From an uncultured bacterium (lineage in GTDB: Bacteria; Patescibacteriota; Minisyncoccia; Moranbacterales; UBA2206): 64,000 nt of DNA. This document shows positions 1 through 64,000 of the stretch, one piece after another. The notes under the pieces were generated by a model. It worked only from the letters and a program-made list of their open reading frames with translations. It was not told the origin of the DNA and searched no databases. How positions within the stretch are numbered: position 1 is the first letter of the stretch; each line of letters starts with the position of its first letter. The stretch covers positions 8,786-72,785 of the forward strand of contig CAIKZD010000009.1 in NCBI GenBank assembly GCA_903831805.1, read 5' to 3'. Both the position numbers and the translations under genes were made by a program.

Positions 1-816
1 CTGAATGCTTCGTGCGCTTCCAGTGTCGGTGATGATTCAATCGGAGAGTGGGTCAAAAAAGAACTGGAAAAGAATCTGGTGGATGTGACTTTGCTGTCGA
101 TCGAGGAAGGTCGGAAAAGTGATTTTTCGGCCATCATAGTGGATGAGTCTTCCGCCGAGCGAGTTATTTTTACCAATAAGAATTCCAGCGGGAAATTGGA
201 GTTGGATAATTTGAAAACGGCGGACGCCGAGTGGTTTTTCATCAGTGATATCTATGGCAAATGGGAAGACCAGATGGAGGCTATATTTGAAGTGGCGCGG
301 GAGAAAAATGTGCGCGTGGCTTTCAACCCGCGCGAAGCCGGCATTCGAGAAGATGCGCCGGAAATCATTGAAGCTATTGGGCTTTGCGAGATTGTTTTTG
401 TGAACAAGGATGAAGCGATTGAAATTGTCACGAACATGGACAATGAGGCTAATCCGGAAAATGTGACCCAAGAAAAATTTCTCTTGGAAAAACTGAAAAG
501 CTTGGAGCCTAAGATTGTCGTCTTGACGGATGGCGTCCGCGGTGCCTGGGTCAGTGACGGGGAGCATATTTTCCATGCTGAAGCGCAAAAAGTGCCGGCG
601 GTCGATTCGACCGGGGCGGGCGACTCTTTCACCAGCGCTTTTTTGGCAGCCTACATCAAAGGACAGAGCCCGAGCGAATGTTTGCAATGGGGCATCGCCA
701 ACAGCGGCAGTGAAGTGCAAAAGTATGGTGCGATCGATGGACTGCTGAGTGAAAATGAAATGCAAGTGGCGGTTAAGGAAGTGGCGGTTAAGGAAGTGGA
801 GATAAATGAAGTTTAG
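1..816 (+). CDS. pfkB-family carbohydrate kinase (ribokinase-like), 5' partial
   Basis: Reading frame is open from the window edge into ORF 79..816. DSTGAGDSF ribokinase-type motif near the C-terminus. A 15-bp tandem duplication encodes VAVKE x2 at the 3' end. Confidence 0.7.
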   Translation: MNASCASSVGDDSIGEWVKKELEKNLVDVTLLSIEEGRKSDFSAIIVDESSAERVIFTNKNSSGKLELDNLKTADAEWFFISDIYGKWEDQMEAIFEVAREKNVRVAFNPREAGIREDAPEIIEAIGLCEIVFVNKDEAIEIVTNMDNEANPENVTQEKFLLEKLKSLEPKIVVLTDGVRGAWVSDGEHIFHAEAQKVPAVDSTGAGDSFTSAFLAAYIKGQSPSECLQWGIANSGSEVQKYGAIDGLLSENEMQVAVKEVAVKEVEINEV

Positions 817-839
817 TATATAGAATAAAAATATTTTTT

Positions 840-2930
840 ATGGATCTACAAAAACTTTTTAATCCGGCGTCGGTGGCGATTGTCGGGGCGTCGGAAGAAG
901 ATGGTAAGGTGGGCAACGCAATTGCCAAAAATTTGTTGCAACTAGGCTATGCCGGGGAAGTGTTTTTAGTCAATCCAAAACACAAAAAGATCTTCGGCCA
1001 AAAATGTTACGCTAGCCTTGCGGCCATTGAAAAAACGGTGGACCTGGCCATTTTGGCCATTCCGGCTAAATTTGTGAATGACGAAATTGCCAAAAATGCT
1101 GAGCGGATAAAAAATTATGTGGTCATTTCGGCCGGCTTTTCCGAAACGGACGCGGTGGGCAAGGAACGGGAAAAAGCATTGGCCGACCTGGCGAAAAATA
1201 ACCAGCTTAATATTTTAGGCCCAAATTGTTTGGGCTTTATCGTGCCAGCTTTGAAATTGAATGCTTCTTTTGCTGGCGGGCTACCCGAAGCCGGTAATGT
1301 TTCCTTTGTTTCGCAGTCCGGCGCGCTAGCCGTGGCACTGATGGACATCGCCGAAAAAGAAAAGATCGGATTTTCCAATATCATCTCAGTCGGGAACAAG
1401 ATGCAGCTGGATGAAGCGGAACTGCTGGAATATTTAGCGGAGGACGAAGAAACCAAAGTGATCGGGATGTATTTGGAGGGCATAAAAGACGGCCAAAAAT
1501 TCAAAGAAATTTCGCAAGCGGTTTCAGTGCGAAAACCGGTCATTATCTTGAAAGCCGGCAAAAGCGCTAAGACGCAAAAAGCCATCTCTTCCCACACGGG
1601 CGCTTTGGCAGGGGATGATGATGTCATTTCGGCCATCTTCCGAAAGAATGGCGTGATGCGGGCGCATGACTTGGAAGAATTTTTCAATCTGTTCGATTTG
1701 ATCAGAAACGCGGAGGCGCCCGAAGAAAAAGGCGTGGTCGTTATCACGAACGCCGGTGGCATTGGCGTGTTGACGGCGGACGCTTTCGCCGGGAAAAATA
1801 TCGAATTGGTCGATATGGCAGACGGCGTGAAAAAAGAACTGCGCCGCTTTTTGCCGGCTGAATCGTCCGTAGAAAATCCAATCGATCTGCTCGGGGACGC
1901 TCACGCCGATCGCTATAGCAAAACTTTAGAAGTTATGGCTAAGGTCAAAAATATCGGATCAATCATCTGTGTGCTGACGCCGCAAGACCAGACGCCGGTG
2001 GAAAAAATTGCCGAAGAAATTATCAAATTCAAAAAGAAAACGAAGAAAACCATTGTGACAGTCTTTTTGGGCGGATTGCGGGTGGACGCCGCGGTGGCGA
2101 AATTGAAAGCCAATGGTATTAGCAATTTCAGTTTTCCAGATCAAGCCGTGCAAGCGTTGGACGGATATTTTTCCTGGAATGAATTCAGGAAAAGAGGTGT
2201 TAAGGATCATACGCAAATTATTAATGTGAAGAGGCGGGGAAAAGTTGCGGCGCTGGTCGAAAAGACTGAACTAGAAGGACGAACCGCATTATATTTTTCC
2301 GAAAGTGCCAAAGTGATGGAAATGTACGGAGTGAAGACAGTTGATTATCGGGAAATTTTTCCAGCAGACAAGGCGAATAGCAAAAAGCGCGCCAAGTTTA
2401 ACCTGATGGGAATGAATTTTCCGGTGGTATTGAAAGTGGACAGTGACCAAGTGTTGCATAAAACGGATAAGCAAGGCTTGATTTTGGGGATCGAGAACGA
2501 AAAAGAATTGCAGCTGGCACTGGCCAGGATGAGTTTAAATTTCCCGAACGCACGGTTGGTCGTGCAACCGATGGCGGCGCGCGGGACTGAGTTGATCATT
2601 GGCGTGAAAAGAGATCCAAATTTCGGGCCGGTGGTGGTGTATGGTCTGGGCGGAATTTATACGGAAATCTTGCATCGCGTGGATTATCTGGTGCCGCCAC
2701 TTTCTATGTCCCAGATCGAAGATTCGCTGAAAAATGGCAAGTTGGGATTTTTGTTCGCCGGCGCGCGTGGCCAAAAAGCCTATGATCTGCCAGAATTGGC
2801 TCGCACGTTGCAAGGCATTATGCTGATGTCCCTAGAAATTCCGGAAATCCGCGAGTTTGATATAAACCCCTTGATTGTCTATAATAATGGAAAGCAGGCA
2901 GTGGCGGTGGATGTGAAGATCGTTATTTAA
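840..2930 (+). CDS. acetyl-CoA synthetase (ADP-forming), fused CoA-binding + ATP-grasp domains
   Basis: 696 aa. N-terminal CoA-binding domain (VAIVGASEEDGKVG, succinyl-CoA-synthetase-like) followed by an ATP-grasp region. Typical NDP-forming acyl-CoA synthetase architecture. Confidence 0.75.
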   Translation: MDLQKLFNPASVAIVGASEEDGKVGNAIAKNLLQLGYAGEVFLVNPKHKKIFGQKCYASLAAIEKTVDLAILAIPAKFVNDEIAKNAERIKNYVVISAGFSETDAVGKEREKALADLAKNNQLNILGPNCLGFIVPALKLNASFAGGLPEAGNVSFVSQSGALAVALMDIAEKEKIGFSNIISVGNKMQLDEAELLEYLAEDEETKVIGMYLEGIKDGQKFKEISQAVSVRKPVIILKAGKSAKTQKAISSHTGALAGDDDVISAIFRKNGVMRAHDLEEFFNLFDLIRNAEAPEEKGVVVITNAGGIGVLTADAFAGKNIELVDMADGVKKELRRFLPAESSVENPIDLLGDAHADRYSKTLEVMAKVKNIGSIICVLTPQDQTPVEKIAEEIIKFKKKTKKTIVTVFLGGLRVDAAVAKLKANGISNFSFPDQAVQALDGYFSWNEFRKRGVKDHTQIINVKRRGKVAALVEKTELEGRTALYFSESAKVMEMYGVKTVDYREIFPADKANSKKRAKFNLMGMNFPVVLKVDSDQVLHKTDKQGLILGIENEKELQLALARMSLNFPNARLVVQPMAARGTELIIGVKRDPNFGPVVVYGLGGIYTEILHRVDYLVPPLSMSQIEDSLKNGKLGFLFAGARGQKAYDLPELARTLQGIMLMSLEIPEIREFDINPLIVYNNGKQAVAVDVKIVI

Positions 2931-2952
2931 TTGTATTAACCTTTTAACAAAT

Positions 2953-3522
2953 ATGGAAGAAATTAAAAATGATAAGAAGAAAAAAGTCCTGCTCGTCGAT
3001 GATGATGCGACCATCAGAACCACTTATGCGGACATTTTCCGCTCAGAAGGTTTTGAAGTGGTGGAGGCGGGGGATGGGATGGAGGGATTGGATAAGGCTA
3101 TTGCGGAAATGCCCGATGTCATCTTTACAGGCATCATTATGCCCAAGATGGACGGCTTCGATTTGAAGGATGCACTGGCTAAAAATGTCGCTACGGTCAA
3201 CATTCCGGTTTTGATGTCATCGCATATGGGGCGGGAAGAGGATCGCCAAAAGGCCATGGCCATGGGCGTGAAAGATTTTTTTGTGGTCGGCATGATCACG
3301 CCGAGGCATGTGCTGGAAAAAGTTCGTGCCTTGTTCAGTTCCAAAAAATATCACTTAAAATTTGATGCGCTCGCCTTGGACGCGCCCAAGCTGGCTGCTG
3401 ATTTTCACTTAAATGAATTTCGGTGTGAAAAATGCAATGAGCTAAAAATAATGGTGGTGGAAATTATGGATGTGAATAAAGAAGAATTTAAGACGCAGTT
3501 TGTCTGTCCGGAGTGCAAATGA
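2953..3522 (+). CDS. response-regulator receiver domain protein with C-terminal CxxC...CxxC zinc ribbon
   Basis: KVLLVDDD...PDVIFTGIIMPKMDGFDL CheY-like receiver motifs. C-terminal CEKC...CPEC. Confidence 0.7.
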   Translation: MEEIKNDKKKKVLLVDDDATIRTTYADIFRSEGFEVVEAGDGMEGLDKAIAEMPDVIFTGIIMPKMDGFDLKDALAKNVATVNIPVLMSSHMGREEDRQKAMAMGVKDFFVVGMITPRHVLEKVRALFSSKKYHLKFDALALDAPKLAADFHLNEFRCEKCNELKIMVVEIMDVNKEEFKTQFVCPECK

Positions 3523-3559
3523 TCTTTGTGGGCGTAAGTCAAACAAAAAAAGAATTTCG

Positions 3560-3595
3560 CAGAGCAGGCGCGCGCCTGCTCTGGTAGTTTTATCT
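3560..3595 (+). terminator. rho-independent terminator (22-nt perfect palindrome agagcaggcgcgcgcctgctct, then T-rich)
   Basis: Perfect GC-rich palindrome at 3561-3582 followed by gtagttttatctt. Confidence 0.6.
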
Positions 3596-3602
3596 TGAAA
3601 AT

Positions 3603-5318
3603 ATGAATTGGAAAATCAAAACGGGGAATGGCCGCGTGAAAAATACTTTAGCGGAAAAATATCATCCGGTGGTGTTGCAACTTTTGGCCGATCGGGGTAT
3701 CAGCGAAGAAGAGGATATTGAAAAATATTTCGGTTTTGACTATGACGAATGTTTGGGAGACCCATTTTCGATATCCGGCATGGCAACGGCCGTGAGCCGG
3801 ATCGAAAAAGCACTGAAAGAGGGGGAGCAGGTGGCGATTTATGGAGATTATGATGCGGACGGCGTGACAGCCACGGCCGTTTTGAAAGAGACACTGACGG
3901 AAGTCGGATTTCCAGAGGTGTTGTGCTATTTTCCGGATCGTCAGACGGAAGGCTACGGCTTGAATGAAACTGCGTTGGAACAGTTGAAAAAACAAGGCGC
4001 CAAACTAATCATCACGGTGGATTGCGGGATAACCAATGTGGCGGAAGTGGAAAAAGCCAAAGCCTTAGGGCTGGAAATTATCATCACCGACCATCACCAT
4101 GCGCCGGCCAAACTGCCGGACGCCGTGGCCCTCATCAATCCGAACATTCCGGACAGCGGATTTGCTTTTAAAAATTTAGCTGGCGTGGGAGTGGCTTTCA
4201 AACTGGCCCAGGCCATCTATGAAAAATTAGCTCCGGAAAAAGTCGAGCAGCTCAAGTGGGCTTTGGACTTGGTGGCCATTGGCACCATTGCCGACTGCGT
4301 GCCACTTTTGGGCGAGAATCGAATCTTGGTGAAGTATGGGCTGATTGTCCTTTCGAAAACCCGCCGGGCGGGCCTCTTGGAAATGTTCCAGGTGGGACGC
4401 ATCGATATTTCAGAAAATAAGGTGCCTAATGCACATACGGTGGCTTTCCAGATCGCGCCACGAATCAATGCCGCCGGGCGCATCGACCATGCCAGTGCGT
4501 CATATAATGTTTTGGTCGGCAAAGATCCAGTGGAGGCGCGCATGCTGGCCTTGGAATTGGAAGACAAGAATCAAAAAAGGCAAAAAATCACCACAGAAAT
4601 TTTTCGCGAAGTGCAAATTCTGGCCAACAATTCTTTTAAGGATAGAAATTTTATTTTTGCTGAAAGTCCGCATTGGCCGATGGGCATTTTGGGGCTGGTG
4701 GCGGGAAAAATCACCGGAGAATTCGGCAAACCGTCTATGGTGTTGGCGCGCAAGCCCGGCATATTTTCCGGCTCGCTCCGCAGCGTGCCGGCCGTCAATC
4801 TGATGGAAATCATCACCCGCTGTTCCAGTCTGGTGGAAAGATTTGGGGGACATTCTCAAGCCGCCGGGGTGAGTGTTTTGCCTGAGAACTTGGAAAAATT
4901 TTGCGCTCAAATGACCGCGGAAGTGGACAAAGAACTCGCCGGCAAAGAAATTGTGGCGTCGCTGGAAATCGACTCTGAAATTTCAGCGGGCGATATCGGT
5001 TGGGAATTGGTGGACGCCCTGAAAAAGATGGAGCCGTTCGGGGAAGGCAATCGGCAGCCGGTTTTTTGCGCGAAAAATTTTGTGGTGGTGGATGTGAAAA
5101 TCGTGGGCAATGGACAAAAACATTTGAAACTGGCTTTGCGAGGGGAAGCTGGCAGCCCGAAGATTTTTGACGCCATTGGATTTTCCCTGGCGGAAAAATT
5201 TCCGGATCTTAAGAATGGTGATAAACTAGACATAGCTTTTAACTTGGAAGATGATGAATGGAACGGCAATCGAAAGATTCAGCTGAAGATAATCGATTTA
5301 AAGTTAGTGGCGGAGTAA
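3603..5318 (+). CDS. recJ: single-stranded-DNA-specific exonuclease RecJ
   Basis: 571 aa. DHH-family motifs (GDYDADGVTATAVL, ITDHHH) and DHHA1-like C-terminal domain. Confidence 0.85.
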   Translation: MNWKIKTGNGRVKNTLAEKYHPVVLQLLADRGISEEEDIEKYFGFDYDECLGDPFSISGMATAVSRIEKALKEGEQVAIYGDYDADGVTATAVLKETLTEVGFPEVLCYFPDRQTEGYGLNETALEQLKKQGAKLIITVDCGITNVAEVEKAKALGLEIIITDHHHAPAKLPDAVALINPNIPDSGFAFKNLAGVGVAFKLAQAIYEKLAPEKVEQLKWALDLVAIGTIADCVPLLGENRILVKYGLIVLSKTRRAGLLEMFQVGRIDISENKVPNAHTVAFQIAPRINAAGRIDHASASYNVLVGKDPVEARMLALELEDKNQKRQKITTEIFREVQILANNSFKDRNFIFAESPHWPMGILGLVAGKITGEFGKPSMVLARKPGIFSGSLRSVPAVNLMEIITRCSSLVERFGGHSQAAGVSVLPENLEKFCAQMTAEVDKELAGKEIVASLEIDSEISAGDIGWELVDALKKMEPFGEGNRQPVFCAKNFVVVDVKIVGNGQKHLKLALRGEAGSPKIFDAIGFSLAEKFPDLKNGDKLDIAFNLEDDEWNGNRKIQLKIIDLKLVAE

Positions 5319-5334
5319 TCAACAATCGTTTATA

Positions 5335-8067
5335 TTGCGCGATAAAATTATGGACAAAAAAGAATATTACTCCTTTTCCCTAGAAGACATCGTGGCTGAA
5401 TTCAAAACCTCTCAACTGAAAGGCTTATCTGGCAATGAGGCCGAAGGAAGACTGGCGGAATACGGCAAAAATCAAATCGATAAAAAACAAAACTGGCGCT
5501 GGCTCAAACTGTTCGGCGGTCAGTTCAATGACGCCTTAGTCTGGATCCTGCTGGTGGCCGCCGGGCTGGCTTTTATTTTTGCCGAATATCGGGATGTGAT
5601 CATTATTTTGATCATTGTTGGATTAAATTCCATTATTGGTTTTGTCCAGGAATTCAAAACGGAAAGAATTTTGGATAGTATAAAAAAACTGACCACTGAT
5701 CAAACGCAAGTTATTCGGGACGGCAAGAAGCAAGAGGTGGATGCCAAACTGATTGTGCCGGGCGATCTCATTTTTGTGGCAGAAGGCGACCGGGTACCAG
5801 CGGATGGCTACCTCGCGGAAAGCTATGACCTGAAAGTGAATAGCTTCATCTTCACCGGAGAATCGAAGCCGGCCAATCGATCGACGAAAGTTTTGACGGG
5901 TCGCAATATTCCACTGTCAGACATAGACAATATGCTTTTCATGGGAGAAACCGTCGCTCGGGGCGAAGGAAAATTCATCATCACCGGTACCGGGATTGAT
6001 ACGCAGCTGGGGCATATTGCTCATTTGACCGGCGAGCTGCAAGATTCTTTGACGCCGATGCAAAAGCAGATGCGTCAATTGGGCAAAGATGTCGCCGTCG
6101 TGGCCGTCATGATCGGAGTCGCCGTCATGATCGGCGGTCATTTTTTAGGCATGTCTTTGTATAGTAATTTTATCTTTGCTCTGGCTTTGGCGGTGTCCAT
6201 CGTGCCAGAAGGCTTGCCGGCGGCCATTTCCGTGGCCCTCACGCTGGGCATGAAGCGGCTCTTGAAGCACAATGTTCTGGCGAAAAAATTGAACGCGGTG
6301 GAAACTCTAGGTTCGGTTTCCATAATCTGCAGCGATAAGACCGGCACAATCACTAAGAATGAATTGACAGTTACAAAGCTGGTGATCAATAACCAGATTG
6401 TAGCGGTCAGTGGCGTCGGGTATGCGGCAGAAGGTCATTTTTTAATGGAGGACAGGGTAGTCAATCCGTTTGAGATAAAAAATTTGGAATTGCTTTTCCG
6501 GATTGGTACGCTCTGCAACGACGCCAGTATAATTTTGCGTGATTCCCGGCGGATGGTGGTGGGCGATCCCACGGAAGGGGCGATTATTGTGGTTGGCGAG
6601 AAATATAATCCTAAGGAAAATTATTATACCACCGGAGAAACGAAAATCACTGAGAATCCTTTTTCTTCCGAGCGGATGAGAATGAGTGTCGTTTATAAAA
6701 ATGCCGAAACACTGTCACTGGTCAAGGGTTCGCCGGATGTTATGATTGATTTATGCGACTCAATCAAGATGGATGGTGAAATTTTGCCTTTTACGGAAGA
6801 GGCCAGAGCTAAAACCAAACAGCTGTATAATACCATGTCAGCTGAGGCGCTACGCGTGCTGGCTTTTGCTTATCGCGATTTAGCGGGAGTACCAAGCGAG
6901 CAATATGCCGCGGAGGCAGAAAAAAATTTGACTTGGGTTGGGATGATGGCCATGATTGATCCGCCGCGGCCGGATGTGGAAGAGGCCATTGCGCAATGCA
7001 AGCAGTCCGGCATTAAGGTTGTGATGATTACGGGGGATTATGAAATAACGGCTGGGGCGATTGCCAAAAAAGTCAATTTGATCGGAGAGGCTGGGAGTTA
7101 TGAAATAATCAACGGGAAAAAACTGAATGATTTGAGCGATAAGGAGATTTATCAAAAAATCAGCAAAAAAGATATTGTTTTCGCGCGCATTGCGCCTGAG
7201 CAAAAACTGCGGATTGCGACTATCCTCAAAAAGAATGATCAAATCATTGCTATGACGGGCGACGGCGTCAATGATGCGCCAGCGTTGAAGCGCGCGGACG
7301 TGGGGGTGGCGATGGGCATAATCGGGACGGATGTTTCCAAGGAAACAGCCGATATTATTTTGCTGGATGATAATTTCGCTTCCATCGTCCGTGGCATTGC
7401 CGAAGGACGGACGATTTATAGTAATCTGAAAAAGTTTGTACATTATGTTTTTACGGCTAATGCCGGCGAGCTTTTGACGGTAATTTTCGGGGTCGTTCTG
7501 CAGATCCCCACCCCGATTATCGCGGTCCAGATCCTCGCCATTGATTTGGCCACGGACGTCTTGCCGTCTTTCTCTTTGAGTTTGGAGCCGGCGGAAAAAG
7601 GGGTGAATAAAAAAATCAAAAATTCCAGCGGCGGGATTATGAGTGGGAAAAAAATCTGGCGCATAATTTACCTGGGTTTGATCATGGCTGCCGGGGCGGT
7701 GGGCGCCTTCATCTGGTCCATGCTGCGCGGGGGGTGGCATTGGGGCGGCGCAGTTGACGAAAACAGCCTGCTCTATATCCGCTCGACCACTGCGACGTAC
7801 GCCGTTCTAGCTATGACCCAAATGGCCAATCTTCTGCAGTCGCGCAGCGAGAAATTCACGCCGTCCGAGCTGGGATTTTTCAAGAATAAATTTGCCATCG
7901 GCTCAATCATTGCTTCTTTTCTGATTTTACTTATATTGATGTACGCACCATTTTTTCAAAAATATTTGCGTTTTAGCCCGATCCGCTGGCAGGATTGGCT
8001 GATGGTCGGCGCCACTACTCTAGCTGTGTATGTTTTTGAAAGCGTGCGGAAAAAAAGATGGGCGTAA
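5335..8067 (+). CDS. P2-type cation-transporting ATPase (Ca2+-ATPase-like)
   Basis: 910 aa. ICSDKTGTIT phosphorylation site, MTGDGVNDAPAL hinge, PEGLP transmembrane motif. Confidence 0.85.
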   Translation: MRDKIMDKKEYYSFSLEDIVAEFKTSQLKGLSGNEAEGRLAEYGKNQIDKKQNWRWLKLFGGQFNDALVWILLVAAGLAFIFAEYRDVIIILIIVGLNSIIGFVQEFKTERILDSIKKLTTDQTQVIRDGKKQEVDAKLIVPGDLIFVAEGDRVPADGYLAESYDLKVNSFIFTGESKPANRSTKVLTGRNIPLSDIDNMLFMGETVARGEGKFIITGTGIDTQLGHIAHLTGELQDSLTPMQKQMRQLGKDVAVVAVMIGVAVMIGGHFLGMSLYSNFIFALALAVSIVPEGLPAAISVALTLGMKRLLKHNVLAKKLNAVETLGSVSIICSDKTGTITKNELTVTKLVINNQIVAVSGVGYAAEGHFLMEDRVVNPFEIKNLELLFRIGTLCNDASIILRDSRRMVVGDPTEGAIIVVGEKYNPKENYYTTGETKITENPFSSERMRMSVVYKNAETLSLVKGSPDVMIDLCDSIKMDGEILPFTEEARAKTKQLYNTMSAEALRVLAFAYRDLAGVPSEQYAAEAEKNLTWVGMMAMIDPPRPDVEEAIAQCKQSGIKVVMITGDYEITAGAIAKKVNLIGEAGSYEIINGKKLNDLSDKEIYQKISKKDIVFARIAPEQKLRIATILKKNDQIIAMTGDGVNDAPALKRADVGVAMGIIGTDVSKETADIILLDDNFASIVRGIAEGRTIYSNLKKFVHYVFTANAGELLTVIFGVVLQIPTPIIAVQILAIDLATDVLPSFSLSLEPAEKGVNKKIKNSSGGIMSGKKIWRIIYLGLIMAAGAVGAFIWSMLRGGWHWGGAVDENSLLYIRSTTATYAVLAMTQMANLLQSRSEKFTPSELGFFKNKFAIGSIIASFLILLILMYAPFFQKYLRFSPIRWQDWLMVGATTLAVYVFESVRKKRWA

Positions 8068-8116
8068 TTTTTTAGTTGTCCGATGGCGGGCGTTATGATA
8101 AAATTAGGTTACAATA

Positions 8117-8551
8117 ATGGAAAAGAATAAAATAAAAATATATACTGACGGCGGATCGCGGGGCAACCCAGGACCGGCCGGGATCGGGGTGTGGATTTCA
8201 ACACTCGACAAGAAATATGGCGAGTGTATCGGTGAAGCGACCAATAATGTAGCGGAATATGCCGCGCTGATTTTCGGTCTCAAAAAATTGAAACAACTTT
8301 TGGGTAAAAGTGAAACAAAAAAATACGAAATCGAATGTCTTTTGGACAGTGAGCTGGTGGTCAAGCAATTGAACCATGAATATCGGTTGAAAGAAGAATA
8401 TATCCAGCAGAATTTTATCGAGATTTGGAATTTGATGTTGGAATTTAAAAATGTCACCTTTAAACATATTCCGCGCGAGGAGAATAAAATCGCTGACGCG
8501 CTGGTGAATGAGGCGCTGGATGGCGAATGTAAACAAAGAAGCTTGTTATAA
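8117..8551 (+). CDS. rnhA: ribonuclease HI
   Basis: 144 aa. IYTDGGSRGNPGPAGIGV RNase H-fold N-terminus. Confidence 0.8.
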   Translation: MEKNKIKIYTDGGSRGNPGPAGIGVWISTLDKKYGECIGEATNNVAEYAALIFGLKKLKQLLGKSETKKYEIECLLDSELVVKQLNHEYRLKEEYIQQNFIEIWNLMLEFKNVTFKHIPREENKIADALVNEALDGECKQRSLL

Positions 8552-8562
8552 AATAAAAAATT

Positions 8563-9573
8563 ATGTTCAAACAGAAAAAAACGTACGTCATCCTGATTCT
8601 TCTCATAGCCCTTGTCGGGGGTGGTTATTATTTCAAGTCTAAAAAACCGGTAATTGTTTATACTGCGCAAAAAGTGGAGCAAGGAAATTTAGTGCGGACA
8701 GTGGCGGTGACGGGGGAAATCATTGCACCGGTGGAAGCGGACCTGTCTTTCAAATTGAGCGGCCAAGTTGAATCGCTGTTGGTGAATTTGGGCGATCGTG
8801 TCGAAGTGGGCCAAAAAATCGCGACGATTGATAAGGGGACACTGCTCGCGCAACTGGCGCAAGCGTTACAGGAAGTGAACGCGCAAAAACAGGCATTGGT
8901 CAATATGGAAAGGCGCGCTGATGTGTATAATCATTTTCAAAAAGAAGCGCAAATGGCGGAAATTGCCAAAGCCGAGGAGGCGGTCCGAGCTGTCCAAACT
9001 AACATTACTGAAACCACTTTGTATTCGCCCATTGCCGGCATGGTAATCAAGAAAAATGTGGAAGTGGGCGAGACGACCGTGGCCAACGCTGTGACATCCA
9101 ATACGGCAGTGGTGACCATTGCGTCGGATGGTGATTTGGAAACTGAGGTGAATGTGCCCGAATCGGATATCGTAAACGTAAAAATTGGTCAAAAGGCTAA
9201 AGTGTCGCTGGACGCGCTGTCGTCGGATGAAAAATTAGACGCGGCAGTTTTTGAAATCGAGCCGGCTTCCACGGTCATTCAGGATGTGGTGTATTATAAA
9301 GTGAAGCTTAAATTTGTGGCGCCGGATGCGCGCTTGAAAATCGGCATGAGCAGTAATGTGAACATTAATACGGCCGAGAAGGACGGCGTAGTGATGGTGC
9401 CGATGCGGGCGGTGAAGAATGAGAACGGCCAAGATTATGTGGAAATTCTCAATGCGGATGGCAAGACCACGAAAAGAGAAAATATTCAAACCGGGTTGAA
9501 AGGTGACGACGGCCTGATTGAAATAACTGCCGGCTTAAGCGGTGGCGAAAATGTGGTGGTCCTAGCGAGTTAA
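8563..9573 (+). CDS. HlyD/MacA-family periplasmic adaptor subunit
   Basis: N-terminal transmembrane helix, coiled-coil, beta-barrel region. Followed by MacB-type ATPase and permeases. Confidence 0.7.
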   Translation: MFKQKKTYVILILLIALVGGGYYFKSKKPVIVYTAQKVEQGNLVRTVAVTGEIIAPVEADLSFKLSGQVESLLVNLGDRVEVGQKIATIDKGTLLAQLAQALQEVNAQKQALVNMERRADVYNHFQKEAQMAEIAKAEEAVRAVQTNITETTLYSPIAGMVIKKNVEVGETTVANAVTSNTAVVTIASDGDLETEVNVPESDIVNVKIGQKAKVSLDALSSDEKLDAAVFEIEPASTVIQDVVYYKVKLKFVAPDARLKIGMSSNVNINTAEKDGVVMVPMRAVKNENGQDYVEILNADGKTTKRENIQTGLKGDDGLIEITAGLSGGENVVVLAS

Positions 9574-9574
9574 T

Positions 9575-9734
9575 CCTGTCATTCTGAGCGAAGCCTGTAC
9601 TCAGGCGTAGTCGAAGAATCTGCTTTGTATAACCAGTAGTTTTCCTATAAATCGTAAGTCTTGTGGTAACCACGGGCAGATCCTTCGACTGCGTTCGTCG
9701 CCTTGTCGGCGACTCACTCCGCTCAGGATGACAG
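9575..9734 (+). repeat. 160-bp hairpin/MITE-like repeat element, copy 1 (terminal inverted repeats CTGTCATYCTGAGCGRAG; inner inverted repeats AGTCGAAGAATCTGC/GCAGATCCTTCGACT)
   Basis: About 88% identical to 44199..44356. Starts 2 nt after the HlyD stop codon. Confidence 0.8.
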
Positions 9735-9778
9735 CTTTTACTATTTACTGAAGTAACTTTTTTAGCAGGTAAAAAACT

Positions 9779-10504
9779 ATGACGCCTCTTATCCAAGTGC
9801 AAAACATGAGCAAGACTTATGCCTCAGAGGGCGTGGAAACTAAAGCGCTATCCCGGGCTGATTTTCAAGTGGAAAAAGGGGAATTTCTGTCCATTATGGG
9901 GCCGAGTGGCAGTGGAAAATCAACCTTGATGCAAATCTTAGGTTTTTTGGATCATCCGACTGGCGGCCAATATCTATTTGAAGGACGCGATATCGCCGAT
10001 TTTTCGGCGGATGAGTTAGCGAGTACTCGCAACAAGAAAATCGGTTTTGTTTTTCAGTCGTTCAATCTGTTGCCGCGCACGAGTGTTTTTGAAAATGTGG
10101 AATTGCCGCTGCTCTATGATCAACAACCGGATGGCAAGAATTATGACAAAGTGATGGCCGCTCTCCGCTCGGTCGGCATGGAGCATCGGGAAAAATATCT
10201 TTCCAACCAGCTGTCCGGCGGCGAGAAACAGCGTGTGGCCATTGCGCGCGCCTTGGTCAATGATCCGGAACTGATTTTCGCCGATGAGCCGACGGGGAAT
10301 TTGGATTCGCACTCCGGTCTCACCGTGATGAAAATTTTGCAAGGCCTTAACAATTCCGGACACACCGTGATTTTGGTGACGCACGAAACTTACACGGCCG
10401 AACATGCCAAAAGAATAATTTATATCAAAGATGGACAAATTGTGGCGGATGACCCGGTCAAAAATCGTCGCATCGCGGAGGGCGAGACGGAACTGCTCAA
10501 ATAA
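9779..10504 (+). CDS. ABC transporter ATP-binding protein (MacB/LolD type)
   Basis: Walker [10 protein letters not shown], signature [15 protein letters not shown], Walker B. Confidence 0.85.
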
Positions 10505-10511
10505 TTTTCTT

Positions 10512-11759
10512 ATGCACATTCTTTCTCCTATAAAAATTTCCTACCGGTATCTGATGGCGGCCAAGTTCCGCTCTTTTTTAACGATTCTGGGGATCATTAT
10601 CGGAGTGGCGAGTGTCATAATCATTATGGCCATGGGACGTTCGGCGCAGGCGCTCATTTTGGATCAAGTGACGGGTATCGGGTCGAACCTACTAGGAGTT
10701 TTGCCAGGAGCTTCTGACGAAAAAAGTCCGCCACCGGCGGCGATGGGCATTGCCGTCACGACCTTGAAATACGGCGATCTGCAAGCGCTTAGGAATGGGC
10801 GCAATGTGCCGGAAGTGATTGATGCGGCCGGCTATGTCATTGGGACGGCTACCGCCGTCTATAACGGCACCAGCTTGAGCGCTTCTTTCGAAGGTACAAC
10901 GGCCAGCTATATTAATGTGGAAAATGCGGCGGTAGCCACGGGGCGTTTTTTCACTAAAGACGAAGAGATGGACATGTCGCGCGTGGCGGTGCTGGGGGAA
11001 AACGAAGCCAAGGATCTTTTTCTGGGAGCTTCGCCGCTTGGCAAAGTGATAAAGATAAAAGAAGAAAATTTCACGGTCATCGGCGTTCTGAAAAAAAGAG
11101 GTTCGAGTGGGTTTGGAGTGACCAGTCAGGATGATGCAATTTTTGTGCCACTTAGAACGGCCCAAAAAATTCTGCTTGGCATTGATCATCTGGGCTTTAT
11201 CCGTTTGAAAGTGAGCGATGCCAAATTTGTGCCGCAAGCCAAGGCGGAAGTGGCCACGACTCTGCGGGAACAACATCACATTACCGATCCGACCAATGAT
11301 GATTTTTCGGTGCGGGATATGGCTTCCGCCATCGAAATTATCACCCAAATCACCGACGTGCTCAGATATTTTCTCCTGGTGATCGGCGCGATTTCGCTTT
11401 TGGTCGGCGGCGTAGGGATTATGAATATTATGCTTTTGGCAGTCAGTCAACGGATTCGCGAAGTGGGGCTGCGGAAAGCGGTGGGAGCGCGGGACGCGGA
11501 TGTGCAAGTGCAATTTTTGATCGAGTCGGTTTTCATTTCCGGCCTCGGCGGCATCATTGGCATTCTGATTGGCATAGCCTTTTCCTTTTTAGTGGCGACG
11601 ATTATGCAGTATTTGCAATATACTTGGCCCTTCATCATTTCCTGGCAGTCTGTGGCGGCGGCCACGGCTGTGAGTGTGGGCATCGGCATTGTTTTTGGCA
11701 TTTATCCGGCTCGTAAGGCGGCCGAGATTTCTCCGATGGAAGCGCTGAGATACGAATAA
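10512..11759 (+). CDS. ABC transporter permease, MacB-like FtsX family
   Basis: N-terminal transmembrane helix, large periplasmic domain, C-terminal FtsX-like 3-helix transmembrane domain. Start moved to ATG 10512 (MHILSPIK) to avoid overlap with the ATPase. Confidence 0.75.
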   Translation: MHILSPIKISYRYLMAAKFRSFLTILGIIIGVASVIIIMAMGRSAQALILDQVTGIGSNLLGVLPGASDEKSPPPAAMGIAVTTLKYGDLQALRNGRNVPEVIDAAGYVIGTATAVYNGTSLSASFEGTTASYINVENAAVATGRFFTKDEEMDMSRVAVLGENEAKDLFLGASPLGKVIKIKEENFTVIGVLKKRGSSGFGVTSQDDAIFVPLRTAQKILLGIDHLGFIRLKVSDAKFVPQAKAEVATTLREQHHITDPTNDDFSVRDMASAIEIITQITDVLRYFLLVIGAISLLVGGVGIMNIMLLAVSQRIREVGLRKAVGARDADVQVQFLIESVFISGLGGIIGILIGIAFSFLVATIMQYLQYTWPFIISWQSVAAATAVSVGIGIVFGIYPARKAAEISPMEALRYE

Positions 11760-11763
11760 TTAT

Positions 11764-13014
11764 ATGACTTTTTTTGTTCCAATCAAACTGGCTTTTCGCA
11801 GCGTGCGTTCCAATATGGGTCGGACGATTTTGTCGCTCCTGGGGATTGTCATCGGGGTGGCGAGTGTCATTCTGGTTTTGTCTTTTGGCAGTGGCGTGAA
11901 ACAATTTTTAGTGGACCAAGTTTCTTCTTTCGGTTCGGATATAATTTCGGTGAAAATCAAAGTGCCAAAAGTGAGTAAGACTTCCACGCAGAACGCTAGT
12001 GGCATAATAGGCGGGACGCAAATCACCACCTTGAAATTGGCCGACGCAGAAAAAATTGCCAAGTTGCCCAATGTGGGGGCGTGGTATGCGTCGATTATGA
12101 GTCAGCAAGTAGTGAGTTATGCCAGCAAGAACAAACAGACACTTATCATGGGCGTGACTTCTGGGGTGACCGAAGCGGATCAGAAAACGGTCGTGGAAAC
12201 GGGGACGATGTTCAGTGATGATGATGACAAGAGTCTGCGCCAGGTGGCCGTTTTGGGGAGCGAAGTGAAGACGGATTTTTTTGGGGAGGCGGACGCCGTA
12301 GGCCAAGACATTAAGATCAAAGGGCAGAATTATCACGTGATCGGGGTTTTGAAAAAACGCGGGGCGACCGGGGTTTTCAATTTTGACAATACGATTTATG
12401 TGCCGCTAGAGACTACGCAAAAAAAATTAGCCGGCATTGATTATCTGGAATTTGCCATTTTCAAAATTCAGGATATGAAACAGCTGGACCTGACGATTTT
12501 GAATGCGACGGATGTGGTGCGCACCCAACATAAGATCACGGATCCGAATGATGATGATTTTTCTGTCAGTTCCATCGTGGAGGTGTTGAACATTTTAAAT
12601 AATGTTTTTTTCGCTATTAACATTTTGCTGTTGGCCTTGGTGTCAATCTCTCTGGTGGTCGGCGGTGTGGGAATCATGAATGTGATGTACGTGACCGTGA
12701 CCGAACGGACGTATGAGATTGGGCTCAAAAAATCAGTCGGAGCCCGGGATGGACAGATCCTGGCTCAGTTCCTCTTCGAAGCGGTTTTCATCACGCTCCT
12801 CGGCGGCCTCTTGGGATTTTTGCTCGGCTTTGGTATTTCCAAGTTCGGTGAAATTATCGCCGCCAATTTCGGCTATAGCTTGAGTTTTCCCGTCACCTGG
12901 TGGTCAGTGGCCATCGGCATCGGCTTCTCCGCCGGCACCGGCATCATCTTCGGCTATTTTCCGGCCAGGAAAGCTTCGCAACTAAGTCCGATGGAAGCCT
13001 TGCGGAAGGAATAG
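11764..13014 (+). CDS. ABC transporter permease, MacB-like FtsX family (second paralog)
   Basis: Same architecture as 10512..11759. Confidence 0.75.
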   Translation: MTFFVPIKLAFRSVRSNMGRTILSLLGIVIGVASVILVLSFGSGVKQFLVDQVSSFGSDIISVKIKVPKVSKTSTQNASGIIGGTQITTLKLADAEKIAKLPNVGAWYASIMSQQVVSYASKNKQTLIMGVTSGVTEADQKTVVETGTMFSDDDDKSLRQVAVLGSEVKTDFFGEADAVGQDIKIKGQNYHVIGVLKKRGATGVFNFDNTIYVPLETTQKKLAGIDYLEFAIFKIQDMKQLDLTILNATDVVRTQHKITDPNDDDFSVSSIVEVLNILNNVFFAINILLLALVSISLVVGGVGIMNVMYVTVTERTYEIGLKKSVGARDGQILAQFLFEAVFITLLGGLLGFLLGFGISKFGEIIAANFGYSLSFPVTWWSVAIGIGFSAGTGIIFGYFPARKASQLSPMEALRKE

Positions 13015-13068
13015 GTCCAATAGTATAAAAAAGTTATCCACAGGCAGACAATTTGTCAGAGTAGAATT

Positions 13069-15096
13069 ATGGTGGTAGAATATCATTATGATTATTTAAG
13101 CACAAAAAAAATGATACAAAAAACATTGCAAAAACTAGGTGCTGTTTTGAAAAAAGATGAACGGCTTTTGGCGGATGATGGTAAAATATTAAAAAACCAA
13201 GCTGTAGAATTAGTGAATAAGCTTGATGAGGGCTTAATTGATCTTTTAGCTAGCGACAAAGATCTTAAAAAAATATTTTTCAAGAAAATCGGCGAGATGA
13301 TGGTTTTTGACAAAGATTTGTTCATTGAATTTGTGAGCAATAAGGAATTTTTGCCGGATTCATATACGGCGTTCAAAAACAAAATCGGCTTTGAAATTGG
13401 TGGTCAATATTTGAAATCTCAAAAAGAGGTAGTTTTGGTGTGGCCGTATAAAGATTGCATCTTAGAAGGTGGTCAAACCAAAGAAGATGCCAAGCGCAAG
13501 GAAATTTTTTGGAATGAAACGCTGGCACCGGACGATGTCAATCGTTTGCTGGAGGCGAAAGTGCTCACGAATTGGAAAAGGTATGACAAAGACAATCTCA
13601 AAAACGGACATGTCGTCACGGAAATCAAAGACACCGACAATTTAATCATCAAAGGCAATAATCTTCTAGCGTTGCATTCACTCAAGAAACGTTTTGCCGG
13701 CAAAGTGAAACTGATTTACATTGATCCGCCCTACAACACCGGAAATGATAGCTTTGGCTATAATGATTCTTTCAATCATTCTACGTGGCTGACGTTTATG
13801 AAAAATCGGTTGGAAGTTGCGAGGGAGCTATTGTCAAATGATGGTAGTATATTTATTTCAATTAATCATTTAGAGCTGGGGTATCTGATGGTTTTGATGG
13901 ACGATATTTTTGGAATTGAAAATAAATTGCCAATAATAACATTGAAAGCTGGCACAACAGCAAGTTATAGGGCGATAAATGAGTGTCCTGTGAATGTCTC
14001 GGAGTATGTTTTATCGTATAGAAAATCTTCAAATTATGTTGCTAATAGAATTTATCGAGAAACTAAATATAGCGAAGATTATTCTTATTTTATAAAAAAT
14101 AAAAATGATAATTCCGAAAAATGGATTATCGAAAAAATTGACGATATTATTTATAAAAATAATAAGTGTGATAATTGGAAAGACTTTAAGGATAAATTTG
14201 GACCAACATGGAAAAATGACAGGCTTAAATTAAAAGAAAACTTTGCTTTAGAGAATTCTGATAAAGTAGTTAGTCTAAATACATTGCAAAAACCGTCGAA
14301 AGATGTGCAAATAATTATTGAGAAATCGAAAAACAATAGAAATAAAGTATTTTCTTATAAAAGAAGCGATAAGAATGATATCCATTGTTTTAATGGCAGA
14401 ACATTGGCTTTTTTATCATCTAAGTTTAAAAATATTAATGGAAAAAATGTTCTTGCGGAAATAGTAACAAATTTATGGGATGATATTTCTTTTCTTAGTC
14501 TTGGCTCAGAAGGTGGTGTTGATTTGATTAATGGTAAAAAGCCAGAAGCGTTGATTAAAAGAATTGTTGACATATCAACTTTAAAAAATGATGATATAGT
14601 ATTAGATTTTTTTGCTGGCGCAGGAACAACTGGCGCAGTGGCGCATAAAATGGGACGTAAATACATCCTGGTTGAGCAATTGGATTACATTCACGATCTT
14701 CCAGAATCTAGAATGAAAAAAGTCATCGAAGGCGAACAGGGTGGAATTTCCAAGGCAGTCAATTGGAAAGGTGGCGGGAGTTTTGTGTACACCGAGTTGA
14801 TGCCAGTCAATGAAAAGTTTGTGCGAGAAGTGGAAAATGTGAAAAACAAAAAAGAAGTTTCCGATCTTTGGAAAAGGATTGAGAGGAATGGATTTTTGAG
14901 TTATCGCGTGGACGAACAAAAATTCCACAAAAATGCCAAGGACTTTTCTGATTTGTCACTCGAAGAGCAAAAGAAATTCACTTTGGAATCACTGAACAAA
15001 AATATGCTGTACGTTCCGATTAATGAAATTGAGGACAGTAGTTATAAAGTTAGCAAAGATGATATTAAGTTGAATGAAGAGTTTTATGGGGAATAA
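13069..15096 (+). CDS. mod: Type III restriction-modification Mod subunit (N6-adenine DNA methyltransferase, beta class)
   Basis: IYIDPPYNTG (motif IV) precedes an AT-rich variable target-recognition region, then DFFAGAGTTG (motif I). Followed by Res helicase. Confidence 0.8.
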   Translation: MVVEYHYDYLSTKKMIQKTLQKLGAVLKKDERLLADDGKILKNQAVELVNKLDEGLIDLLASDKDLKKIFFKKIGEMMVFDKDLFIEFVSNKEFLPDSYTAFKNKIGFEIGGQYLKSQKEVVLVWPYKDCILEGGQTKEDAKRKEIFWNETLAPDDVNRLLEAKVLTNWKRYDKDNLKNGHVVTEIKDTDNLIIKGNNLLALHSLKKRFAGKVKLIYIDPPYNTGNDSFGYNDSFNHSTWLTFMKNRLEVARELLSNDGSIFISINHLELGYLMVLMDDIFGIENKLPIITLKAGTTASYRAINECPVNVSEYVLSYRKSSNYVANRIYRETKYSEDYSYFIKNKNDNSEKWIIEKIDDIIYKNNKCDNWKDFKDKFGPTWKNDRLKLKENFALENSDKVVSLNTLQKPSKDVQIIIEKSKNNRNKVFSYKRSDKNDIHCFNGRTLAFLSSKFKNINGKNVLAEIVTNLWDDISFLSLGSEGGVDLINGKKPEALIKRIVDISTLKNDDIVLDFFAGAGTTGAVAHKMGRKYILVEQLDYIHDLPESRMKKVIEGEQGGISKAVNWKGGGSFVYTELMPVNEKFVREVENVKNKKEVSDLWKRIERNGFLSYRVDEQKFHKNAKDFSDLSLEEQKKFTLESLNKNMLYVPINEIEDSSYKVSKDDIKLNEEFYGE

Positions 15097-15268
15097 AAAA
15101 ATTATAAATGTTTCCTCTGGAAATCAATCTGGCGGAGTTACGTCAGGAGAAATTAATAAGGAAACAAATATAAATCTTAATATTTGGAAAGAAAGATCAA
15201 AAGGTGGGTTTTTAGTTCTTGCTCTTGAGTTAATTATTTATATTATTAAAATTTATTTAAACAAATGA
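15074..15268 (+). CDS. small hypothetical protein (paralog of next ORF; shared N(V/I)xS(G/D)NQSGG(V/I)T(S/A)G motif)
   Basis: 64-aa ORF overlapping the mod 3' end. The real start may be the internal Met at 15086. Confidence 0.3.
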   Translation: MKSFMGNKKIINVSSGNQSGGVTSGEINKETNINLNIWKERSKGGFLVLALELIIYIIKIYLNK

Positions 15269-15615
15269 GTGAAGAAAAAATTTTTAATGTAACAAGCGAT
15301 AACCAAAGTGGTGGAATTACAGCAGGTATTGTAAATATTTTTCACAAATTGCGAATAGAGCTGACCGATGAAAATAAAAAACAATTAATAGAAAATTTAA
15401 ATGATAAGTCGGCTACTATTCATGTCTCATTGCAATCTGGAGGTGGAAGTGAAGTAGCTGGCCTGTCTCAGGAGATAATGAGTTTTCTGCTCGAGAGTGG
15501 ATATAAAAATATTTTAGGTGTACATACTATTATGGGATTTGCTCCATTTAAAGGTATGACTATAGAGAGAAAAACAGAGAGTGAGCTTGTTATTTTTATT
15601 GGCTCTTTAATTTAA
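15265..15615 (+). CDS. hypothetical protein
   Basis: 116-aa ORF. Its ATGA start overlaps the previous stop. AT-rich. Confidence 0.4.
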   Translation: MSEEKIFNVTSDNQSGGITAGIVNIFHKLRIELTDENKKQLIENLNDKSATIHVSLQSGGGSEVAGLSQEIMSFLLESGYKNILGVHTIMGFAPFKGMTIERKTESELVIFIGSLI

Positions 15616-15636
15616 AGAATAAAAGATTAAAAATAT

Positions 15637-16116
15637 ATGGCACAAAGATTTATTTATCCCAAAGAATTTATAAAAGACACTCTTATTGAAAAAATAGGTA
15701 AAATTATTCATGTTGATGCTTATCTATCTTTTTTATTAATATGTTCAGGAATTGAATTTTTAGGAAAGTGTATAGACTCAACTGAAAAATGGGAAGAGGG
15801 AAATAGCGGCGAACAATTTAAAACAGCAATTATAAAACTATTTCCAGATGGCTATCATAATTTAGTAAATGATTTATATAAAGACTTGCGATGTGGATTA
15901 GTTCACAGAATTATACCTGGATCAATATCATTAACTCAAAATGGAAATGATAATGATGGCGAAATACCATATAGATTGCATCCATACTTGAAAGATAATA
16001 AAAAAATTCTTGTTATCGAATATTTTTACTTTGATTTTGTGGAGGCTTGTAAAAAAGTTTTAGCTATGAATTTTAATGAAAATAAAATGACCAAGCCAAT
16101 GTTATCAGTTGGTTAA
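15637..16116 (+). CDS. hypothetical protein, possible HEPN-like (Rx4H: RCGLVHR)
   Basis: 159-aa ORF between mod and res. Confidence 0.4.
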   Translation: MAQRFIYPKEFIKDTLIEKIGKIIHVDAYLSFLLICSGIEFLGKCIDSTEKWEEGNSGEQFKTAIIKLFPDGYHNLVNDLYKDLRCGLVHRIIPGSISLTQNGNDNDGEIPYRLHPYLKDNKKILVIEYFYFDFVEACKKVLAMNFNENKMTKPMLSVG

Positions 16117-16121
16117 TATTT

Positions 16122-18788
16122 ATGCTTCACGAAGAATTTAACAGTACTAGGGATGTTGTTGAGAAGGACTATTTTGAGAAAAGAGTCCCTTCTTTTATCA
16201 TGGAAAATTTGACGGAACGGGCGGAGTTGCGTGAATATCAAAAAGAAGCCATTGGAAGATTTGCGTACTATCTCACAAAATATCCCAAAAAGAAAAAGCC
16301 GACGCATCTGCTTTTCAATATGGCCACTGGCTCCGGCAAAACTTTGATTATGGCGGCTGATATTTTGTATCTTTATGAAAAAGGCTATCGTAATTTCATT
16401 TTCTTCGTCAATAGTTCCAATATCATTGAAAAAACCAAAGAAAACTTTCTGAATCCATATTCCAATAAATATCTTTTTGCGAAAAATTTGAAATTCGGCG
16501 ACAAGGCTGTGAAGATCGCGCCGGTGGAAAATTTTGAAGCAGGGAATCTCGAAGATATAAACATTCTTTTTACCACGATTCAGGGATTGCATGTGCGACT
16601 CGGTAATCCCAAAGAAAATGCCATCACCTATGAAGATTTTGCGGAAAAGAAAATCGTGCTTTTGTCCGACGAGGCGCATCACATCAACACACTCACCAAA
16701 CTCAAAAAAAACGGACAGAAATCTCTGCTTGACGACGGAATTGGAAAGATCGAAGGTTTGAAAAAAGAAGAAGAAACGGAATTGCGTTCTTGGGAGGGAA
16801 CGGTGATGCGTATTTTGAATGCTAATAAGAATAATGTCTTGTTAGAATTTACTGCCACAATTGATTTGAAAAATCCGGGCATTGCCGAAAAATATGAGGA
16901 CAAGATAATTTTTGAATATAATTTGAAGCAATATCGCTTGGACGGATTTTCCAAAGAAATTGAAATTTTGGAAGCGGATCTATCTCGGATGAACCGCGCG
17001 CTGGTGGCGATCATTTTGTCACAGTATCGGATGAAGGTGGCGCAGAAACATAGAATTTTTTTGAAGCCCGTGGTGATGTTCAAGGCTAATCGCGTTAGTG
17101 TGCCCAAGAAAGCCAACGCAGAAGCGGTTGTCTCCAGTGAATTCAAAGAAGAATTCTTAGAGAAAGTGAAGAATTTGAAAGGCGACGACCTGAAACAATT
17201 GGGAAAGATTAAAAACGAAACTTTGCGGCGTGCTTTTGAGTTTTTCAAAGATAATGGAATCTCCTTGGGATCTTTAGCAAAAGAACTTCAAAATGATTTT
17301 ACAGAAGAAAAATGCATTTCCATTGATTCAAAAGATCAAAGCGAAAAAAATCAAATACTGGTTAATTCTTTGGAAGATCCTAGCAACGAAGTGCGCGCGG
17401 TTTTCGCGGTAGATGCTCTCAATGAAGGTTGGGATGTCTTAAATCTGTTTGATATCGTGCGGTTGTATAATTCAAGAGAACACAGACCCGGCAGTTATAC
17501 GATGGCGGAAGCGCAACTTATTGGCCGAGGCGCGCGATATTACCCATTTTCTATTAACGGGAATGGTGACAGATATTGCAGAAAATTTGATGAGGATGTG
17601 GAAAGCGAACTGCGCATTATTGAACAGCTCTATTATCACAGTGCTCAATATTCCGGTTATATTTCCGATATCACCAATGCTCTCATTCAAACAGGTATAA
17701 TGCCGGAGAAAAAAGTTGAGAGAGAAGTGAAAGTCAAAGACAGCTTCAAAAACACCGCCATGTGGAAAAATGGAATAATTTTTCTCAATGCACAAATTCC
17801 GGATGATCGTAGTGACGCAAAAAATTTGAAATCGGTAAATATCCCGCTCGAATACGAATATAATTTTGTAACAGGGCTTATCGAAGAACACGAAGTGCTT
17901 AGTGATAGACTGCAAATGAAAACGCAACCGGGGAATGTAGACATGAGAAAAATAAAACTCTTGAGTTTGAGTCGCAGTGTGGTTTGTGAAGCTATAAACC
18001 GTATTGATTTTTATAATTTCAAAAATATCAATCAATATTTTCCGCCGGCTGACTCAGCGGAGAAGTTTATTGATGAATATTTAAAGGATGTATCTGTGAA
18101 AGTTTCTGGTCCTAGAGATTTTCTAGATAATTTACAACAAGATGAAAAACTTGATATTGCGGTGAATGTTTTGGAACAAATATCTGTGAGCGCGCAAAAT
18201 ACAAAAAAGGAAAACATGGGATCTGTTGAATTTGGAGCGCACAAAATTTCAGATATTTTCAAAGACAAAATTTTGCAGATTGCCAGCGACAGCCCAAGAG
18301 CCAAGGAGATGGAGGAGATTGATTTGTCCGCGCGGAGCTGGTTCGCGCAAAATGAAATTTGGGGAACTGGAGAAGAAGAGTCTTTTTTGAAATTTTTTGA
18401 TGAGACAGCAGGAGACCTCAAGAAAAAATATGATCAAGTGGCGGTGATGCGAAATGAAAAACATTTCAAAATTTTCAACTTTGACGATGGCCAGCCATTT
18501 GAGCCGGACTTTGTTCTGCTTCTCAAGGAAAAGAAAACAAAAAAAGAATTACTCTGGCAAGTTTTCATTGAGCCAAAGGGCGATCAATTTTTGGATGAAG
18601 ATGGCGGATTTCAAAAAGGCAAGGAAGGCTGGAAAGAGAAATTTCTGTTGCAGATTGCCGATAAGTATAAATTGGATTTGGATAAATTCAAAATTGAAAA
18701 CAAAGATTTTAAATTGATTGGATTGCCTTTCTATAATGAAGGATTGAAAGAGAGATTCGAGGAAAGTTTTCATGAAATTGTTAAATAG
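16122..18788 (+). CDS. res: Type III restriction enzyme Res subunit (SF2 helicase-nuclease)
   Basis: 888 aa. Walker A ATGSGKT, DEAH box LLSDEAHH. Adjacent to Mod. Confidence 0.8.
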   Translation: MLHEEFNSTRDVVEKDYFEKRVPSFIMENLTERAELREYQKEAIGRFAYYLTKYPKKKKPTHLLFNMATGSGKTLIMAADILYLYEKGYRNFIFFVNSSNIIEKTKENFLNPYSNKYLFAKNLKFGDKAVKIAPVENFEAGNLEDINILFTTIQGLHVRLGNPKENAITYEDFAEKKIVLLSDEAHHINTLTKLKKNGQKSLLDDGIGKIEGLKKEEETELRSWEGTVMRILNANKNNVLLEFTATIDLKNPGIAEKYEDKIIFEYNLKQYRLDGFSKEIEILEADLSRMNRALVAIILSQYRMKVAQKHRIFLKPVVMFKANRVSVPKKANAEAVVSSEFKEEFLEKVKNLKGDDLKQLGKIKNETLRRAFEFFKDNGISLGSLAKELQNDFTEEKCISIDSKDQSEKNQILVNSLEDPSNEVRAVFAVDALNEGWDVLNLFDIVRLYNSREHRPGSYTMAEAQLIGRGARYYPFSINGNGDRYCRKFDEDVESELRIIEQLYYHSAQYSGYISDITNALIQTGIMPEKKVEREVKVKDSFKNTAMWKNGIIFLNAQIPDDRSDAKNLKSVNIPLEYEYNFVTGLIEEHEVLSDRLQMKTQPGNVDMRKIKLLSLSRSVVCEAINRIDFYNFKNINQYFPPADSAEKFIDEYLKDVSVKVSGPRDFLDNLQQDEKLDIAVNVLEQISVSAQNTKKENMGSVEFGAHKISDIFKDKILQIASDSPRAKEMEEIDLSARSWFAQNEIWGTGEEESFLKFFDETAGDLKKKYDQVAVMRNEKHFKIFNFDDGQPFEPDFVLLLKEKKTKKELLWQVFIEPKGDQFLDEDGGFQKGKEGWKEKFLLQIADKYKLDLDKFKIENKDFKLIGLPFYNEGLKERFEESFHEIVK

Positions 18789-18805
18789 TTTCAAAAATAA
18801 ATAAT

Positions 18806-18964
18806 ATGCCATTCGTAAAATTCCAACACAAAAGCCATGGCGTGATGACAACTACGCCGGAAAATTGGATTCAGTATGAACTTTTTGACGCGACGGATGA
18901 AAACGGCGATAGCATGCCGGTTTATAAGAGTGATTGCGAAAGTCCGAAATATATTGAGGAATAA
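18806..18964 (+). CDS. small acidic hypothetical protein (52 aa)
   Basis: ATG 18806 to TAA 18964, below the ORF-track length cutoff. Immediately followed by a 26-bp perfect palindrome. Confidence 0.25.
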   Translation: MPFVKFQHKSHGVMTTTPENWIQYELFDATDENGDSMPVYKSDCESPKYIEE

Positions 18965-18990
18965 TTTGCTACGTAGCATGCTACGTAGCA
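18965..18990. repeat. 26-bp perfect palindrome (TGCTACGTAGCA x2)
   Basis: ttgctacgtagcatgctacgtagcaa is self-complementary. Confidence 0.8.
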
Positions 18991-19039
18991 ATGTAAATGC
19001 ATCGGTTGATTTTTAACGTGTTTCTTGTTAAGCTGTTCT

Positions 19040-19170
19040 AACCAAACCAAGCAGAGACGAGAGACGTAAAGCACGGCCTTTCCGCTCGATCCAGAAACAT
19101 GACGTCCGGGAAGATAATATAGCCACCCGCGATCCAGTGCCTCTCTTGGTTTGGTTTTTATTTTTTTGAG
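19040..19170 (+). ncRNA. candidate structured RNA or MITE: 12-18-bp terminal stem (AACCAAACCAAG...CTTGGTTTGGTT) enclosing about 95 nt, followed by T-run
   Basis: Inverted repeat at 19040-19060 and 19136-19158, then ttttatttttttg. No convincing ORF. Confidence 0.25.
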
Positions 19171-19273
19171 CTGCACATTGACTTTTTATTGAAATACTAT
19201 ATAATAAAAGGCTTGGTTCATGTGAATTAAGTGGATAGTTCTTTCCCATAAATCTCAAAAAAAGGATATTGCA

Positions 19274-20623
19274 ATGACAAGAAAAGACGCTGCTGCTGCA
19301 AAATTGGATGCCAAGGCTTTTGTTTTGAGTGCTATTCACAGGCTTTCCAGAAATGGCAAACCGGAACATGGATTACGCCTTGATGACTCGGGCCTTTTGG
19401 GTGCTTTGCATCTCTATTATGAGTGTAAAAAACCCATGGAGCTGATTTGGAGTTTGGTGAAAGGCAGTGATGTATTGCTCCGATCGGTCAAAGGGGATTT
19501 CATCATATACGATCCTAGGCGCATCGCAGAATTTGACTGTGCGTTATGCTTGTGCGAAGCAAAAGTAAGCATGAACAAATCTCCGCTGGATATGACAATC
19601 GCGCTGGACGCGGCGAAAATGCTGAAAGCGGTTTTTGATTGGACAGAAGTCGCCCATCTCTACGCCGGAGAGGAAATTTTTTTCCGGCAGGTTAGGAAAA
19701 TTAAGGGGTCGTCTTCAAGGAAAGGCGTATCTATGACAAGAGGGGTGTTTAATAATGATGTTAAGTTCATAGTCCAATCTGGAGATAACGATACGTGCTT
19801 TGAGTATCTCATGTCTCTTCCTAAAAGTCCTAAGAGCGGGGGACGGAGTGCAGCTATTCTGAAAGCCGTCATGGAAGTGCTTGAAAAAAAGAATGTTGTC
19901 AATGTAAATTTCACTTTCGCTGATGACAAAATCCTACTTGCCGCGCAAGAAGCTTTGGCAGTCATCGTCCCAGTGAGTACCCAAAAAGAGGATGTGTTGC
20001 CAGCAGCAAAACCGGTGGATGAAGGCAGTGTTTCTGACGCACCAAAATTCTCAGATTATATTGAGCTGGGGGATACCGCTATTGGTATGATTCTTTTGGG
20101 ACTGCATAACCTGGAAGGTTTTGATCCAAATAAAGCAATCCCCAAAACTGTCTTTACCCGAGTTTTGCGAGAAGAACTGGTGATTGAAAGTCCATCCGCC
20201 CAACAACTGGCTGGCCTTGTGCAAAGATTAGCTAACAGCGCGCACAATATCATCGATTATGTGCACGGGTCTAGGACGCCAAATTCCAGCTATCTTTTGA
20301 CGGATAAGGCTAAGAAAATTTTAGCTGAACTCAATGGCGGCGATCAGAAAAAGTCAAAGACTGCTCCAGTAGAAGATTCTTCTAAAAAAGAACCTTCGCC
20401 TTTGACCACGGAAATAGTTATTTCCTCGGTTCTCACTGAATTTTTAGAAACAAAAAAAATTCTCGTAGGAACAGAGCAAGAAGAAGCGGCACTTCTTGAA
20501 GAAAAAGCCAGAATCGAAGTCGCTCTAAAAGAACTGGAAAGCAAAAAGCTTATCCTGCGAGGAAAGATCAATGCAATGAAAAACCTCCCAGAGATAGCAG
20601 AATTGAGGGCCTTATTGGGATAA
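19274..20623 (+). CDS. hypothetical protein with C-terminal coiled coil
   Basis: 449-aa ORF, no recognisable motif. Confidence 0.55.
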   Translation: MTRKDAAAAKLDAKAFVLSAIHRLSRNGKPEHGLRLDDSGLLGALHLYYECKKPMELIWSLVKGSDVLLRSVKGDFIIYDPRRIAEFDCALCLCEAKVSMNKSPLDMTIALDAAKMLKAVFDWTEVAHLYAGEEIFFRQVRKIKGSSSRKGVSMTRGVFNNDVKFIVQSGDNDTCFEYLMSLPKSPKSGGRSAAILKAVMEVLEKKNVVNVNFTFADDKILLAAQEALAVIVPVSTQKEDVLPAAKPVDEGSVSDAPKFSDYIELGDTAIGMILLGLHNLEGFDPNKAIPKTVFTRVLREELVIESPSAQQLAGLVQRLANSAHNIIDYVHGSRTPNSSYLLTDKAKKILAELNGGDQKKSKTAPVEDSSKKEPSPLTTEIVISSVLTEFLETKKILVGTEQEEAALLEEKARIEVALKELESKKLILRGKINAMKNLPEIAELRALLG

Positions 20624-20640
20624 GGTCGGAAGCAAGTCGG

Positions 20641-20680
20641 ACGACGGTTTCTCGAAAATTGAGAGACCGTCGTTTTAATT
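20641..20680 (+). terminator. rho-independent terminator
   Basis: acgacggtttctc/gagagaccgtcgt stem (13 bp, 1 mismatch) followed by a T-run. Confidence 0.7.
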
Positions 20681-20916
20681 TTATGGGAAACTATGTAATA
20701 ACGCTTAGATGAAATAACAAACGGACTTATTCACCACACTGTTTAGTATAGAGCCCCTTTTATTTGCTATTTCCCGCGGTTTTGGTATAGAATAATAAAC
20801 CTACGAATTGTAGGCCCAAGAACCTTAACAACGCATTTAATGTATTAAAATATAGAAGTGAAAAATAGGAATAGTGGAAGAAAAACTAAATTTCATGCTT
20901 ATTGGAGGAGGAAACT

Positions 20917-21300
20917 ATGACAACAATACCGGTAAATCGAGAAAATTGCAGAGTTGATGAATTTAAGGCAGTCGAGAACTTTCCATTTCTGGTAAAAATT
21001 AATAAATCATATCTGAATCTTTCTCCGGACATAAACCACTTGGTGAGAATATTAAAAATCGTCGCTTCTCAGGTTGTCTTATGCCCTGATAACGGCAACT
21101 TCCGTTGCGTAGCCATGCTCTCCACTGGTGGCGGTCAAGCGGGAATGTTTTTCCCCATGATTCTACCAGAGGTTGAAGCTCGTCATCAAAAAATGATTAC
21201 GGTCGGTACAATAGGTGACGTGCTGTCATCGGAAATGCTAGTATTCTGTAAGGAAACGCACGTTGTTTTTCGTGAATGCTGTCTTTTCCGCAAAGCCTAA
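20917..21300 (+). CDS. hypothetical Cys-containing protein
   Basis: ATG 20917 preceded by GGAGGAGG Shine-Dalgarno. The track ORF starts at the upstream TTG. Confidence 0.5.
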   Translation: MTTIPVNRENCRVDEFKAVENFPFLVKINKSYLNLSPDINHLVRILKIVASQVVLCPDNGNFRCVAMLSTGGGQAGMFFPMILPEVEARHQKMITVGTIGDVLSSEMLVFCKETHVVFRECCLFRKA

Positions 21301-21379
21301 ACAGACGAAGCAGGAAAAGCGATTGAGCTTTATTGGTCACGACCGATAGAGCTCTTTTTTATTTCCCCAATTTATATGC

Positions 21380-21408
21380 TTGACAAACTTTTCTTCCACT
21401 GCTATACT
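21380..21408 (+). promoter_or_regulatory. sigma70-type promoter TTGACA-17-TATACT
   Basis: Consensus -35 and near-consensus -10, about 40 nt upstream of the TrpR-like gene. Confidence 0.6.
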
Positions 21409-21447
21409 TTATCCAAGTAAAGTGATTTAGTGTAATAAAGTAAGAAT

Positions 21448-21768
21448 ATGGATATGCGGAAGAATCAAAAAACTGAAGATCTGATAGGAGCTTTTTTGGC
21501 GCTGGAGACGGCGCGGGAGGCGCGACTGTTTTTGCGGGACCTTTTGACGGAGAAGGAACTTTTGGAATTGGGCAATCGCTGGCAAGCAGTACGGATGCTT
21601 AGTGGCAAAATAGCGTACACGGAAATTATCGAAAAAACCGGACTGAGCTCGACCACCATAGCCAGAATTTCCAAATGGTTGCAAGGCGGCATGGGCGGCT
21701 ACCGTTTGATGCTTGAGAAGCTTTCTAATAATCATCACGCAACTCTTTCTCATCCCAGGAAGCGTTGA
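21448..21768 (+). CDS. TrpR-like / YerC-YecD family DNA-binding protein
   Basis: 106 aa. LALETAREARLFLRDLLTEKELLELGNRWQAV...STTIARISKWL. Confidence 0.65.
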   Translation: MDMRKNQKTEDLIGAFLALETAREARLFLRDLLTEKELLELGNRWQAVRMLSGKIAYTEIIEKTGLSSTTIARISKWLQGGMGGYRLMLEKLSNNHHATLSHPRKR

Positions 21769-21860
21769 ATTTTTGTGTAACACATTTTTTTTCAAACTCT
21801 TTCTCGGCTGAGGAAGAGTTTTTTTGTTCGGTTCATTAACAATCAAAAAAATGAGCGAGG

Positions 21861-23120
21861 ATGGTTATGAAAAAGCAAGAAATTAAGTTTAGCCAGGCAT
21901 TGCATCGGGACGGTACCGATGCGCCGGAACTAATCGGCGTAATTCTGCAAAACTATGAGACCAGGGCGGTGCTGTATGGCGCGTCCATGAGTCGCGAAAC
22001 ATTGGCAGAAACGCTGGCAAGCGGTTGGGTGGTGTTGTATAGCCAGAGCCGCAAATGTCGCTGGCTGAAAGGTGAGACTAGCGGGGATAGGTTGCGGGTC
22101 AGGAAAATTTTCTTGAATTGCAATAGCGACCAACTGCTCATCCAAGTCAGTCCGATGGGAAAAGGAGTGTGTCACGAGAAAGATGAAAAAGGCGTGGCCA
22201 AGCCAACCTGTTTTCATAAATTATTATGGGAAAGAGGAACAAATCAATCATCCAACCAGGAGAAGGCTATGAAAAACATGATATTAGGCATTCCATCAGG
22301 ATCATTATTGGAAGCAACTATCACTCTTTTAAGAACAATCGGGATTGAAGTGGTGGTCAACGGCCGCAATTTTATCTGCGAGGTGCGGGGGAGTGCGATG
22401 TTTTCCCAGGCGCTCATCATGCGACCCAATGATCTGCCTCAGGCGGTGAAAGCGGGCGTGGTGGACGTGGCCATCACCGGGCTGGATATGGTTTTCGAGG
22501 CGGGATTGGAAAATGAACTTTGCAAGATAGTGGAATTGCAATTTTCCAAAAAATCGCGGATGGCCGCACGAATAGTAGTATTTGGCAGAGAGGATGAGTC
22601 GGATGAAATTGTGGACGCTGAAGATGTTGTAGTTTGCGGTGAGTATATAATTCTCGCGAGGACCATGTTCAAAAAGGCTGGGATACAATTCTCCACCGGC
22701 TCGACAGAAATCAAAGTGGCCAACAAGGCATTTGGTTTTCGCTATGGGGTGGGGGTGGTTGAGAGCGGCCAAAGTCTCAAGGACAATGGGCTTAAGATCA
22801 TAAAAACTATCCTGACTTCTCCTGTGGTGCTCATCGCTCGGGAAGAGTCGCCAGAACTGCAAATTTTCGGGCAGATGCTCCATGGGGTGCTGGAAGGTGA
22901 GCGTTATCGACTGGTGAAATTCAATGCTAATTTTGACGATCAAGCCAGGCTACTGCAGATTTTGCCTGCTATGGAATCGCCCACTATCAGCCAGCTGGCT
23001 GACGGAGCAATGGCTTTCGAAACAGCCGTTTTAACGGGCGCGCTGGCGGACACGATAATCGCCATTGGGATGGCGGGCGGGCGAAAGATCCTGATCCAGG
23101 ATATACGCATCGCGATATAA
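21861..23120 (+). CDS. hisIG: fused phosphoribosyl-AMP cyclohydrolase (HisI) and ATP phosphoribosyltransferase, long form (HisG)
   Basis: N-terminus has HisI motifs (WLKGETSGD, NCNSDQLLIQV, CHEKD..KPTCFH). From MILGIPSGSLLE onward it is HisG-like, about 290 aa. One continuous ORF. Confidence 0.7.
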   Translation: MVMKKQEIKFSQALHRDGTDAPELIGVILQNYETRAVLYGASMSRETLAETLASGWVVLYSQSRKCRWLKGETSGDRLRVRKIFLNCNSDQLLIQVSPMGKGVCHEKDEKGVAKPTCFHKLLWERGTNQSSNQEKAMKNMILGIPSGSLLEATITLLRTIGIEVVVNGRNFICEVRGSAMFSQALIMRPNDLPQAVKAGVVDVAITGLDMVFEAGLENELCKIVELQFSKKSRMAARIVVFGREDESDEIVDAEDVVVCGEYIILARTMFKKAGIQFSTGSTEIKVANKAFGFRYGVGVVESGQSLKDNGLKIIKTILTSPVVLIAREESPELQIFGQMLHGVLEGERYRLVKFNANFDDQARLLQILPAMESPTISQLADGAMAFETAVLTGALADTIIAIGMAGGRKILIQDIRIAI

Positions 23121-23126
23121 AAAGAA

Positions 23127-23165
23127 GGGCGGAATGACAGTGTTCATTCCGCCCTGTTTTATTTT
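23127..23165 (+). terminator. rho-independent terminator
   Basis: gggcggaatga/tcattccgccc stem then tgttttattttt. Confidence 0.7.
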
Positions 23166-23244
23166 TATTACGCCCCAAATCTGAAATACCGCAATATTGC
23201 GGGGTTTTTTGGGATGTGGTAGATTTATGTAAAGTAATTAGCTT

Positions 23245-23628
23245 TTGCACAACACTATGGATAACGAACAGGACGAGAAAAATGTGATTTCTGAGGCGGA
23301 AATTGTGGCGGTGGAAAAACCGTCCGAACCGACGGTGGTCAAGCTGAGAAAAAGGCGCCATGACCTGTATATCGAGCTGGCTCTGTTTTTCATTTTGGGA
23401 ATTCTGATCGGCGTGGCGGTGAAAAATGAAGCAGTGAAAAAAGTGACGATGGGCTTTGATGACTATAAGATGAAAACGTTCGCGCAGGATTATGATCTGA
23501 ACGCGTTGCAAGTGAAAGTGCTGCAAGCCGCGAAAGATGCGGCGTCGGCGGCTGAGGCTGCTAAAAGCACCGATCAAACAGCGCCCAGCGCTCCGGATGG
23601 CAGTGTGGGTGCGCCAGCCGGAAATTAG
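23245..23628 (+). CDS. small membrane-anchored hypothetical protein
   Basis: One predicted transmembrane helix (LALFFILGILIGVAV). Ala/Ser-rich C-terminal tail. Confidence 0.45.
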   Translation: MHNTMDNEQDEKNVISEAEIVAVEKPSEPTVVKLRKRRHDLYIELALFFILGILIGVAVKNEAVKKVTMGFDDYKMKTFAQDYDLNALQVKVLQAAKDAASAAEAAKSTDQTAPSAPDGSVGAPAGN

Positions 23629-23671
23629 AATAAATTAAGCGTCTAAACAACTTTAAAATAATTAAAAAACT

Positions 23672-24793
23672 ATGGACGAACAAATGGATTTTGAAAAAAA
23701 GGGGGAGGAGCAGGTGACAAGCGTCTCGGAAGAATCGACGGAACAAGAAACAGCAATTGAGACGTGTGATGTGCAAGAGAAAGATCAGCAGGATAAAAAG
23801 ATGAAAAATTTGATCTCTGTGGTGATTTTGCTCAGCGGACTTTTTGTGGGCAGTCTTTTTGTGGATGTTAGTCAGTTGGTGCGCGGGAGCGGCTATTCGC
23901 AAAAGAATTTGAATAAATCTGATATTTTTTCAGCCAATGGAAAAACATGGGTGGCTTATGACGCCCCAGCTGTGCCGGTCCGCGTTTTGAACGACGACAC
24001 TTGCGATAAATGTGATCCGAGCGAAGTTTTGGTGTGGCTGCGCCGCGTGATGCCGACCATCAGCGTGGAGAAAGTCAACCTTAATTCGGCGGCTGGCAAA
24101 GAATTGATCGCCCAGTTTGATATCAAGACTTTACCGGCTTTTGTGTTTGATCCAAACGTGGAAAAGACGGAACTTTTTGCGCAGGCGAAAGATTTATTCG
24201 CCGCCAAAAATGGTCAGGATGTTTTGAATGGCCAGCTTCTTGGCATTCCAGTGGGCAAATATATCACTCTGCCGGAGATCAGCGCGGATGATGCCATTGT
24301 GGGCGCGCAAGATGCTAAAGTGAAAGTGGTGCTCTTTTCCGATTTCCAATGTCCTTATTGCAAAACTTTCTACCCAGCTTTCCGCGCTGTTATGAACAAA
24401 TATCAAGACAAAGTGGAATTTGCCTTCAAAGAATTGCCCTTGGACAGTCATCCGCAAGCGATGGATGCGGCTTTGGCGGCGACTTGCGCCCAGGACCAAG
24501 GGAAATTTTGGGAATATTCCGATAAGCTTTATGCCGCGCAGGCCGAATGGAGCAATGCTAAGGACATGACCTATTTCAAGAATTATGCGGCACTGCTCAA
24601 ATTGAACACGGCTGATTTCAATAAGTGTTTGGACGGCAAGGTGCATCAAGATAAGATTGATGCTTCCAAGAAAGAAGCGGCCAATTTTGCGATTTCCGGT
24701 ACGCCGACCGTCTTCGTGAATGACCAATTTGAAGCGGGTGCCATCACCCCTGATCAATTGAGCAAAGATATCGAGGCGCAATTGGCGAAATAA
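23672..24793 (+). CDS. DsbA/BdbD-like thiol:disulfide oxidoreductase, membrane-anchored
   Basis: N-terminal transmembrane helix. DFQCPYCKTF CxxC thioredoxin-fold active site. Confidence 0.75.
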   Translation: MDEQMDFEKKGEEQVTSVSEESTEQETAIETCDVQEKDQQDKKMKNLISVVILLSGLFVGSLFVDVSQLVRGSGYSQKNLNKSDIFSANGKTWVAYDAPAVPVRVLNDDTCDKCDPSEVLVWLRRVMPTISVEKVNLNSAAGKELIAQFDIKTLPAFVFDPNVEKTELFAQAKDLFAAKNGQDVLNGQLLGIPVGKYITLPEISADDAIVGAQDAKVKVVLFSDFQCPYCKTFYPAFRAVMNKYQDKVEFAFKELPLDSHPQAMDAALAATCAQDQGKFWEYSDKLYAAQAEWSNAKDMTYFKNYAALLKLNTADFNKCLDGKVHQDKIDASKKEAANFAISGTPTVFVNDQFEAGAITPDQLSKDIEAQLAK

Positions 24794-24869
24794 CGAAAAA
24801 AGCTACATCAAGAAGGGGGAGTTCATGGATTTGGACTCCTTTTTTCTTTGTGGTATAATATCTTTACTA

Positions 24870-24945
24870 ATTACTAATCAAGTACGAATATACTAATAAA
24901 TAATTCGTACATTCGTATATTAGTGAATAAATTAGTAATTCGTAA
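24870..24945. promoter_or_regulatory. candidate operator: four TTCGTA/TACGAA half-sites in inverted arrangement upstream of por operon
   Basis: gtacgaata...attcgtacattcgtata...aattcgta. Confidence 0.3.
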
Positions 24946-24954
24946 AGAAACATC

Positions 24955-25539
24955 ATGAAGTATCATAAAGATATTTTTGAAATAATTTTTTTCGCGCGTG
25001 GCGGGCAAGGCGCCAAAGCGGCGGCGGAAATTTTGGCGCAGGCTGCCACTCATGAAGGGAAATTTGTGCAAGCTTTTCCCAGTTTCGGCCCGGAGCGGAG
25101 CGGCGCCCCGACTAAGACCTATTTGCGTCTGAGCGACAATGAGATCCGCACTCACGAACCGATCGTCGATCCGGACGTAGTAGTAGTCTTGGATGACACC
25201 CTGCTCAGTTCGCAAGATGTCTCCAATAATCTAGATAAGAGAGAGTCTTTAATTATCAACACGCAGATGGCGGAACATGCCGTGCGCAGTCAAATTGCTG
25301 AACTAGGCAAGAAGTTTGAAGGCAAAATTTACCCTATCGATGCCAGCGGCATTTCGCTCAGCATTGTCGGTCAACCACGACCCAATACTGTTATTTTGGG
25401 CAAGTTCGTGCAAGTGACAGAAGCGGTCAAACTGGAAAGTGTTATCGAAGAATTTCGACATATCTTTGAAGATAAAGTTGGCAAGGAAATCACTGACAAA
25501 AATGTGGCGGCGATTGAAAAGGCGTACGACACAATATAA
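24955..25539 (+). CDS. porG: pyruvate:ferredoxin (2-oxoacid) oxidoreductase gamma subunit
   Basis: GGQGAKAAAEILAQAA motif. Gene order gamma-delta-alpha-beta. Confidence 0.8.
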   Translation: MKYHKDIFEIIFFARGGQGAKAAAEILAQAATHEGKFVQAFPSFGPERSGAPTKTYLRLSDNEIRTHEPIVDPDVVVVLDDTLLSSQDVSNNLDKRESLIINTQMAEHAVRSQIAELGKKFEGKIYPIDASGISLSIVGQPRPNTVILGKFVQVTEAVKLESVIEEFRHIFEDKVGKEITDKNVAAIEKAYDTI

Positions 25540-25563
25540 ATTATAAATTTAAGATTAATTTTT

Positions 25564-25809
25564 ATGGAACACGGAGCTGTGATAAAACATGATGAGACTA
25601 AGGGACCCAAGACTGGAGCCTGGCGGTATATGCATCCGGAAGTGGACAAAGAAAAGTGCATTGGCTGCGCGACGTGTGTGCCTTTTTGTCCGGAAGCTTC
25701 AATCGAGATGAAAGAAAACAAAGCGGACATCGACTACGACTATTGCAAAGGTTGCGGCGTGTGCGCGGAAGTCTGCCCGGTGAAAGCCATTATGATGAAG
25801 AAGAAATAG
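25564..25809 (+). CDS. porD: POR delta subunit (2x[4Fe-4S] ferredoxin)
   Basis: CIGCATCVPFCP and CKGCGVCAEVCP. Confidence 0.8.
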   Translation: MEHGAVIKHDETKGPKTGAWRYMHPEVDKEKCIGCATCVPFCPEASIEMKENKADIDYDYCKGCGVCAEVCPVKAIMMKKK

Positions 25810-25878
25810 GTCAGAACCACTAATTCTCACTGATTTGCACATGATTACACGTGAAGGATAAAAACAAATTTAATTTTT

Positions 25879-27027
25879 ATGAATAAAAACAATTCTACAA
25901 AAAAACTAGCGCTCACCGGTGGAGCGGCGGCGGCGGAAGCTTTGAAACAAATTGAACCGGAGGTGATGCCGATTTATCCAATTACGCCGCAAACACCCAT
26001 CATTGAAACGTACGCCAAATTTCAGGCGGACGGTGAAGTGGATACGGAAATGATCAAGGTGGAATCGGAGCACAGTGCCATGAGTGCGGCCATCGGGGCC
26101 AGTTCGGCCGGGGCGCGTGTGGTGACCGCCACTAGTTCACAAGGTTTAGCTCTTATGCATGAGGTGCTGTATATCGCCAGCGGTACGCGCCTGCCAATTC
26201 TAATGATTATTTCCGCCCGTGCGCTTGGCGCGCCCATCAACATCCACGGTGATCACTCCGATGTCATGGGTTGTCGCGATTCCGGCTGGCTGCAAATTTT
26301 TTGTGAAAACGCCCAGGAAGTTTATGACAAAACTATCATCGGTATGAAGTTGGCGGAAAAAGTGAATCTACCGGTCATGGTCATTATGGATGGCTTCAAC
26401 ACTTCACACTCAGTAGAGAATTTGGAAGTTTTAGAAACAGCCATGGTCAAAGATTTCGTGGGTGAGCGCACGGCCATTACGCCGCTTTTGGACACAAAAA
26501 ATCCGGTCAGTTATGGTCCGGTGGCATTGCAGAATTCCTATTTTGAATTCAAAATTGACCAAGAGCAGGCGACGAATGACGCGGCCGCGGAATATCAAAA
26601 AATTGCTCAGGCTTATCAAGAAATTTCCGGCCGACGCTATGGTTTTTTCGAAACCTATCACACCAAAGACGCTGAGCGCATCATGGTTTTGACCGGATCG
26701 GCCACGGGCACGGCCAAGGTGGTGGTGGATAAGTTACGCGCGAAAGGTGAGAAGGTCGGTTTGGTCAAGATTGAACTTTTCCGACCGTTTTTGCATCAAG
26801 AATTATCCGCTATTTTGAAAAACGCGCAAGAAATAATCGTTCTGGATCGGGCGCAATCCATTGGCACGACCCCGCCATTCTACACGGAAATTGTAAATAG
26901 CTTGTATCAAATTGGGGAAATAAAAAAGATCAAATCTTTCGTGTATGGTCTGGGTGGCCGGGATATTTTTCAGGCGCAGATTGAAGATGTGTTTATGGGG
27001 AAATTTAAAGATAAATATATCAAATAA
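25879..27027 (+). CDS. porA: POR alpha subunit
   Basis: 382 aa. Pyruvate flavodoxin/ferredoxin oxidoreductase N-terminal domain-like. Confidence 0.8.
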   Translation: MNKNNSTKKLALTGGAAAAEALKQIEPEVMPIYPITPQTPIIETYAKFQADGEVDTEMIKVESEHSAMSAAIGASSAGARVVTATSSQGLALMHEVLYIASGTRLPILMIISARALGAPINIHGDHSDVMGCRDSGWLQIFCENAQEVYDKTIIGMKLAEKVNLPVMVIMDGFNTSHSVENLEVLETAMVKDFVGERTAITPLLDTKNPVSYGPVALQNSYFEFKIDQEQATNDAAAEYQKIAQAYQEISGRRYGFFETYHTKDAERIMVLTGSATGTAKVVVDKLRAKGEKVGLVKIELFRPFLHQELSAILKNAQEIIVLDRAQSIGTTPPFYTEIVNSLYQIGEIKKIKSFVYGLGGRDIFQAQIEDVFMGKFKDKYIK

Positions 27028-27039
27028 AAAACATTATTT

Positions 27040-27954
27040 ATGAATAAAGAACTGGCAAAACATTTTTTTTCAGGACACAGTGCTTGCGCCGGGTGTGCTT
27101 TTCCGGCTATCGTGCGGGCGGTGCTGGGCGAAGCGTCATGTGAGGTGGTGGTGGCCAATGCGACCGGCTGCTTGGAAGTGACTTCTTCGCTCTATCCTTA
27201 CACCGCTTGGAAAACACCCTGGATCCATAATGCTTTTGAAAATGCGGCGGCGACTATTTCCGGGGTGGAAAGAGCTTATGAAATCATGAAACGTAAAAAG
27301 AGACTGCCGGGTGGCGACAAAAAAATCAAATTCGTCGCTTTTGGCGGTGACGGCGGCACGTATGACATTGGCTTGCAATCATTGTCCGGCGCGCTGGAAC
27401 GCGGGCATAATTTTTTGTATGTTTTGTATGACAATGAAGGTTATATGAACACCGGCAACCAACGATCGTCCGCTACGCCCTATGGCGCCGCCACCGAAAC
27501 GACTCCTTCCGGTCGAGCGTCGTTTGGCAAAACGGAATTGCGCAAGAATTTGATGGACATTGTGGCAGCGCATCACATTCCATATTTGGCCCAAGCCAAT
27601 GTGGCCTATTTGGCCGATCTCAAAAAGAAAGCGCAGAAAGCCTTGGCGGTGGAAGGGCCATCGTTTCTGACGGTTTTTTCGCCGTGCACCAATAATTGGA
27701 AATTTCCCACTTCACAATATGTGGCCATTGCCAAATTGGCGACGGAAACCAATTTTTGGCCACTGTATGAAATTGAAAATGGAAAATATAAAATCACGTC
27801 CGAGCCGAAGAATGTGAAACCACTCACGGATTTTTTGAAAACCCAAGGGAGATTCAAACATCTTTTTAGCGAAAAAAACAAACCGGTTTTGGAGCGGATG
27901 CAACAAATTACCAATGAAGAATTTGCGCGGCTGGTCAGTTTGACGGAAAAATGA
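27040..27954 (+). CDS. porB: POR beta subunit (TPP-binding)
   Basis: GDGG..YDIG TPP-binding motif, Cys cluster ligands. Confidence 0.8.
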   Translation: MNKELAKHFFSGHSACAGCAFPAIVRAVLGEASCEVVVANATGCLEVTSSLYPYTAWKTPWIHNAFENAAATISGVERAYEIMKRKKRLPGGDKKIKFVAFGGDGGTYDIGLQSLSGALERGHNFLYVLYDNEGYMNTGNQRSSATPYGAATETTPSGRASFGKTELRKNLMDIVAAHHIPYLAQANVAYLADLKKKAQKALAVEGPSFLTVFSPCTNNWKFPTSQYVAIAKLATETNFWPLYEIENGKYKITSEPKNVKPLTDFLKTQGRFKHLFSEKNKPVLERMQQITNEEFARLVSLTEK

Positions 27955-28055
27955 ATTTGAGCTAGTATCGCCTCATCGGCGATCGAGGTCGTTTAAGCGG
28001 CAATTAGCGTATAAAATGGCCGAAGAGGCAATGAATTCGCCGAAGAGGCGAAAGC

Positions 28056-28128
28056 GCCACCTTAGCTCAGTTGGCAGAGCGACGCACTCGTAACGCGTAG
28101 GTCGTCGGTTCGATTCCGACAGGTGGCT
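28056..28128 (+). tRNA. tRNA-Thr (anticodon CGT)
   Basis: Cloverleaf by eye: acceptor gccacct/aggtggc, D arm gctc-agttggc-gagc, anticodon loop cuCGUaa, T arm gtcgg-ttcgatt-ccgac. CCA not encoded. Confidence 0.7.
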
Positions 28129-28161
28129 CATTTTTAAAAAATAAAAATTAACTTAAGCTCT

Positions 28162-28374
28162 ATGAAAACGATTGTTTTGCATGATTGTCACATTAACTTC
28201 GAAGACGACGTAAAAGACGTCGAGACATATCTCGGGAATCATTTGAACCTGAATGAATTCCAGACGATTTTCAACTACGCACATCTGCACCAGCAAGCCT
28301 ATTTTCAAGATAGGAATGGTCACCACTATCTCGCGGACTACAAAAACGGGGAATATTTTATCGAAAAAATTTAA
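28162..28374 (+). CDS. small hypothetical protein
   Basis: 70-aa ORF directly downstream of the tRNA. Confidence 0.4.
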   Translation: MKTIVLHDCHINFEDDVKDVETYLGNHLNLNEFQTIFNYAHLHQQAYFQDRNGHHYLADYKNGEYFIEKI

Positions 28375-28385
28375 AAAACAAAAAT

Positions 28386-28820
28386 ATGCACTACGTTACC
28401 ACTTTTAAAATTTTCAAGCATAATTTCTGGACCAATGAATGGTCGCGGTTTCTGTATGAAGGAAAATATTATCGCTTCATGGCCAGGGATATTTCAGCGG
28501 TTGAGATTTTGCCAGCTAAATACCAGCGAGTTATTTTTACGATTCCAAGAGTTTGGCTTAAGGAATATGAGAAAGGTGTGTTTATGGCTTGGAAGGAATT
28601 TCCCAAAGCCCTGCAAGCTAAGATGGAAAAATATAATTTAGTGGTGGATGATAAAGAAAAAAAGAAAATATTTACTGCGTTGCAGAAAGAACTCAAAGCC
28701 TATTTTGTGAAAAAAATCACCATTACCAATCGTCAGGCCAAGGTTTTATTGAATCTGCAAACGATGGATATCTCAGCTAGGGAAGCGCATAAAATCCATA
28801 AGAAAATCGGTCTGGAATAA
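28386..28820 (+). CDS. hypothetical protein (paralog A of 31607..32041)
   Basis: About 85% amino-acid identity to the second copy. Confidence 0.6.
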   Translation: MHYVTTFKIFKHNFWTNEWSRFLYEGKYYRFMARDISAVEILPAKYQRVIFTIPRVWLKEYEKGVFMAWKEFPKALQAKMEKYNLVVDDKEKKKIFTALQKELKAYFVKKITITNRQAKVLLNLQTMDISAREAHKIHKKIGLE

Positions 28821-28846
28821 ACTAATTCGTTAAACACACAATCATT

Positions 28847-29014
28847 ATGAAAACATACATCTGTGAAATATGCGGAGATGTGGGAATGGAATTTTTTATA
28901 TCATTTTGTTGTAGTATATTTAGTGGCGCAGTGCTTGACGGATTTTACGAATGTGCTACAATAAATTCAGCTAAAACCACCCGTCCTGACCCGCAAGGGC
29001 ACGGCGGTTTTTAG
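28847..29014 (+). CDS. small ORF (55 aa) starting MKTYICEICGD like rubrerythrin, ending TTRPDPQGHGGF
   Basis: First 38 nt are near-identical to the rubrerythrin start. 3' half overlaps the conserved promoter-terminator tail. Confidence 0.3.
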   Translation: MKTYICEICGDVGMEFFISFCCSIFSGAVLDGFYECATINSAKTTRPDPQGHGGF

Positions 29015-29023
29015 ATTTTTAGT

Positions 29024-29068
29024 ATGGAAAAATTCGATAAAGAACAAAATGTGGCTTTTAAAAAATAA
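29024..29068 (+). pseudogene. remnant of NYN-gene 5' end (MEKFDKEQNVAFKK)
   Basis: Matches the start of the 29270 gene (MEKIEKKQKRVAIY). Part of a tandemly duplicated unit of about 240 bp. Confidence 0.5.
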
Positions 29069-29087
29069 TTAATCAATAACAATCATT

Positions 29088-29252
29088 ATGAAAACATACA
29101 TCTGTGAAATTTGCGGGGATGCGGAAGTGAAATTTTTTATATCATTTCGTGGTAGTATGTTCAGTAGCGCAATTGACGAATTTTCTAGATGTGCTACAAT
29201 AAATTCAGCTAAAACCACCCGTCCTGACCCGCAAGGGCACGGCGGGTTTTAG
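29088..29252 (+). CDS. small ORF (54 aa), second copy of MKTYICEICGD...TTRPDPQGHGGF
   Basis: Frame is kept despite a 3-nt indel relative to copy 1. The last 52 nt are identical to copy 1. Confidence 0.3.
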   Translation: MKTYICEICGDAEVKFFISFRGSMFSSAIDEFSRCATINSAKTTRPDPQGHGGF

Positions 29253-29269
29253 ATTTCAAGTGTTTGAAT

Positions 29270-29845
29270 ATGGAAAAAATCGAGAAAAAACAAAAAAGAG
29301 TCGCGATATATATTGATGGAAGCAATTTTTACTATAAATTGAGGGACTTGGAAGTCCCAAATACAACCTATTTCAATTACGGCGGACTTTCAGAATGGTT
29401 GGCAAGGGATCGTGTTATTATATCGAAGAGATACTATATAGGAGTTGTAAGGGCAAAGGAAAACGATGAAAAAGGACAGATGTTAAGAAAAAATCAACAA
29501 CGGTTGTTTAATCATCTCGGTTCGTCTGTACAGGGATTTATTGTGAAACAAGGATATCTTATGAAAAATGATGGCGTGTATCACGAAAAGGGTGTGGACG
29601 TTAAAATAGCAGTTGATTTATTGGTTGGTGCTTATGAAAATATGTATGATACTGCGATTCTTATTTCTTCTGATACTGACTTGATTCCGGCTATTCAAAA
29701 AATTAAACATTTGGGCAAGGGGGTTGAGTATATAGGTTTTTCACATAAGCCAAGTTTGGCATTGCAAAAGTACGCTTCACTGACTAGGTTGATGATGAAA
29801 GAAGAGTTGGAAGATTTTGTTTCAAAAACGATTTATAAAAAGTAG
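29270..29845 (+). CDS. NYN-domain (LabA-like, PIN-like) predicted ribonuclease
   Basis: AIYIDGSNFYY...KGVDVKIAVDLL...ILISSDTDLIPAIQ. Confidence 0.7.
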   Translation: MEKIEKKQKRVAIYIDGSNFYYKLRDLEVPNTTYFNYGGLSEWLARDRVIISKRYYIGVVRAKENDEKGQMLRKNQQRLFNHLGSSVQGFIVKQGYLMKNDGVYHEKGVDVKIAVDLLVGAYENMYDTAILISSDTDLIPAIQKIKHLGKGVEYIGFSHKPSLALQKYASLTRLMMKEELEDFVSKTIYKK

Positions 29846-29865
29846 CAGTATTATTTATTAGCATT

Positions 29866-30009
29866 ATGGACAAATACCAATCCGCTTGGGAAAAATTTCA
29901 GAAAAAAATGGAAGTTTTGCGTAAAAAGCAGAAAGAAATTTTGGCGCGGATTTTTAATAAACTGGATGAGCAGAAACTCGAAGCTATCCGTAAAAAATTG
30001 CAAAAATAG
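29866..30009 (+). CDS. small coiled-coil ORF (47 aa)
   Basis: ATG 29866 to TAG 30009. The stop abuts the ATG of the next gene (possible translational coupling). Below the track cutoff. Confidence 0.3.
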   Translation: MDKYQSAWEKFQKKMEVLRKKQKEILARIFNKLDEQKLEAIRKKLQK

Positions 30010-31587
30010 ATGAGCAAAGAACAGATACAAAGTAAAAGTGAATCAGCCGTAGAGAAAATAGGGACAAAAATTTCCCCGGAAAAAACTGATGCAGAAAAAG
30101 CAGCAGAAATGAAGGTCGAGTCTGAAAAAGAAGTGGCTGGTTTTGAAAGTATAGAAAAAACTGAAATGGCGCGGGCTGAACAGCTTGTAGCTGGAGATGA
30201 ATCGCATAGTATGCATATTGATGCTAATGATATAGCGGAAATGGAGGAATCTAATCAAGAGGTGGAAGCGGCACAGGTAGAATTGGCGAATGAAATTGGC
30301 AGTAATGAAATTAGCGATGATCAAAAGGAAAAATTCGGCAACTTCATTAAGGATAAAAAAGAGTTTTATAGGGAAAATAATATGGATGTATTGAAAGAAG
30401 CGAAATATGGCAGGGATGGTGCATTAAAGGATGCAGAGTATAATAAAAAACATTTTGAGGAATATACTATAAAAGTGGAGGAGCTTAGATCGGAAATAGA
30501 ACATAAAAAATCGAGCATCATAACTAGAGTATTGGAGTTTAGGAAAATAAAAGAGCTTGAAAAAAAACTTGGTGCCCAAAAAGAACTTCAAGGAACTTAT
30601 GAAAGATGGACAGCTCAGAAAAAAGAACTGGCAGACGCTTATGACTATCTGATAGCAGAAGAAACAAAACTTTCAGCTATAATGGAGGAGGCTCACAAGG
30701 AAAATGCTGAGTGGGATGAAAATAAGAGGCTGGAGTTTATTAAAGAAGAAGACAGGAGAGATGTTTCCAAATTAGCAAAAGAACACGGAGTGTTTTTTGT
30801 CCATAATATTGTCGTGGCTGATTGGAAGCCAAGGGTCAATAATAGGGCTATTGACACAAAAAGCCTAAATTTCAACGATCAACTAGATATTATTAGGGGC
30901 TTAGATCCTACGCTTGCAGTATCTACCTTGTCACCTGATTCAAAGAATAAAACTTTCGGCAGGGCCTCTCGGGGTATATTATTTTCAGGTGGACGGATTA
31001 TTGGCGGGGATGAGAGTGATGCTGGCACCGTGGCCAATGGATTAAAAGATAGGAATATAGCGGAGCATCATAAATCAACTGAGGCAATCAGCGAGGCCAT
31101 TGAGCGTCCATCAAAAGGAAAAAAAGACAGCGAGTCTTACAACGAATTGGTTATGGAGAATCCTGAAATCGCGGGCGTATATTTCAAATGGAATGACAAC
31201 TATCCATCATTAAAGGATGGAGAGGACACATTTTTACGTAATAATGAGGTTGCTGGCTATGGAGAATGGGATGGGTGGTGGAAAGATACCGAAGAAATGA
31301 TGCAGTCTGGAGCTCCTGTTTTTGTGGTTGAAAGTGATAATAATATTCGTTTGGTGTACGATATAAATTTAAAAGAAAGGTCTTTTAAAGTAACACCGCA
31401 ATACAAGCCGGAAACCATGACGGATATGCCGGGAATATATCAACAGCACTTAGGCAAGGAGGAAAAAAGAAAGGCTGCGATGAGAGTTTTTGATAAAGCC
31501 ATAGGACTAATTCCCGAAGATGAGCAAAATAAATATATGCCAGACGGAACAGAGAAGGATGCGCAAAATTTACATAATATACATTAG
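30010..31587 (+). CDS. large acidic hypothetical protein with N-terminal coiled coil
   Basis: 525-aa ORF, no recognisable motif. Confidence 0.55.
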   Translation: MSKEQIQSKSESAVEKIGTKISPEKTDAEKAAEMKVESEKEVAGFESIEKTEMARAEQLVAGDESHSMHIDANDIAEMEESNQEVEAAQVELANEIGSNEISDDQKEKFGNFIKDKKEFYRENNMDVLKEAKYGRDGALKDAEYNKKHFEEYTIKVEELRSEIEHKKSSIITRVLEFRKIKELEKKLGAQKELQGTYERWTAQKKELADAYDYLIAEETKLSAIMEEAHKENAEWDENKRLEFIKEEDRRDVSKLAKEHGVFFVHNIVVADWKPRVNNRAIDTKSLNFNDQLDIIRGLDPTLAVSTLSPDSKNKTFGRASRGILFSGGRIIGGDESDAGTVANGLKDRNIAEHHKSTEAISEAIERPSKGKKDSESYNELVMENPEIAGVYFKWNDNYPSLKDGEDTFLRNNEVAGYGEWDGWWKDTEEMMQSGAPVFVVESDNNIRLVYDINLKERSFKVTPQYKPETMTDMPGIYQQHLGKEEKRKAAMRVFDKAIGLIPEDEQNKYMPDGTEKDAQNLHNIH

Positions 31588-31606
31588 TAATCAAAAAAAC
31601 AAAAGC

Positions 31607-32041
31607 ATGCACTACATTACCACTTTCAAAATTTTCAAGCATAATTTCTGGACCAATGAATGGTCAAGATTTCTTTATGAAGGAAAATACTATCGCTTCA
31701 CGGTCAAGGATATTTCAGCGGTTGAGATTTCGCCAGCTAAATATAAACGAGTTATTTTCACGATCCCAAGAGTTTGGCTCAAGGAATATGAAAAAGGTGT
31801 TTTTCTGGCGTGGAAAGAATTTCCCAAGACTCTTCAAGTCAAGATGAAAAAATATGATCTGGTGGTGGATGATAAAGAAAAAAAGAAAATGTTTTCCATC
31901 CTGCAAAAAGAACTTAAAGCCTATTTTGTTAAAAAAAACACCATCACCAACAGCCAAGCTAGGGCTTTATTGAAACTGCAGACGATGGATATCTCAGCTA
32001 AAGAAGCGCATAAAATCCATAAGAAAATCGGTCTGGAATAA
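31607..32041 (+). CDS. hypothetical protein (paralog B of 28386..28820)
   Basis: Start at MHYITTFK (the track ORF starts upstream). Confidence 0.6.
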   Translation: MHYITTFKIFKHNFWTNEWSRFLYEGKYYRFTVKDISAVEISPAKYKRVIFTIPRVWLKEYEKGVFLAWKEFPKTLQVKMKKYDLVVDDKEKKKMFSILQKELKAYFVKKNTITNSQARALLKLQTMDISAKEAHKIHKKIGLE

Positions 32042-32067
32042 ACTAATTTGTTAAACATATAACCATT

Positions 32068-32586
32068 ATGAAAACATATATCTGTGAAATTTGTGGGGAT
32101 GCCTATTTGGGCGAAGAGCGGCCGAGCGAGTGTCCGTTTTGCGGGTCGAGGCAGGCTTTTATCAAAGACGGTAAGGTCGCTAGTCCGATCACGCTTGCGC
32201 CGGAAGAATTGTCGGAAATTTCCAAGAAAAATTTGGAAAAAACTTTGGAACTGGAAATCCACGCCAACGCGGTCTATTTGTGCATGGCGGAAAAAACTAA
32301 GACGTATGAAATCAAAGCGATGTATAAGCGCTTGGCCAAGGTGGAATTGGAACACGCTAATATCGCGTGCAAATTGATGCAGAGTTATTTGCCGCAAGTG
32401 GGTGAAGGCTTTTGCGCTGAGGAAGATGCGTCCAATTTTGCTGAAACTATCAAACTGGAGGAGAATGCCACGGCTCTATATGTCCAATTTGCCAGAGAAG
32501 CGACAGAAAAGAACGTGAAAATTTTCTTCACCGCGCTTTCGCAAGTGGAAGCGGATCATATTAAGTTGATTAAGAATTATTTATAA
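32068..32586 (+). CDS. rubrerythrin-family protein with N-terminal rubredoxin-like CxxC...CxxC
   Basis: CEICGD...CPFCGS followed by a ferritin-like E...ExxH diiron domain. Confidence 0.75.
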   Translation: MKTYICEICGDAYLGEERPSECPFCGSRQAFIKDGKVASPITLAPEELSEISKKNLEKTLELEIHANAVYLCMAEKTKTYEIKAMYKRLAKVELEHANIACKLMQSYLPQVGEGFCAEEDASNFAETIKLEENATALYVQFAREATEKNVKIFFTALSQVEADHIKLIKNYL

Positions 32587-32596
32587 ATAATTTCAT

Positions 32597-32631
32597 GGGA
32601 GTTCGACTCCCATTAGGGGAGTCGAACTCCC
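32597..32631 (+). terminator. 15-bp perfect-stem hairpin gggagttcgactccc-attag-gggagtcgaactccc
   Basis: Perfect inverted repeat directly after the rubrerythrin stop. Weak T-tract. Confidence 0.55.
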
Positions 32632-32659
32632 TTCTGTTGGGCGGGAATTACAAAAAAAC

Positions 32660-33764
32660 ATGATCAAAGAATTCAAACTCGAAATTGAAAAACTGAAAGC
32701 TAAACTCGCTCTTTTGAGCGACTATCTTTGACTTGCCGAAAAAGAAAATCAGGATTGAAGAATTGGAAAAAGAATCGGCCGAGCCGGATTTTTGGAATGA
32801 CAATCAAGCCGCGGCCATCTTGATGCAGGAGTTGGAGGGTTTGCGCAGTGAGCTCTCGTTGCTCAGTAATTTGGAAACAGAGATTGATGAAATCGCTGAT
32901 TTTTTAGAAGTTTTTTCCGAGACGGAAAGTTCCAGTGAAGCGGAAGGAAAAGAAATTGAAAGCCGGATTGGCGAGATTGCAGAAAAATTAGACGCTTTGG
33001 AATTCAAGACGCTTTTTGCCGGTGAATATGACAACAGTAGCGCTATCCTTACCATCATGAGCGGGGCGGGCGGAGTGGATGCGCAGGATTGGAGTGAAAT
33101 GCTTCTCCGAATGTATTTACGCTTCGCGGAAAAAAATGGTTTTCGGGCCAGTTTGATTGATGAGGCGCGCGGAGCGGAAGCCGGGATAAAATCCGCTACG
33201 TTGGAAATTTCCGGCGCTTATGCGTATGGAAATTTGAAAAGCGAAGCGGGTGTGCATCGCTTGGTGCGTTTGTCGCCTTTCAATTCCGATAACCTGCGCC
33301 AAACTTCCTTTGCCTCAGTGGAAGTCTTGCCGGTCATTGCGGAAATCGCCGAGGTGCAGATTGATCCGAGCGATTTGCGCGTGGATGTCTATCGCTCGAG
33401 CGGCGCCGGTGGGCAAAGCGTCAACACGACGGATAGCGCGGTGCGCCTGACGCACTTGCCCACCGGTATCGTAGTCACTTGCCAAAACGAAAGATCGCAA
33501 TTACAAAACAAAGAGCAAGCTATGAAAATTTTGAAAGCCAAATTGCATAAACTGTATTTGGAAAAACAGGAAGCGGAAAAAAGAAAGTTGCGCGGCGTGA
33601 CCAAGGCGGCGGAATGGGGCAGCCAGATCCGTTCCTATGTCTTGCATCCGTATAAGATGGTCAAAGATCATCGCACCAAACATGAAACGGCGCAGGCAGA
33701 AGAAGTTTTGGCGGGGGACTTAACCGGTTTCATGGAAAGCTACTTGAAGCATATTCAAAAGTAA
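32660..33764 (+). CDS. prfB: peptide chain release factor 2, programmed +1 frameshift (join 32660..32728, 32730..33764)
   Basis: Frame-0 ORF MIKEFKLEIEKLKAKLALLSDYL ends at in-frame TGA within the canonical CTT TGA C site (32726-32732). The +1 frame continues DLPKKKIRIEEL... with SPF and GGQ motifs. Confidence 0.85.
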
Positions 33765-33803
33765 GTTATAATATAAGAAGAAATTATTACGGTAAAAAAT
33801 AAA

Positions 33804-34562
33804 ATGAAAAAAGTTGAAGAAATAGAAAATGAAAACGAAGTTGTGGAAGAGGCGGCGGGCGAGGAAGAAAAATTTCCGATGTTTAAATTTGATCATGTGA
33901 CCAAGGCCTTTAAGGGTGATGCGGCTGCGCTTTCGGATATCGATTTTGAAATCCAAGAAGGAGAATTTGTCACTTTGATCGGGCACAGCGGTGCCGGGAA
34001 ATCTACGCTGCTAAAACTTATCTATGCCGAAGAAACAGCCACCGAAGGTGAGGTCTATTTCAATGGGGCACCGCTCAGTAAAATTAAAAAAAGAAAATTG
34101 CCGTTCCATCGTCGCAAGATTGGGATGGTTTTCCAGGATTTCAAGCTGCTGCCGAAAAAGACTGCCTATGAGAATGTGGCTTATGCTCTGGAAGCTTGCG
34201 GCGCGCGCGCGGATGAGATCAGGGAAGACGTGCCGCAAATTTTGGATATTGTCGGGCTAGGGGATAAGATGGGAAAGTTTCCGCATCAGTTGTCCGGTGG
34301 TGAACAGCAAAAGGTGGTGTTGGCGCGCGCGCTTATCCACAAACCCCAAGTGATTGTAGCGGATGAGCCGACCGGCAATTTGGATCCGGGCAATTCGGCG
34401 GAAATAATCGATCTGCTTTTAAAGATAAACAAGTTGGGCACCACGGTGATTCTAGCCAGTCATGACCGAGACATTGTGGATCGCGCTTCCAAACGCGTAA
34501 TCGTTTTGGAAAAAGGAAAAATAATTTGCGATGATGCTAAAAGTAAATATCGAGTATGTTAA
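33804..34562 (+). CDS. ftsE: cell division ATP-binding protein FtsE
   Basis: GHSGAGKSTLLKLI, LSGGEQQKVVLARAL. Followed by FtsX. Confidence 0.8.
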   Translation: MKKVEEIENENEVVEEAAGEEEKFPMFKFDHVTKAFKGDAAALSDIDFEIQEGEFVTLIGHSGAGKSTLLKLIYAEETATEGEVYFNGAPLSKIKKRKLPFHRRKIGMVFQDFKLLPKKTAYENVAYALEACGARADEIREDVPQILDIVGLGDKMGKFPHQLSGGEQQKVVLARALIHKPQVIVADEPTGNLDPGNSAEIIDLLLKINKLGTTVILASHDRDIVDRASKRVIVLEKGKIICDDAKSKYRVC

Positions 34563-35476
34563 AAAATATGTTTTTGGTCATTGGTCGGACAATGAAAGAA
34601 AGTTTTATCAATTTTTGGCGGAACGGCTGGTTGTCGATCGCTTCGGTCAGCGTGCTCACCTTGGCGCTCTATGTCGCCGGCGCGCTCATGGTCCTCATGA
34701 TGGTTTCCGGGACGGTGCTGGCGAATGTGGAAAACCGCATCAATGTCAGTGTCTATTTCAAGCCGGACGTCAGTGAGGAACAAATCATAAAAATCAAGTC
34801 CGATTTGGAAAGTTATGGCGAAGTTAAATCGACGCAGTACATCTCCAAAGAACAGGCCTTGGCTGATTTCAAGAAGAACAACGCCAATGAGCCGGTCATT
34901 TTGCAATCCTTGGATGAAATCGGAGGCAATCCGCTTTTGGCCTCGCTCGTGGTGCGGGCCAATGACCCCAATCAATATCAAAACATCACCGAATATATCG
35001 CCAACGCTTCTTTCAAGGATGATGTTAGTCGGGTGAATTATGTCAAAAATAAGGAAATCATCGATCGCTTGAACAGTATCATTGGCCAAGCTCGCAAAGT
35101 CGGTCTGGCTTTAGCACTCATCTCAGCGGCCGTGGCGGTGCTCATCATTTTCAACACTATTAGAATCACAATCTACATTCACAAACCGGAAATCGAAGTG
35201 ATGCGCTTGGTGGGGGCTTCCAATATGTTCATCCGCTTGCCTTTCCTTTTTGAGGGGATAATCTATGGTGTGCTGTCTTCTCTTTTTGCCACCATTCTTC
35301 TCCTTATCACCATGAAATTCATCAATCCTTACATTTCCAACACCGTCCTTTCGCGCAGCCTGATGGCGTTCTATTTCAGTCAGATGTTTTTCATCTTGGG
35401 CATCCAATTGCTCGTCGGCATCTTCCTCGGCATCTTCAGCAGCTGGATCGCCATGCGGAAATATCTAAAGATTTGA
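34556..35476 (+). CDS. ftsX: cell division permease FtsX
   Basis: 306 aa. N-terminal transmembrane helix, periplasmic domain, C-terminal FtsX 3-transmembrane domain. 7-nt overlap with ftsE. Confidence 0.8.
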   Translation: MLKNMFLVIGRTMKESFINFWRNGWLSIASVSVLTLALYVAGALMVLMMVSGTVLANVENRINVSVYFKPDVSEEQIIKIKSDLESYGEVKSTQYISKEQALADFKKNNANEPVILQSLDEIGGNPLLASLVVRANDPNQYQNITEYIANASFKDDVSRVNYVKNKEIIDRLNSIIGQARKVGLALALISAAVAVLIIFNTIRITIYIHKPEIEVMRLVGASNMFIRLPFLFEGIIYGVLSSLFATILLLITMKFINPYISNTVLSRSLMAFYFSQMFFILGIQLLVGIFLGIFSSWIAMRKYLKI

Positions 35477-35553
35477 TTTTTTGACAAAGTTGCTATATAT
35501 TGAAACAAGACTGAAAAGTCTTGTTTTGTTGCCTCATCGGCAACTAAAGACGG

Positions 35554-35625
35554 TGGAGCGTAGCCAAGTGGTAAGGCAACGGGTTCTGATCCCGTCATGC
35601 GTAGGTCCGAATCCTACCGCTCCAA
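35554..35625 (+). tRNA. tRNA-Gln (anticodon CTG)
   Basis: U1:A72 acceptor (tggagcg/cgctcca), D arm gcc-aagtggtaa-ggc, anticodon stem acggg/cccgt with loop uuCUGau, T arm gtagg-tccgaat-cctac. Confidence 0.7.
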
Positions 35626-35633
35626 CAACGACC

Positions 35634-35662
35634 AAAAACAGCTCAAATGAGCTGTTTTTTTG
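35634..35662 (+). terminator. rho-independent terminator after tRNA-Gln
   Basis: aaaacagctc/gagctgtttt stem plus T7. Confidence 0.7.
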
Positions 35663-35670
35663 TTTCGCAG

Positions 35671-35699
35671 TTGACAAGAATGGTTTTTAGGTGTATAAT
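35671..35699 (+). promoter_or_regulatory. sigma70-type promoter TTGACA-17-TATAAT
   Basis: Consensus hexamers upstream of 35779. Confidence 0.6.
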
Positions 35700-35778
35700 C
35701 TACAGTTACGATTGGATAGAGCGGGTTTTCACAAAAAACCTAAAAACTGATAAGAATGTTGTTTAAAAGGAGAATGCC

Positions 35779-36441
35779 ATGAAATATACTTTCAAAGATT
35801 ACCGTAATGCAGGAATGGTTTTGTTTTGTTTAATTCTGCTCGCTTTTGTGGCTGGCGAAATAGACAAGTCTTATCAGAATGTTTTTGGAAGAGAAAAGGT
35901 AAGCGGATTAATCCAAGACGTAAAGAGGTTCCGCAATGTGCCTGGTTACGACCCAATCACTCTTGATTACATTGTCAATAAACTTGAAGGCGCAGTCAAT
36001 TCCAGGGTGATTACCTGGAAAAGATTGGGCACAGACCATGCCGAACTCAAAAGCTTGGCAAGGCAAAACAGAGTGAAAGATCTTAAAGTAACCCTGCAGA
36101 GGTTCCGAAGTATACCAGGCTACGGCCAAAGCACTAGTAACTACATCATTGATGGATTTGAAAATGCAGTCAAGTCTGATGTGACCACCTGGAAAGAATT
36201 GGAGACAAGTCAGGCTGAGCTCGAAAAATTAGCAAGACAAAATAGAGTGAAGGATCTCAAAATAACCCTAGGGATGTTCCGCAGCATACCCGGTTACGAC
36301 TCAGAGAGTATTCGTTTCGTCATCAATGAACTTAGAGATGCGGTCGACTCCAATGTGACCACCTGGGAAGAATTAGGAACTGACCAAGCTGAGCTCGAGA
36401 GCCTGGCAAAACAAAATAAAGCGAAAGAAGGAGAAATGTAA
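35779..36441 (+). CDS. secreted or membrane-anchored protein with three tandem ~48-aa repeats
   Basis: N-terminal hydrophobic helix. Repeats of FRSIPGY..x..TW(K/E)EL(G/E)T(D/S)QAELExLA(R/K)QN(R/K)VKDLK. Confidence 0.6.
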   Translation: MKYTFKDYRNAGMVLFCLILLAFVAGEIDKSYQNVFGREKVSGLIQDVKRFRNVPGYDPITLDYIVNKLEGAVNSRVITWKRLGTDHAELKSLARQNRVKDLKVTLQRFRSIPGYGQSTSNYIIDGFENAVKSDVTTWKELETSQAELEKLARQNRVKDLKITLGMFRSIPGYDSESIRFVINELRDAVDSNVTTWEELGTDQAELESLAKQNKAKEGEM

Positions 36442-36637
36442 TTTACATTCTCTATTAGAATGCTATCGAGCAATCTCGCTCACCCGCCCCGATCAATTAA
36501 CTTTGGTTGGGGTGTGTTTTTTTATACAAAAATTTTACAAATATTTGAGCTATTGACAAAAGTCATTCGCTACGATAAATTTCTAGCAGTACCTAACCCC
36601 ATAATGCTGTTAACCTTATCACAGGAGGAACTATCTA

Positions 36638-36934
36638 ATGAGTGAGTCTGAAAAGTTTTACCCAGAGTTTTTAGATGTTGGTTCGAAAGGCCCCGCAGTT
36701 GCCCATCTGCAATCAGCTCTGTTGCAGGCAGGATATAATCCCGCTATTGAAGTGGATGGCGATTATGGAGGGCAAACGACGTTAGGCGTGCGTGAATTGC
36801 AGGAAGAGTTGGGTGTTGAAGTTGATGGACACTTCGGTCCGGCCACGAGAGATGCTTGGACTAAGGCTGGCGGACCGGACGTGAACGCTATACCCAAGAG
36901 TGCATTCACATGTGCAGAGGCTTATATCGGATAA
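36638..36934 (+). CDS. peptidoglycan-binding (PG_binding_1-like) domain protein
   Basis: LQSALLQAGYNPAIEVDGDYGGQTTLGVRELQEELGVEVDGHFGPATRDAW. GGAGG Shine-Dalgarno. Confidence 0.65.
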   Translation: MSESEKFYPEFLDVGSKGPAVAHLQSALLQAGYNPAIEVDGDYGGQTTLGVRELQEELGVEVDGHFGPATRDAWTKAGGPDVNAIPKSAFTCAEAYIG

Positions 36935-37276
36935 CTCCGAACAGCAAAAAGCATTGATCTCCTCAGCCGTTTTATTATTAGGCTGGGGAGGTTTTTTATA
37001 TAAAAAAACGATTGAAATCATTGCGATGCCACTCGCGGGAGTAAATTTAGAGTATTATTTTTTAAAGTGGCTTAGTATAGCCATTTTTTGTTTGCGCGGT
37101 TGACAGAAGCGCGATTGTATGCTAAGATTGTTAATCAGGGTTAGAACCTTAAAAATTCAGCGAAAACTCCATCATCCTGTTTTTATCCTTAGTTAGTCAT
37201 CTAATTTGGGATAAAAATAGGGTGTTGGAGAGGATGATATTGCTATTGAAATACTTAAACGAAAAAGGAGAGGGTC

Positions 37277-37888
37277 ATGAAAAAAATCACAATCAAGAAG
37301 GGTGGATTTGTTTGTAGGGTGGCTTATGGAAATGAATCATCGCCACCTGTAAATACGAATCTTTGCAAGATTTTCTGGCGTTTTCTGTTTATGTTTTTCA
37401 TCTACTGGCCCTATAACGGCCTGAAAAAAATCGCCCAGTTTTTGTTAGTATTGTGTGGAACTATAATCGCCTGTGTCGTGATAGCTATTCTTTTTATCTT
37501 TTCTTTTTTGTTTGCCAAGAGACCTACTTGTCTTAAGAAAGATGAAACTGGAAATAAGGGAGCATTTATAGCTTATGAGCATTGGCCAAGGATTAGAGGC
37601 AGAAGAGTTTATCCTATATGGATTGTAACCGGTATTCTTATAGTGGTGTATCATAAATGGATCATTTTTTTTGCCGCCGCATTGCCTAGCGCTCTCTGGT
37701 CCGCTGATCCAATGTATTCAAAGGAGCTTTGGATTGTGCTTGCGATTTCCGTATCGGCTTTGGCTGTGCTGATTGGCATTTACCATGCACTAAAGAAGAT
37801 AAAGAATTCGGAAGTCTGGATGCTTCTCAAAGAGAGTATCAAGGCCAAAAAACAAGGGCTATGTCTACCTGTCGAAATCGTTGAATAA
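37277..37888 (+). CDS. hypothetical multi-pass membrane protein
   Basis: Several hydrophobic segments. GGAGAGGG Shine-Dalgarno. Confidence 0.5.
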   Translation: MKKITIKKGGFVCRVAYGNESSPPVNTNLCKIFWRFLFMFFIYWPYNGLKKIAQFLLVLCGTIIACVVIAILFIFSFLFAKRPTCLKKDETGNKGAFIAYEHWPRIRGRRVYPIWIVTGILIVVYHKWIIFFAAALPSALWSADPMYSKELWIVLAISVSALAVLIGIYHALKKIKNSEVWMLLKESIKAKKQGLCLPVEIVE

Positions 37889-37972
37889 CGATGAGGGGGG
37901 ATGTATAATTATCCAAAGAGCCAATCGCGGGAATAATCGTGATTGGCTCTTTTTTATTCCCTCAAAAAACTA

Positions 37973-38032
37973 TTGACAACTTTTTTAAATTGGTTAAAAT
38001 ATGAATTAGCACTCACACTTGACGAGTGCCAG
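37973..38032 (+). promoter_or_regulatory. promoter (TTGACA-16-TAAAAT) followed by CIRCE-like operator TTAGCACTC-N9-GAGTGCCAG
   Basis: CIRCE consensus is TTAGCACTC-N9-GAGTGCTAA. Sits directly upstream of hrcA. Confidence 0.65.
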
Positions 38033-38053
38033 CGGAGGATATATAATGGTTTT

Positions 38054-38791
38054 ATGAATGAGAGACATAAAAAAATATTAGCGGCCATTATTGAAGAATA
38101 TACCACTTCGGCTGTTCCGGTCGGCTCAAAAATCTTGTCGGACAAATATGATTTCAAAGTCAGTCCGGCCACTATTCGCAGCGACATGGCGGAATTGGAA
38201 GAGGGCGGTTTTCTCTATCAGACCCACATCAGTTCCGGCCGGATTCCGACAGACAAAGGTTATCGGCTGTTTGTGGAGGAAATCATGGGGGACAAAAAAT
38301 TGAGCCTGACTGAACAACGGAAGTTGCAATCGGAAATGTTGAAACTGAAAGCTCAGAACAAGCAGTTGTCGCGCGTGACCGCCAAGCTCTTGTCGTCGCT
38401 CAGTGGCAACTTGGTGATTAGCGGCCTGGAGAATGAATCGTATGATTTCGGGATGCGGGAACTTTTGGCCAAGCCGGAATTCCAGCATGTGGACGAATTT
38501 TGTCGTATTGCGGAAGCGCTGGACTATATCGATGAGAACGTGGAAGCCATTTTGGCCAAAGTGAAAGATGGGGAAACGAAAATTTTCATCGGCAGCGAAA
38601 ATCCGATCAAGGGGATTGATAATTGTTCCATGGTGGTGACGCCGTACACCACCAAGACCGGCGAAAAGGGTGTGCTGGCGATTGTGGGACCCAAAAGGAT
38701 GAAATATGCCAAGAATAAGTCACTGTTGGATTATGTGAAGAAAATGATCGGAGGAGTGGTAGTGATTGTTTTATTTATAAATATTATTTAG
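38054..38791 (+). CDS. hrcA: heat-inducible transcription repressor HrcA
   Basis: N-terminal winged helix ILAAIIEEYTTSAVPVGSKILSDKY...SPATIRSDMAELEEGGFL. Start at the internal ATG downstream of CIRCE. Confidence 0.75.
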   Translation: MNERHKKILAAIIEEYTTSAVPVGSKILSDKYDFKVSPATIRSDMAELEEGGFLYQTHISSGRIPTDKGYRLFVEEIMGDKKLSLTEQRKLQSEMLKLKAQNKQLSRVTAKLLSSLSGNLVISGLENESYDFGMRELLAKPEFQHVDEFCRIAEALDYIDENVEAILAKVKDGETKIFIGSENPIKGIDNCSMVVTPYTTKTGEKGVLAIVGPKRMKYAKNKSLLDYVKKMIGGVVVIVLFINII

Positions 38792-38842
38792 TTTTTTGAG
38801 AATGACAAATATAAAAAAATTTAAGCAGCTTAAAAAAAGCGT

Positions 38843-39727
38843 ATGGAGAATAAAAAAAATGAAGTTCAGCCCAAGTCGCGGGTGATGACGTTGACGATTA
38901 AGGCGGTGGTCTTGAACAGGGCCAATGAGGTGCTGGTTCTGCGGCGTTCGCAGGCTAATAAATATGGCATCGGGAAATATGATCTGCCGGGTGGGCATAT
39001 CGAAGAGAATGAGGGCTTACGCAGTTCTATCCTGCGGGAAATCAAAGAAGAAACCGGATTGGATGCGACCATGGGAGAAATCATTGATGTGGTGGAATTT
39101 CCGGAAGACTCTGCGCAGTTCAAGGAAGAAAAAAGAGGGCTGCGGTGTATCTGCTACGTCGATTCTGACGAGGTGGAACTGAGTCCGGAACATGATGAAT
39201 TCAAATGGGTACCTTTGGACATGGCGGCTGATATGTTCTCCGCAGAGGATGGTTTTGAGAAAGAAAAAAGAGAAACGGTTTTGAAAGCGCAAAAATATCT
39301 GGAGATGCAAGAAGCGACTGACAGATGGAAACGGGCGGCAGCGGACTTTGAAAATTATAAAAAAAGGCAACTGGAAGAACGGAAAGACATGATTGCGTTT
39401 TCTAATCTGAATTTGATGGCCGAAATCATCCCTGTCTTGGACAATTTCCACGCTTCGACGGATCACATCCCAAAAGAGCAAAAAGAAAATGCCTGGGTCA
39501 TCGGTATTATGCATATCCAGTCACAACTGGAAAAGGTGCTGGAAGATAATGGAGTGACGGAAATCAAAGTGGCGGTAGGAGAGGATTTTAACCCGGAAAT
39601 TATGGAAGCGCTGGGCAACGGAGGCGAGGAAAAAGGCGAATGTAAAAATATTGTCAGTAAGATTGTGCAGAAAGGATATAAAATGGGTGGCAGGATTGTG
39701 AGGGCGGCGAGAGTGATTGTGGAATAG
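38843..39727 (+). CDS. grpE: Nudix hydrolase domain fused to nucleotide-exchange factor GrpE
   Basis: Perfect Nudix box GGHIEENEGLRSSILREIKEETGL at the N-terminus. C-terminal half is GrpE-like (DFENYKKRQLEERKD..., GYKMGGRIVRAARVIV). Located between hrcA and dnaK. Confidence 0.7.
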   Translation: MENKKNEVQPKSRVMTLTIKAVVLNRANEVLVLRRSQANKYGIGKYDLPGGHIEENEGLRSSILREIKEETGLDATMGEIIDVVEFPEDSAQFKEEKRGLRCICYVDSDEVELSPEHDEFKWVPLDMAADMFSAEDGFEKEKRETVLKAQKYLEMQEATDRWKRAAADFENYKKRQLEERKDMIAFSNLNLMAEIIPVLDNFHASTDHIPKEQKENAWVIGIMHIQSQLEKVLEDNGVTEIKVAVGEDFNPEIMEALGNGGEEKGECKNIVSKIVQKGYKMGGRIVRAARVIVE

Positions 39728-39807
39728 AGATAATTCGTAGTAATAAAAATAATTTAATAAGACTATCAGACATTAAGAATTTAATGGAGGATGGTTAATA
39801 AAAAAGT

Positions 39808-41733
39808 ATGGCAAAAATATTAGGTATCGATTTGGGAACAACTAACTCAGCCATGGCTGTGGTGGAAGGCGGCAGTCCGACTATTTTGGAAAATAAGGAA
39901 GGAGTGCGCACGACGCCTTCGATTGTAGCGATTTCAAAATCCGGCGAACGTTTGGTGGGGCTTTTGGCCAAGCGCCAAGCGGTCACCAATCCGAGTAACA
40001 CTTTGTATTCCATTAAGCGTTTGATCGGCCGCGCGTTTTCGGACGAAGAAGTGCAGCGCGATATGAAACTGATGCCGTATAAGATCGAGCAAGCTGGCGG
40101 CAGTGTGAAGATCAAGATGGGGGATAAGGATTATACTCCGCAAGAAATTTCGGCCATGATTTTGGGCAAGCTCAAGGCGGACGCGGAAGAGAAATTGGGT
40201 GAAAAAATCACTGAAGCGGTCATCACCGTGCCGGCCTATTTTGATGATGCACAAAGAAAAGCCACTAAGGAAGCGGGCGAAATTGCGGGCCTCAATGTGC
40301 GCCGCATCATCAATGAACCGACCGCGGCGGCCTTGGCTTATGGTTTCAATAAGAAAAAAGACGAAAAAATTGCGGTCTACGACTTGGGCGGCGGTACTTT
40401 CGACATTTCCATTTTGGAAGTGGGCGACGACACCGTGGAAGTGAAATCGACCAACGGCGACACGCATTTGGGCGGCGACGATTTTGATCAAGTCATCATC
40501 AGTTGGATAATTTCAGAATTCAAAAAACAAGAAGGCATCGATTTGGGCAATGATCCATTGGCTCTGCAACGCATCAAAGAAGCGGCGGAGAAAGGCAAGA
40601 TTGAACTGTCGACGGCCGCCGAAACGGAAATCAATCAGCCGTTCATCACAACTGATGCTAATGGTCCGAAACACTTGGTGATGAAAATGACGCGCGCCAA
40701 ATTGGAAGAATTGGTGGGGGAACTGGTTGCGAAAACTTTGGAGCCGACCAAGAAAGCTTTGGCGGATGCAAAATTGTCCGTAACTGATATCAACGAAGTG
40801 GTGATGGTGGGCGGTATGACCCGCATGCCACTGGTCGTGAAAACGGTGGAAGAATTCTTCGGCAAGAAAGTTAACCTGACGGTGAACCCGGATGAAGTGG
40901 TGGCGCTCGGGGCGGCAATTCAAGGGGGCGTGCTACAAGGTGATGTGAAAGATGTTTTGCTGCTTGATGTTACTCCACTGACACTCGGCATTGAAACGAT
41001 GGGCGGCGTGCGCACTCCGCTCATTGAAAGGAATACGACCGTTCCAACTTCCAAATCGCAAGTCTTTTCCACGGCGGCCGACAATCAGCCTTCGGTGGAG
41101 ATTCATGTTTTGCAAGGCGAGCGCGAAATGGCGGCGGATAACAAAACTTTAGGCCGCTTTATCCTGGACGGCATCCCGCCATCTCCGCGCGGCATTCCGC
41201 AAGTGGAAGTCAGTTTTGACATTGACGCGAACGGTATTCTTAGTGTGAAGGCCAAAGACAAAGCTACGAACAAAGAACAATCCATCCGTATTGAAGCTTC
41301 CAGTGGACTGTCTAAAGAAGAAGTGGAAAAAATGAAAAAAGATGCGGAAGTGCACGCTGAAGAAGATAAGAAGAAAAAAGAAAAAGTGGAAATAAAAAAT
41401 ATGGCGGACACTTTGGTGTTCACCACCGAAAAAGCCTTGCGTGACGCGGGAGACAAAATCACCGCTGAAGAAAAGAAACCAGTGGAAGAAGCGATTGAGA
41501 ACTTGAAGAAAGTTAAGGAGGGCGAGGACGCGGAAGCTACTAAGAAAGCTACCGAAGAACTTTCCCTGGCGGCGCAAAAGATCGGGGAGAAATTATATAA
41601 AGCGGCAACTGATGCACAAGCGGCACAAACTCCGCCGACCGGCGACCCCGCCTCCGCTGAAGCTACGGCAGGCGAAGCAAAAACTGAACCGGAAGTGAAG
41701 GACGCAGAGACGAAAGAGGGAGAGGCGAAATAA
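39808..41733 (+). CDS. dnaK: molecular chaperone DnaK (Hsp70)
   Basis: [18 protein letters not shown], 641 aa. Confidence 0.95.
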
Positions 41734-41740
41734 AAAAAGC

Positions 41741-42510
41741 AAAAAATAGAGCGGACTAGCGGACTGTTCGTCGTAACCGACGGACCGTTCGCTTGGCTTA
41801 TCGTAACCGCGAACGGTCCGCTTATCGGAGTACCTCAAGCGAACAGTCCGCGGAAGTTAGTGAATATGAGTGTTGCAAAATATAAAATAAAAGATTCTTA
41901 TCCAGGTATGGTTTGCCATGTTTATAATAGGGGAGTGAATAAGGAAAAAATATTTAGAGATGAAAATGATTATGTTTTTTATTTGAAAAAAGTCAGGGAA
42001 TATAAGGAAAAATATGAGATAGATGTAATTTGCTATAGCTTTTTGGATAATCATTACCATTACATCCTAGAACAACTAGGAGAGGAGCCAATAACAAATT
42101 TTATGCGCTCGGTTCATACGAGCTATGGACAATATTTCAATAAAAAATATAATAGAGTAGGTCCGCTTTTTCAAGGGAGATTCAAACAGGCAGTACTGAA
42201 TGACAATAATTTTATTTATCTATCCGCTTATGTGAACGCCAATGCTCAAATTCATGGAATTATTGATAAGGCTGAAGAGCATAGGTGGTGCAGTTACCCT
42301 GATTATCTGGGATTGAGAAATGGGACCTTGTGCAATAAAGCAAGAATACTAGATCAGTTTAAGGATATATTGGAGTATAGAGGATTTGTTGAAGAAAATG
42401 TGAAGGAGTTTAAAATTAAAAAAGAAGCAGATAAATTCATACTAGAGGATTGAGTGAATATAACTTAGCGAACGGTCCGCTGATTACAGCGAACAGTCCG
42501 CTAAATTTAG
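41741..42510 (+). mobile_element. IS200/REPtron-like unit: HUH Y1 transposase flanked by inverted REP-like palindrome clusters (GCGAACNGTCCGC / GCGGACNGTTCGC)
   Basis: Left cluster 41746-41853 (4 units, nested inverted) and right cluster 42465-42504 (2 units) in opposite orientation. About 770 bp. Confidence 0.65.
41866..42453 (+). CDS. tnpA: IS200/IS605-family TnpA / REP-associated tyrosine transposase (RAYT)-like
   Basis: HUH motif DNHYHYIL, about 195 aa, flanked by REP-like palindromes. Confidence 0.7.
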   Translation: MSVAKYKIKDSYPGMVCHVYNRGVNKEKIFRDENDYVFYLKKVREYKEKYEIDVICYSFLDNHYHYILEQLGEEPITNFMRSVHTSYGQYFNKKYNRVGPLFQGRFKQAVLNDNNFIYLSAYVNANAQIHGIIDKAEEHRWCSYPDYLGLRNGTLCNKARILDQFKDILEYRGFVEENVKEFKIKKEADKFILED

Positions 42511-42520
42511 TAGAACAATT

Positions 42521-43648
42521 ATGGCGGAAAATTATTACGATTTATTAGGCGTTTCAAAAGGCGCGTCGGACGATGAGATTAAGAAAGCATATCGCCGAGC
42601 GGCGCATCAGCATCATCCGGACAAATCCGGTGGAGATGAGGCCAAGTTCAAAAAAATCAACGAAGCTTATCAAGTTTTGTCTGACAAATCGAAACGCGCG
42701 CAATATGACCAATTCGGGCAAACCTTTAACGGCGGGCAGGGTAGTTTTGGCGGTGGCTCAACCGGCGGTCAAGGCTTTGGCGGATTCGATTTTTCCGGTT
42801 TTGATTTCGGTCAAGCCGGTGGGAGTGGCAATTTTGACGGGGTGGATTTTGAAGATATTTTTTCCAATATTTTTGGCGGCGGCGGAGGCGGAAGTTCACG
42901 CACACGCGGACGTCAATCAGGTCGCGGCCAAGACATTCAAGTGGACATCGAAATCACTTTTGCCGAAATGGTGAATGGCGCACGGAAAAAAGTGCGGCTG
43001 TATAAAAACGCCAAGTGTGATCATTGCCAAGGCAGTGGCGGCGAACCGGGATCGAGCATTAAGACTTGTCCAACCTGTAAAGGCTCAGGCCAAGTGCATA
43101 AAATTACCCGAAGTTTTCTGGGCTCTTTTTCGCAAGTGAGCGTTTGTCCGGAATGCGAAGGGCAGGGCCAGATGTATGAAAAAAAATGCTCAGTCTGCCG
43201 TGGCGATGGGCGAGTGAAGAAAGAAGAAGAGATTGAAATCAATGTGCCCGCCGGCATAGAAAGTGGCCAGACGATTTCGCTCCGTGGGGCAGGCGAAGCG
43301 GGGAAGAATGGTGCGGCTGCCGGGGACTTGTATATTCTTGTGCGAGTGGCCACACATCGCAAGTTTACACGCAGTGGTCTGGATATTCTGAGCCAAGAAG
43401 AAATCAGTTTTTCCATGGCGGCGCTCGGTGGCGAGATTGGGATTGAAACTATTGAAGGTAATTTGATCTTGAAAATTCCGACTGGCACACAATCGGGTGA
43501 AACGTTCCGGATTAAGAACCAGGGCGTGCCGGATCTGCACGGTCGCGGTCGCGGACATCATTTGGTGAAAATTGTGGTGCGGATTCCGAAGCACATCAGT
43601 CGCGAACAAAAAAGGCTGATTGATGAACTCAAAAATTTGGGGGAATAA
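42521..43648 (+). CDS. dnaJ: molecular chaperone DnaJ
   Basis: J domain YYDLLGV...HPD. Gly-rich linker. Four CxxCxGxG repeats. Confidence 0.9.
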   Translation: MAENYYDLLGVSKGASDDEIKKAYRRAAHQHHPDKSGGDEAKFKKINEAYQVLSDKSKRAQYDQFGQTFNGGQGSFGGGSTGGQGFGGFDFSGFDFGQAGGSGNFDGVDFEDIFSNIFGGGGGGSSRTRGRQSGRGQDIQVDIEITFAEMVNGARKKVRLYKNAKCDHCQGSGGEPGSSIKTCPTCKGSGQVHKITRSFLGSFSQVSVCPECEGQGQMYEKKCSVCRGDGRVKKEEEIEINVPAGIESGQTISLRGAGEAGKNGAAAGDLYILVRVATHRKFTRSGLDILSQEEISFSMAALGGEIGIETIEGNLILKIPTGTQSGETFRIKNQGVPDLHGRGRGHHLVKIVVRIPKHISREQKRLIDELKNLGE

Positions 43649-43696
43649 TTTTTGGGAAAGTTGTGGTATAATATAAAAACAAAATAAAAAAAAATT

Positions 43697-44197
43697 ATGA
43701 ATCTGAATTCTATTCTTGCTCAATTAGGAATCTCAGCCAGCATGACCCAAGATGTTACGTTACTCTTGGCGCTTCTTCTGGTCAGTTTCATCTTCGGAAT
43801 GTTTGTCGGCCGCACTAGGCTCATTACGGTGGTGATCAACACTTATGTGGCGTTTGCCATTCTGGCCGTCATTCCCAAGACTTATCTGACGGATTATAAT
43901 ACGGCGCTTCTGACTTTCTTCGCTCTCTTGGTAGTGCTGACTATTTTTGGCAAAAAGATTTTTGAAATTTCCATTTCCGGCTCCGGCCCGGACTTTCTCT
44001 GGCGGGTGTTCGGGGTGAGTTTTTTGGAAGTGCTTTTGCTGGTCAGTATCGCCATCTCTCTGATGCCCAAAAAAGTCGCCTTGGTCTATGTCTCCAAAAC
44101 GGCTTATGACTATCTGGCCGCACCCAACTTCCAACTGTTGTGGATGGTTTTGCCGCTCATCGGTGTGCTGCTTATCCATAAGAAGCTGAACCGTTAG
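43697..44197 (+). CDS. hypothetical membrane protein
   Basis: 166 aa, 4-5 hydrophobic helices. Confidence 0.5.
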   Translation: MNLNSILAQLGISASMTQDVTLLLALLLVSFIFGMFVGRTRLITVVINTYVAFAILAVIPKTYLTDYNTALLTFFALLVVLTIFGKKIFEISISGSGPDFLWRVFGVSFLEVLLLVSIAISLMPKKVALVYVSKTAYDYLAAPNFQLLWMVLPLIGVLLIHKKLNR

Positions 44198-44198
44198 T

Positions 44199-44356
44199 TG
44201 TCATTCTGAGCGAAGCCTGTACTCGGGCGCAGTCGAAGAATCTGCTTTGTGTAACCACACTAGTTTTCCTATAAATCACAAGACTTGAGGTAATCACGGG
44301 TAGATCCTTCGACTGCGTTCCTCCGCTAGCGCGTCGTCACTCCGCTCAGGATGACA
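44199..44356 (+). repeat. 160-bp hairpin/MITE-like repeat element, copy 2
   Basis: About 88% identical to 9575..9734. Starts 2 nt after the upstream stop codon. Confidence 0.8.
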
Positions 44357-44367
44357 ATATCCTTGTA

Positions 44368-44395
44368 TTGACTAAAATTGCGAGAGTGATATAAT
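44368..44395 (+). promoter_or_regulatory. sigma70-type promoter TTGACT-16-TATAAT driving tRNA genes
   Basis: Near-consensus hexamers 28 nt upstream of the tRNA-like fragment. Confidence 0.6.
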
Positions 44396-44423
44396 GGCAA
44401 AGTTGTTCCATTCATTTAAATAT

Positions 44424-44473
44424 GCGCCTATAGCTCAGTTGGTAGATCCGCCAGCTGGCGGACTTATAGGCGG
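44424..44473 (+). pseudogene. 50-nt tRNA-Lys-derived pseudo-tRNA or mini-tRNA-like element
   Basis: First 24 nt identical to tRNA-Lys (acceptor + D arm). Then a ccgcc-agct-ggcgg hairpin. The 3' end tataggcg pairs with the 5' cgcctata. No anticodon or T arm. Confidence 0.5.
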
Positions 44474-44506
44474 GGATATCATATTTAAGAAATAAAAATT
44501 TACAAT

Positions 44507-44579
44507 GCGCCTATAGCTCAGTTGGTAGAGCAGTTGCCTTTTAAGCAAACGGTCCCTGGTTCGAGTCCAGGTGGGCGCA
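44507..44579 (+). tRNA. tRNA-Lys (anticodon TTT)
   Basis: Cloverleaf: acceptor gcgccta/tgggcgc, D arm gctc-agttggta-gagc, anticodon loop cuUUUaa, T arm cctgg-ttcgagt-ccagg. Confidence 0.75.
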
Positions 44580-44663
44580 CAAATAAAATTTTGAATTTTT
44601 AAAACAGTCTGGAGGCTGTTTTTTGTTTCAATTTGGCTTTTGTTTTACAATCAATTTAACTAG

Positions 44664-44770
44664 CTTCCGCGGACTGTTCGCTTGAGGTACTCCGACAAGT
44701 GGACCGTTCGCGTTTACTTAAAGCTAAGCGAACGGTCCGTCGATTACGACGAACAGTCCGCTCTATTTTT
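44664..44770 (-). repeat. REP/BIME-like palindrome cluster, inverted copy of 41741-41860 (about 90% identity as reverse complement)
   Basis: Reverse complement of cluster 1 aligns along about 115 bp, including linker sequences. Confidence 0.75.
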
Positions 44771-44860
44771 TTAAAAAGTCAACCAATTTGGCTTTTATTT
44801 CTGGTATGGTATAATTAGACGGTGGAAGAAGCATATAATAAAAATGAAAAATTTAAGCAG

Positions 44861-45934
44861 ATGAAGAGTATTAAAGCTGTAGTAGGAATAATTTTTTTGA
44901 CGTTAATCCTTTCGGGCTGTGCTGTGGCGCCGCCAAAAAGTGCCACCGGGCCGGTGACCTTCACTTTTTCGCAAAGTCTATGGAAATCGCTGGATGGCGG
45001 GGGAACGTGGAAAGTGCAGAATAAAGGCGAAGGCAAGGCCAATACGACCGGGGTGGCAGTCTTGAATATGACGGTCAATCCATACGATGGCAACAATGCC
45101 TATTTCGGACTGAAAAGCGGCGGCATTATGGAAACAGTGAATGGCGGTGAGACTTGGAAATTCATGAGCAATTTCATCTCGGAAAAGGTGTATGGCTTGG
45201 CACTTGATCCGACGACTGGCAAAACTCTTTATGCCAGCGCGGTTTGGCAAGGCACCGGGAAAATTTTCAAAACAGATGATGACGGAACCACTTGGAAGGA
45301 AATCTATACCAGTCCGGCCGGTGGGCCATTGGTTATTTCGCTCATGATTAGCCAAAAAAATCCTAATGTGATTTATGCTACCACCAGCGACAACGCCGTG
45401 ATTAAAAGTGTGGATGCCGGGGCCAGCTGGAGAAGCATCTATACAGCGAGCGCGCCCATCTTGAAAATCGCTGAAGATGCGAGCAATGGAAATGTGCTGT
45501 ATGCTATCACCAACACCGGTTTGCTTTTCCGCAGCCAGGATGGCGGAGAGAAATTCGAAGATATCACGGCCAATGTGGGCAAGGCGACCAAAAATTATGG
45601 CGGCAGCGGTGGGGCGGTGTTGGAAGCGGATCCGAGTGTGGCTGGGCGCGTCTATTTGGCCGGCACTTCCGGATTGGTAGTGAGCGATGACACGGGAGAC
45701 AACTGGCGCGCTATTTCTACCCTGAACAATCCGCAAACTTTTCCGATCAAAGCCTTGGCCATCAATCCGAAGAATCCCAGAGAAATCATTTGTGGCGCGG
45801 TGCAAGCCACATATAAGTCAGTCGATGGTGGAGAGAATTGGATCACGGCTCAATTTGACAACAAAATGGCCATTCGGACACTAAAATACAATCCGTCCAA
45901 TCCAAGCGAAATTTATGTAGGATTTACTAATTAA
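44861..45934 (+). CDS. BNR/Asp-box repeat beta-propeller lipoprotein (Ycf48/sialidase-like fold)
   Basis: Lipobox LILSGC. Seven or more S/T-x-D-G-G-x-T/S-W repeats. Preceded by an extended -10 TGGTATAAT. Start could alternatively be the upstream GTG at 44822. Confidence 0.65.
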   Translation: MKSIKAVVGIIFLTLILSGCAVAPPKSATGPVTFTFSQSLWKSLDGGGTWKVQNKGEGKANTTGVAVLNMTVNPYDGNNAYFGLKSGGIMETVNGGETWKFMSNFISEKVYGLALDPTTGKTLYASAVWQGTGKIFKTDDDGTTWKEIYTSPAGGPLVISLMISQKNPNVIYATTSDNAVIKSVDAGASWRSIYTASAPILKIAEDASNGNVLYAITNTGLLFRSQDGGEKFEDITANVGKATKNYGGSGGAVLEADPSVAGRVYLAGTSGLVVSDDTGDNWRAISTLNNPQTFPIKALAINPKNPREIICGAVQATYKSVDGGENWITAQFDNKMAIRTLKYNPSNPSEIYVGFTN

Positions 45935-45945
45935 CATTCAAATAT

Positions 45946-46503
45946 ATGATTGACGAAATAATCACAAAGAGTGAGCCTCAGTTCGAGAAAGCGATGGAAT
46001 TCATGAAAGAAGAGTTGGGAAAATTGCGCACTGGGCGGGCCTCAGTCTCGTTGGTGGAAAATTTACAAGTGGACTATTACGGCGCGAAGTCAGTGTTGAA
46101 ACAAATGGCCAGTATTACCATACCGGAAGCGCGCACCATCGCCATCACGCCGTGGGACCGCGACAGCTTGGTGAATATTGAAAAAGCTATTCGGGATTCG
46201 CAACTCAATCTCAATCCGGTCAATGACGGACAACTTATCCGCATCAACATCCCGGCTTTAAACGAAGAACGACGCAAAGAATTGGTAAAAGTCTTAAATC
46301 AAAACACGGAGAGCGCGCGTATCGCCGTGCGTAAAATCCGCGAGAGTCTTTGGGAAGAAATCCAAGAAGCGGAAAAAGCCGGAAAAATTTCCGAAGATGA
46401 CAAATTTTCCGGTAAAGAAAAATTGCAAAAAGTGGTGGATAAATATAACCAAAGGATAGAAGAGATTCGTGAGAAAAAAGAAACGGAGATAATGACAGTG
46501 TAA
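45946..46503 (+). CDS. frr: ribosome recycling factor
   Basis: 185 aa, RRF family. Confidence 0.85.
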   Translation: MIDEIITKSEPQFEKAMEFMKEELGKLRTGRASVSLVENLQVDYYGAKSVLKQMASITIPEARTIAITPWDRDSLVNIEKAIRDSQLNLNPVNDGQLIRINIPALNEERRKELVKVLNQNTESARIAVRKIRESLWEEIQEAEKAGKISEDDKFSGKEKLQKVVDKYNQRIEEIREKKETEIMTV

Positions 46504-46521
46504 TAAAAAATTTACAAAACT

Positions 46522-47721
46522 ATGTTTGCAGTTATAATCTTCATCATCATCCTGGGCGTGCTTATCTTTGTCCATGAGTTGGGCCATTTTGTGACGGCGC
46601 GCAGAAACGGCATCCGGGCCAGTGAATTCGGTTTCGGTTTTCCGCCGCGTATTGTCGGTTTTCAATCGTTGAATAAGGCAGGTCAAAAAAGGAAATGGCG
46701 CATCGTCTGGGGCACCCAAGATGGCGATGATGAAAATGAGAAAAAAGATTTGGCTGAGGCGCACGAAAAGAATTTGGCGGGTGGCACGATCTATTCTTTG
46801 AATTGGATTCCGCTCGGCGGATTTGTGAAGATCAAAGGCGAAGACGGCGGCAATGCCGGAGATCGAGACAGTTTTGCTTCTAAGTCTGGCTGGGTCAGGA
46901 CAAAAGTTTTGGCAGCCGGCGTGGCGATGAATTTTGTTTTGGCCTGGTTTTTGCTGTCTCTGGTTTTTATGATTGGTGCGCCGCAAGCCGTTGACTCGAG
47001 TGTACCGGGGCAGAGTAATCAAAACTTGAAAATTCAAATTGCCGATGTGGTTCCCGGCGCGCCAGCCGAAAAAGCTGGAATCAAGATTGGGGATCAGATT
47101 CTCGGGTTTAAGGTTGGCGCCGGCGAAAACACCAAACCGCAAGATGTGAAAGGCGTACAGGATTTTGTGAATGCGCATAAAGGAGAAAATGTCGCTTTTT
47201 CAATCAAGCGGGGAGACCAACTGCTTAATTTGAATGTAGTTCCGCGCGTGGACGCGCCCAAAGATCAAGGCGCTTTAGGGGTCAGCCTCGCAGAAACGGT
47301 CATCGTGCGCTATTCTTGGTACCAAGCTATTTGGGAAGGGGCCAAAACTACCCTGAACCTGATTGAAATGATTTTCTTGGCGCTACTGGGAATTTTGCAT
47401 AGTCTCTTTATGGGCAAAGGCGCCGGGGCGGATGTGAGCGGCCCGATCGGCATCGCAGTCATCACTAAAGAAGTGGCCGGTCTTGGGTTGGTCTATGTCC
47501 TGCAATTTGCGGCGCTCCTCAGCGTGAACCTTGGTATTATTAATATCCTGCCGATTCCGGCCCTCGACGGCGGCCGCATTCTGTTCATTTTGATCGAAAA
47601 AATCAAAGGTTCGCCGGTCAGCGCCAAAGTGGAACAAACGTTCCATTCTATCGGTTTCATCCTGCTCATTGGACTTCTGGTTTTGGTAACCTTTCGGGAT
47701 GTGTTACATTATGTGAAATAG
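46522..47721 (+). CDS. rseP: RIP zinc metalloprotease RseP (site-2 protease)
   Basis: HELGHF, PDZ domain (IADVVPGAPAEKAGIKIGDQIL), C-terminal LDGG motif. Confidence 0.8.
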   Translation: MFAVIIFIIILGVLIFVHELGHFVTARRNGIRASEFGFGFPPRIVGFQSLNKAGQKRKWRIVWGTQDGDDENEKKDLAEAHEKNLAGGTIYSLNWIPLGGFVKIKGEDGGNAGDRDSFASKSGWVRTKVLAAGVAMNFVLAWFLLSLVFMIGAPQAVDSSVPGQSNQNLKIQIADVVPGAPAEKAGIKIGDQILGFKVGAGENTKPQDVKGVQDFVNAHKGENVAFSIKRGDQLLNLNVVPRVDAPKDQGALGVSLAETVIVRYSWYQAIWEGAKTTLNLIEMIFLALLGILHSLFMGKGAGADVSGPIGIAVITKEVAGLGLVYVLQFAALLSVNLGIINILPIPALDGGRILFILIEKIKGSPVSAKVEQTFHSIGFILLIGLLVLVTFRDVLHYVK

Positions 47722-47927
47722 AAAAATTTTGCCAATTAAAAAAGGACTTAATGTGTTGCGCGTTAAGCCCTTATTTTCTGAAAATAAACACTTTCGTTCG
47801 ACTTTGACAGCGAGCCGGTTTTCCTGTAAACTTACAAAGATAAAATAAACATACAGCACTTAATTGGAAACAAAAATATTCTTGCCAAGAAGAGGTGGTT
47901 TTTTGTTTCTGAAATATTTGAAAATAA

Positions 47928-49010
47928 ATGGGGAGAATTAAAAAAAATCTGCAAGATTGGCTGGGGAAATTTTTTGGCAGCTTTTCCAATGACATCGGGA
48001 TAGATCTCGGCACGGCCAATACTTTGGTTTATGTGAAGGGGCAAGGCATTGTCATCAACGAGCCGTCAGTGGTGGCGGTGAACAATAAGACCGGACAAGT
48101 GTTGGCCATTGGACGCGAAGCCAAGCGCATGGTGGGCAAAACCCCGGGGCACATTGTGGCGACGCGACCATTAGTGGACGGCGTAGTGAGTGATTTTGAA
48201 ATTACGGAAAAGATGCTCAAATATTTCATCGACAAGGTGAACACCGGCAAATTCGGATTTCTTTCGCGGCCACGCGTGGTCATTGGGATTCCGTCGGACG
48301 TGACGGAAGTGGAAAAGCGCGCAGTGATTGACGCGACAATGAGTGCCGGCGCGCGCGAAGCCTATCTCATCGATGAGCCGATGGCTGCGGCTATCGGGGC
48401 GCGCTTGCCCGTGCAAGACGCGGCGGGGAATATGATTGTGGACATCGGCGGTGGGACGACGGACATTGCGGTCATCTCCTTGGGTGGTATTGTGGTATCA
48501 CGGAACTTGCGCATCGCCGGAGACGAAATGAATGAGGACATCACGCGCTATTGTCGCGATGAGTTTAATTTGCTAGTCGGTGAAAAAACAGCCGAAGACG
48601 TGAAAATTGCTATCGGGAGCGCTTGCCCGCAGGAAAAGAAAATGCAGCTGACCGTGCGCGGCCGCGACTTGGTAACGGGGTTGCCGAAAGAAGTAGTGAT
48701 TACCGGCGATCAAGCCAGAGAAGCGCTGTCGCGCTCGATCCGCATCATCATCAATAATATTAAAACGGCGGTGGAAGAAACGCCGCCGGAACTTTTGAGT
48801 GATATTATGCAACGCGGCATCATCTTGGCCGGCGGCGGCAGTCTTATCCGCGGCCTGGACCGCTTGGTGGCCGATCAGACTGAAATGCCGGTGCGCATGA
48901 TGGAAGATCCACTGACAGCCGTGGTACGCGGCACCGGCATCGTACTGGAAGACATCGAAACTCTGCGAGAAGTGCTGATTGAAAGTCAAAATGAAAGATC
49001 ACTGAGGTAA
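47928..49010 (+). CDS. mreB: rod shape-determining protein MreB
   Basis: IGIDLGTANTLVYV actin-fold motifs. Confidence 0.9.
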   Translation: MGRIKKNLQDWLGKFFGSFSNDIGIDLGTANTLVYVKGQGIVINEPSVVAVNNKTGQVLAIGREAKRMVGKTPGHIVATRPLVDGVVSDFEITEKMLKYFIDKVNTGKFGFLSRPRVVIGIPSDVTEVEKRAVIDATMSAGAREAYLIDEPMAAAIGARLPVQDAAGNMIVDIGGGTTDIAVISLGGIVVSRNLRIAGDEMNEDITRYCRDEFNLLVGEKTAEDVKIAIGSACPQEKKMQLTVRGRDLVTGLPKEVVITGDQAREALSRSIRIIINNIKTAVEETPPELLSDIMQRGIILAGGGSLIRGLDRLVADQTEMPVRMMEDPLTAVVRGTGIVLEDIETLREVLIESQNERSLR

Positions 49011-49033
49011 TAATCTTAACACATTAACCTCCT

Positions 49034-49846
49034 GTGCCACACAAATTTTTTTCTCCCAACTTCATAAAATTATTAGCGGCGCTGGTTGTTTGCTTGGCGC
49101 TGGTTTTTTTGAATCCCCGAGGATTTTTTGAACCGGTTCGCGGAATTCTATTAGGCGCGGCAAGCCCTTTCCAAAAAACTTTCTATTTTGTCAGTGAGCG
49201 GACAGGTAACATTTTTTCGCTGCTTTTTTCCATCTCCAATTTGAAAGAAGAAAATGAAAGACTGATCCAAGAAAATGGCAGCCTTTCTTCGCAGTTGGCG
49301 GAATTGAGTAGCGAGAAAAAAGAAAACGAAGATTTAAGAAAGCAACTGCAACTGCTGCCACAAAAAAATTTCCAGTTGGAAGCGGCCACAGTCATCGCGG
49401 AAGACGCACGCGGGATGGGCAGTTGGATCATGATTGACAAGGGACACGCCAGCGGGGTGGAAGTCAATATGCCAGTCATCGTGTATGATGGCATCCTGGT
49501 GGGTCGGATAAGTGAGGTCTACGCCAACAGTGCCAAGATTACGCTGCTCACCGATTCTTCCAGTTCGATCAATGTCACTGATCTGGCCACCGGTGCCAAA
49601 GGCATTTTGATAGGGGAATATAGTTTGGGCATCACGCTGGACATGGTGGAGCAAACGGAAGTTTTGAATGAAGGCGATGATATTGTCACTTCCGGTCTGG
49701 GCGGCACTACCCCGAAAGGCTTTTTGATCGGAAAAGTGGCGCAAGTCAAAAGCAGTTCGGACAAACTTTTTCAACAAGCCTCGGTTATCCCGAAAGTGAA
49801 ATATGTCGACCTAAACACAGTCTTTGTGGTAAAAGGATCTTTATAG
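49034..49846 (+). CDS. mreC: rod shape-determining protein MreC
   Basis: N-terminal transmembrane helix, coiled coil, beta domain. Position in the mreBCD cluster. Confidence 0.7.
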   Translation: MPHKFFSPNFIKLLAALVVCLALVFLNPRGFFEPVRGILLGAASPFQKTFYFVSERTGNIFSLLFSISNLKEENERLIQENGSLSSQLAELSSEKKENEDLRKQLQLLPQKNFQLEAATVIAEDARGMGSWIMIDKGHASGVEVNMPVIVYDGILVGRISEVYANSAKITLLTDSSSSINVTDLATGAKGILIGEYSLGITLDMVEQTEVLNEGDDIVTSGLGGTTPKGFLIGKVAQVKSSSDKLFQQASVIPKVKYVDLNTVFVVKGSL

Positions 49847-49853
49847 TCACAAT

Positions 49854-50375
49854 ATGTATCAAAAAATCCTAACTTTTGGGCTTATCTATCTTGCGGCGGT
49901 GGCGTCCGAATCGCTTTTCCCGGCGTTATTTTTCGGCCACGTGGCACCGGACATGGTGCTTATCCTGGTGATCATTTGGTCAAGCCGGAAAAGTTTTGAA
50001 AGTTTTTGGCTGTGGGCGATTGGTGCCGGACTCATTTTGGACGCCGTAACACTTGAGCGAATCGGGATTAGCGCCATCTCGTTCTTGCTTATTTCTTTCG
50101 CGATTAATTTTTTGTCTAAACGTTTTTTTATCGGTCAACGGAGCCGAGCTTTTTTCTGGGTAGCGATGTTGGTCGCGGGAGGCACTATGCTTAATTATCT
50201 GCTCGGGATCGGCCTCAGCGCCGCAGTCGGCAATTTGACCTTGCGAGCTTTCGATGCCAGGATATTGATTTTTAAAATCATAAATAATTTGTTGGTTTTG
50301 GCCGTCATATATTGGCCAGTGGTTTCTTCTCGCCAAATTTTCCCGGCGCTCGAGCCTCGCTTAGTTGCCAGATAA
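49854..50375 (+). CDS. mreD: rod shape-determining protein MreD
   Basis: 173-aa polytopic membrane protein after mreC. Confidence 0.6.
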   Translation: MYQKILTFGLIYLAAVASESLFPALFFGHVAPDMVLILVIIWSSRKSFESFWLWAIGAGLILDAVTLERIGISAISFLLISFAINFLSKRFFIGQRSRAFFWVAMLVAGGTMLNYLLGIGLSAAVGNLTLRAFDARILIFKIINNLLVLAVIYWPVVSSRQIFPALEPRLVAR

Positions 50376-50386
50376 TTTCAAATATT

Positions 50387-52270
50387 ATGTTACAAAAATT
50401 TTTCAATAAAAAAAGAATAGCGGCCGGCGGGGAGATAGAGGATTCCATCATGACCATCACGCAAAAAGAAGAAGCCACTATTGAGGTGCCCTTCGAGAGG
50501 AAATCGCTCACTTTTTTTTGGTATTTTATCGTCATCGCTATTAGTAGTTTGTTCGCCCGCGTTTTTTATCTCGACTTTTTCCAAGGAGACTATTATACTA
50601 GGATATCTAAGGGCAATAGTACTCGTTCGATTATGATAAGCTCTCCGCGGGGCAATGTGCTGGACCGTTATGGCAAAATCCTCGCGCGCAATATTCCCAG
50701 TATCGATGCGATCGTGGTGCCGGCCGATCTGCCTCCCGACGCGGAAGCGCGGCGTCAGATGGCGGATGCGTTGGCTGATATTCTCGGAATGAATTCCGGC
50801 AACGTGGAAATCATGCTGGCCAGCCAGGATTTGAAATCCTTGAACCCGGTGCTTTTGAAAGAAAACATTTCCCAGGATCAGGCCTTGATCATTGCGGAAA
50901 AAAGGAATGACTTTTCCGGCGTGCAATTGGAAAAAACCGCTATTCGGCAATATGAGAACGGAGAAATTTTTTCGCCGGTTATCGGTTATGACGGCAAGAT
51001 TACGCAGAGTGAAATGAATGCCAACCCGGGTTATCTGATGACGGACTATATCGGAAAAGCGGGACTGGAAAAAAGTTATGAAAAAAAATTGCAGGGGACA
51101 GCTGGTGCGACGCAGGTGGAAGTGGATTCGATGGGTCATGCCAAGCGAATTGTGGGCGTGATTGATCCGGTGCCCGGATCGGATCTGATCCTAAACATTG
51201 ATTCTGATTTGCAAAAGGAAATTTATGACAGCTTGAAAGAGACTCTGGACAAGACTGGTACGACAACAGCGGCGGCCGTCGCGATTGATCCGCGTAATGG
51301 CGGCGTCCTGGCCTTGGTCAGCATCCCCAGCTATGACAATAATCTATTTGCGAAAGGCATCAGTAACGATGAATTTCAAAATATCATTAAGGACACGGAT
51401 TTGCCACTGCTCAACCGTGCCATTGCCGGAGAATATCCGCCCGGGTCGACGATTAAGCCGGCCATGGCGGCGGCGGCTCTTTCGGAAGGCACCATTACGC
51501 CTTCTACTATAATTTCCGGCCTCGGAGGCGCGTTGCACGTGGGGGCGTGGAGTTTTGGTGACTGGAGAGCGCACGATCCCTCGGACGTCAAACTGGCCAT
51601 CGCTCAAAGCAATGACATTTTTTTCTATACCATCGGTGGCGGTTATGGGAACATTGAAGGCTTGGGCATGTCGCGCATGAAAAAATATTATAACTTATTC
51701 GGAATGGGCAGTCCTACAGGCATTGATTTGCCAGGCGAAGTGTCCGGCTTCATTCCGGACGAACAGTGGAAGAAAAGCAAAATCGGGGAACAATGGTACA
51801 TCGGAGACAGTTATCACTCCGCTATCGGTCAAGGCTTTGTCACGGTCACGCCGATTCAACTGGCCGACTATATCGCGACTTTTGCCAATGGCGGCACGCT
51901 GTATTCTCCGCGCTTGGTCAATCGGATAAAAAAGAACGATGGTCAAGAAGAAATGGTAGCGCCACAGGTAGTCCGGTCCAATTTTATCGCGCCGTCGGTG
52001 ATGCAGACCGTGCGCGAAGGGATGCGGATGACGGTCACGGGCGGGACCGCTCAAGTCCTAAAAACTTTGTCGGTGCCGGCGGCCGGCAAAACCGGCACGG
52101 CGCAGTTCGGGACGGAAGGCAAGACCCATTCCTGGTTCGCGGCTTTCGCGCCTTATGACAATCCGACCATTGCCATTGTGGTTTTGGTGCCGGGGGGCGG
52201 CGAAGGGAATTCCGCGGCTCTGCCGGTAGCACAAAAAGCTTTGGAAGCCTATTTTTCTGAAAAAAAATGA
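50387..52270 (+). CDS. mrdA: penicillin-binding protein 2 (transpeptidase)
   Basis: PBP dimerisation domain plus transpeptidase motifs STIK, SND-like, KTGT. Start at ATG 50387 after the mreD stop. Confidence 0.8.
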   Translation: MLQKFFNKKRIAAGGEIEDSIMTITQKEEATIEVPFERKSLTFFWYFIVIAISSLFARVFYLDFFQGDYYTRISKGNSTRSIMISSPRGNVLDRYGKILARNIPSIDAIVVPADLPPDAEARRQMADALADILGMNSGNVEIMLASQDLKSLNPVLLKENISQDQALIIAEKRNDFSGVQLEKTAIRQYENGEIFSPVIGYDGKITQSEMNANPGYLMTDYIGKAGLEKSYEKKLQGTAGATQVEVDSMGHAKRIVGVIDPVPGSDLILNIDSDLQKEIYDSLKETLDKTGTTTAAAVAIDPRNGGVLALVSIPSYDNNLFAKGISNDEFQNIIKDTDLPLLNRAIAGEYPPGSTIKPAMAAAALSEGTITPSTIISGLGGALHVGAWSFGDWRAHDPSDVKLAIAQSNDIFFYTIGGGYGNIEGLGMSRMKKYYNLFGMGSPTGIDLPGEVSGFIPDEQWKKSKIGEQWYIGDSYHSAIGQGFVTVTPIQLADYIATFANGGTLYSPRLVNRIKKNDGQEEMVAPQVVRSNFIAPSVMQTVREGMRMTVTGGTAQVLKTLSVPAAGKTGTAQFGTEGKTHSWFAAFAPYDNPTIAIVVLVPGGGEGNSAALPVAQKALEAYFSEKK

Positions 52271-52274
52271 ACGG

Positions 52275-52302
52275 TTGACAAGAAAAATATTTCTGCTACA
52301 AT
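52275..52302 (+). promoter_or_regulatory. sigma70-type promoter TTGACA-16-TACAAT
   Basis: Upstream of greA. Confidence 0.55.
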
Positions 52303-52346
52303 TTGCCTTAATGTTTTGTAACTAGTTTTATTCTAAAATAAAAGTC

Positions 52347-52802
52347 ATGGGAAAATTCATCACGGAAGAAGGTTTGAAAAAAATTCAAGACGAACTGACT
52401 AATCGAAAAGTGGCGGTGCGTCAGGCGATTGCGGCGGCCATCAAAGAAGCCAAAGAACAAGGCGATTTGAGCGAGAACGCCGAATACTCGGAAGCTAAAA
52501 GACAGCAAGCTGAAAATGAAGCGCGCGTGGCTGAGTTGGAATTTATGTTGAAAGAATCGACCGTCGTTAAATATGACAAAAATTCCGGCACCGTTCAGAT
52601 GGGTTCGCGGGTCAAAGTGAAATTTAATGGGGACGAAATGGAGTTCCAGCTCGTCGGTTCCAATGAAGCTGATCCGGCCTCGATGAAAATTTCCAATGAA
52701 TCTCCGATGGGCAAAGCTTTCATGCAGCACGCAAAAGGTGACAAGGTGGAAGTGAACACGCCAGGCGGAATCATGAAATATGAAATTTTGGATATAAAAT
52801 AA
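52347..52802 (+). CDS. greA: transcription elongation factor GreA
   Basis: 151 aa. N-terminal coiled coil plus C-terminal FKBP-like domain. Confidence 0.85.
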   Translation: MGKFITEEGLKKIQDELTNRKVAVRQAIAAAIKEAKEQGDLSENAEYSEAKRQQAENEARVAELEFMLKESTVVKYDKNSGTVQMGSRVKVKFNGDEMEFQLVGSNEADPASMKISNESPMGKAFMQHAKGDKVEVNTPGGIMKYEILDIK

Positions 52803-52820
52803 TTTATAGTTGTTGGGTGA

Positions 52821-52853
52821 AAAGAGAAAATTTATAATTTTCTCTTTTTGATT
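52821..52853 (+). terminator. rho-independent terminator
   Basis: aaagagaaaat/attttctcttt 11-bp stem plus T-run. Confidence 0.65.
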
Positions 52854-52876
52854 TTATTTTTCTAAGGAGAGATGAG

Positions 52877-53092
52877 ATGTTAGTGATGGGCGCAACTAAA
52901 TATGAAGAAGGTTTGGTGGTTTTTGCCGGGCATGTTATTTACAGAAACCCACAAACGGGATTATGGGAGGATATTCCTTTGGCGAAAGCGAAGGAAAAAA
53001 AGTTAATTAATGAAGGTCAAACTAGCTTTTCCGGTGGCTTGGCTACAGTCAAGGATATCGTTGCTTACCTAAGGGGTCAGGACGAGAGATAG
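52877..53092 (+). CDS. small hypothetical protein
   Basis: 71 aa, AAGGAGAG Shine-Dalgarno. Confidence 0.45.
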   Translation: MLVMGATKYEEGLVVFAGHVIYRNPQTGLWEDIPLAKAKEKKLINEGQTSFSGGLATVKDIVAYLRGQDER

Positions 53093-53101
53093 GTCGATGT
53101 T

Positions 53102-53147
53102 ACAAGGAGTGTGTTCGCCGCGACGAATACCTCCTTGTTTTTTTATG
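53102..53147 (+). terminator. rho-independent terminator
   Basis: acaaggag/ctccttgt 8-bp stem, inner ttcg/cgaa, then T7. Confidence 0.65.
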
Positions 53148-53221
53148 GGTAAAATTGCCAAATTTGGTTAAATAAGCTAGTATTGAAGCATAATTACCGG
53201 TAAAAATAAAAGATTAATTTT

Positions 53222-54721
53222 ATGCGCGAAGATATCTTAGAAACTAAATTGGATAAATTGGAAAAAATTCGTTCGGGTGGAATGGAGGCTTATCCGGAAA
53301 AATGCGAACGGACACTGAATAATGCTGAGGCGTTGGAAAAATTTGATGAATTGAGTGCGAGCGAGCAGGAAATATATCTCGTCGGGCGGGTGAAATCCAA
53401 TCGGCCGATGGGCAATGCCTGTTTCACGCACATTGAAGATGGTTTTGGCAAAATGCAATTGTTTTTGAGCAAGCAAAATGTGGGGGACGAAAAATATAAA
53501 CTGTTTGTGAAAAATGTGGAGAACGGTGATTTCATCCAGGCCAAAGGCAAATTGTTTTTGACTAAACAAGATGAAAAATCTTTGCAAGTGTCTGAGTGGA
53601 AAATGCTCAGCAAAAATATCCGACCAATCCCGACGGAATACTATGGCTTGAAAGACGAAGAGGCCTTGCTACGTAAGCGCTATTTGGATCTGATGATGAA
53701 CCCGGACACGCGCGAACTGTTCGTCAAAAAAAACATCTATTGGCAGACGGTGCGGAACTTTTTGACCACTGCCGGCTTTCTGGAAGTGCAATGTCCGGTG
53801 CTGGAGCACAGCACGGGTGGCGCGGACGCTGAACCGTTTGTGACGCACTACAATGCCCTAGACCAAGACTTCTATCTGCGAATCTCCTTAGAGCTACCCC
53901 TGAAAAGGCTCTTGGTAGGGGGCCTGGAGAAGGTTTTTGAGATTGGTCGAGTTTTCCGCAATGAAGGCATGGACCGCGACCATTTGCAAGAATTTGATCA
54001 CATGGAGTTCTATGCGGCCTATTGGGATTTTGCGCGCGGCGTGGAGTTTATTGAAAAAATGTACCGCGAAATTGTTTTGAAAGTCACGGGCGGATACAAA
54101 CATAAATTTGAAGATAATGAAATTGATTGGGAAAAACCTTTTGCCGTGGTGGATTATTTTACTGAGTTCAAAAAGGAAACCGGTATCAATCTGAGTAATG
54201 AAGTGACAATCGATGAGCTAAAGAAAAAAGCAGATGAGTTGAAAATAAAATATGAACCGGGTTATGGCCTGGGCCGCATGATTGACACGCTCTACAAAAA
54301 AACCGTGCGCCAAAGATTGATCCAGCCGTGTTTTCTGGTGGGACATCCATTGGCCGTTTCGCCTTTGGCCAAAATTGATCCGACTGATCCGAAAAAAGTG
54401 TTGCGTGTGCAAGTGGTGGCCGGACGAGGAGAGCTGTGCAATGCTTTTTCTGAACTGAACGACCCAATCGACCAGAAAAACAGATTTTTGGAACAGGCGG
54501 CCGCGCGCGAAGGTGGCGACAAGGAAGCTCAAATGATGGACGAAGATTTCGTAGAAGCCTTGGAATATGGCATGCCGCCGGCTTTCGGCTTCGGTTTCTC
54601 CGAAAGATTTTTCGCGTTTATCATGAACAAATCTATTCGCGAAACTGTTATATTTCCATCTGTCAGAACTATGACTAAATCCATGGAAGGAAGGGCTAAT
54701 ATAGTTATTGATAAAAAATAA
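53222..54721 (+). CDS. lysS: lysine--tRNA ligase (class II)
   Basis: 499 aa. Class II motifs, anticodon-binding OB fold at the N-terminus. Confidence 0.9.
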   Translation: MREDILETKLDKLEKIRSGGMEAYPEKCERTLNNAEALEKFDELSASEQEIYLVGRVKSNRPMGNACFTHIEDGFGKMQLFLSKQNVGDEKYKLFVKNVENGDFIQAKGKLFLTKQDEKSLQVSEWKMLSKNIRPIPTEYYGLKDEEALLRKRYLDLMMNPDTRELFVKKNIYWQTVRNFLTTAGFLEVQCPVLEHSTGGADAEPFVTHYNALDQDFYLRISLELPLKRLLVGGLEKVFEIGRVFRNEGMDRDHLQEFDHMEFYAAYWDFARGVEFIEKMYREIVLKVTGGYKHKFEDNEIDWEKPFAVVDYFTEFKKETGINLSNEVTIDELKKKADELKIKYEPGYGLGRMIDTLYKKTVRQRLIQPCFLVGHPLAVSPLAKIDPTDPKKVLRVQVVAGRGELCNAFSELNDPIDQKNRFLEQAAAREGGDKEAQMMDEDFVEALEYGMPPAFGFGFSERFFAFIMNKSIRETVIFPSVRTMTKSMEGRANIVIDKK

Positions 54722-54723
54722 TT

Positions 54724-55311
54724 ATGGAAAACTTAGGCATTACAAAGCAACAGGCGGATGATCTTCTTGAGAAACACATCACTGATCCGGTGACGAGGTT
54801 GCATATGATTGAATCAGGGGCAATTATGCGAGCGCTGGCCAAAAGATTTGGCGAAGATGAAGAGCGGTGGGGTATCATTGGACTGCTGCATGACATCGAT
54901 TGGGAGTTGACGAAAGAAAACTCTGGAGAACATTGCATAATGGCGGAAGGAATTTTACGCGAAGCAGGCGCGACGGATTTTCTCATTGAAACCATTCAAT
55001 CACACGGTTATGGTATGGAACTCATTCCAGTTCTTAAGGATAAAGAACGTTCCGGCAGATTGCAACACAGCTTAGTGGCAGCCGAAACTTTGACTGGGCT
55101 CATCATTGCCACAGCTCTCATGCAACCGGACAAGAAACTGGCGAGCGTGAAGCTGTCTTCGCTCAAGAAAAAATTCAAGAATAAGGGTTTCGCCGCGCGG
55201 TGTAATCGAGAATTAATTTTAGAGTGTGAAAAGGCTGGTGTGCCGCTGGACGAATTTTTGGAGTTGGGGCTTGGGGCGTTGCAGGGGATAAGTGATAAGT
55301 TGGGCTTATGA
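54724..55311 (+). CDS. HD/HDIG-domain phosphohydrolase
   Basis: GLLHDIDW HD motif. Confidence 0.65.
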   Translation: MENLGITKQQADDLLEKHITDPVTRLHMIESGAIMRALAKRFGEDEERWGIIGLLHDIDWELTKENSGEHCIMAEGILREAGATDFLIETIQSHGYGMELIPVLKDKERSGRLQHSLVAAETLTGLIIATALMQPDKKLASVKLSSLKKKFKNKGFAARCNRELILECEKAGVPLDEFLELGLGALQGISDKLGL

Positions 55312-55703
55312 AAAAAGTGATGACATTCGGTACATTTGATATTTTCCATCCGGGGCATGCGAGCTATTTGGCACAGGCGAAAAAACTGGGAGAATGTCTG
55401 ATTGTGGTAGTGGCGCGGGATGAAAACGTGGCAAGATACAAGAAACAAGATACAAGAAACAAAGAAAAGGCAAGATTGAGAGTTGTAACATCTAGCGGTT
55501 TAGCGGACTCCGTGGTGCTGGGCAGTTTGCGAAATCAATATGCCGTGATTGAAAAATTCAGACCGGATGTGATTGCACTGGGGTATGATCAAAAAGTGGA
55601 TATGCGCGAACTGAAAAGCAAATTGCAAGAATTCAGTTTGGAAACTAAAATTGTCAGATTGAAAGCGTATAAGCCGGAAGTTTATAAATCGTCAAAATTA
55701 TAA
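55308..55703 (+). CDS. cytidylyltransferase-like nucleotidyltransferase
   Basis: FGTFDIFHPGH (H/TxGH) motif. Contains a 14-bp tandem direct repeat at about 55431-55458. Confidence 0.6.
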   Translation: MKKVMTFGTFDIFHPGHASYLAQAKKLGECLIVVVARDENVARYKKQDTRNKEKARLRVVTSSGLADSVVLGSLRNQYAVIEKFRPDVIALGYDQKVDMRELKSKLQEFSLETKIVRLKAYKPEVYKSSKL

Positions 55704-56245
55704 TGATTGAATCAAAAGAATTAAAAAGATATCTGGACTTCGCCTACGAGGCTTATCAGGAGAATAATATCAGTGAGCCTGATCAGACCTATCGACAAGA
55801 CGGCAAAGTGCCATACATCATGCATCCCATTTGGTGTGCGTCGATGCTGATCGCTGACACGCAAATCCCTTGGAAAGAAAGAGCGTTGGGATTCAAGGCT
55901 TTGATTTTACATGATGTTTTGGAAGACACCGCTTTGGAATTACCGGATTGGGTAGAATCTGAAGTCAAAGAGGTTGTCAAAGAGCTGACCATGGGAAGTT
56001 TTAAGGAGGCGATGGAAAAATATAATGGTAAATCGCCCTTCATAAAGCTGCTTCTGCTGTGTGATAAATTATCCAGCATGTATGAAGATCATGTTGGTGT
56101 ATATAATAATGCTGCCATGAAATGGTCCAAGCGGAAAATCTGGAAAAAATTAACGATAAAAGGCATAGCAGAAGTCGAGGAAGCGTATGGCAATATCAGG
56201 ATTGTTCAAATAGGCAAGGCTATAGTCGAGAATACTGATTGGTAG
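55703..56245 (+). CDS. HD-domain hydrolase (RelA/SpoT-type HD-like, HDVLEDT)
   Basis: MHPIWCASML...ILHDVLEDT. Confidence 0.55.
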   Translation: MIESKELKRYLDFAYEAYQENNISEPDQTYRQDGKVPYIMHPIWCASMLIADTQIPWKERALGFKALILHDVLEDTALELPDWVESEVKEVVKELTMGSFKEAMEKYNGKSPFIKLLLLCDKLSSMYEDHVGVYNNAAMKWSKRKIWKKLTIKGIAEVEEAYGNIRIVQIGKAIVENTDW

Positions 56246-56356
56246 AATGGAGCGCGGACTGTCCGCTTTGGAGAGTGGGATTAAAATAACTTATGTATGA
56301 AAAAAATAAACTGCAAAGCTGAATTTAAGAATAATATAATAAAGTAATCAAATTAT

Positions 56357-56962
56357 ATGCCAGTACTCATTAATTTCAAAATCTGTGACAATGCCAAGGA
56401 ATGCAATGGCGTGGCGGTTTGTCCGACGGGGGCTTTGACGTGGGATCAAAAGAAGAAACGTATTAAGGTTGATAATGAGAAGTGCATCAGCTGTGGGCTG
56501 TGCGAAAAGTCTTGCATGGTGGAAGCGATTTTTGTAGCCAAAGATGAGAAAGAATATAAGAAAATCGAAAAAGAAATCAAGTCAGATAGACGGAAGGTAA
56601 CCGATTTGTTCGTGGACAGATATGGCGCGCAACCGGTCGGCTTGGCTTTTTTAATTACAGAAGAAAAGTTTGAGCTGGAAGTTTTGGGTTCGGATAAACT
56701 AGTGGCAGTGGAAATGTTCGAAGACGATTCGATCATGTGTCTTTTGAAATCGATTCCTGTAAAAGAATTGCTGAAAGATTATTCGGTCAAATATCGCAAA
56801 ATGGAAACGGACAAAAAATTGGCCAAGAAATTTGGCATCAAAAAATTTCCGACCTTGGCGTTTTTCCAAAAAGGTAAAATGATTGGCAAGGTGGAAGGAT
56901 ATTATGATAAGAAGAAAAAGGAGGAGTTAGTGAAAAAGATAAAAGCTATTATTAAAAAATAA
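56357..56962 (+). CDS. 4Fe-4S ferredoxin domain fused to thioredoxin-like fold domain
   Basis: N-terminal CxxC-rich ferredoxin motifs (CPTGAL, CISCGLCEKSC). C-terminal ...KKFGIKKFPTLAFFQKGK thioredoxin-fold-like, without CxxC. Confidence 0.5.
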   Translation: MPVLINFKICDNAKECNGVAVCPTGALTWDQKKKRIKVDNEKCISCGLCEKSCMVEAIFVAKDEKEYKKIEKEIKSDRRKVTDLFVDRYGAQPVGLAFLITEEKFELEVLGSDKLVAVEMFEDDSIMCLLKSIPVKELLKDYSVKYRKMETDKKLAKKFGIKKFPTLAFFQKGKMIGKVEGYYDKKKKEELVKKIKAIIKK

Positions 56963-56967
56963 TCCTT

Positions 56968-57336
56968 ATGGGTATTAAAGTGGAATTCAATCCGGATCTG
57001 GCGCTGAGGAATATTGCGGAGCATAAGGCTGGCCGAAGGAAAATAGAGGAATGCGTGCCAGGGGAATTGGAGGCAGGGAAAGTGTATGAATTTTTGAAAA
57101 GTGGGCAGAGGCTCTACTATTTGAGTGACAGCGAGTTTTGGGGCAATGGGCAGATTCCATTGTGTGAGACCGGTGGCGATGAAAAATTGTCGCGGCCATT
57201 GGCCAGCATCAAGATTTTGGAAGCGACGCATTTTTTGGAGGGCGGCGAAGTCTGGACGCGGGGGAAATATGAAGTCATTGAAGTTTTTGATGTGAGTGAT
57301 GAGAAAATTCATTTTGAGGCGTGCAAGAGGATATAA
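56968..57336 (+). CDS. hypothetical protein
   Basis: 122-aa ORF. Confidence 0.45.
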   Translation: MGIKVEFNPDLALRNIAEHKAGRRKIEECVPGELEAGKVYEFLKSGQRLYYLSDSEFWGNGQIPLCETGGDEKLSRPLASIKILEATHFLEGGEVWTRGKYEVIEVFDVSDEKIHFEACKRI

Positions 57337-57348
57337 TAGAAAAATATT

Positions 57349-58011
57349 GTGAACAAAAAAGAAATTATTGCGAAAATTGAGAAGGAAGCGAAGAAATTTT
57401 TTGAGGGAGCGAGTGGGTGTCATGACTGGACACATGTGGAACGGGTGAAAAATTTGGCCATACATATTGGCAAAAAAGAAAAAGCCGACCTTTTTGTTTT
57501 GGAAGCGGCGGCCTTGCTTCATGATATTGGGAGAAAGGAAGAAATGAAATGTGAAGGAAAATTTTGCCACGCGGAAAAAGGCGCGGAAATGGCCAAAAAT
57601 ATTTTAGAAAAATATAAAATAGAGAAAAAACAGGTTGAAAATATCATCCATTGCATTGAAGTCCATCGTTGGAGAAAAAATAAAAAACCAGAAACGCTTG
57701 AGGCAAGAATAATTTTTGACGCCGACAAACTGGATTCGATTGGAGCGATTGGGATTGCGCGAGATTTTCTTTTTGCGGGACATTCCGGGTCGAATTGTTT
57801 GTACACCGGCAATGAGAAAAAGCTTGCTAAAGAAGAGAAAAATTATTCTTATGGAAAAGAGGATAGTGCGCTCTTGGAATATGAAATAAAATTGAAATAT
57901 ATTTATAAAAAAATTATGACTAAAAGTGGGAAAGAAGTTGCTAGGGAACGACAAAAATACATGGATGAATTTTTTAAACGTTTTGAAAAAGAAATTAAGG
58001 GTGTGATGTGA
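57349..58011 (+). CDS. HD-domain phosphohydrolase
   Basis: HDWTHVERV...LLHDIGR...HCIEVHR. Confidence 0.65.
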   Translation: MNKKEIIAKIEKEAKKFFEGASGCHDWTHVERVKNLAIHIGKKEKADLFVLEAAALLHDIGRKEEMKCEGKFCHAEKGAEMAKNILEKYKIEKKQVENIIHCIEVHRWRKNKKPETLEARIIFDADKLDSIGAIGIARDFLFAGHSGSNCLYTGNEKKLAKEEKNYSYGKEDSALLEYEIKLKYIYKKIMTKSGKEVARERQKYMDEFFKRFEKEIKGVM

Positions 58012-58111
58012 GGTTGACTTTTAGGCATAAAAAGGCTATAAGGAAGGCAGTGTTTTTGAGGTGAGTGGAGGATTGTTGTTTTAAAATTTCATAAAAACCA
58101 AGAGGTGGATT

Positions 58112-58804
58112 ATGACTGAAAGTGCAAGAGTTATTAAAATTACGCCGAAAGCATATGCATTGATTAAATTTATCCAGTTGATGGAGGACGAAATACTTTC
58201 CTCTGAGGCGATGATTGATGTGGTCAATCGCGATCTTGCCGAGAAAAATATATCCGCCAATAATATTCAAGAGATGTTACGGAGGATAATGCCTATCAGT
58301 CATCAGACTGAACTATCCAGTCTAAATCCGGGCGAAGACTCTTTTGAGGGATTGAATCTCACGCGTATAGCGATGGATCTTTCCAATGAACTCACTGAAT
58401 ATATCAAACGAAACTATTTCGGTGATTCATATTCCCAGATAGTTGCATCCTTGAATAAAGGAGATATGGCAACTCAACGGAAACTCGAAAAACTATTGGA
58501 GGCGGTCGCGCAACTCATGGATTGCGGACATTCTTTTGAAGATATTACAATATTTTTCATTCCGGCAAACATAACTTCGGAGCAAGGAGTGCGACAGTCC
58601 TTATGTGAGGGTTGGCATGACTTCATCGAAAATATTTTTGCCGGGACGTTGCAATATGAAACTTTGCTGGATGATCGTTTCCGACAAGGGGAAAACCCCA
58701 ACGATCTTCTCGAAGACCCTAAAATCGTGATGATGGGCGGAGCAGAAGTGCGATTAAATGGGATATTGGCACACACGCAGGGACTCAGGTCTTTTCCGAG
58801 ATGA
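58112..58804 (+). CDS. hypothetical protein
   Basis: 230-aa ORF. Confidence 0.5.
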   Translation: MTESARVIKITPKAYALIKFIQLMEDEILSSEAMIDVVNRDLAEKNISANNIQEMLRRIMPISHQTELSSLNPGEDSFEGLNLTRIAMDLSNELTEYIKRNYFGDSYSQIVASLNKGDMATQRKLEKLLEAVAQLMDCGHSFEDITIFFIPANITSEQGVRQSLCEGWHDFIENIFAGTLQYETLLDDRFRQGENPNDLLEDPKIVMMGGAEVRLNGILAHTQGLRSFPR

Positions 58805-58821
58805 ATGACGATTTCGTCCTT

Positions 58822-58870
58822 AGGCTGGCTCCGGGAGATTCTCCTTGAGCCGGCCTCTTTTTTTATTTTT
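58822..58870 (+). terminator. rho-independent terminator (long imperfect stem plus T-run)
   Basis: aggctggctccgggag...ctccttgagccggcct followed by ctttttttattttt. Confidence 0.65.
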
Positions 58871-58916
58871 CCCCTTATGTTATAGTAAAAATAGTAAAAA
58901 ATGAACATTTTGTATT

Positions 58917-60242
58917 ATGCTAGACATCAAATTTATCCGTGAGAACGCGGAGGAAGTTAAAAAAGCGATTAAGAATAAAAATATTGAGTTGGATCTTTCC
59001 GCGCTTTTGGCCATGGACGAAAAAAGAGTGGCGGCTTTGCAAGAGATTGAAAAATTAAAGGCAGAAAAAAATATCCTGAATGATAAAATAAAATCAGCTA
59101 AAGACGATGCTGAGAGGAAGGCACTTATCGCGCAGGGTACGGCCGTGAAAGAAAAACTGGCCAAAGTCGAGCCGGAATATGAGACGATTAAAAAACAATT
59201 TGATGAGCTGATGGTTTTGGTGCCGACTATTCCGTCGAGTGACACGCCGATTGGGAAAGATGACAGCGGCAACGTGGAAGTCTATCAAAAAGGTGACATT
59301 TCAAAATTTGCTTTCACGCCCAAGACGCATATCGAGCTGGCGGAAGCTTTGGACATCATTGATTTTGAAAAAGGTTCCAAAGTCTCGGGCTATCGCGGCT
59401 ATTATTTGAAAAATGAAGGGACGCTACTCGTCATGGCGCTCATGATGTATGCGCTCAACAAAATGGTGGAAAAAGGTTACGCGCCGATCATTCCGCCGAC
59501 GCTCATCAAGGGTTTTGCTTTGTTCGGCAGTGGCTATTTCAAAGGCACGGATTATGACAGTGCCTCGGATAACATCTATCAAATCGCCACGCGCGACAAA
59601 GAAATGGACGGCGCGGATTCGAAAGAGAAGAAATTCTTGGTGGGTACGGCTGAACCGTCGCTCTTGGCGTATTTTTCCGATGAGGTTTTGGATGAAGCCA
59701 AATTGCCGATGAAAGTTTGCGGATTTTCGCCGTGCTACCGCTCTGAGATTGGCGATTATGGTAAAGATAATAAAGGGCTCTACCGTGTGCATGAATTTTT
59801 CAAAGTGGAGCAAGTAGTAGTGTCCAAAGCGAATATTGAAGAGGCCACGGCTTTGCAGGAAGAGATGGTGGGCATTTCTGAAGAGATGCACCGGGAGTTG
59901 GGCTTGCCCTATCGTAAATTGCAAATTTGTACCGGCGATATGTCGGCTGGTAAGTTCCGTGCCTTCGATCTGGAAGCCTGGATGCCCGGCCTCAACCGTT
60001 GGGGCGAAACCGGCAGTGCTTCGAACTTTTTGGATTGGCAGGCGCGACGGCTGAACGTGAAATATAAAACGGCAGAAGGCGACAAGAAATTTGCCTATCT
60101 TTTGAACAACACTGCCTTGCCGTCTGTGCGGCCGCTCATTGCGATTTTGGAAAACTTTCAGCAAGAAGATGGCTCGATTGTCATTCCAGAAGTGCTCAGG
60201 AAATGGATGCCGGGCGGGATGGAAATAATTGAGAAGAAATAA
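58917..60242 (+). CDS. serS: serine--tRNA ligase
   Basis: 441 aa. N-terminal coiled-coil arm, class II core. Confidence 0.9.
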   Translation: MLDIKFIRENAEEVKKAIKNKNIELDLSALLAMDEKRVAALQEIEKLKAEKNILNDKIKSAKDDAERKALIAQGTAVKEKLAKVEPEYETIKKQFDELMVLVPTIPSSDTPIGKDDSGNVEVYQKGDISKFAFTPKTHIELAEALDIIDFEKGSKVSGYRGYYLKNEGTLLVMALMMYALNKMVEKGYAPIIPPTLIKGFALFGSGYFKGTDYDSASDNIYQIATRDKEMDGADSKEKKFLVGTAEPSLLAYFSDEVLDEAKLPMKVCGFSPCYRSEIGDYGKDNKGLYRVHEFFKVEQVVVSKANIEEATALQEEMVGISEEMHRELGLPYRKLQICTGDMSAGKFRAFDLEAWMPGLNRWGETGSASNFLDWQARRLNVKYKTAEGDKKFAYLLNNTALPSVRPLIAILENFQQEDGSIVIPEVLRKWMPGGMEIIEKK

Positions 60243-60261
60243 TTTTTAATAAAAAAACGAA

Positions 60262-60882
60262 ATGAATAAACTCAAAATCGTTGCGTTGGCGGCGGGCGTT
60301 CTGATGCTCGCAGGCTGTGGGAATAAGGTCGCGCAAAATGTGACCGAACAAAATACTGTGGACAATGTGAGTGCGCCTAAAGTGGAAGAAAAAAGTCCAG
60401 TGAGTGACGTGATCAATTCCATGAAAGATGCCATGCTGGCGGGGAAAACCATGAAATGTGATTACACGATCAAGGGCGCGGACGGAAAAGAACTGACCAC
60501 GAGCTCGTACGTGAACGGCAAAAAATATATGACCAGTATGGCAGTGGCGGGCAACATCCAGCACATGATTTTTGATGAAACAGCGATGTATTCTTGGACT
60601 GAAGGTCAGAAACAGGGTACAAAAATGACTATGGCTTGTACGCAAGAGTTGGCCAAAAATCTGCCACCCAAAGCTGACGCTGCTGTACCAGCCCCTGACC
60701 CGACTGGCGAAAAAACTTTTGCTAGCGCGACTAATGTCAGCTGCACGCCGGCCAACAACGTGGATTTCTCCATTCCGACCGAGGTGACTTTTTCTGATCA
60801 GTGCGAAATGATGAAAAATCTGACCAAAAATATCCCCAAGGGCATGCCGGCCAATCTGCCGACTAGCGCCCCGCAACTTTAA
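60262..60882 (+). CDS. hypothetical lipoprotein
   Basis: Lipobox LMLAGCGN. Confidence 0.5.
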   Translation: MNKLKIVALAAGVLMLAGCGNKVAQNVTEQNTVDNVSAPKVEEKSPVSDVINSMKDAMLAGKTMKCDYTIKGADGKELTTSSYVNGKKYMTSMAVAGNIQHMIFDETAMYSWTEGQKQGTKMTMACTQELAKNLPPKADAAVPAPDPTGEKTFASATNVSCTPANNVDFSIPTEVTFSDQCEMMKNLTKNIPKGMPANLPTSAPQL

Positions 60883-60929
60883 GGATCTTAACCCCTCCCT
60901 GACCCTCCCCTGATTACAGAGGAGGAGAA

Positions 60930-61448
60930 TTGAAAACTATGCAATGGATTGCGATCAGTGGAAGTTGGAGAAAATTTGACGCGCAAGTGGAGAAAGACGT
61001 GCGAGAGGTTGCGCGTGAGATTATTTCGCGCGGGAATGGAATCGTGTCCGGCGGCGCCCTGGGCGTGGACTATTTCGCGACAGACGAAGCGATGAAACTC
61101 AATCCGGCGGCGAATCAGATCAAGATTTTTTTGCCCGGGACACTGGAACTTTATGCGGCACATTGTGATGAGCGGATCGAGCGTGGCGATTTTACGCGCG
61201 AACAAATTGATGAGCTTATCGGCCAGTTGATAAAATTGAAAGAAGCAAATCCAAATGCGCTGATTGAAGACCGCGAGTCCTCAACTATTGATGGTGCGGC
61301 TTATGAAAAAAGAAGAGCAGCTATCATTGTGGCAGCGGACGCCGTGGAGGCTTTTCAAGTGAATGGGAGCGTTGGCACGCAAGATACGATCGATAAAGCA
61401 TTGGCGCGGGGGCTTGAGGTGAATAAGAGGGAATATACTATAGAGTAA
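60930..61448 (+). CDS. SLOG/DprA-like Rossmann-fold protein
   Basis: GIVSGGALGVDYFA glycine-rich motif. GAGGAGG Shine-Dalgarno. Confidence 0.45.
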   Translation: MKTMQWIAISGSWRKFDAQVEKDVREVAREIISRGNGIVSGGALGVDYFATDEAMKLNPAANQIKIFLPGTLELYAAHCDERIERGDFTREQIDELIGQLIKLKEANPNALIEDRESSTIDGAAYEKRRAAIIVAADAVEAFQVNGSVGTQDTIDKALARGLEVNKREYTIE

Positions 61449-61500
61449 ATATGGCATTTGCATCGTTAAGCTTTTACACTAGATTCCTGCCTACGCAGGA

Positions 61501-62757
61501 ATGACACATTCTATGCCAAAACAAAAACTAAAATTTCCGGACGGTTTTTTGTGGGGGGCGGCGACTTCGTCTTATCAGATTGAAGGCGATAATGTTAATT
61601 CGGATTGGTGGGAGTGGGAGCAGGCGGGGAAAACCAAAGATATTTCGGGCGAGGCGTGTGATTATTGGCACCGCTACGCAAGTGATCATGATTTACTTGA
61701 AGAGTTGGGCGTGGGACTTTTCCGCTGTTCCATCGAGTGGTCCAGAGTTGAACCAAGAGACGGTGAATTTTCGGATGAGGCTATCGGACATTATCGCCAA
61801 ATTTTTCAGGATTTGAAAAGAAGAAATATTAAAACCCAAGTGACGTTGTGGTGGTGGACCAGCCCGATTTGGTTCCAGAAAAAATATGGCTGGCACAATA
61901 AAAAATCTCCTGAAATTTTTGCGCGTTATGCTGAAAAAATGACCCAAGAGTTGGGCGATCTTATCGACATCTTCACCACATTCAACGAGCCGATGGTGCC
62001 GCTCGGACAAGGCTTTTTGGGCGGCATCTATCCACCCGGTTTCAAAAATCCGTACAAGTTCTGGCGGGCGGTAAACAATGTGGTGGCGGCTCATCGCGAA
62101 GCCTATAAGATTATCCATAAGATTAAGCCTGGCGCACCAGTCGGCATCACCTATCTTTACAATTGGTACGAATCGGAAGGGTTTGGTTTGTTATTAAATA
62201 CTATCAATCGCCTAGCGCAGTGGTACCGGATAGATTTTTTAGGTAATAAGATAAAAGGCTTTCAGGATTATGCCGGCGTGAATTATTACCGTTTGGGGAA
62301 AATAAAATTTAGTTGGAATAATTTTAAACTGGATTCTGCCAATCAAACCTATTTCGGTTTTACGATTGAAGAGGATAGGGATAATGTGATGAAATGGATC
62401 TCTTATCCAGAAGGGCTGTATAAAGTTTTAAAACAAGCCAGCGCCAAATTTCAAGTTCCGATATATATCACAGAAAACGGCGGACCGACCAGGAGCGGTT
62501 TGGAAGATAATGATCGAATAGAATATATCCGGCAACACTTAAGCTTTGTGCATCAAGCGATTTCAGAGGGAGTTCCGGTGCGCGGCTATAATTTCTGGTC
62601 GCTCATGGATAACTTGGAATGGCTATATGGCTACGAGCCGAAATTTGGCCTCATCGAAATGGACTACGAAACCCTGGAGCGCCATCCCAGGAAGAGTTTC
62701 TATGAATACGCTAAAATTTGCCAGAATAATGCAGTGGAAATTGATGTTAAAAACTAA
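61501..62757 (+). CDS. GH1-family beta-glucosidase
   Basis: FPDGFLWGAATSSYQIEG N-terminal signature, NEP acid/base, ITENG nucleophile. Confidence 0.85.
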   Translation: MTHSMPKQKLKFPDGFLWGAATSSYQIEGDNVNSDWWEWEQAGKTKDISGEACDYWHRYASDHDLLEELGVGLFRCSIEWSRVEPRDGEFSDEAIGHYRQIFQDLKRRNIKTQVTLWWWTSPIWFQKKYGWHNKKSPEIFARYAEKMTQELGDLIDIFTTFNEPMVPLGQGFLGGIYPPGFKNPYKFWRAVNNVVAAHREAYKIIHKIKPGAPVGITYLYNWYESEGFGLLLNTINRLAQWYRIDFLGNKIKGFQDYAGVNYYRLGKIKFSWNNFKLDSANQTYFGFTIEEDRDNVMKWISYPEGLYKVLKQASAKFQVPIYITENGGPTRSGLEDNDRIEYIRQHLSFVHQAISEGVPVRGYNFWSLMDNLEWLYGYEPKFGLIEMDYETLERHPRKSFYEYAKICQNNAVEIDVKN

Positions 62758-62794
62758 GATTTGACTCGATACTTGCAGATGATATAATGGATTT

Positions 62795-62980
62795 ATGAGA
62801 ATCACTAAATGCGATATTTGCAAAAAAACTTTGGTCAGAAATGGGGATGAAACCATTGTTTCGGTCGGAGTGTTTTTTAAGAGCTTTGATATTTGCCGCG
62901 ATTGTGCTGAGCCCGTACTAAAATTCCTTAAGAGCAAGAAATTGATTGAAGAAAATAAAAAACGAAAAAGCGCTAAATAA
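62795..62980 (+). CDS. small zinc-ribbon protein
   Basis: CDICKK...CRDC. Confidence 0.4.
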   Translation: MRITKCDICKKTLVRNGDETIVSVGVFFKSFDICRDCAEPVLKFLKSKKLIEENKKRKSAK

Positions 62981-63042
62981 TCACGAAAAACGCCTGATTA
63001 AGCTGGAAAAAATGTCCTTGGCAAGGGCCTGAAATTAAGCCC

Positions 63043-63070
63043 TTGACAACATTTTGTAGTTTGCTACAAT
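63043..63070 (+). promoter_or_regulatory. rRNA operon promoter TTGACA-16-TACAAT
   Basis: About 390 nt upstream of the 16S 5' end. Leader contains stems including a UUCG tetraloop hairpin. Confidence 0.55.
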
Positions 63071-63456
63071 GGGACATACGAGTTACATTTAATCTTTAAT
63101 TCCAAAAAAGGCAATTAAATAAACTCTCGAAAATCTTTTAAAACACTGAATGAAACAAAGATACATCTTTGTGTGTAATTAGTATTGCGCGCGAAGATGT
63201 GTTTTTTTGCTTGCCCCGTGCGAGTTTACGGGGTTCGTTCAAAGAGTATAAAAAGCAAGACCTTTAACAATTGCATAGTTTCTCTAAATCTCCACCTTTT
63301 GATTTAGAGAGACGAAATAATCACAATTTTTTGCGATTAGTCCTCGTCTGGTCTCGCTTCGGCGAGATTGGACAAACAAATAGAGTCTATTTCAAAATTA
63401 AGAAAATTTATTTTCTTTTCAACTAATATTTGGTGGAGTTAAATCCACTGAATCAT

Positions 63457-64000
<544 letters not shown>

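Follow-up and report, generated by a model that had tools for sequence, protein, structure and literature searches.

The 64,000-nt stretch of DNA analysed here (the window), which derives from an uncultured Patescibacteria species, contains two hairpin elements belonging to a dispersed repeat family whose members insert without target duplication and without a cis-encoded gene. We are fairly confident that these elements are REP-type doublets, lineage-specific, non-autonomous and moved in trans, and that they lie within or close to the CGTC/TGTC-tagged REP superfamily. Their transposition is suggested by the presence and absence of elements between species. For the window itself the novelty is modest, whereas it is greater for the family, whose unusual point is a core that is invariant across phyla and phage contigs without a known enzyme.

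Both elements of about 160 bp given in the original prediction are real, their folds lying far below those of shuffled sequences, and a MAFFT alignment of the elements with short flanks bears out the 88% identity and the identical orientation ascribed to them. The upstream genes are indeed unrelated, encoding an HlyD/MFP adaptor (8563-9573) and a 166-aa protein without a Pfam match (ORF 43697-44197, downstream of dnaJ), respectively. The elements do start directly after stop codons, but the distance of 2 nt claimed for both has to be corrected to 3 nt for copy 1 (TAA at 9571-9573) and 1 nt for copy 2 (TAG at 44195-44197). Copy 1 is followed 45 nt downstream by an ABC ATPase gene (9779-10504) and then by two genes for MacB-type permeases and, as it is preceded by the MFP adaptor gene, it is located within an efflux operon. 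On the 3' side of copy 2, a strong sigma-70-like promoter (TTGACT-16-TATAAT, 44368-44395) precedes a tRNA-Lys gene. The 3' flanks of the two elements read GCTTTTACTA and ATATCCTTGT. Within the elements, 14 bp including one T.G are formed between the outer arms (TGTCATTCTGAGCG and CGCTCAGGATGACA), and one A.C is present in the pairing of the inner arms (GTCGAAGAATC and GATCCTTCGAC). The 16-mer GTCATYCTGAGCGRAG has four exact matches in the window, corresponding to the two arms of each copy; allowing up to three mismatches yields 7 matches compared with 1.2 expected, a number reached in 0 of 100 shuffles. A covariance model of the repeat unit (R1) run on the 64-kb window detected four units (E = 2e-9 to 3e-6) and one marginal match, a canonical simple TGTC-tagged REP located between ORFs 60930-61448 and 61501-62757 with an 8-bp stem beginning AT, a 4-nt loop and a 3-nt tail. 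The content of the window is therefore two doublets and one simple REP.

Table 1. Repeat features of the window, with positions counted from its first nucleotide.
Feature	Position	Strand	Evidence and remarks
Copy 1, heads-out doublet, 157 bp	9577..9733	+	TGTC at 9577 to GACA at 9733
Copy 1, 5' unit	9577..9620	+	cmsearch with R1, 50.5 bits, E=2.3e-9; folds alone with x:x' stem
Copy 1, spacer, 58 nt	9621..9678	.	Complementary ends TGCTTTG...CGGGCA lengthen the long hairpin
Copy 1, 3' unit, inverted	9679..9733	-	cmsearch with R1, 36.9 bits, E=2.7e-6, minus strand
Copy 2, heads-out doublet, 158 bp	44199..44356	+	Alignment, fold, cmsearch with R1
Copy 2, 5' unit	44199..44242	+	cmsearch with R1, 49.2 bits, E=4.6e-9
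Copy 2, spacer, 60 nt	44243..44302	.	Compared with copy 1: 5 substitutions and a 2-nt indel
Copy 2, 3' unit, inverted	44303..44356	-	cmsearch with R1, 39.1 bits, E=8.9e-7
Simple relative	61479..61508	-	TGTC-ATTCCTGC-GTAG-GCAGGAAT-CTA; marginal R1 match, E=0.24; sequence inspected

Inspection of all matches revealed that the repeated entity is a self-folding unit of 36-60 nt rather than the 160-bp element. Each unit consists of a (T/C)GTC head, a 5-nt arm x (commonly ATTCT), the sequence GAGCG, an apical part, the sequence TCGA, the arm x' as the reverse complement of x, and a C. Of 224 distinct units, 213 (95%) have a YGTC head, with GTC preceded by T in 180 and by C in 33 cases, and x conforms to ATNNN in nearly all units. 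The invariant C after x' is mostly followed by TC, TT, CC, TA or CG, resulting in a C-rich end that is not CCA. The apical part ranges in size from 3 to more than 50 nt and comprises either RAG alone or RAG, a hairpin and GNAG. The smallest units have 26 nt (e.g. GTCATCCCGAGCGAAGTCGAGGGATC), the commonest ones carry the mini-hairpin GCGNAGC, and others contain unrelated perfect apical hairpins of up to about 50 nt. Apical mini-hairpins are of the GNA or GNNA type. In copy 1, the 5' unit is composed of the TGTC head, x=ATTCT, GAGCG, AAG, the apical hairpin CCTGTACTCAGG, GTAG, TCGA, x'=AGAAT and C, while its 3' unit has ATCCT/AGGAT as x and an apical hairpin GTCGCC...GGCGAC. The 5' unit of copy 2 likewise has x=ATTCT, with the apical hairpin CCTGTACTCGGG, and its 3' unit has ATCCT/AGGAT and an apical hairpin (CGCTAGCG) that differs from that of copy 1.

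Units occur solo, in tandem and as inverted pairs; one locus consists of three tandem units with a period of 56 nt (L029). Heads-out doublets clearly predominate (51 compared with 6 heads-in), their spacers being 6-179 nt long and unrelated in sequence. As many as 49 of the 51 heads-out doublets are heterodimers, 32 of which combine ATTCT with ATCCT like both copies in the window. Since doublets are mostly heterodimers, the long hairpin contains mismatches (T.G, A.C) while each unit stays perfect. A doublet contains one forward and one inverted unit, so that one half is antisense to the other, and the inverted unit is equally conserved. The inverted repeats noticed originally are thus present, but they do not represent the termini of an element: outer and inner repeats are the halves of a forward and an inverted unit.

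Folded as single strands, both copies form one long hairpin with side hairpins, at -75.8 kcal/mol for copy 1 (z = -8.6) and -69.3 kcal/mol for copy 2 (z = -7.7) when compared with shuffled sequences. The long hairpin of copy 1 is about twice as stable as its parts folded apart, both as RNA (-72.5 vs -37.5 kcal/mol) and as DNA (-34.6 vs -16.9 kcal/mol). Compensatory changes between the two copies, which had been suggested as a check for RNA structure, do not include any two-sided case. The substitutions are one-sided and compatible with pairing (U-A to U.G, U.G to C-G and G-C to G.U), and one apical hairpin has been swapped wholesale.

Covariation is evident once the family as a whole is considered. 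Eight alternative stems with compensated changes were found, namely ATCCT/AGGAT, ATCCC/GGGAT, ATTCC/GGAAT, ATGTT/AACAT, ATGTC/GACAT, ATGCT/AGCAT, ATTTC/GAAAT and ATCTT/AAGAT, as read in the 3' (inverted) units that are free of the constraint of the search pattern. Without any filter for complementarity, 47 of 91 non-consensus units show perfect complementarity between the arms, compared with 10.8 (maximum 20) after random reassignment of x' between units. In a gap-free alignment of 39 units (A2), whose helix 1 was pre-filtered to at most one mismatch, both sides change in 5 of 8 pairs (23 cells, a result reached in 0 of 500 shuffles) and pairing amounts to 99.4%, against 25-51% with slid partners. 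Column 7 of this alignment is A-U in 39/39 units and column 8 is U-A in 38/39. The mini-hairpin helix, which was left unfiltered, covaries as well, changing from GC-GNA-GC to GT-GNA-AC (C-G to U-A and G-C to A-U). Selection therefore preserves the hairpin of each unit.

The family is widely dispersed. Using the pattern TCTGAGCGRAG-N8-30-GTCGAAGRATC for the unit core, matches were found at 22 loci in viral contigs and at no fewer than 120 loci in one-genome-per-species contigs from at least 14 phyla, with exact matches to the unit core at more than 140 loci in all. The scenario in which only two copies exist and arose by a single local duplication, named originally as one that would undo the idea, is not what is observed. 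Record titles of the matches include Bacillota (Oscillospiraceae, Lachnospiraceae, Ruminococcus), Bacteroidota (Bacteroidales, Chryseobacterium, Hymenobacter), Chloroflexota, Acidobacteriota, Verrucomicrobiota, Fibrobacterota, Ignavibacteriota, Latescibacterota, Actinomycetota, Pseudomonadota, Deinococcota, Abditibacteriota, Melainabacteria and Patescibacteria, and most of these records are MAGs. A complete plasmid of a Hymenobacter psoromatis isolate carries a perfect CGTC-headed doublet between atpD and atpC, which is unannotated. Clusters are found as well, for example seven doublets within 14 kb of a phage contig (L010) and, according to R1, a stretch of 8 kb with several doublets in a Moranbacteria MAG (L102). 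BLAST searches of plasmid and cultured-phage collections with a 38-nt unit consensus gave full-length matches in two Hymenobacter plasmids only, together with two partial phage matches covering 61-68% of the query; the consensus is absent from the E. coli genomes searched by BLAST, and the whole element has no BLAST match among plasmids and cultured phages. No name for the repeat family was found in the literature searched, where sequence strings returned chance primer matches only and keywords on later CGTC REP work or on Patescibacteria REPs returned nothing specific. Its absence from E. coli and near-absence from the cultured-phage and plasmid collections probably explain why the family is unnamed.

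The nearest Patescibacteria relatives lack the element at the sites orthologous to both copies. The junction between the MFP and ABC genes that corresponds to copy 1 is 8 nt long in two syntenic relatives (L145/L146 and L147/L148) and holds 97 and 481 nt of unrelated sequence in two others (L149 and L144, respectively), the MFP proteins of the syntenic relatives being 73-77% identical. For copy 2, the ORF166 of one relative (L271), which is 86% identical, ends with a stop codon 2 nt before the same tRNA promoter, without the element. Further, a search of about 135 kb of the relatives' syntenic DNA with R1 detected no unit. Taken together, these element-free sites and the lack of R1 units point to both copies being lineage-specific insertions, on the basis of presence and absence between species at 73-86% amino-acid identity, with relatives' flanks that differ by a few extra nucleotides and empty sites that are not base-exact. 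The occurrence of the family varies even between close relatives.

Genes are also hit. In one recG gene, a whole doublet is inserted in frame, adding 53 aa between helicase motifs (L081), and this insertion is missing from a homologous RecG. Another in-frame copy lies inside mfd (L036), and recG is present within an 8-kb stretch at two more loci. The occurrence of recG or mfd at 4 of at least 120 loci, compared with a rough expectation of about 0.8, is suggestive. Rickettsia palindromic elements (RPE), reportedly described by Ogata et al. in 2000, are said to be about 100-150 bp long and to lie in frame within protein-coding genes. The copies in recG and mfd resemble them in this respect, whereas RPE are known only from Rickettsia and Wolbachia and have other sequences. 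The orientation of units relative to GC skew, where ssDNA transposons typically show a lagging-strand bias, gave no significant result (p=0.24 and 0.34).

The conservation of the unit raises the question of whether it represents a dedicated structured RNA, i.e. a cis-regulatory, ribozyme or protein-binding RNA in which GAGCG...UCGA and the stem carry an RNA function and repetition is secondary. The marked covariation of unit stem and mini-hairpin, the invariance of the core across phyla, the very low z-scores of the folds and the sense-strand location of both window copies immediately behind stop codons would all be in keeping with such a function. We nevertheless consider a dedicated RNA improbable. 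At gathering scores, Rfam models matched rRNA and tRNAs only across the whole window, and the region 9500-9800 gave no match even at E<=10. Every doublet contains an antisense unit that is just as conserved, and solo units between co-directional genes are found in either sense (28 vs 16, p=0.10). Copies are located in all types of intergenic region, including those between divergent genes (according to a crude gene model), in frame within recG and mfd, in tandem arrays and in phage-borne clusters. GNA triloops on 2-bp stems, e.g. d(GCGAAGC), are classic, very stable DNA mini-hairpins and not known as a favoured RNA motif; because of this stability as DNA, they would fit a single-stranded DNA intermediate. 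The suggestion that the elements are a structured RNA is thus not supported in the sense of a dedicated RNA gene, though a hairpin would still form in mRNA. It should be noted that the near-invariant core could mean an RNA or protein-binding function beyond selfish spread and that its invariance across phyla counts against the REP reading, since ordinary REPs are lineage-specific. Several known motifs were also compared by sequence alone and rejected: the hammerhead core requires CUGANGA where the element has CUGAGCG, a kink-turn would need a 3-nt bulge that is missing, the GGA of a CsrA site is lost in covarying variants, the RYYYAAC/GTTRRRY cores of integron attC sites are lacking, and the likeness to tRNA T-arms or D-arms is confined to 5-6 nt in common.

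Among the options listed originally, a non-autonomous mobile element came closest to what is seen, not however as a MITE bounded by terminal inverted repeats (TIRs) but as a REP doublet whose units also occur solo and in tandem. A classical MITE would be a deletion derivative of an IS with a DDE transposase, which recognises it by its TIRs (TG...CA ends). The ends of the elements, TGTCA...TGACA, do form an inverted repeat of 14-17 bp, a length of about 160 bp is typical of MITEs, and the patchy occurrence among close relatives would agree with such an origin. Target-site duplications, proposed as a check, were looked for and those of 4 bp or more were found in 0/51 doublets; 3-bp duplications occurred three times in the same 51 doublets compared with 0.8 expected, and matches of 2-3 bp are near chance. 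Moreover, the apparent TIR is no more than half of a unit found also singly and in tandem arrays, and the unrelated spacers of widely varying length speak against a classical MITE as well. All-against-all clustering of 1,960 neighbouring ORFs from 143 loci revealed no recurrent neighbour gene or transposase beside the element. The only recurring neighbours are phage synteny blocks, recG/mfd and paralogues of an ABC solute-binding protein; a paralogous gene of the latter kind lies beside the element in four contigs of the Chloroflexi MAG NC_groundwater_1425, with two in one of the loci (L030). With neither a target-site duplication nor a parent IS found, the elements are not DDE-type MITEs, a reading to which we assign very little probability.

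Least probable of all is a locally evolved, immobile intrinsic terminator or operon insulator, for which the position right after stop codons, the very stable hairpin and the separation of a protein operon from a tRNA promoter by copy 2 could be cited, but a scan found neither a U-tract nor a terminator-like site at either copy, copy 1 lies inside an operon at a junction that measures 8 nt in relatives, and the sequence recurs in hundreds of unrelated contexts and phyla, including sites between divergent genes and inside genes.

REP-type doublets, the reading we prefer, have two known counterparts. The closest match in the literature searched is the CGTC-tagged REP superfamily (Di Nocera, De Gregorio & Rocco 2013; PMC3733652), to which Neisseria dRS3 and Rickettsia RPE-4/RPE-6 are assigned and which is characterized by a CGTC head (variants TGTC and CCTC), A-T and T-A as first stem pairs, an 8-9-bp stem with a 4-5-nt loop and an unpaired 3-nt tail with the consensus CCA. 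These REPs are found in 5 phyla, mostly in Alphaproteobacteria. They generally form inverted dimers, frequently of unlike units, which are able to fold as a single large stem-loop; they are mainly intergenic, with intragenic copies many of which lie in replication/repair genes, and have no dedicated transposase (PMC3733652). The window family shares the YGTC head, a stem that starts with AT pairs, inverted heterodimers, copies in repair genes and the lack of a transposase. In contrast to the geometry given there, its unit combines 5 Watson-Crick pairs with the invariant GAGCG/TCGA and a variable apical hairpin. Stem and loop lengths as in that account were found only in the simple REP of the window and in a doublet of simple REPs at 501-570 of the Moranbacteria locus L102, which has the start ATTCTGA in common with the complex unit. 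The doublets described here are heads-out, while HH is predominant and TT rare in the account of PMC3733652, two labels that we do not equate with heads-out and heads-in. The same core extends over at least 14 phyla here, compared with the 5 phyla reported for CGTC REPs. In the text and supplements of PMC3733652, to the extent that they are accessible, the exact unit sequence has no match. As the complex unit departs from the geometry in this account and its sequence is absent from it, the family is best described as a variant within or next to the superfamily, outside its four families.

REPINs are the second counterpart. They consist of two inverted REPs and a spacer that form a long hairpin, the doublet being thought of as the replication unit, and are non-autonomous, cause no target-site duplication and leave singletons as remnants (Bertels & Rainey 2011; PMC3116915). 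The window doublets are alike in being inverted pairs with a spacer, in their long hairpin, in their non-autonomy and in the lack of target-site duplications. REPINs have GTAG (GT[AG]G) heads, are mostly inherited vertically in Proteobacteria and come with a cognate RAYT, a single-copy gene with REPs on either side (PMC3116915). The elements are therefore not REPIN/RAYT systems in the strict sense, because their head is YGTC rather than GTAG and no unit-flanked RAYT was found in the window or the 143 loci. A scan for HUH and Y motifs gave no ORF in the window and no unit-bounded ORF in the 143 loci; two Y1/RAYT-like ORFs (L099 and L137) lie kilobases from units and are not bounded by them. To our knowledge, no mobilising enzyme has been identified for the CGTC-tagged class since its description in 2013.

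We hypothesize that the unit is copied in the form of a hairpin of single-stranded DNA and that the enzyme responsible acts in trans and would recognise the invariant head and core. By analogy, this enzyme may be a RAYT/IS200-type HUH protein. Phage contigs rich in copies, such as the one with seven doublets, are plausible vehicles between phyla. A more far-reaching version, which we regard as possible but rather doubtful, would see the repeats as a pan-bacterial REP system, with the head and the GAGCG...TCGA core as the recognition site of a widespread ssDNA-processing enzyme and with the recG and mfd matches reflecting the site or mode of insertion. If true, this would provide a new mobilisation route for "orphan" CGTC-type REPs, with insertion near recG and mfd taking place, for example, at stalled forks or R-loops.

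Since each copy begins 1-3 nt behind a stop codon and is on the sense strand, the corresponding mRNAs would contain a hairpin of about -70 kcal/mol. E. coli REP/BIME sequences reportedly form intra-operon hairpins after a stop codon, e.g. between malE and malF, as is said to have been described by Newbury et al. in 1987 and by Liang, Rudd & Deutscher in 2015. E. coli REPs shield upstream mRNA from 3' exonucleases and, when located within about 15 nt of the stop codon, can stall terminating ribosomes. The position after the stop codon is the same here, copy 1 being located in an ABC efflux operon, whereas the sequences are unrelated. Decay of REP-containing mRNAs needs RNase R or PNPase (PMC12320835). 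By analogy with the E. coli REPs, the transcribed hairpins would block 3'-to-5' exonucleases and may hinder terminating ribosomes. For copy 1, such a hairpin could uncouple expression within the operon and thus shift the ratio of the adaptor to the ABC ATPase and permeases; copy 2 could, on the same analogy, close the dnaJ-ORF166 transcript ahead of the tRNA promoter. Any effect on mRNA may be a by-product of insertion, whether or not it is used by the cell. What stands out in the window is the presence of such stable hairpins behind two stop codons, one of which lies midway through an efflux operon, in a Patescibacteria genome of tiny size.

The nearly invariant 12-nt core, together with the covariance model, offers a handle for the phylogenetic profiling of gene families that co-occur with the repeats. 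A scan of metagenomes with a 17-mer from the spacer (TAGTTTTCCTATAAATC), which is too short, gave 119 matches, all of them due to chance and none with an element. YGTC repeat units also matter for annotation hygiene, as they generate spurious ORFs and break metagenome assemblies. In the same organism, a Logan contig (L023) terminates within an element, as expected of an assembly-breaking repeat.

A simple REP of canonical form lies in the 52-nt gap separating two plus-strand ORFs of the window and links the large elements of the window to the published class of CGTC/TGTC-tagged REPs (PMC3733652). Members of the element family are also found within coding sequence, with whole copies carried in frame inside the DNA-repair helicase genes recG and mfd of two other loci. 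In the RecG protein of L081, the element corresponds to a 53-aa insertion that is lacking in a homologous RecG, and two further 8-kb loci (L058 and L117) contain recG together with an element. These cases recall the published observation that CGTC/GTAG REPs occur inside repair genes (PMC3733652).

Coordinates of repeat features and of tRNA-Lys
Feature	Sequence	Position	Strand	Structure
Simple TGTC-tagged REP, canonical	Window	61479-61508	minus	TGTC-ATTCCTGC-GTAG-GCAGGAAT-CTA
Whole element copy inside recG	L081	5100-5245		in frame
Whole element copy inside mfd	L036	about 4080-4190		in frame
CGTC-headed homodimer doublet	L269 = Hymenobacter psoromatis plasmid CP014769	1498-1613 = 195717-195832		perfect
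tRNA-Lys	Window	44507-44580
Three tandem repeats	Window	35924-36445		174 nt each

The Hymenobacter psoromatis doublet, in which x is ATGCT in both units, is flanked by atpD and atpC of an F-type ATPase operon and is unannotated. Its host is a cultured isolate and the doublet would suit experiments as a convenient system. Seven doublets are present on a 14-kb phage contig (L010), where the palindrome is prolonged by the flanks (…CGCACC|TGTC…GACA|TGCG…). L029 contains a head-to-tail array of three solo units with a period of 56 nt (494-637).

In two syntenic loci of Patescibacteria relatives, the MFP-ABC junction that holds copy 1 in the window (L144, 11012-11492; L149, 10970-11066) contains a different short repeat, CAGAACCACTGA...GATTACACTGAA, embedded in L144 in about 480 nt of non-coding sequence. 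In this group of Patescibacteria, the junction appears to act as a hot spot of small insertions. The element repeat also disrupts short-read assemblies: a Logan contig from the same organism (L023) ends within copy 1, 121 nt past the MFP stop codon.

Two occurrences of ATGCGCCTATAGCTCAGTTGGTAGA, the 25 nt with which the tRNA-Lys region begins, lie 83 nt apart (44422-44529). The 58 nt separating them contain the perfect palindrome TCCGCCAGCTGGCGGA followed by CTTATAGGCG, which is complementary to the 5' end of tRNA-Lys. In the relative L271, a single uninterrupted tRNA immediately follows the same promoter, and the window lineage therefore carries an 83-nt insertion or duplication, through which the promoter is separated from the real tRNA-Lys by a truncated, tRNA-like hairpin.

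A 50-nt direct repeat (42459-42508 and 44719-44768, 82% identity) containing two GCGAAC(G/A)GTCCGC motifs is located immediately upstream of dnaJ and of a BNR/sortilin-like gene and may serve as an operator or form a further family of small repeats. The window is about 150 nt longer here than its relatives, with more copies of the motif, inverted. Between 28368 and 32102, a 300-nt segment is present twice, 3.2 kb apart and with 88% identity, and repeated modules of about 90 nt comprise the start of a small ORF (MKTYICEICGD...) and a terminator-like hairpin.

Follow-up and report, generated by a model that had tools for sequence, protein, structure and literature searches.

A predicted HEPN-type RNase gene and a separate pair of small genes between mod and res in a low-GC Type III restriction–modification operon of a CPR bacterium

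Within the 64,000-nucleotide stretch of DNA analyzed here (the window), a low-GC restriction–modification (R–M) operon of Type III holds three small genes between its mod and res genes. We think it somewhat probable that these represent two independent modules, the first being ORF3, which would encode a latent HEPN RNase similar in logic to PrrC, and the second the pair ORF1 plus ORF2. The principle of an RNase nested in an R–M system is already known; the gene families to which ORF1, ORF2, and ORF3 belong are undescribed. To our knowledge, few defenses beyond R–M have been characterized in CPR bacteria (Patescibacteria), whose genomes are tiny. If this reading is true, a conserved RNase-like effector is wired into CPR R–M operons, and layered, abortive-infection-style immunity exists in these organisms too.

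The five genes were all found on the + strand: mod (13069..15096), ORF1 (15074..15268, 64 amino acids), ORF2 (15265..15615, 116 amino acids), ORF3 (15637..16116, 159 amino acids), and res (16122..18788, 888 amino acids). From the mod stop to the res start is 1,025 bp, inside which the three same-strand genes are tightly packed, in agreement with the ∼1-kb, three-ORF split described in the original prediction. ORF1 overlaps the mod stop codon and probably starts at 15086 (60 amino acids), as its homologues suggest; the ATG of ORF2 overlaps the ORF1 stop as ATGA, and the ORF3 stop is followed after 5 nt by the res start. Overlaps and gaps from mod to res are at most 11 nt, except for 21 nt 5′ of ORF3. 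We found no forward-strand terminator from mod to res, terminator-like matches lying only on the opposite strand or within res. These overlaps and short gaps, together with the lack of such a terminator, are best explained by a single operon whose five genes are cotranscribed and translationally coupled. A promoter-like site (13053..13081, + strand; TTGTCA, 17 nt, TAGAAT, with an upstream TG), which is a consensus match only, lies where the low-GC island begins, just downstream of the end (13014) of a gene for an FtsX permease. At the other end, a perfect palindrome, TTGCTACGTAGCATGCTACGTAGCAA (18966..18991, no strand assigned), could form a terminator-like hairpin and is the probable end of the operon. 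Between it and res, directly 3′ of the latter, is a 52-amino acid ORF (18806..18964, + strand) whose membership in the system is uncertain; identical copies of the locus have it annotated as a gene, and among all fetched loci it occurs only in those copies.

The original prediction also drew attention to the AT-richness of the insert. Its GC content is indeed low (ORF1, 0.256; ORF2, 0.325; ORF3, 0.273), but mod (0.338) and res (0.383) also lie below the flanks (0.44–0.49), and the variable middle of mod, at 0.24, is as low as the insert. Thus, low GC is shared by the whole operon, which forms a low-GC island, and is not confined to the insert. Neither flanking direct repeats nor mobile-element ends were found around this island in the window, and the rest of the window contains no further copies of ORF1–3 and no LexA gene. 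The best explanation is that the Type III operon was acquired horizontally by a host that is a Moranbacteria-like CPR bacterium.

The assignment to Type III follows from the domains of the outer genes. Mod matches PF12564 (2e-20), PF01555 (2.5e-35), and the PADLOC model MTase_III (1.4e-187); Res matches ResIII (3.6e-31) and PADLOC REase_III (9.3e-121), and a protein identical to it is annotated with HI_1054_N and HI_1054 domains. Mod thereby has the methylase N-terminal and N6/N4 methyltransferase domains of such systems, Res has the SF2 helicase and REase profile, and the two genes are co-oriented; direct adjacency is lacking here, three genes lying between them, and in L031 a related pair is adjacent. 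The longest mod ORF encodes 675 amino acids, but translation probably begins at 13111 rather than 13069, since the representative of the Mod cluster is the 661-amino acid form that this start would give, and the position of the promoter-like site agrees. The low identity of the central region of Mod to its counterpart in the locus L006 (only 20–27%) would fit a variable target-recognition region. No phase-variation repeats were found in mod.

ORF3 is best read as encoding an RNase of the HEPN type that would act, by analogy with PrrC, as a second-line effector. The motif RCGLVHR, which had been proposed as an Rx4H element compatible with HEPN, corresponds to R85-C-G-L-V-H90; 29 homologues all retain R85, G87, and H90, and RxGxxH is kept in 131 of 146 representatives. 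An AlphaFold2 (AF2) model (pLDDT 87.3, pTM 0.86) predicts helices at residues 8–23, 28–46, 71–89, and 127–143, which would form a four-helix up-down core, with an insert (57–68) between helices 2 and 3. R85–H90 falls at the end of predicted helix 3 (71–89), and an Ex3K element, E40-F-L-G-K44, lies within helix 28–46; E40 shows no variation in alignment A1 and ≥90% conservation in alignment A3. Both the place of Rx4H and the predicted arrangement of helices agree with an earlier account of HEPN domains, in which the conserved acidic residue of helix 2 typically occurs in Ex3[KR] (PMC3710099). Other features are less typical. A predicted β-rich insert of 30 residues (97–126) between helices 3 and 4 is atypical for HEPN, and the confidence of the model is lowest exactly at residues 89–91. 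The residue after the conserved Arg, usually N, D, or H in HEPN proteins, is Cys in ORF3; among 138 relatives it is Cys in 84 and Asn in 42.

Direct comparisons with known HEPN proteins are consistent with this assignment but individually weak, although they were the only thematically consistent matches obtained. The top Foldseek matches in the PDB are HepT, AbiV, and HepS, all non-significant (best E = 0.57; TM about 0.4). Single relatives of ORF3 gave isolated weak Pfam matches to HEPN_Cthe2314 (1.3e-3) and pEK499_p136 (0.038), and four of their eight PADLOC matches are to Csm6/Csx1 models (Csm6, 6.9e-5 at best; Csx1/CARF_HEPN, 4.8e-3). The window protein itself matches nothing in Pfam, NCBIfam, PADLOC, or PHROGs. 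When Pfam was applied to 29 and then 138 relatives together with two family consensus sequences, scattered weak matches came from relatives only and none from the consensus, and neither ORF3 nor the family consensus significantly matches a curated HEPN profile (Pfam or PADLOC). PDB sequence searches with the A1 and A3 profiles returned nothing significant; a PRD-type antiterminator match (3rio, E = 0.029), obtained with the wide profile, is marginal and was treated as chance. ORF3 thus lies outside the curated HEPN families, and its membership in the superfamily rests on motifs and topology. The family itself is large: ORF3 has 32 close homologues, and its profile matches 736 clusters at 50% identity (E ≤ 1e-3), centered on CPR bacteria and Bacteroidota, with no homologues in plasmid and phage collections. 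Its signatures are R[CN]GxxH, a GIEFLGKC motif in helix 2, an EYFYxDF block, and the β-rich insert.

Could ORF3 be a non-catalytic accessory or regulator of the R–M enzyme, such as an assembly factor, a factor that times restriction after transfer, or a DNA/RNA-binding adaptor? Non-catalytic, binding proteins with a HEPN fold exist (PMC3710099), ORF3 is translationally coupled to res, and both the lack of a significant match to characterized nucleases and the marginal antiterminator match would fit such a role. Nevertheless, E40, R85, and H90, the predicted active-site residues, are near-invariant across 138 diverse relatives, which argues for catalysis, whereas non-catalytic HEPN domains typically lose Rx4-6H (PMC3710099). 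The family is also present far from R–M genes. We therefore regard an accessory role as improbable and retain the RNase reading.

The genomic neighborhood of ORF3 speaks to its relationship with the R–M system. The order mod–ORF3–res recurs in L001–L003/L015, L029, L035, L006, and L059, and even where Mod and Res share just 20–29% identity, ORF3 remains 49–53% identical. The persistence of this order across highly divergent Type III systems indicates an established arrangement for ORF3 rather than a recent insertion. A related position is seen in a Type I operon (L042; hsdM–hsdS–ORF3 homologue–hsdR), and in L064 a DNA methylase gene, a GmrSD/HNH nuclease gene, and an ORF3 homologue follow one another in that order. 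Across 81 distinct loci and 293 neighbors, the only recurrent neighbors of the family are mod and res, and R–M genes are enriched nearby (19 of 294 close neighbors versus 2 of 249 distal genes, p = 3.5e-4). The proposal that a HEPN-like gene nests in an R–M operon is strengthened by this significant association, which fits a known pattern, 16 or more HEPN clades having been tied to R–M operons (PMC3710099).

R–M genes are, however, nearby in only ∼14–16% of the loci, so the family is not obligatorily linked to R–M. This bears on a second alternative, that ORF3 is a HEPN-like toxin or standalone Abi gene that lodges in permissive, co-selected defense or R–M sites and is not regulated by Mod/Res. 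Consistent with that idea, ∼85% of the 81 loci have no detectable R–M gene within three genes, and the neighbors of the family are highly diverse, including integrases, resolvases, a transposase, and housekeeping genes. In L031, moreover, the homologue lies downstream of a contiguous mod–res pair rather than within it, and the homologue in L004 has NYN and other small genes around it but no R–M system. But a freely lodging gene would not readily account for the exact mod–ORF3–res order, with gaps of a few nucleotides, in very divergent Type III systems, or for the similar position in Type I. Further, in the comparison with L006, ORF3 is better conserved than the rest of the operon (88% identity, with a dN/dS of 0.056, against 60–75%). 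This conservation and the persistent order fit co-function better than hitch-hiking, and a standalone toxin seems to us unlikely. Neither an MNT protein nor an ATPase domain that could restrain a toxin was found in the window; no MNT gene was seen with its fetched relatives, and an AAA_15/AAA_21 ATPase gene adjoins the homologue only in L031 and L081.

All three interval genes appear from their sequences to be under purifying selection. The values of dN/dS are about 0.06–0.15 for ORF3 across comparisons, 0.14–0.19 for ORF2, and 0.15–0.56 for ORF1, with res, at 0.079, above the 0.056 of ORF3 noted above; the coding signature and homologues expected of real genes are thus present for each ORF.

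ORF1 and ORF2 had been described as diverged tandem paralogs. Their N termini do share a motif (16 of 39 residues identical, E = 4e-8), but there is no similarity further on, so they are better described as having a common motif than as whole-length paralogues. ORF1, a small, tail-anchored membrane protein by prediction, carries KIINVSSxNQSGGxTSG at its N terminus, an IWKxR motif in its center, and a hydrophobic helix at its C terminus (maximum 17-residue Kyte–Doolittle hydropathy 2.37, residues 46–62). ORF2 appears to be a soluble protein in which the N-terminal motif precedes a small α/β domain; its AF2 model has a pLDDT of 72.5, with residues 1–27 below 50, such that the motif is predicted to be disordered. 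Searches of Pfam, NCBIfam, PADLOC, and PHROGs (E ≤ 0.01) gave no match for either, including no toxin–antitoxin (TA) or Abi signature, and neither Foldseek nor a PDB profile search with alignment A2 found anything significant for ORF2, which has 26 homologues. We also considered a double-glycine bacteriocin leader for the NQSGG sequence and dropped the idea, since no peptidase or ABC exporter gene was noticed beside the pair in the fetched loci. Nor does NQSGG fit the consensus of such leaders.

The distribution of this pair is its own. In L010–L012 and L108–L110, homologues of ORF1 and ORF2 occur together in the order S24/LexA-like gene, ORF1, ORF2, HU, with differing R–M genes inserted around the pair. 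Judged from gene order, ORF1 plus ORF2 is an independent module usually found immediately downstream of a gene for a LexA-like repressor. The original prediction instead treated ORF1–3 as one cassette splitting a normally contiguous operon, possibly an Abi or toxin module; in a TA or Abi cassette of this kind, inserted as a unit, ORF1 or ORF2 would neutralize, or sense for, ORF3. The three genes are adjacent, co-oriented, and translationally coupled, both in the window and in the copies of the locus that are identical to it, and a gene for a small membrane protein lies just upstream of ORF3 in the close relative L006 as well. But they are found together only in this lineage: no other fetched locus (81 for ORF3, about nine for ORF2) has both, no ORF3 homologue being detected in the ORF2 loci checked (L008–L012) and no ORF2 homologue in the ORF3 loci. 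Elsewhere, ORF3 homologues occupy mod–res intervals that lack ORF1 and ORF2, and the pair has its conserved home beside the LexA-like gene and no nucleotidyltransferase (MNT) or other known antitoxin signature. Because the distributions of the pair and of ORF3 are separate, we reject the single-cassette reading, which is largely refuted and very improbable. Scans of viral contigs turned up one fusion carrying the ORF2 motif (L111) and, outside any ORF, a single fragment of ORF3 (L112).

How, then, did the pair come to lie here? One to four accessory genes separate mod and res in this operon and in several CPR relatives, and the L006 interval contains a two-transmembrane protein and a BRO-like/NYN pair. 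Among related mod–res pairs, several keep ORF3 between the two genes and lack ORF1 and ORF2, and the L031 pair is contiguous. ORF1 plus ORF2 was probably acquired as cargo in an interval that accepts different cargo among related genomes. Our best guess is that it is a membrane module linked to stress or DNA damage and not an antitoxin for ORF3. With its shared disordered motif, membrane anchor, and LexA-like neighbor, the pair may point to an undescribed stress module in these organisms.

In the two-module reading that we favor, ORF3 would dimerize, which would create a composite active site from the R and H residues and a metal-independent RNase. Association with the Mod/Res complex, or stoichiometry with that complex, could keep the enzyme latent. 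When a phage blocks or overwhelms the R–M enzyme, ORF3 would be released and would shut down translation, providing a second line of defense. This logic would parallel that of PrrC in the Type Ic prr operon. The family, absent from Pfam, NCBIfam, PADLOC, and PHROGs, has three residues that are candidates for catalysis; it would extend the theme of HEPN proteins in R–M systems by one clade and supply an annotation marker for composite R–M systems. A bolder extension holds that ORF3 belongs to an unrecognized, widespread HEPN clade (>700 clusters) that acts as a portable RNase fail-safe upstream of the nuclease or helicase subunit in Type I, II/IV, and III systems, and that the LexA-associated pair senses or executes the response here, making a five-gene composite immune operon and the first Abi-like layer described for CPR bacteria; this we consider quite unlikely.

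The closest functional parallel is PrrC of EcoprrI (prrABCD, E. coli, Type Ic), an anticodon nuclease that is encoded inside a Type I R–M system and kept latent through sequestration by it (PMC3874165). In both cases, the gene for an RNase-type effector, proven or putative, lies in an R–M operon upstream of the restriction/helicase subunit, and a distant relative of ORF3 even lies between hsdS and hsdR (L042). By analogy, the likeness may extend to an Rx4-6H HEPN motif in the catalytic domain and to proposed silencing by the R–M system with release when restriction is defeated (PMC3874165, PMC3710099). PrrC differs in being much larger, with an N-terminal ABC-type (Rad50-like) ATPase domain, whereas ORF3 has a single domain and no ATPase match; the host system here is Type III, and sequence similarity between the two was not detected. 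Solo HEPN proteins in R–M operons (AbiU2, ApeA/BMEI1217, AbiJ solos, and pEK499_p136-like proteins; PMC3710099) are similar in being small or single-domain, carrying Rx4-6H, and being predicted second-line RNases, but the ORF3 family has no significant match to those Pfam models and has a Cys/Asn-Gly signature of its own. HepT (DUF86) is of similar size and gives the best structural matches, albeit non-significant ones (7bxo_D, 6m6u_H, and 6m6w_B; E = 0.57, TM 0.38–0.46), and its GLRNIAVHDY resembles the LRNGLVHS[LF] of ORF3 relatives, both being of the LRNxxxH type. In contrast to HepT–MntA, no MNT gene adjoins ORF3, and the window protein has not kept the Tyr of RX4HXY. Finally, canonical Type III systems (EcoP15I and the HI_1054–1056 type) have the same Mod and Res domains, on the same strand and in the same mod-then-res order, but there the two genes are normally adjacent, whereas here accessory genes separate them.

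The original prediction of three small ORFs between the Type III mod and res genes holds. The five genes of the operon are packed tightly, all on the + strand: mod, the methyltransferase gene (13069-15096; PF12564, PF01555; PADLOC MTase_III 1.4e-187), has its stop overlapped by ORF1 (15074-15268), which shares an ATGA overlap with ORF2 (15265-15615); ORF3 (15637-16116) follows after 21 nt, and res, the restriction subunit gene (16122-18788; ResIII; PADLOC REase_III 9.3e-121), after a further 5 nt. From mod stop to res start is 1,025 bp, and no terminator-like site lies on the forward strand between the two genes. Directly 3' of res, a 52-aa ORF, which only identical copies of the locus contain, and then a perfect 26-nt palindrome (TTGCTACGTAGCATGCTACGTAGCAA, 18966-18991) occupy 18806-18991. 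The insert had been described as very AT-rich, and it is AT-rich (GC: ORF1, 0.26; ORF2, 0.33; ORF3, 0.27), but the low-GC island takes in everything from mod (0.34) to res (0.38), against flanks of 0.44-0.49. No flanking repeats were found around it. DnaK sequences from MAGs labelled Parcubacteria or Candidatus Moranbacteria are 88-93% identical to the DnaK of the window, which places the host in the CPR/Patescibacteria. All large ORFs of the window are on the + strand; it also carries three tRNA genes (Thr-CGT, 28056-28129; Gln-CTG, 35554-35626; Lys-TTT, 44507-44580) and, running off the window end, a bacterial 16S rRNA gene of which the 5' part is included (63456-64000).

ORF1, ORF2, and ORF3 are real genes. 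The profile searches proposed for them yielded no match in Pfam, NCBIfam, PADLOC, or PHROGs. An absence of homologues and of coding signature, named in advance as part of a fatal outcome, is not what we observed. ORF3 has 32 close homologues, and its profile gathers 736 clusters at 50% identity, 489 of them at E<=1e-10; ORF2 has 26 homologues; and ORF1 homologues of 56-60 aa lie 5' of ORF2 homologues in six loci, with one database protein being an ORF1-ORF2 fusion. dN/dS values are low (ORF3, 0.056-0.15; ORF2, 0.14-0.19; ORF1, 0.15-0.56; for comparison, res, 0.079, and mod, 0.144).

The proposal that the three genes form one coupled module did not survive comparison with relatives. ORF2 is absent from every fetched ORF3 locus, and ORF3 from the ORF2 loci checked (L008-L012); ORF1-3 are two modules, not a single cassette. 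Related mod-res pairs, expected perhaps to lack the insert, do lack ORF1 and ORF2, but mod-ORF3 homologue-res, with gaps of a few nucleotides, recurs in L001-L003/L015, L029, L059, and probably L035. Against the window proteins, L001 and L029 show just 20-29% identity in Mod and Res but 49-53% in ORF3. In L006, the closest relative (ORF3, 88%; Res, 75%; Mod, 60%), an unrelated 92-aa 2-TM protein fills the slot 5' of ORF3, and a BRO-like (96 aa) and NYN-domain (193 aa) gene pair (L006:8486-9601) fills the slot 3' of it, exactly at the res start. A 23-nt direct duplication of that start (ATGCTTCACGAAGAATTTAACAG) flanks the insertion, and because of it the BRO-like ORF opens with the first eight res codons (MLHEEFNS); the arrangement resembles the mark left by a cassette-insertion mechanism. 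In L031, a related mod-res pair is contiguous, and an AAA_15/AAA_21 ATPase gene and an ORF3 homologue lie downstream. These varied contents make the interval a cargo slot in this lineage, and ORF3 is its most constant occupant.

Several further observations concern these operons. L002 (5520-9828) and L003 (1215-5523) are near-identical to L001 (6463-10770), used as the comparison, and in these two of the three, mod and res are each split in two ORFs (65+451 aa; 583+173 aa), with the ORF3 homologue (P0015) identical and intact. The R-M genes could have been inactivated by frameshifts or be phase-variable, with ORF3 kept. The segment 5' of and overlapping mod in L001 (5800-6475) encodes a 58-aa protein, AbrB/SpoVT-like by eye, and a 165-aa protein whose C-terminal part is a transmembrane helix. 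These CPR Type III operons repeatedly carry small membrane proteins, ORF1 and the L006 2-TM protein being others.

The ORF1+ORF2 pair has its own setting. Common to the ORF1 homologues are KIINVSSxKQSGGxTSG, IWKxRxEGFF, and, at the C-terminus, a hydrophobic helix that contains a conserved Glu; ORF2 homologues carry a near-identical N-terminal motif, predicted disordered, and then a small alpha/beta domain for which no fold match was significant. In L010/L011, L012, L108/L109, and L110, the pair lies directly 3' of a Peptidase_S24 (LexA-like) gene, with HU and RNase Y downstream, and the R-M genes inserted around it differ: a Type II MTase and MutH-like gene in L012; hsdM and hsdS directly after the pair in L108 (6388-9215), with no hsdR seen nearby, possibly an orphan Type I methylase or else one whose R subunit is encoded elsewhere. 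This marks the pair as a conserved module in its own right, possibly linked to stress or SOS, that shares hot spots with R-M genes. The only viral occurrence found of its motif is in L111 (67-549), where a 160-aa multi-TM protein contains it internally (VSVTSYNQSGGITA; NQSGGITA, as in the pair) and continues with ORF2-like sequence; the neighbouring 632-aa gene is tail-fibre-like by eye. We found no evidence for ORF1+ORF2 as antitoxin or sensor of ORF3.

Is ORF3 a HEPN protein, as originally suggested? The reference analysis sets out the domain by four features, among them an up-down core of four helices that takes inserts between the second and third, a polar residue directly after the Arg, and, in helix 2, an acidic residue that usually falls within Ex3[KR] (PMC3710099). 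In the ORF3 family, R85 and H90 are invariant, RxGxxH is kept in 131 of 146 representatives, and E40 is invariant within GIE40FLGK44. In the confident AF2 model (pLDDT 87, pTM 0.86), E40 falls in the second helix (28-46), and helix 71-89 carries R85/H90 at its end, with an extra helix (57-68) before it and a beta-rich insert and final helix (127-143) after it. Foldseek against the PDB ranks HepT, AbiV, and HepS within the top eight, all at E>=0.57; single relatives match HEPN_Cthe2314 (1.3e-3) and pEK499_p136 (0.038) in Pfam; and Csm6/Csx1 models make up four of eight PADLOC matches from 138 relatives, the best at 6.9e-5, where ~0.01 such would be expected. All three lean weakly toward HEPN. 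Motif and topology agree with the suggestion, the searches place ORF3 in no curated HEPN family, and we consider membership of the superfamily probable.

Around ORF3 homologues (293 neighbours, 81 distinct loci), no family recurs other than Type III mod (nine loci) and res (seven). R-M genes number 19/294 within three positions versus 2/249 further away (odds ratio 8.5, p=3.5e-4), a figure to be read with caution since the seeds of the search were taken from neighbours; most loci show no R-M gene nearby. The family has no members in the plasmid and phage collections. L042 (3232-9890) is a complete Type I operon, hsdM-hsdS-ORF3 homologue-hsdR, its ORF3 relative ~39% identical; in L064, a fused C5/N6 methylase and a GmrSD_N/HNH nuclease precede the homologue; in L081, a 933-aa AAA_21 ATPase directly follows it. 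L022 (1637-2745) holds, downstream of a res fragment, a distant 200-aa tandem paralogue (DIEYLGG, FRNGLAHEY; hhalign 96.5%, E=9e-10) directly 5' of a 72%-identical homologue, and the two may form a heterodimeric pair. AAA_15/AAA_21 (AbiEii/OLD/Gabija-like) ATPase genes adjoin ORF3 homologues in L031 (5522-7525) and L081 (6986-10359), and NYN genes do so in L004 and L006. The L004 homologue (6972-9041), outside any R-M system, is also flanked by a 136-aa helical protein with RCNFVAH (Rx5H), possibly a second HEPN-like gene.

Overall, the observation is confirmed and its interpretation partly supported. The principle of HEPN-type effectors nested in R-M operons dates back to 2013. The new elements are the large unannotated ORF3 family, the fixed place that it takes between mod and res in Type III systems of CPR bacteria, and the presence beside it, in this operon, of a second, uncharacterised module. 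HEPN genes so nested have been generalised as second-line effectors (PMC3710099), and PrrC, encoded inside the Type Ic operon prrABD, is a latent anticodon nuclease that the R-M complex sequesters (PMC3874165). By analogy, ORF3 would be a latent RNase backing up the Type III enzyme. Three features count for this reading: its tight translational coupling to res, its stronger conservation than Mod or Res, and the equivalent place of its L042 relative inside a Type I operon, comparable to that of prrC in prrABD. PrrC, however, has an ATPase domain that ORF3 lacks, so control would need complex formation or another partner. PrrC and RloC join ATPase and HEPN in one architecture, of which the adjoining ATPase and ORF3 homologue in L031 and L081 would be a split version.

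What the first reader, a model, noticed from the sequence alone, without database searches (positions are those of the whole stretch)
21448..23120. HisI-HisG fusion with altered metal-site motif, no hisE, next to a TrpR-like regulator
A single ORF joins PRA-cyclohydrolase and long-form ATP-phosphoribosyltransferase, which are steps 3 and 1 of histidine biosynthesis. There is no adjacent hisE or other his genes. The HisI motif reads NCNSD where DCD(G/N)D is usual. CPR-type genomes generally lack amino-acid biosynthesis. This could be a repurposed enzyme or a regulatory or sensor protein under the control of a TrpR-like repressor.
Basis: partly seen in the sequence, partly recalled or inferred. 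Interest (0 to 1): 0.55.

Follow-up and report, generated by a model that had tools for sequence, protein, structure and literature searches.

The report
Histidine-repressed fused hisI-hisG operon
A tiny-genome (CPR, Moranbacteria-like) bacterium has two histidine-pathway enzymes fused into one protein, switched by a histidine-sensing repressor; both enzymes carry unusual active-site changes shared by a whole group of such bacteria, and no other histidine genes are seen nearby.

Summary
The span holds two genes: a 106-aa TrpR-family gene (21448-21768) and one uninterrupted 419-aa ORF (21861-23120) joining HisI to long-form HisG.

The regulator is a HisR/YerC ortholog, not TrpR. A near-consensus HisR operator (TACTTTAtccaagTAAAGTG, 21405-21424) overlaps the -10 box of a strong promoter, and all ten relatives examined share this layout. 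So this is a histidine-repressed hisR-hisIG operon.

The fusion arose by stop-codon loss. Close relatives keep hisI and hisG as adjacent separate genes, and the 12-codon linker still holds the old ribosome-binding site. It is nucleotide-identical in three further assemblies whose DNA could be compared.

"NCNSD" is not decay. The whole CPR clade has N-C-[NDE]-x-[DN], intact Zn ligands, a 6-residue insertion, and Asp to Gly in the HisG PRPP loop. pN/pS is at most about 0.3.

No hisE or other his gene was found in 73 kb here or near relatives. Other CPR lineages carry different his fragments behind hisR.

Whether the rest of the pathway exists elsewhere in this genome is unresolved. HisI-HisG fusions are rare but recurrent. 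I rate it a new variant of known kinds, of moderate interest.

The parts
21325..21354 (+). Terminator-like hairpin plus T-run that closes the upstream gene and insulates the operon
   Evidence: 13-pair stem, then TTTTTTATTT
21380..21408 (+). Sigma-70-type promoter: TTGACA, 17 nt, TATACT (TG-extended)
   Evidence: 11 of 12 matches; the same TTGACA plus 16-17 nt architecture is in all relatives
21405..21424 (.). HisR operator 1, TACTTTATCCAAGTAAAGTG, overlapping the -10 box
   Evidence: One mismatch to the published consensus cacTTTAnnnnnnTAAAgtg (PMC9413887). It is the only such site in the 64 kb; expected by chance 0.02. It is conserved at the same place in L001-L011.
21423..21442 (.). Weaker second HisR-like site, TGATTTAGTGTAATAAAGTA, 18 bp downstream of the first
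   Evidence: a tandem second site is also present in L001, L004 and L008
21448..21768 (+). hisR: a 106-aa TrpR-family YerC/HisR-type repressor
   Evidence: PDB 3g1c (E. eligens HisR) 1.4e-12; 58-75% identical to the hisR of relatives; pN/pS 0.27-0.33
21794..21828 (+). Hairpin (12 pairs) plus T-run between hisR and hisIG. It is terminator-like and is inferred to be leaky, because no promoter fits in the 30 nt before hisIG.
   Evidence: conserved with changed stem bases in L001, L004 and L008; similar hairpins follow hisR in at least 17 of 31 CPR loci and in none of the non-CPR operons; the fold has z = -3.25
21861..23120 (+). hisIG: a single ORF of 419 aa (probable start ATG 21867, 417 aa)
21861..22232 (+). 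HisI (PRA-CH) domain, aa 1-124. It has WLKGETSG (aa 68-75), NCNSD (aa 86-90, nt 22116-22130), Zn ligands C87, C104, H105 and C117, and a clade-specific 6-aa insertion between H105 and C117.
   Evidence: residue roles from PMC8102479
22233..22268 (+). Linker RGTNQSSNQEKA, the former intergenic spacer read in frame. It keeps the SD-like AGGAGAAGG (22258-22266) in front of the former HisG start codon, M137 (22269).
   Evidence: alignment with the unfused L008 and L025
22269..22898 (+). HisG catalytic core (aa 137-346). The PRPP loop is GVGVVESGQSL (aa 296-306, nt 22746-22778), with Gly298 where the family signature has Asp.
22899..23108 (+). HisG_C regulatory (histidine-binding) domain, aa 347-416. 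The FNA and (M)ESPT positions match residues reported to contact histidine.
   Evidence: PMC3896937
23126..23155 (.). Bidirectional terminator-like hairpin that closes the operon
   Evidence: 12 pairs, 7 of them GC, T-runs on both strands

Best explanation
This is a self-contained, histidine-repressed operon, hisR-hisIG, in a Moranbacteria-like CPR bacterium.

Shown: the promoter, two tandem HisR-type operators on the -10 box, a HisR ortholog, a hairpin plus T-run, a fused HisI-HisG gene and a final terminator.

Inferred mechanism:
1. With histidine present, HisR binds the operators and shuts off its own promoter.
2. When histidine falls, transcription starts, and the fraction that reads through the hairpin after hisR yields the fusion protein.
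3. The C-terminal part is a long-form ATP phosphoribosyltransferase (ATP + PRPP to PR-ATP) that remains feedback-inhibited by histidine through its HisG_C domain.
4. The N-terminal part is a Zn-dependent PR-AMP cyclohydrolase that opens the adenine ring.

The two enzymes belong to a divergent CPR subfamily with a modified Mg site and a loop insertion in HisI, and Asp to Gly in the PRPP loop of HisG. In this lineage they were joined when the hisI stop codon was lost.

The pyrophosphatase step (HisE) must come from an unrelated enzyme or be bypassed. Whether the later steps are encoded elsewhere in the genome is unknown.
For: Regulation:
- The operator has one mismatch to the published HisR consensus. 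It is unique in the window, with 0.02 expected by chance.
- It sits on the -10 box of an 11/12 promoter.
- The same architecture is found in all relatives, and L009-L011 match the consensus exactly.
- HisR passes the TIGR02531 cut-off and matches the solved E. eligens HisR.
- Histidine-dependent DNA binding of a HisR has been shown in vitro (PMC9413887).

Enzymes:
- All three Pfam domains are above threshold, and the NCBIfam hisG equivalog is above its cut-off.
- The fold matches histidine-inhibited long HisG with TM 0.82.
- The Zn ligands and the WxKGETSG substrate motif are invariant in the clade.
- The histidine-contact positions are kept.

Selection: pN/pS is 0.23-0.33 with synonymous sites saturated, for all three genes.

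Fusion:
- Relatives L008 and L025 have hisR, hisI and hisG as separate genes with a 19-29-nt spacer. The window reads that spacer in frame.
- In the Falkowbacteria locus L106 the order is hisG then hisI.
- There are at least three independent fusions in the clade.
- Together these point to selection for co-expression of the two enzymes.
Against: - Two of the three Asp residues of the HisI Mg2+ site are Asn here, and the first is Asn in the whole clade. That triad is described as universally conserved, and its Mg2+ as essential (PMC8102479).
- The HisI part scores below NCBIfam's equivalog cut-off (81 against 126).
- The signature Asp of the HisG PRPP loop is Gly.
- No HisE-like sequence is found in the window or in any CPR locus held, and canonical HisI is reported not to accept a substrate with a beta-phosphate (PMC10242683).
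- No hisA/F/H/B/C/D is found in 64 + 9 kb here or within 10 kb either side in seven related contexts.
- Relatives have hisR with hisG alone or hisI alone. The two enzymes are therefore not always kept together next to hisR.
- A terminator-like hairpin lies between hisR and hisIG.
- No activity was measured.
Confidence: 0.6

Rival explanations
1. This is a HisE-independent, possibly stand-alone module. The clade-specific HisI (Asn-substituted Mg site, Lys-containing loop insertion) takes PR-ATP straight from the adjacent or fused HisG. In genomes with no other his genes, the pair would serve something other than making histidine. One possibility is a drain on ATP and PRPP triggered by histidine starvation. 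Another is production of a ring-opened nucleotide that decays to AICAR-type compounds.
For: - hisE is absent everywhere in the CPR sequence held, while the controls are found.
- hisG and hisI recur together in both orders and in at least three independent fusions, never with hisE.
- The changes sit in the metal site proposed to bind a substrate phosphoribosyl group (PMC8102479) and in a loop next to the Zn site.
- No other his gene lies near any clade member.
- Other CPR HisR regulons hold non-biosynthetic genes: GNAT plus deacylase, and SLOG plus a PRTase-like protein.
Against: - No biochemical data exist.
- A generic NUDIX or MazG pyrophosphatase could replace HisE. A NUDIX domain is in the window at 38843-39727, and a MazG gene lies near L010.
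- The insertion is not strongly basic.
- The rest of the genome was not seen.
- Canonical HisI-HisG fusions without HisE exist in other organisms (P0096, P0145).
Confidence: 0.15
2. This is a non-catalytic sensor or pseudoenzyme. The fusion would have lost activity and act as a histidine- or nucleotide-binding regulator.
For: Signature residues are lost in both halves: the HisI Asp triad and the HisG loop Asp. The histidine-binding domain is retained.
Against: - The Zn ligands, the catalytic His and the substrate motifs are invariant across the clade.
- The rest of the PRPP loop and the Glu upstream of it are conserved.
- The HisG core is modelled at pLDDT 95-98 with the standard fold.
- Stand-alone HisI in relatives has no sensor domain.
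- Mutating a neighbouring loop Asp in P. arcticus HisG costs only about 4-fold in kcat, so single acidic losses need not abolish activity.
Confidence: 0.07
3. These genes are decaying remnants of an ancestral his operon in a genome that is shedding biosynthesis, with no current function.
For: There is a patchwork of different his fragments behind hisR in different CPR lineages: G only, I only, D only. The signature residues are altered.
Against: - Full-length intact ORFs are kept across dozens of lineages at 40-86% identity.
- pN/pS is at most 0.23-0.33 in every part.
- The promoter and operator are conserved.
- The altered residues are themselves conserved.
- Fusions recur with the reading frame kept.
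Confidence: 0.06
4. It is really two genes, or an assembly error created the fusion.
For: Close relatives have two genes.
Against: There is no stop in 419 codons. The identical sequence is found in three independent assemblies, and the same 419-aa gene is called in a fourth sample. The linker is in frame and aligns with the spacer of the relatives. An internal start at M137, behind the retained SD, could still give free HisG as well. That would add to the fusion product, not replace it.
Confidence: 0.02

Closest known systems
HisR (YerC) histidine repressor regulon of Firmicutes and other phyla (Ashniev et al. 2022, PMC9413887)
   Same: It is a TrpR-family protein of about 100 aa that passes the YerC/YecD model. 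It has the same 20-bp palindrome (cacTTTAn6TAAAgtg), it is autoregulated, and it sits in front of his genes.
   Different: It occurs in CPR/Patescibacteria, which are not among the phyla listed in that paper. Here the regulated set is only one or two genes, and it varies by lineage. A hairpin plus T-run usually follows hisR in CPR loci, whereas the non-CPR operons examined carry a second operator before hisG instead.
Long-form ATP phosphoribosyltransferase HisG (e.g. M. thermautotrophicus 2vd3, C. jejuni 4yb5, M. tuberculosis 1nh8)
   Same: It has the three-domain fold including the C-terminal histidine-binding domain, with TM 0.82 to 2vd3. The NCBIfam equivalog score is above its cut-off. The conserved Glu and the [ST]-G-x-[ST]-L part of the PRPP loop are kept.
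   Different: It is only 22-25% identical. There is a 2-residue insertion before the loop, and the signature Asp is Gly (G298). It is fused to HisI at its N-terminus.
PR-AMP cyclohydrolase HisI (M. thermautotrophicus 1zps; HisI domains of HisIE 6j2l and of plant HISN2 7bgm)
   Same: It matches the PRA-CH domain, keeps the three Cys and one His of the Zn site, and keeps the S-x-S-R and W-x-K-G-E-T-S-G substrate motifs.
   Different: The Mg2+ triad D-C-D-G-D reads N-C-N-S-D. Six extra residues lie between the C-H pair and the last Cys. It is fused to HisG rather than to HisE. It scores below the NCBIfam equivalog cut-off.
Known his gene fusions (hisIE, hisNB, HIS4 = hisIED, HIS7 = hisHF)
   Same: Two pathway enzymes were joined by loss of a stop codon between neighbouring genes.
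   Different: It joins steps 3 and 1 and skips step 2. I know of no published description of a HisI-HisG fusion (my own knowledge; the literature searches found none), although about a dozen such protein clusters exist in sequence databases.

Membership tests
HisR / YerC-YecD (TrpR family) | Trp_repressor fold, with the YerC/YecD model above its curated cut-off | tested here: met
   Pfam PF01371 scores 59.8 bits (cut-off 27). TIGR02531 scores 56.9 bits (cut-off 42.2), whereas the TrpR equivalog TIGR01321 scores only 24.6 against 67.25. PDB 3g1c and 3frw match at 1e-12 to 1e-13.
HisR / YerC-YecD (TrpR family) | A 20-bp palindromic operator cacTTTAnnnnnnTAAAgtg upstream of regulated genes and often of hisR itself | tested here: met
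   TACTTTATCCAAGTAAAGTG lies at 21405-21424; 0.02 expected by chance. It is conserved in 10 of 10 relatives.
HisR / YerC-YecD (TrpR family) | Linkage to histidine metabolism genes | tested here: met
   It is followed by hisI and/or hisG, hisD or hisS in CPR loci, and by full his operons in Ignavibacteria and Bacteroidota loci.
HisR / YerC-YecD (TrpR family) | Histidine-dependent DNA binding | not testable with these tools
   This has been shown only for R. gnavus HisR in vitro (PMC9413887).
PR-AMP cyclohydrolase (HisI, PF01502) | Domain model above threshold | tested here: met
   Pfam scores 64.4 bits against a cut-off of 27. The NCBIfam equivalog NF000768 scores 81.4 bits, below its cut-off of 126. 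It is therefore a family member but is not called an equivalog.
PR-AMP cyclohydrolase (HisI, PF01502) | Zn site: three Cys plus the catalytic His | tested here: met
   C87, C104 and H105 are invariant and C117 is nearly invariant in alignment A3. Residue roles are from PMC8102479.
PR-AMP cyclohydrolase (HisI, PF01502) | Mg2+ site: the Asp triad D-x-D-x-D (Asp85, 87 and 89 of 1zps), described as universally conserved | tested here: not met
   It reads N86-C-N88-S-D90 here, and the clade pattern is N-C-[NDE]-x-[DN].
PR-AMP cyclohydrolase (HisI, PF01502) | Cyclohydrolase activity on PR-AMP | not testable with these tools
   An enzyme assay is needed.
ATP phosphoribosyltransferase, long form (HisG + HisG_C) | Catalytic and C-terminal regulatory domain models above threshold, with the matching fold | tested here: met
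   PF01634 scores 75.1, PF08029 37.3, TIGR00070 79.0 (cut-off 75.75) and TIGR03455 50.6 (cut-off 40.05). Foldseek gives 2vd3 at E 1e-24 with TM 0.82.
ATP phosphoribosyltransferase, long form (HisG + HisG_C) | PRPP-loop signature E-x(5)-G-...-D-[LIV]-x(2)-[ST]-G-x-T-[LM] (PROSITE pattern, recalled from memory) | tested here: not met
   The Glu and the S-G-x-S-L part are present, but the Asp is Gly298 and two residues are inserted. The same holds in the whole Moranbacteria/Falkowbacteria clade, while canonical sequences from full operons keep the Asp. I could not find what the loss does to the enzyme.
ATP phosphoribosyltransferase, long form (HisG + HisG_C) | Histidine-contact residues of the regulatory domain | tested here: inconclusive
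   The Asn (FNA) and Thr (SPT) positions align with C. glutamicum N215 and T235, and Leu231 is Met here. The alignment is at low identity, and no binding test was possible.
Complete histidine biosynthesis pathway | Presence of hisE, A, F, H, B, C, (N) and D in the genome | tested here: inconclusive
   None is present in the 64-kb window plus 9 kb.

The most novel reading that the evidence does not exclude
A CPR-specific HisI/HisG pair forms a HisE-independent two-enzyme unit. The remodelled HisI (Asn in the 'universally conserved' Mg site, extra loop) would open the ring of PR-ATP handed over by the fused or adjacent HisG. In Moranbacteria-type genomes that lack the rest of the pathway, this histidine-repressed unit would do something other than make histidine. 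It could be a starvation-triggered nucleotide or PRPP valve or signal, or one half of a pathway shared with a host cell.
Probability: 0.13. Interest if true: 0.75.

Novelty: new variant of a known kind. Interest (0 to 1): 0.45.

Why it matters
It extends the HisR histidine repressor to the Candidate Phyla Radiation with its operator unchanged, which gives a handle for reading histidine-related regulons in organisms that cannot be grown.

Behind hisR, CPR genomes keep different small pieces of the histidine pathway (G, I, G+I, D, S) or candidate histidine-releasing enzymes. This raises the question of how these cells obtain histidine, and it makes the question testable.

It also defines a HisI subfamily that breaks a metal-site motif regarded as universal, and a HisG subfamily that lacks its loop Asp, both under purifying selection and never seen with HisE. 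If these enzymes work without HisE or on another substrate, that would be new enzymology for a textbook pathway.

If the remaining his genes turn out to be elsewhere in the genome, the finding reduces to a lineage-specific gene fusion with an unusual but functional active site.

Tried and rejected
1. RNA control (T-box or his-leader attenuator) in the leader or between hisR and hisIG: Rfam finds nothing at threshold. The weak PyrR-site and L10-leader matches (E about 0.5) are attributed to the hairpin.

2. Antiterminator idea: the 5' arm of the hairpin is repeated in the last codons of hisR, and HisR ends with a conserved HH. However, the predicted fold nests both copies and still ends in a stem plus U-run, so a switch is not supported. 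I kept this only as a note.

3. HisE: an HMM built from three HisIE proteins finds the controls but nothing in CPR sequence. The 105-aa gene near L010 is MazG family, not PRA-PH.

4. Role of the lost HisG Asp: P. arcticus D179 maps to the window's E301, not to G298. I found no data for the signature Asp, which is Pa D176 by spacing.

5. Pathway completeness: the last homolog search, with a lone CPR HisD, showed HisD to be widespread in CPR and found a hisD-hisB-hisC cluster. It did not link any of this to Moranbacteria-type genomes.

6. Population variation: the four assemblies whose DNA was compared (the window and L134-L136) are nucleotide-identical, so there is no within-population selection signal. 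I used divergence to relatives instead.

Some MAG labels ('Gammaproteobacteria', 'Bdellovibrionales') next to CPR-like hisR loci may be binning errors.

No conclusion rests on it.
Full report
**What is at the coordinates.** The span 21448-23120 contains two + strand ORFs, not one.
- The first is a 106-aa ORF at 21448-21768.
- The second is a 419-aa ORF at 21861-23120 with no internal stop.
- The ATG at 21861 abuts the GAGG of the ribosome-binding site. The ATG at 21867 is better spaced and matches the 417-aa database protein P0001.
- The long ORF matches Pfam PRA-CH (aa 42-109), HisG (aa 188-333) and HisG_C (aa 347-416), all above the gathering scores.
- It also passes the NCBIfam hisG equivalog (79 against 75.75) and the HisG C-terminal model.
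- The HisI part reaches only 81 bits against the equivalog cut-off of 126.
- PDB sequence matches are long-form HisG 2vd3 and HisI 1zps.
- An AlphaFold model built on 44 relatives has pLDDT 95-98 over the HisG half and 50-85 over the HisI half. Confidence is low in the substrate loop, the clade-specific insertion and the linker.
- Its best structural match is histidine-inhibited 2vd3, with TM 0.82.
- The motif NCNSD (aa 86-90) aligns with DCDGD of 1zps.

**The neighbour is a histidine repressor, and the unit is an operon.**
- The 106-aa protein passes the YerC/YecD model (56.9 against 42.2) but not the TrpR equivalog.
- It matches the solved E. eligens protein 3g1c. Ashniev et al. 2022 treat that protein as HisR.
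- That paper defines HisR as a TrpR-family repressor of histidine genes. Its 20-bp operator is cacTTTAnnnnnnTAAAgtg, it is often autoregulated, and its DNA binding depends on histidine in vitro.
- In the window, a TTGACA-17-TATACT promoter (11 of 12 matches) is overlapped at its -10 box by TACTTTATCCAAGTAAAGTG (21405-21424).
- This is the only site in the 64 kb within one mismatch of the consensus, with 0.02 expected by chance.
- A weaker second site follows 18 bp downstream.
- The same promoter-operator layout precedes the hisR homolog in every related locus fetched. In L009-L011 it matches the consensus exactly.
- Terminator-like hairpins bound the unit at 21325-21354 and 23126-23155.
- A third hairpin with a T-run (21794-21828) lies between hisR and hisIG. 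Only about 30 nt remain before the start codon, too little for a promoter.
- I therefore infer that hisIG is transcribed by read-through from the hisR promoter.
- This hairpin is conserved with altered stem bases in L001, L004 and L008.
- Similar hairpins follow hisR in at least 17 of 31 CPR loci. None was found in the non-CPR operons, which instead carry a second operator immediately before hisG.
- No known RNA family matches the region.

**Relatives and the origin of the fusion.**
- The nearest HisG relatives are 284-aa stand-alone long-form proteins named Candidatus Moranbacteria, 63-67% identical.
- The nearest HisI relatives are stand-alone proteins of 129-136 aa, 67-74% identical.
- In L008 and in Moranbacteria UBA4824 (L025) the order is hisR, hisI, hisG as three genes. 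A stop codon and a 19-29-nt spacer holding a Shine-Dalgarno sequence separate hisI from hisG.
- The window reads the equivalent stretch in frame as the 12-residue linker RGTNQSSNQEKA (22233-22268).
- The linker keeps AGGAGAAGG in front of the former HisG start codon, M137.
- The fusion therefore arose by stop-codon loss. Free HisG may still be made from the internal start, but that is an inference.
- The 419-aa gene is called in four other samples. It is nucleotide-identical in the three whose DNA could be fetched, so it is not an assembly artefact.
- An exhaustive search of 1.8 billion cluster representatives finds about a dozen clusters spanning both domains. Some carry the same CPR-type signatures (P0067, P0068, P0028, P0176). 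Others join fully canonical domains (P0096, P0145, P0121).
- The window's two halves are each much closer to unfused proteins (74% and 65%) than to any other fusion (28-49%). This implies at least three independent fusions within the clade.
- The architecture is rare but recurrent. By itself it does not signal a new function.

**The altered residues are a clade signature.** Alignment A3 covers 13 stand-alone HisI proteins, both fusions found (the window protein and P0028), and canonical HisI and HisIE sequences. It shows the following for the CPR clade.
- The W-x-K-G-E-T-S-G motif, the three Cys and the adjacent His are conserved throughout (most invariant; C117 and the Glu of the motif at 90% or more).
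- The canonical D-C-D-G-D is N-C-[N/D/E]-x-[D/N] in every member of the clade. The first Asp is always Asn, and at least one acidic residue is kept.
- All members have six extra residues between the C-H pair and the last Cys.

The Asp triad binds the Mg2+/Cd2+ site, is described as universally conserved, and its Mg2+ is reported as essential. It may position a phosphoribosyl group of the substrate (PMC8102479).

HisG shows a parallel change.
- The Moranbacteria/Falkowbacteria clade reads G-[VI]-[GC]-[VI]-[VT]-E-[ST]-G where canonical sequences have an Asp. That includes the sequences from the full operons found here.
- Two residues are inserted upstream of the loop.
- The upstream Glu and the rest of the loop are kept.

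I could not find what the lost Asp does. The mutated D179 of P. arcticus HisG (a 4-fold effect) corresponds to the window's E301, not to G298.

Residues reported to contact histidine in long HisG align with conserved positions here.

Nei-Gojobori comparisons with L008, L025 and L001 give pN/pS of 0.23-0.33 for hisR, the HisI part and the HisG part, with synonymous sites saturated. All three are under purifying selection, which argues against decay.

**Are there other his genes?**
- Pfam scans of the window's ORFs find no hisE, A, F, B, C or D in the window.
- Six-frame jackhmmer and HMM searches seeded with HisA/F, IGPD, HisC, HisD and HisE also find none there.
- The 9 kb further left also holds none.
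- The same searches recover all of these genes in the non-CPR loci, so the negatives are meaningful.
- Seven related contexts have none within 10 kb either side.
- Canonical HisI is reported not to accept a substrate that carries a beta-phosphate (PMC10242683). So either an unrelated pyrophosphatase replaces HisE, or this HisI has a changed specificity.
- The rest of the genome could not be examined with the tools available. This is the main open point.

**The wider pattern.** I scanned one genome per species for the promoter-operator pattern.
- In Ignavibacteria and Bacteroidota-type genomes, hisR heads a full his operon.
- In CPR/Patescibacteria lineages, hisR is followed by only one or two genes, and these differ by lineage. 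The lineages include Moranbacteria, Falkowbacteria, Kuenenbacteria, Komeilibacteria, Magasanikbacteria, Roizmanbacteria, Saccharibacteria, Paceibacterota and Peribacteria.
- The genes seen after hisR in CPR loci are:
  - hisI then hisG, or hisG then hisI;
  - hisG alone or hisI alone;
  - hisD alone;
  - hisS;
  - a HisG-IMPase fusion;
  - GNAT with an M20 or AstE/AspA-type deacylase;
  - a SLOG-family protein with an unassigned PRTase-like protein.
- Some of these downstream genes have their own second operator.
- HisD is widespread in CPR.
- One Patescibacteria contig has M20, GNAT, hisD, hisB and hisC in a row. The Peribacteria locus has hisG, D, C and B.
- No hisA/F or hisE was seen in any CPR sequence held.
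- CPR genomes thus keep varied fragments of the pathway under HisR. The window's operon is the hisI+hisG version.

**Conclusion.**
- Best supported (confidence about 0.6): a histidine-repressed, autoregulated hisR-hisIG operon. It encodes a bifunctional enzyme that performs the first and third reactions of histidine synthesis, built from a divergent CPR subfamily and fused by stop-codon loss.
- The regulatory part rests on direct sequence evidence and a published, experimentally supported family.
- The enzymatic part rests on domain, fold and residue conservation, and it is weakened by the lost signature residues and the missing HisE.
- Rivals: a HisE-independent or non-biosynthetic module (0.15), a pseudoenzyme sensor (0.07), decaying remnants (0.06) and an artefact (0.02).
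- Relative to what is known, this is a new variant. It shows HisR in a new superphylum, a rarely seen and (to my knowledge) undescribed HisI-HisG fusion, and a conserved departure from two family signatures.

Noticed in passing
window 38843-39727 (+): One 294-aa ORF combines an N-terminal NUDIX domain with a C-terminal GrpE domain. It sits in the hrcA-grpE-dnaK-dnaJ heat-shock cluster. This looks like an unusual fusion, and the NUDIX part is a conceivable stand-in pyrophosphatase.
   Followed up: no
window 41860-42453 (+): An IS200-like Y1 transposase gene (Pfam Y1_Tnp 1e-6) is inserted between dnaK (39808-41733) and dnaJ (42521-43648).
   Followed up: no
window 13069-18788: A type III restriction-modification pair, Mod (675 aa) and Res (888 aa), lies in a low-GC stretch (0.30-0.38 against about 0.45 elsewhere). 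Precomputed Pfam hits on identical contigs (TypeIII_RM_meth, N6_N4_Mtase, ResIII) confirm the assignment.
   Followed up: partly
window 56357-56962 (+): A 201-aa protein fuses a 4Fe-4S dicluster domain to a thioredoxin domain.
   Followed up: no
window 63456-64000 (+): This is the 5' part of a bacterial 16S rRNA gene (510 bits), cut off by the window end. tRNA-Thr, tRNA-Gln and tRNA-Lys genes lie at 28056, 35554 and 44507.
   Followed up: no
L038, L045, L047, L062 (behind hisR); L131:8208-9914: A GNAT acetyltransferase paired with an M20 peptidase or an AstE/AspA-type deacylase directly follows hisR in several CPR genomes. The M20+GNAT pair also sits immediately upstream of hisD-hisB-hisC in a Patescibacteria contig. 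These are possibly enzymes that process N-acyl-histidine or His-dipeptides, or an acylated variant of the late pathway steps.
   Followed up: partly
L035, L074, L124 (behind hisR): A SLOG cluster-4 (LOG-like) protein follows hisR, followed in turn by a 260-286-aa protein with a PRTase-like VVIVDDV..G motif and no Pfam hit. L035 has a second HisR operator right in front of the SLOG gene.
   Followed up: partly
L095, L130, L132; proteins P0214-P0333: A short (about 393 aa) and highly conserved (about 60% identity) histidinol dehydrogenase is widespread in CPR. It often stands alone, sometimes behind hisR, and one entry is labelled Nanoarchaeota. It could serve to salvage histidinol.
   Followed up: partly
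L056 (Peribacteria), 512-aa ORF after hisS: A short-form HisG is fused to an inositol-monophosphatase-family domain (a HisN-type histidinol-phosphatase candidate). It lies behind hisR and hisS, and hisD, hisC and hisB are in the same 8-kb block.
   Followed up: partly
proteins P0166, P0172, P0183, P0185 (349-390 aa): This is a separate group of HisI-like plus HisG-like fusions in which the HisI Zn ligands are partly lost (GGACDLGY, GGAVEDGY; DNDQD). They may be non-catalytic or act on another substrate. Their organisms are unknown.
   Followed up: no
window 21742-21751 and 21796-21805: ACTCTTTCTC occurs in the last codons of hisR and again as the 5' arm of the downstream hairpin. The minimum-energy fold nests both copies (z = -3.25). 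HisR proteins of the clade end with a conserved HH...RKR tail. No switch mechanism could be supported.
   Followed up: partly
L009:10001-10576, L031, P0052, P0054: HisI-only operons encode longer HisI proteins (183-191 aa) with a conserved C-terminal extension (…YVPYGW…ELF.LRQ.DPRYAP) of unknown function.
   Followed up: no
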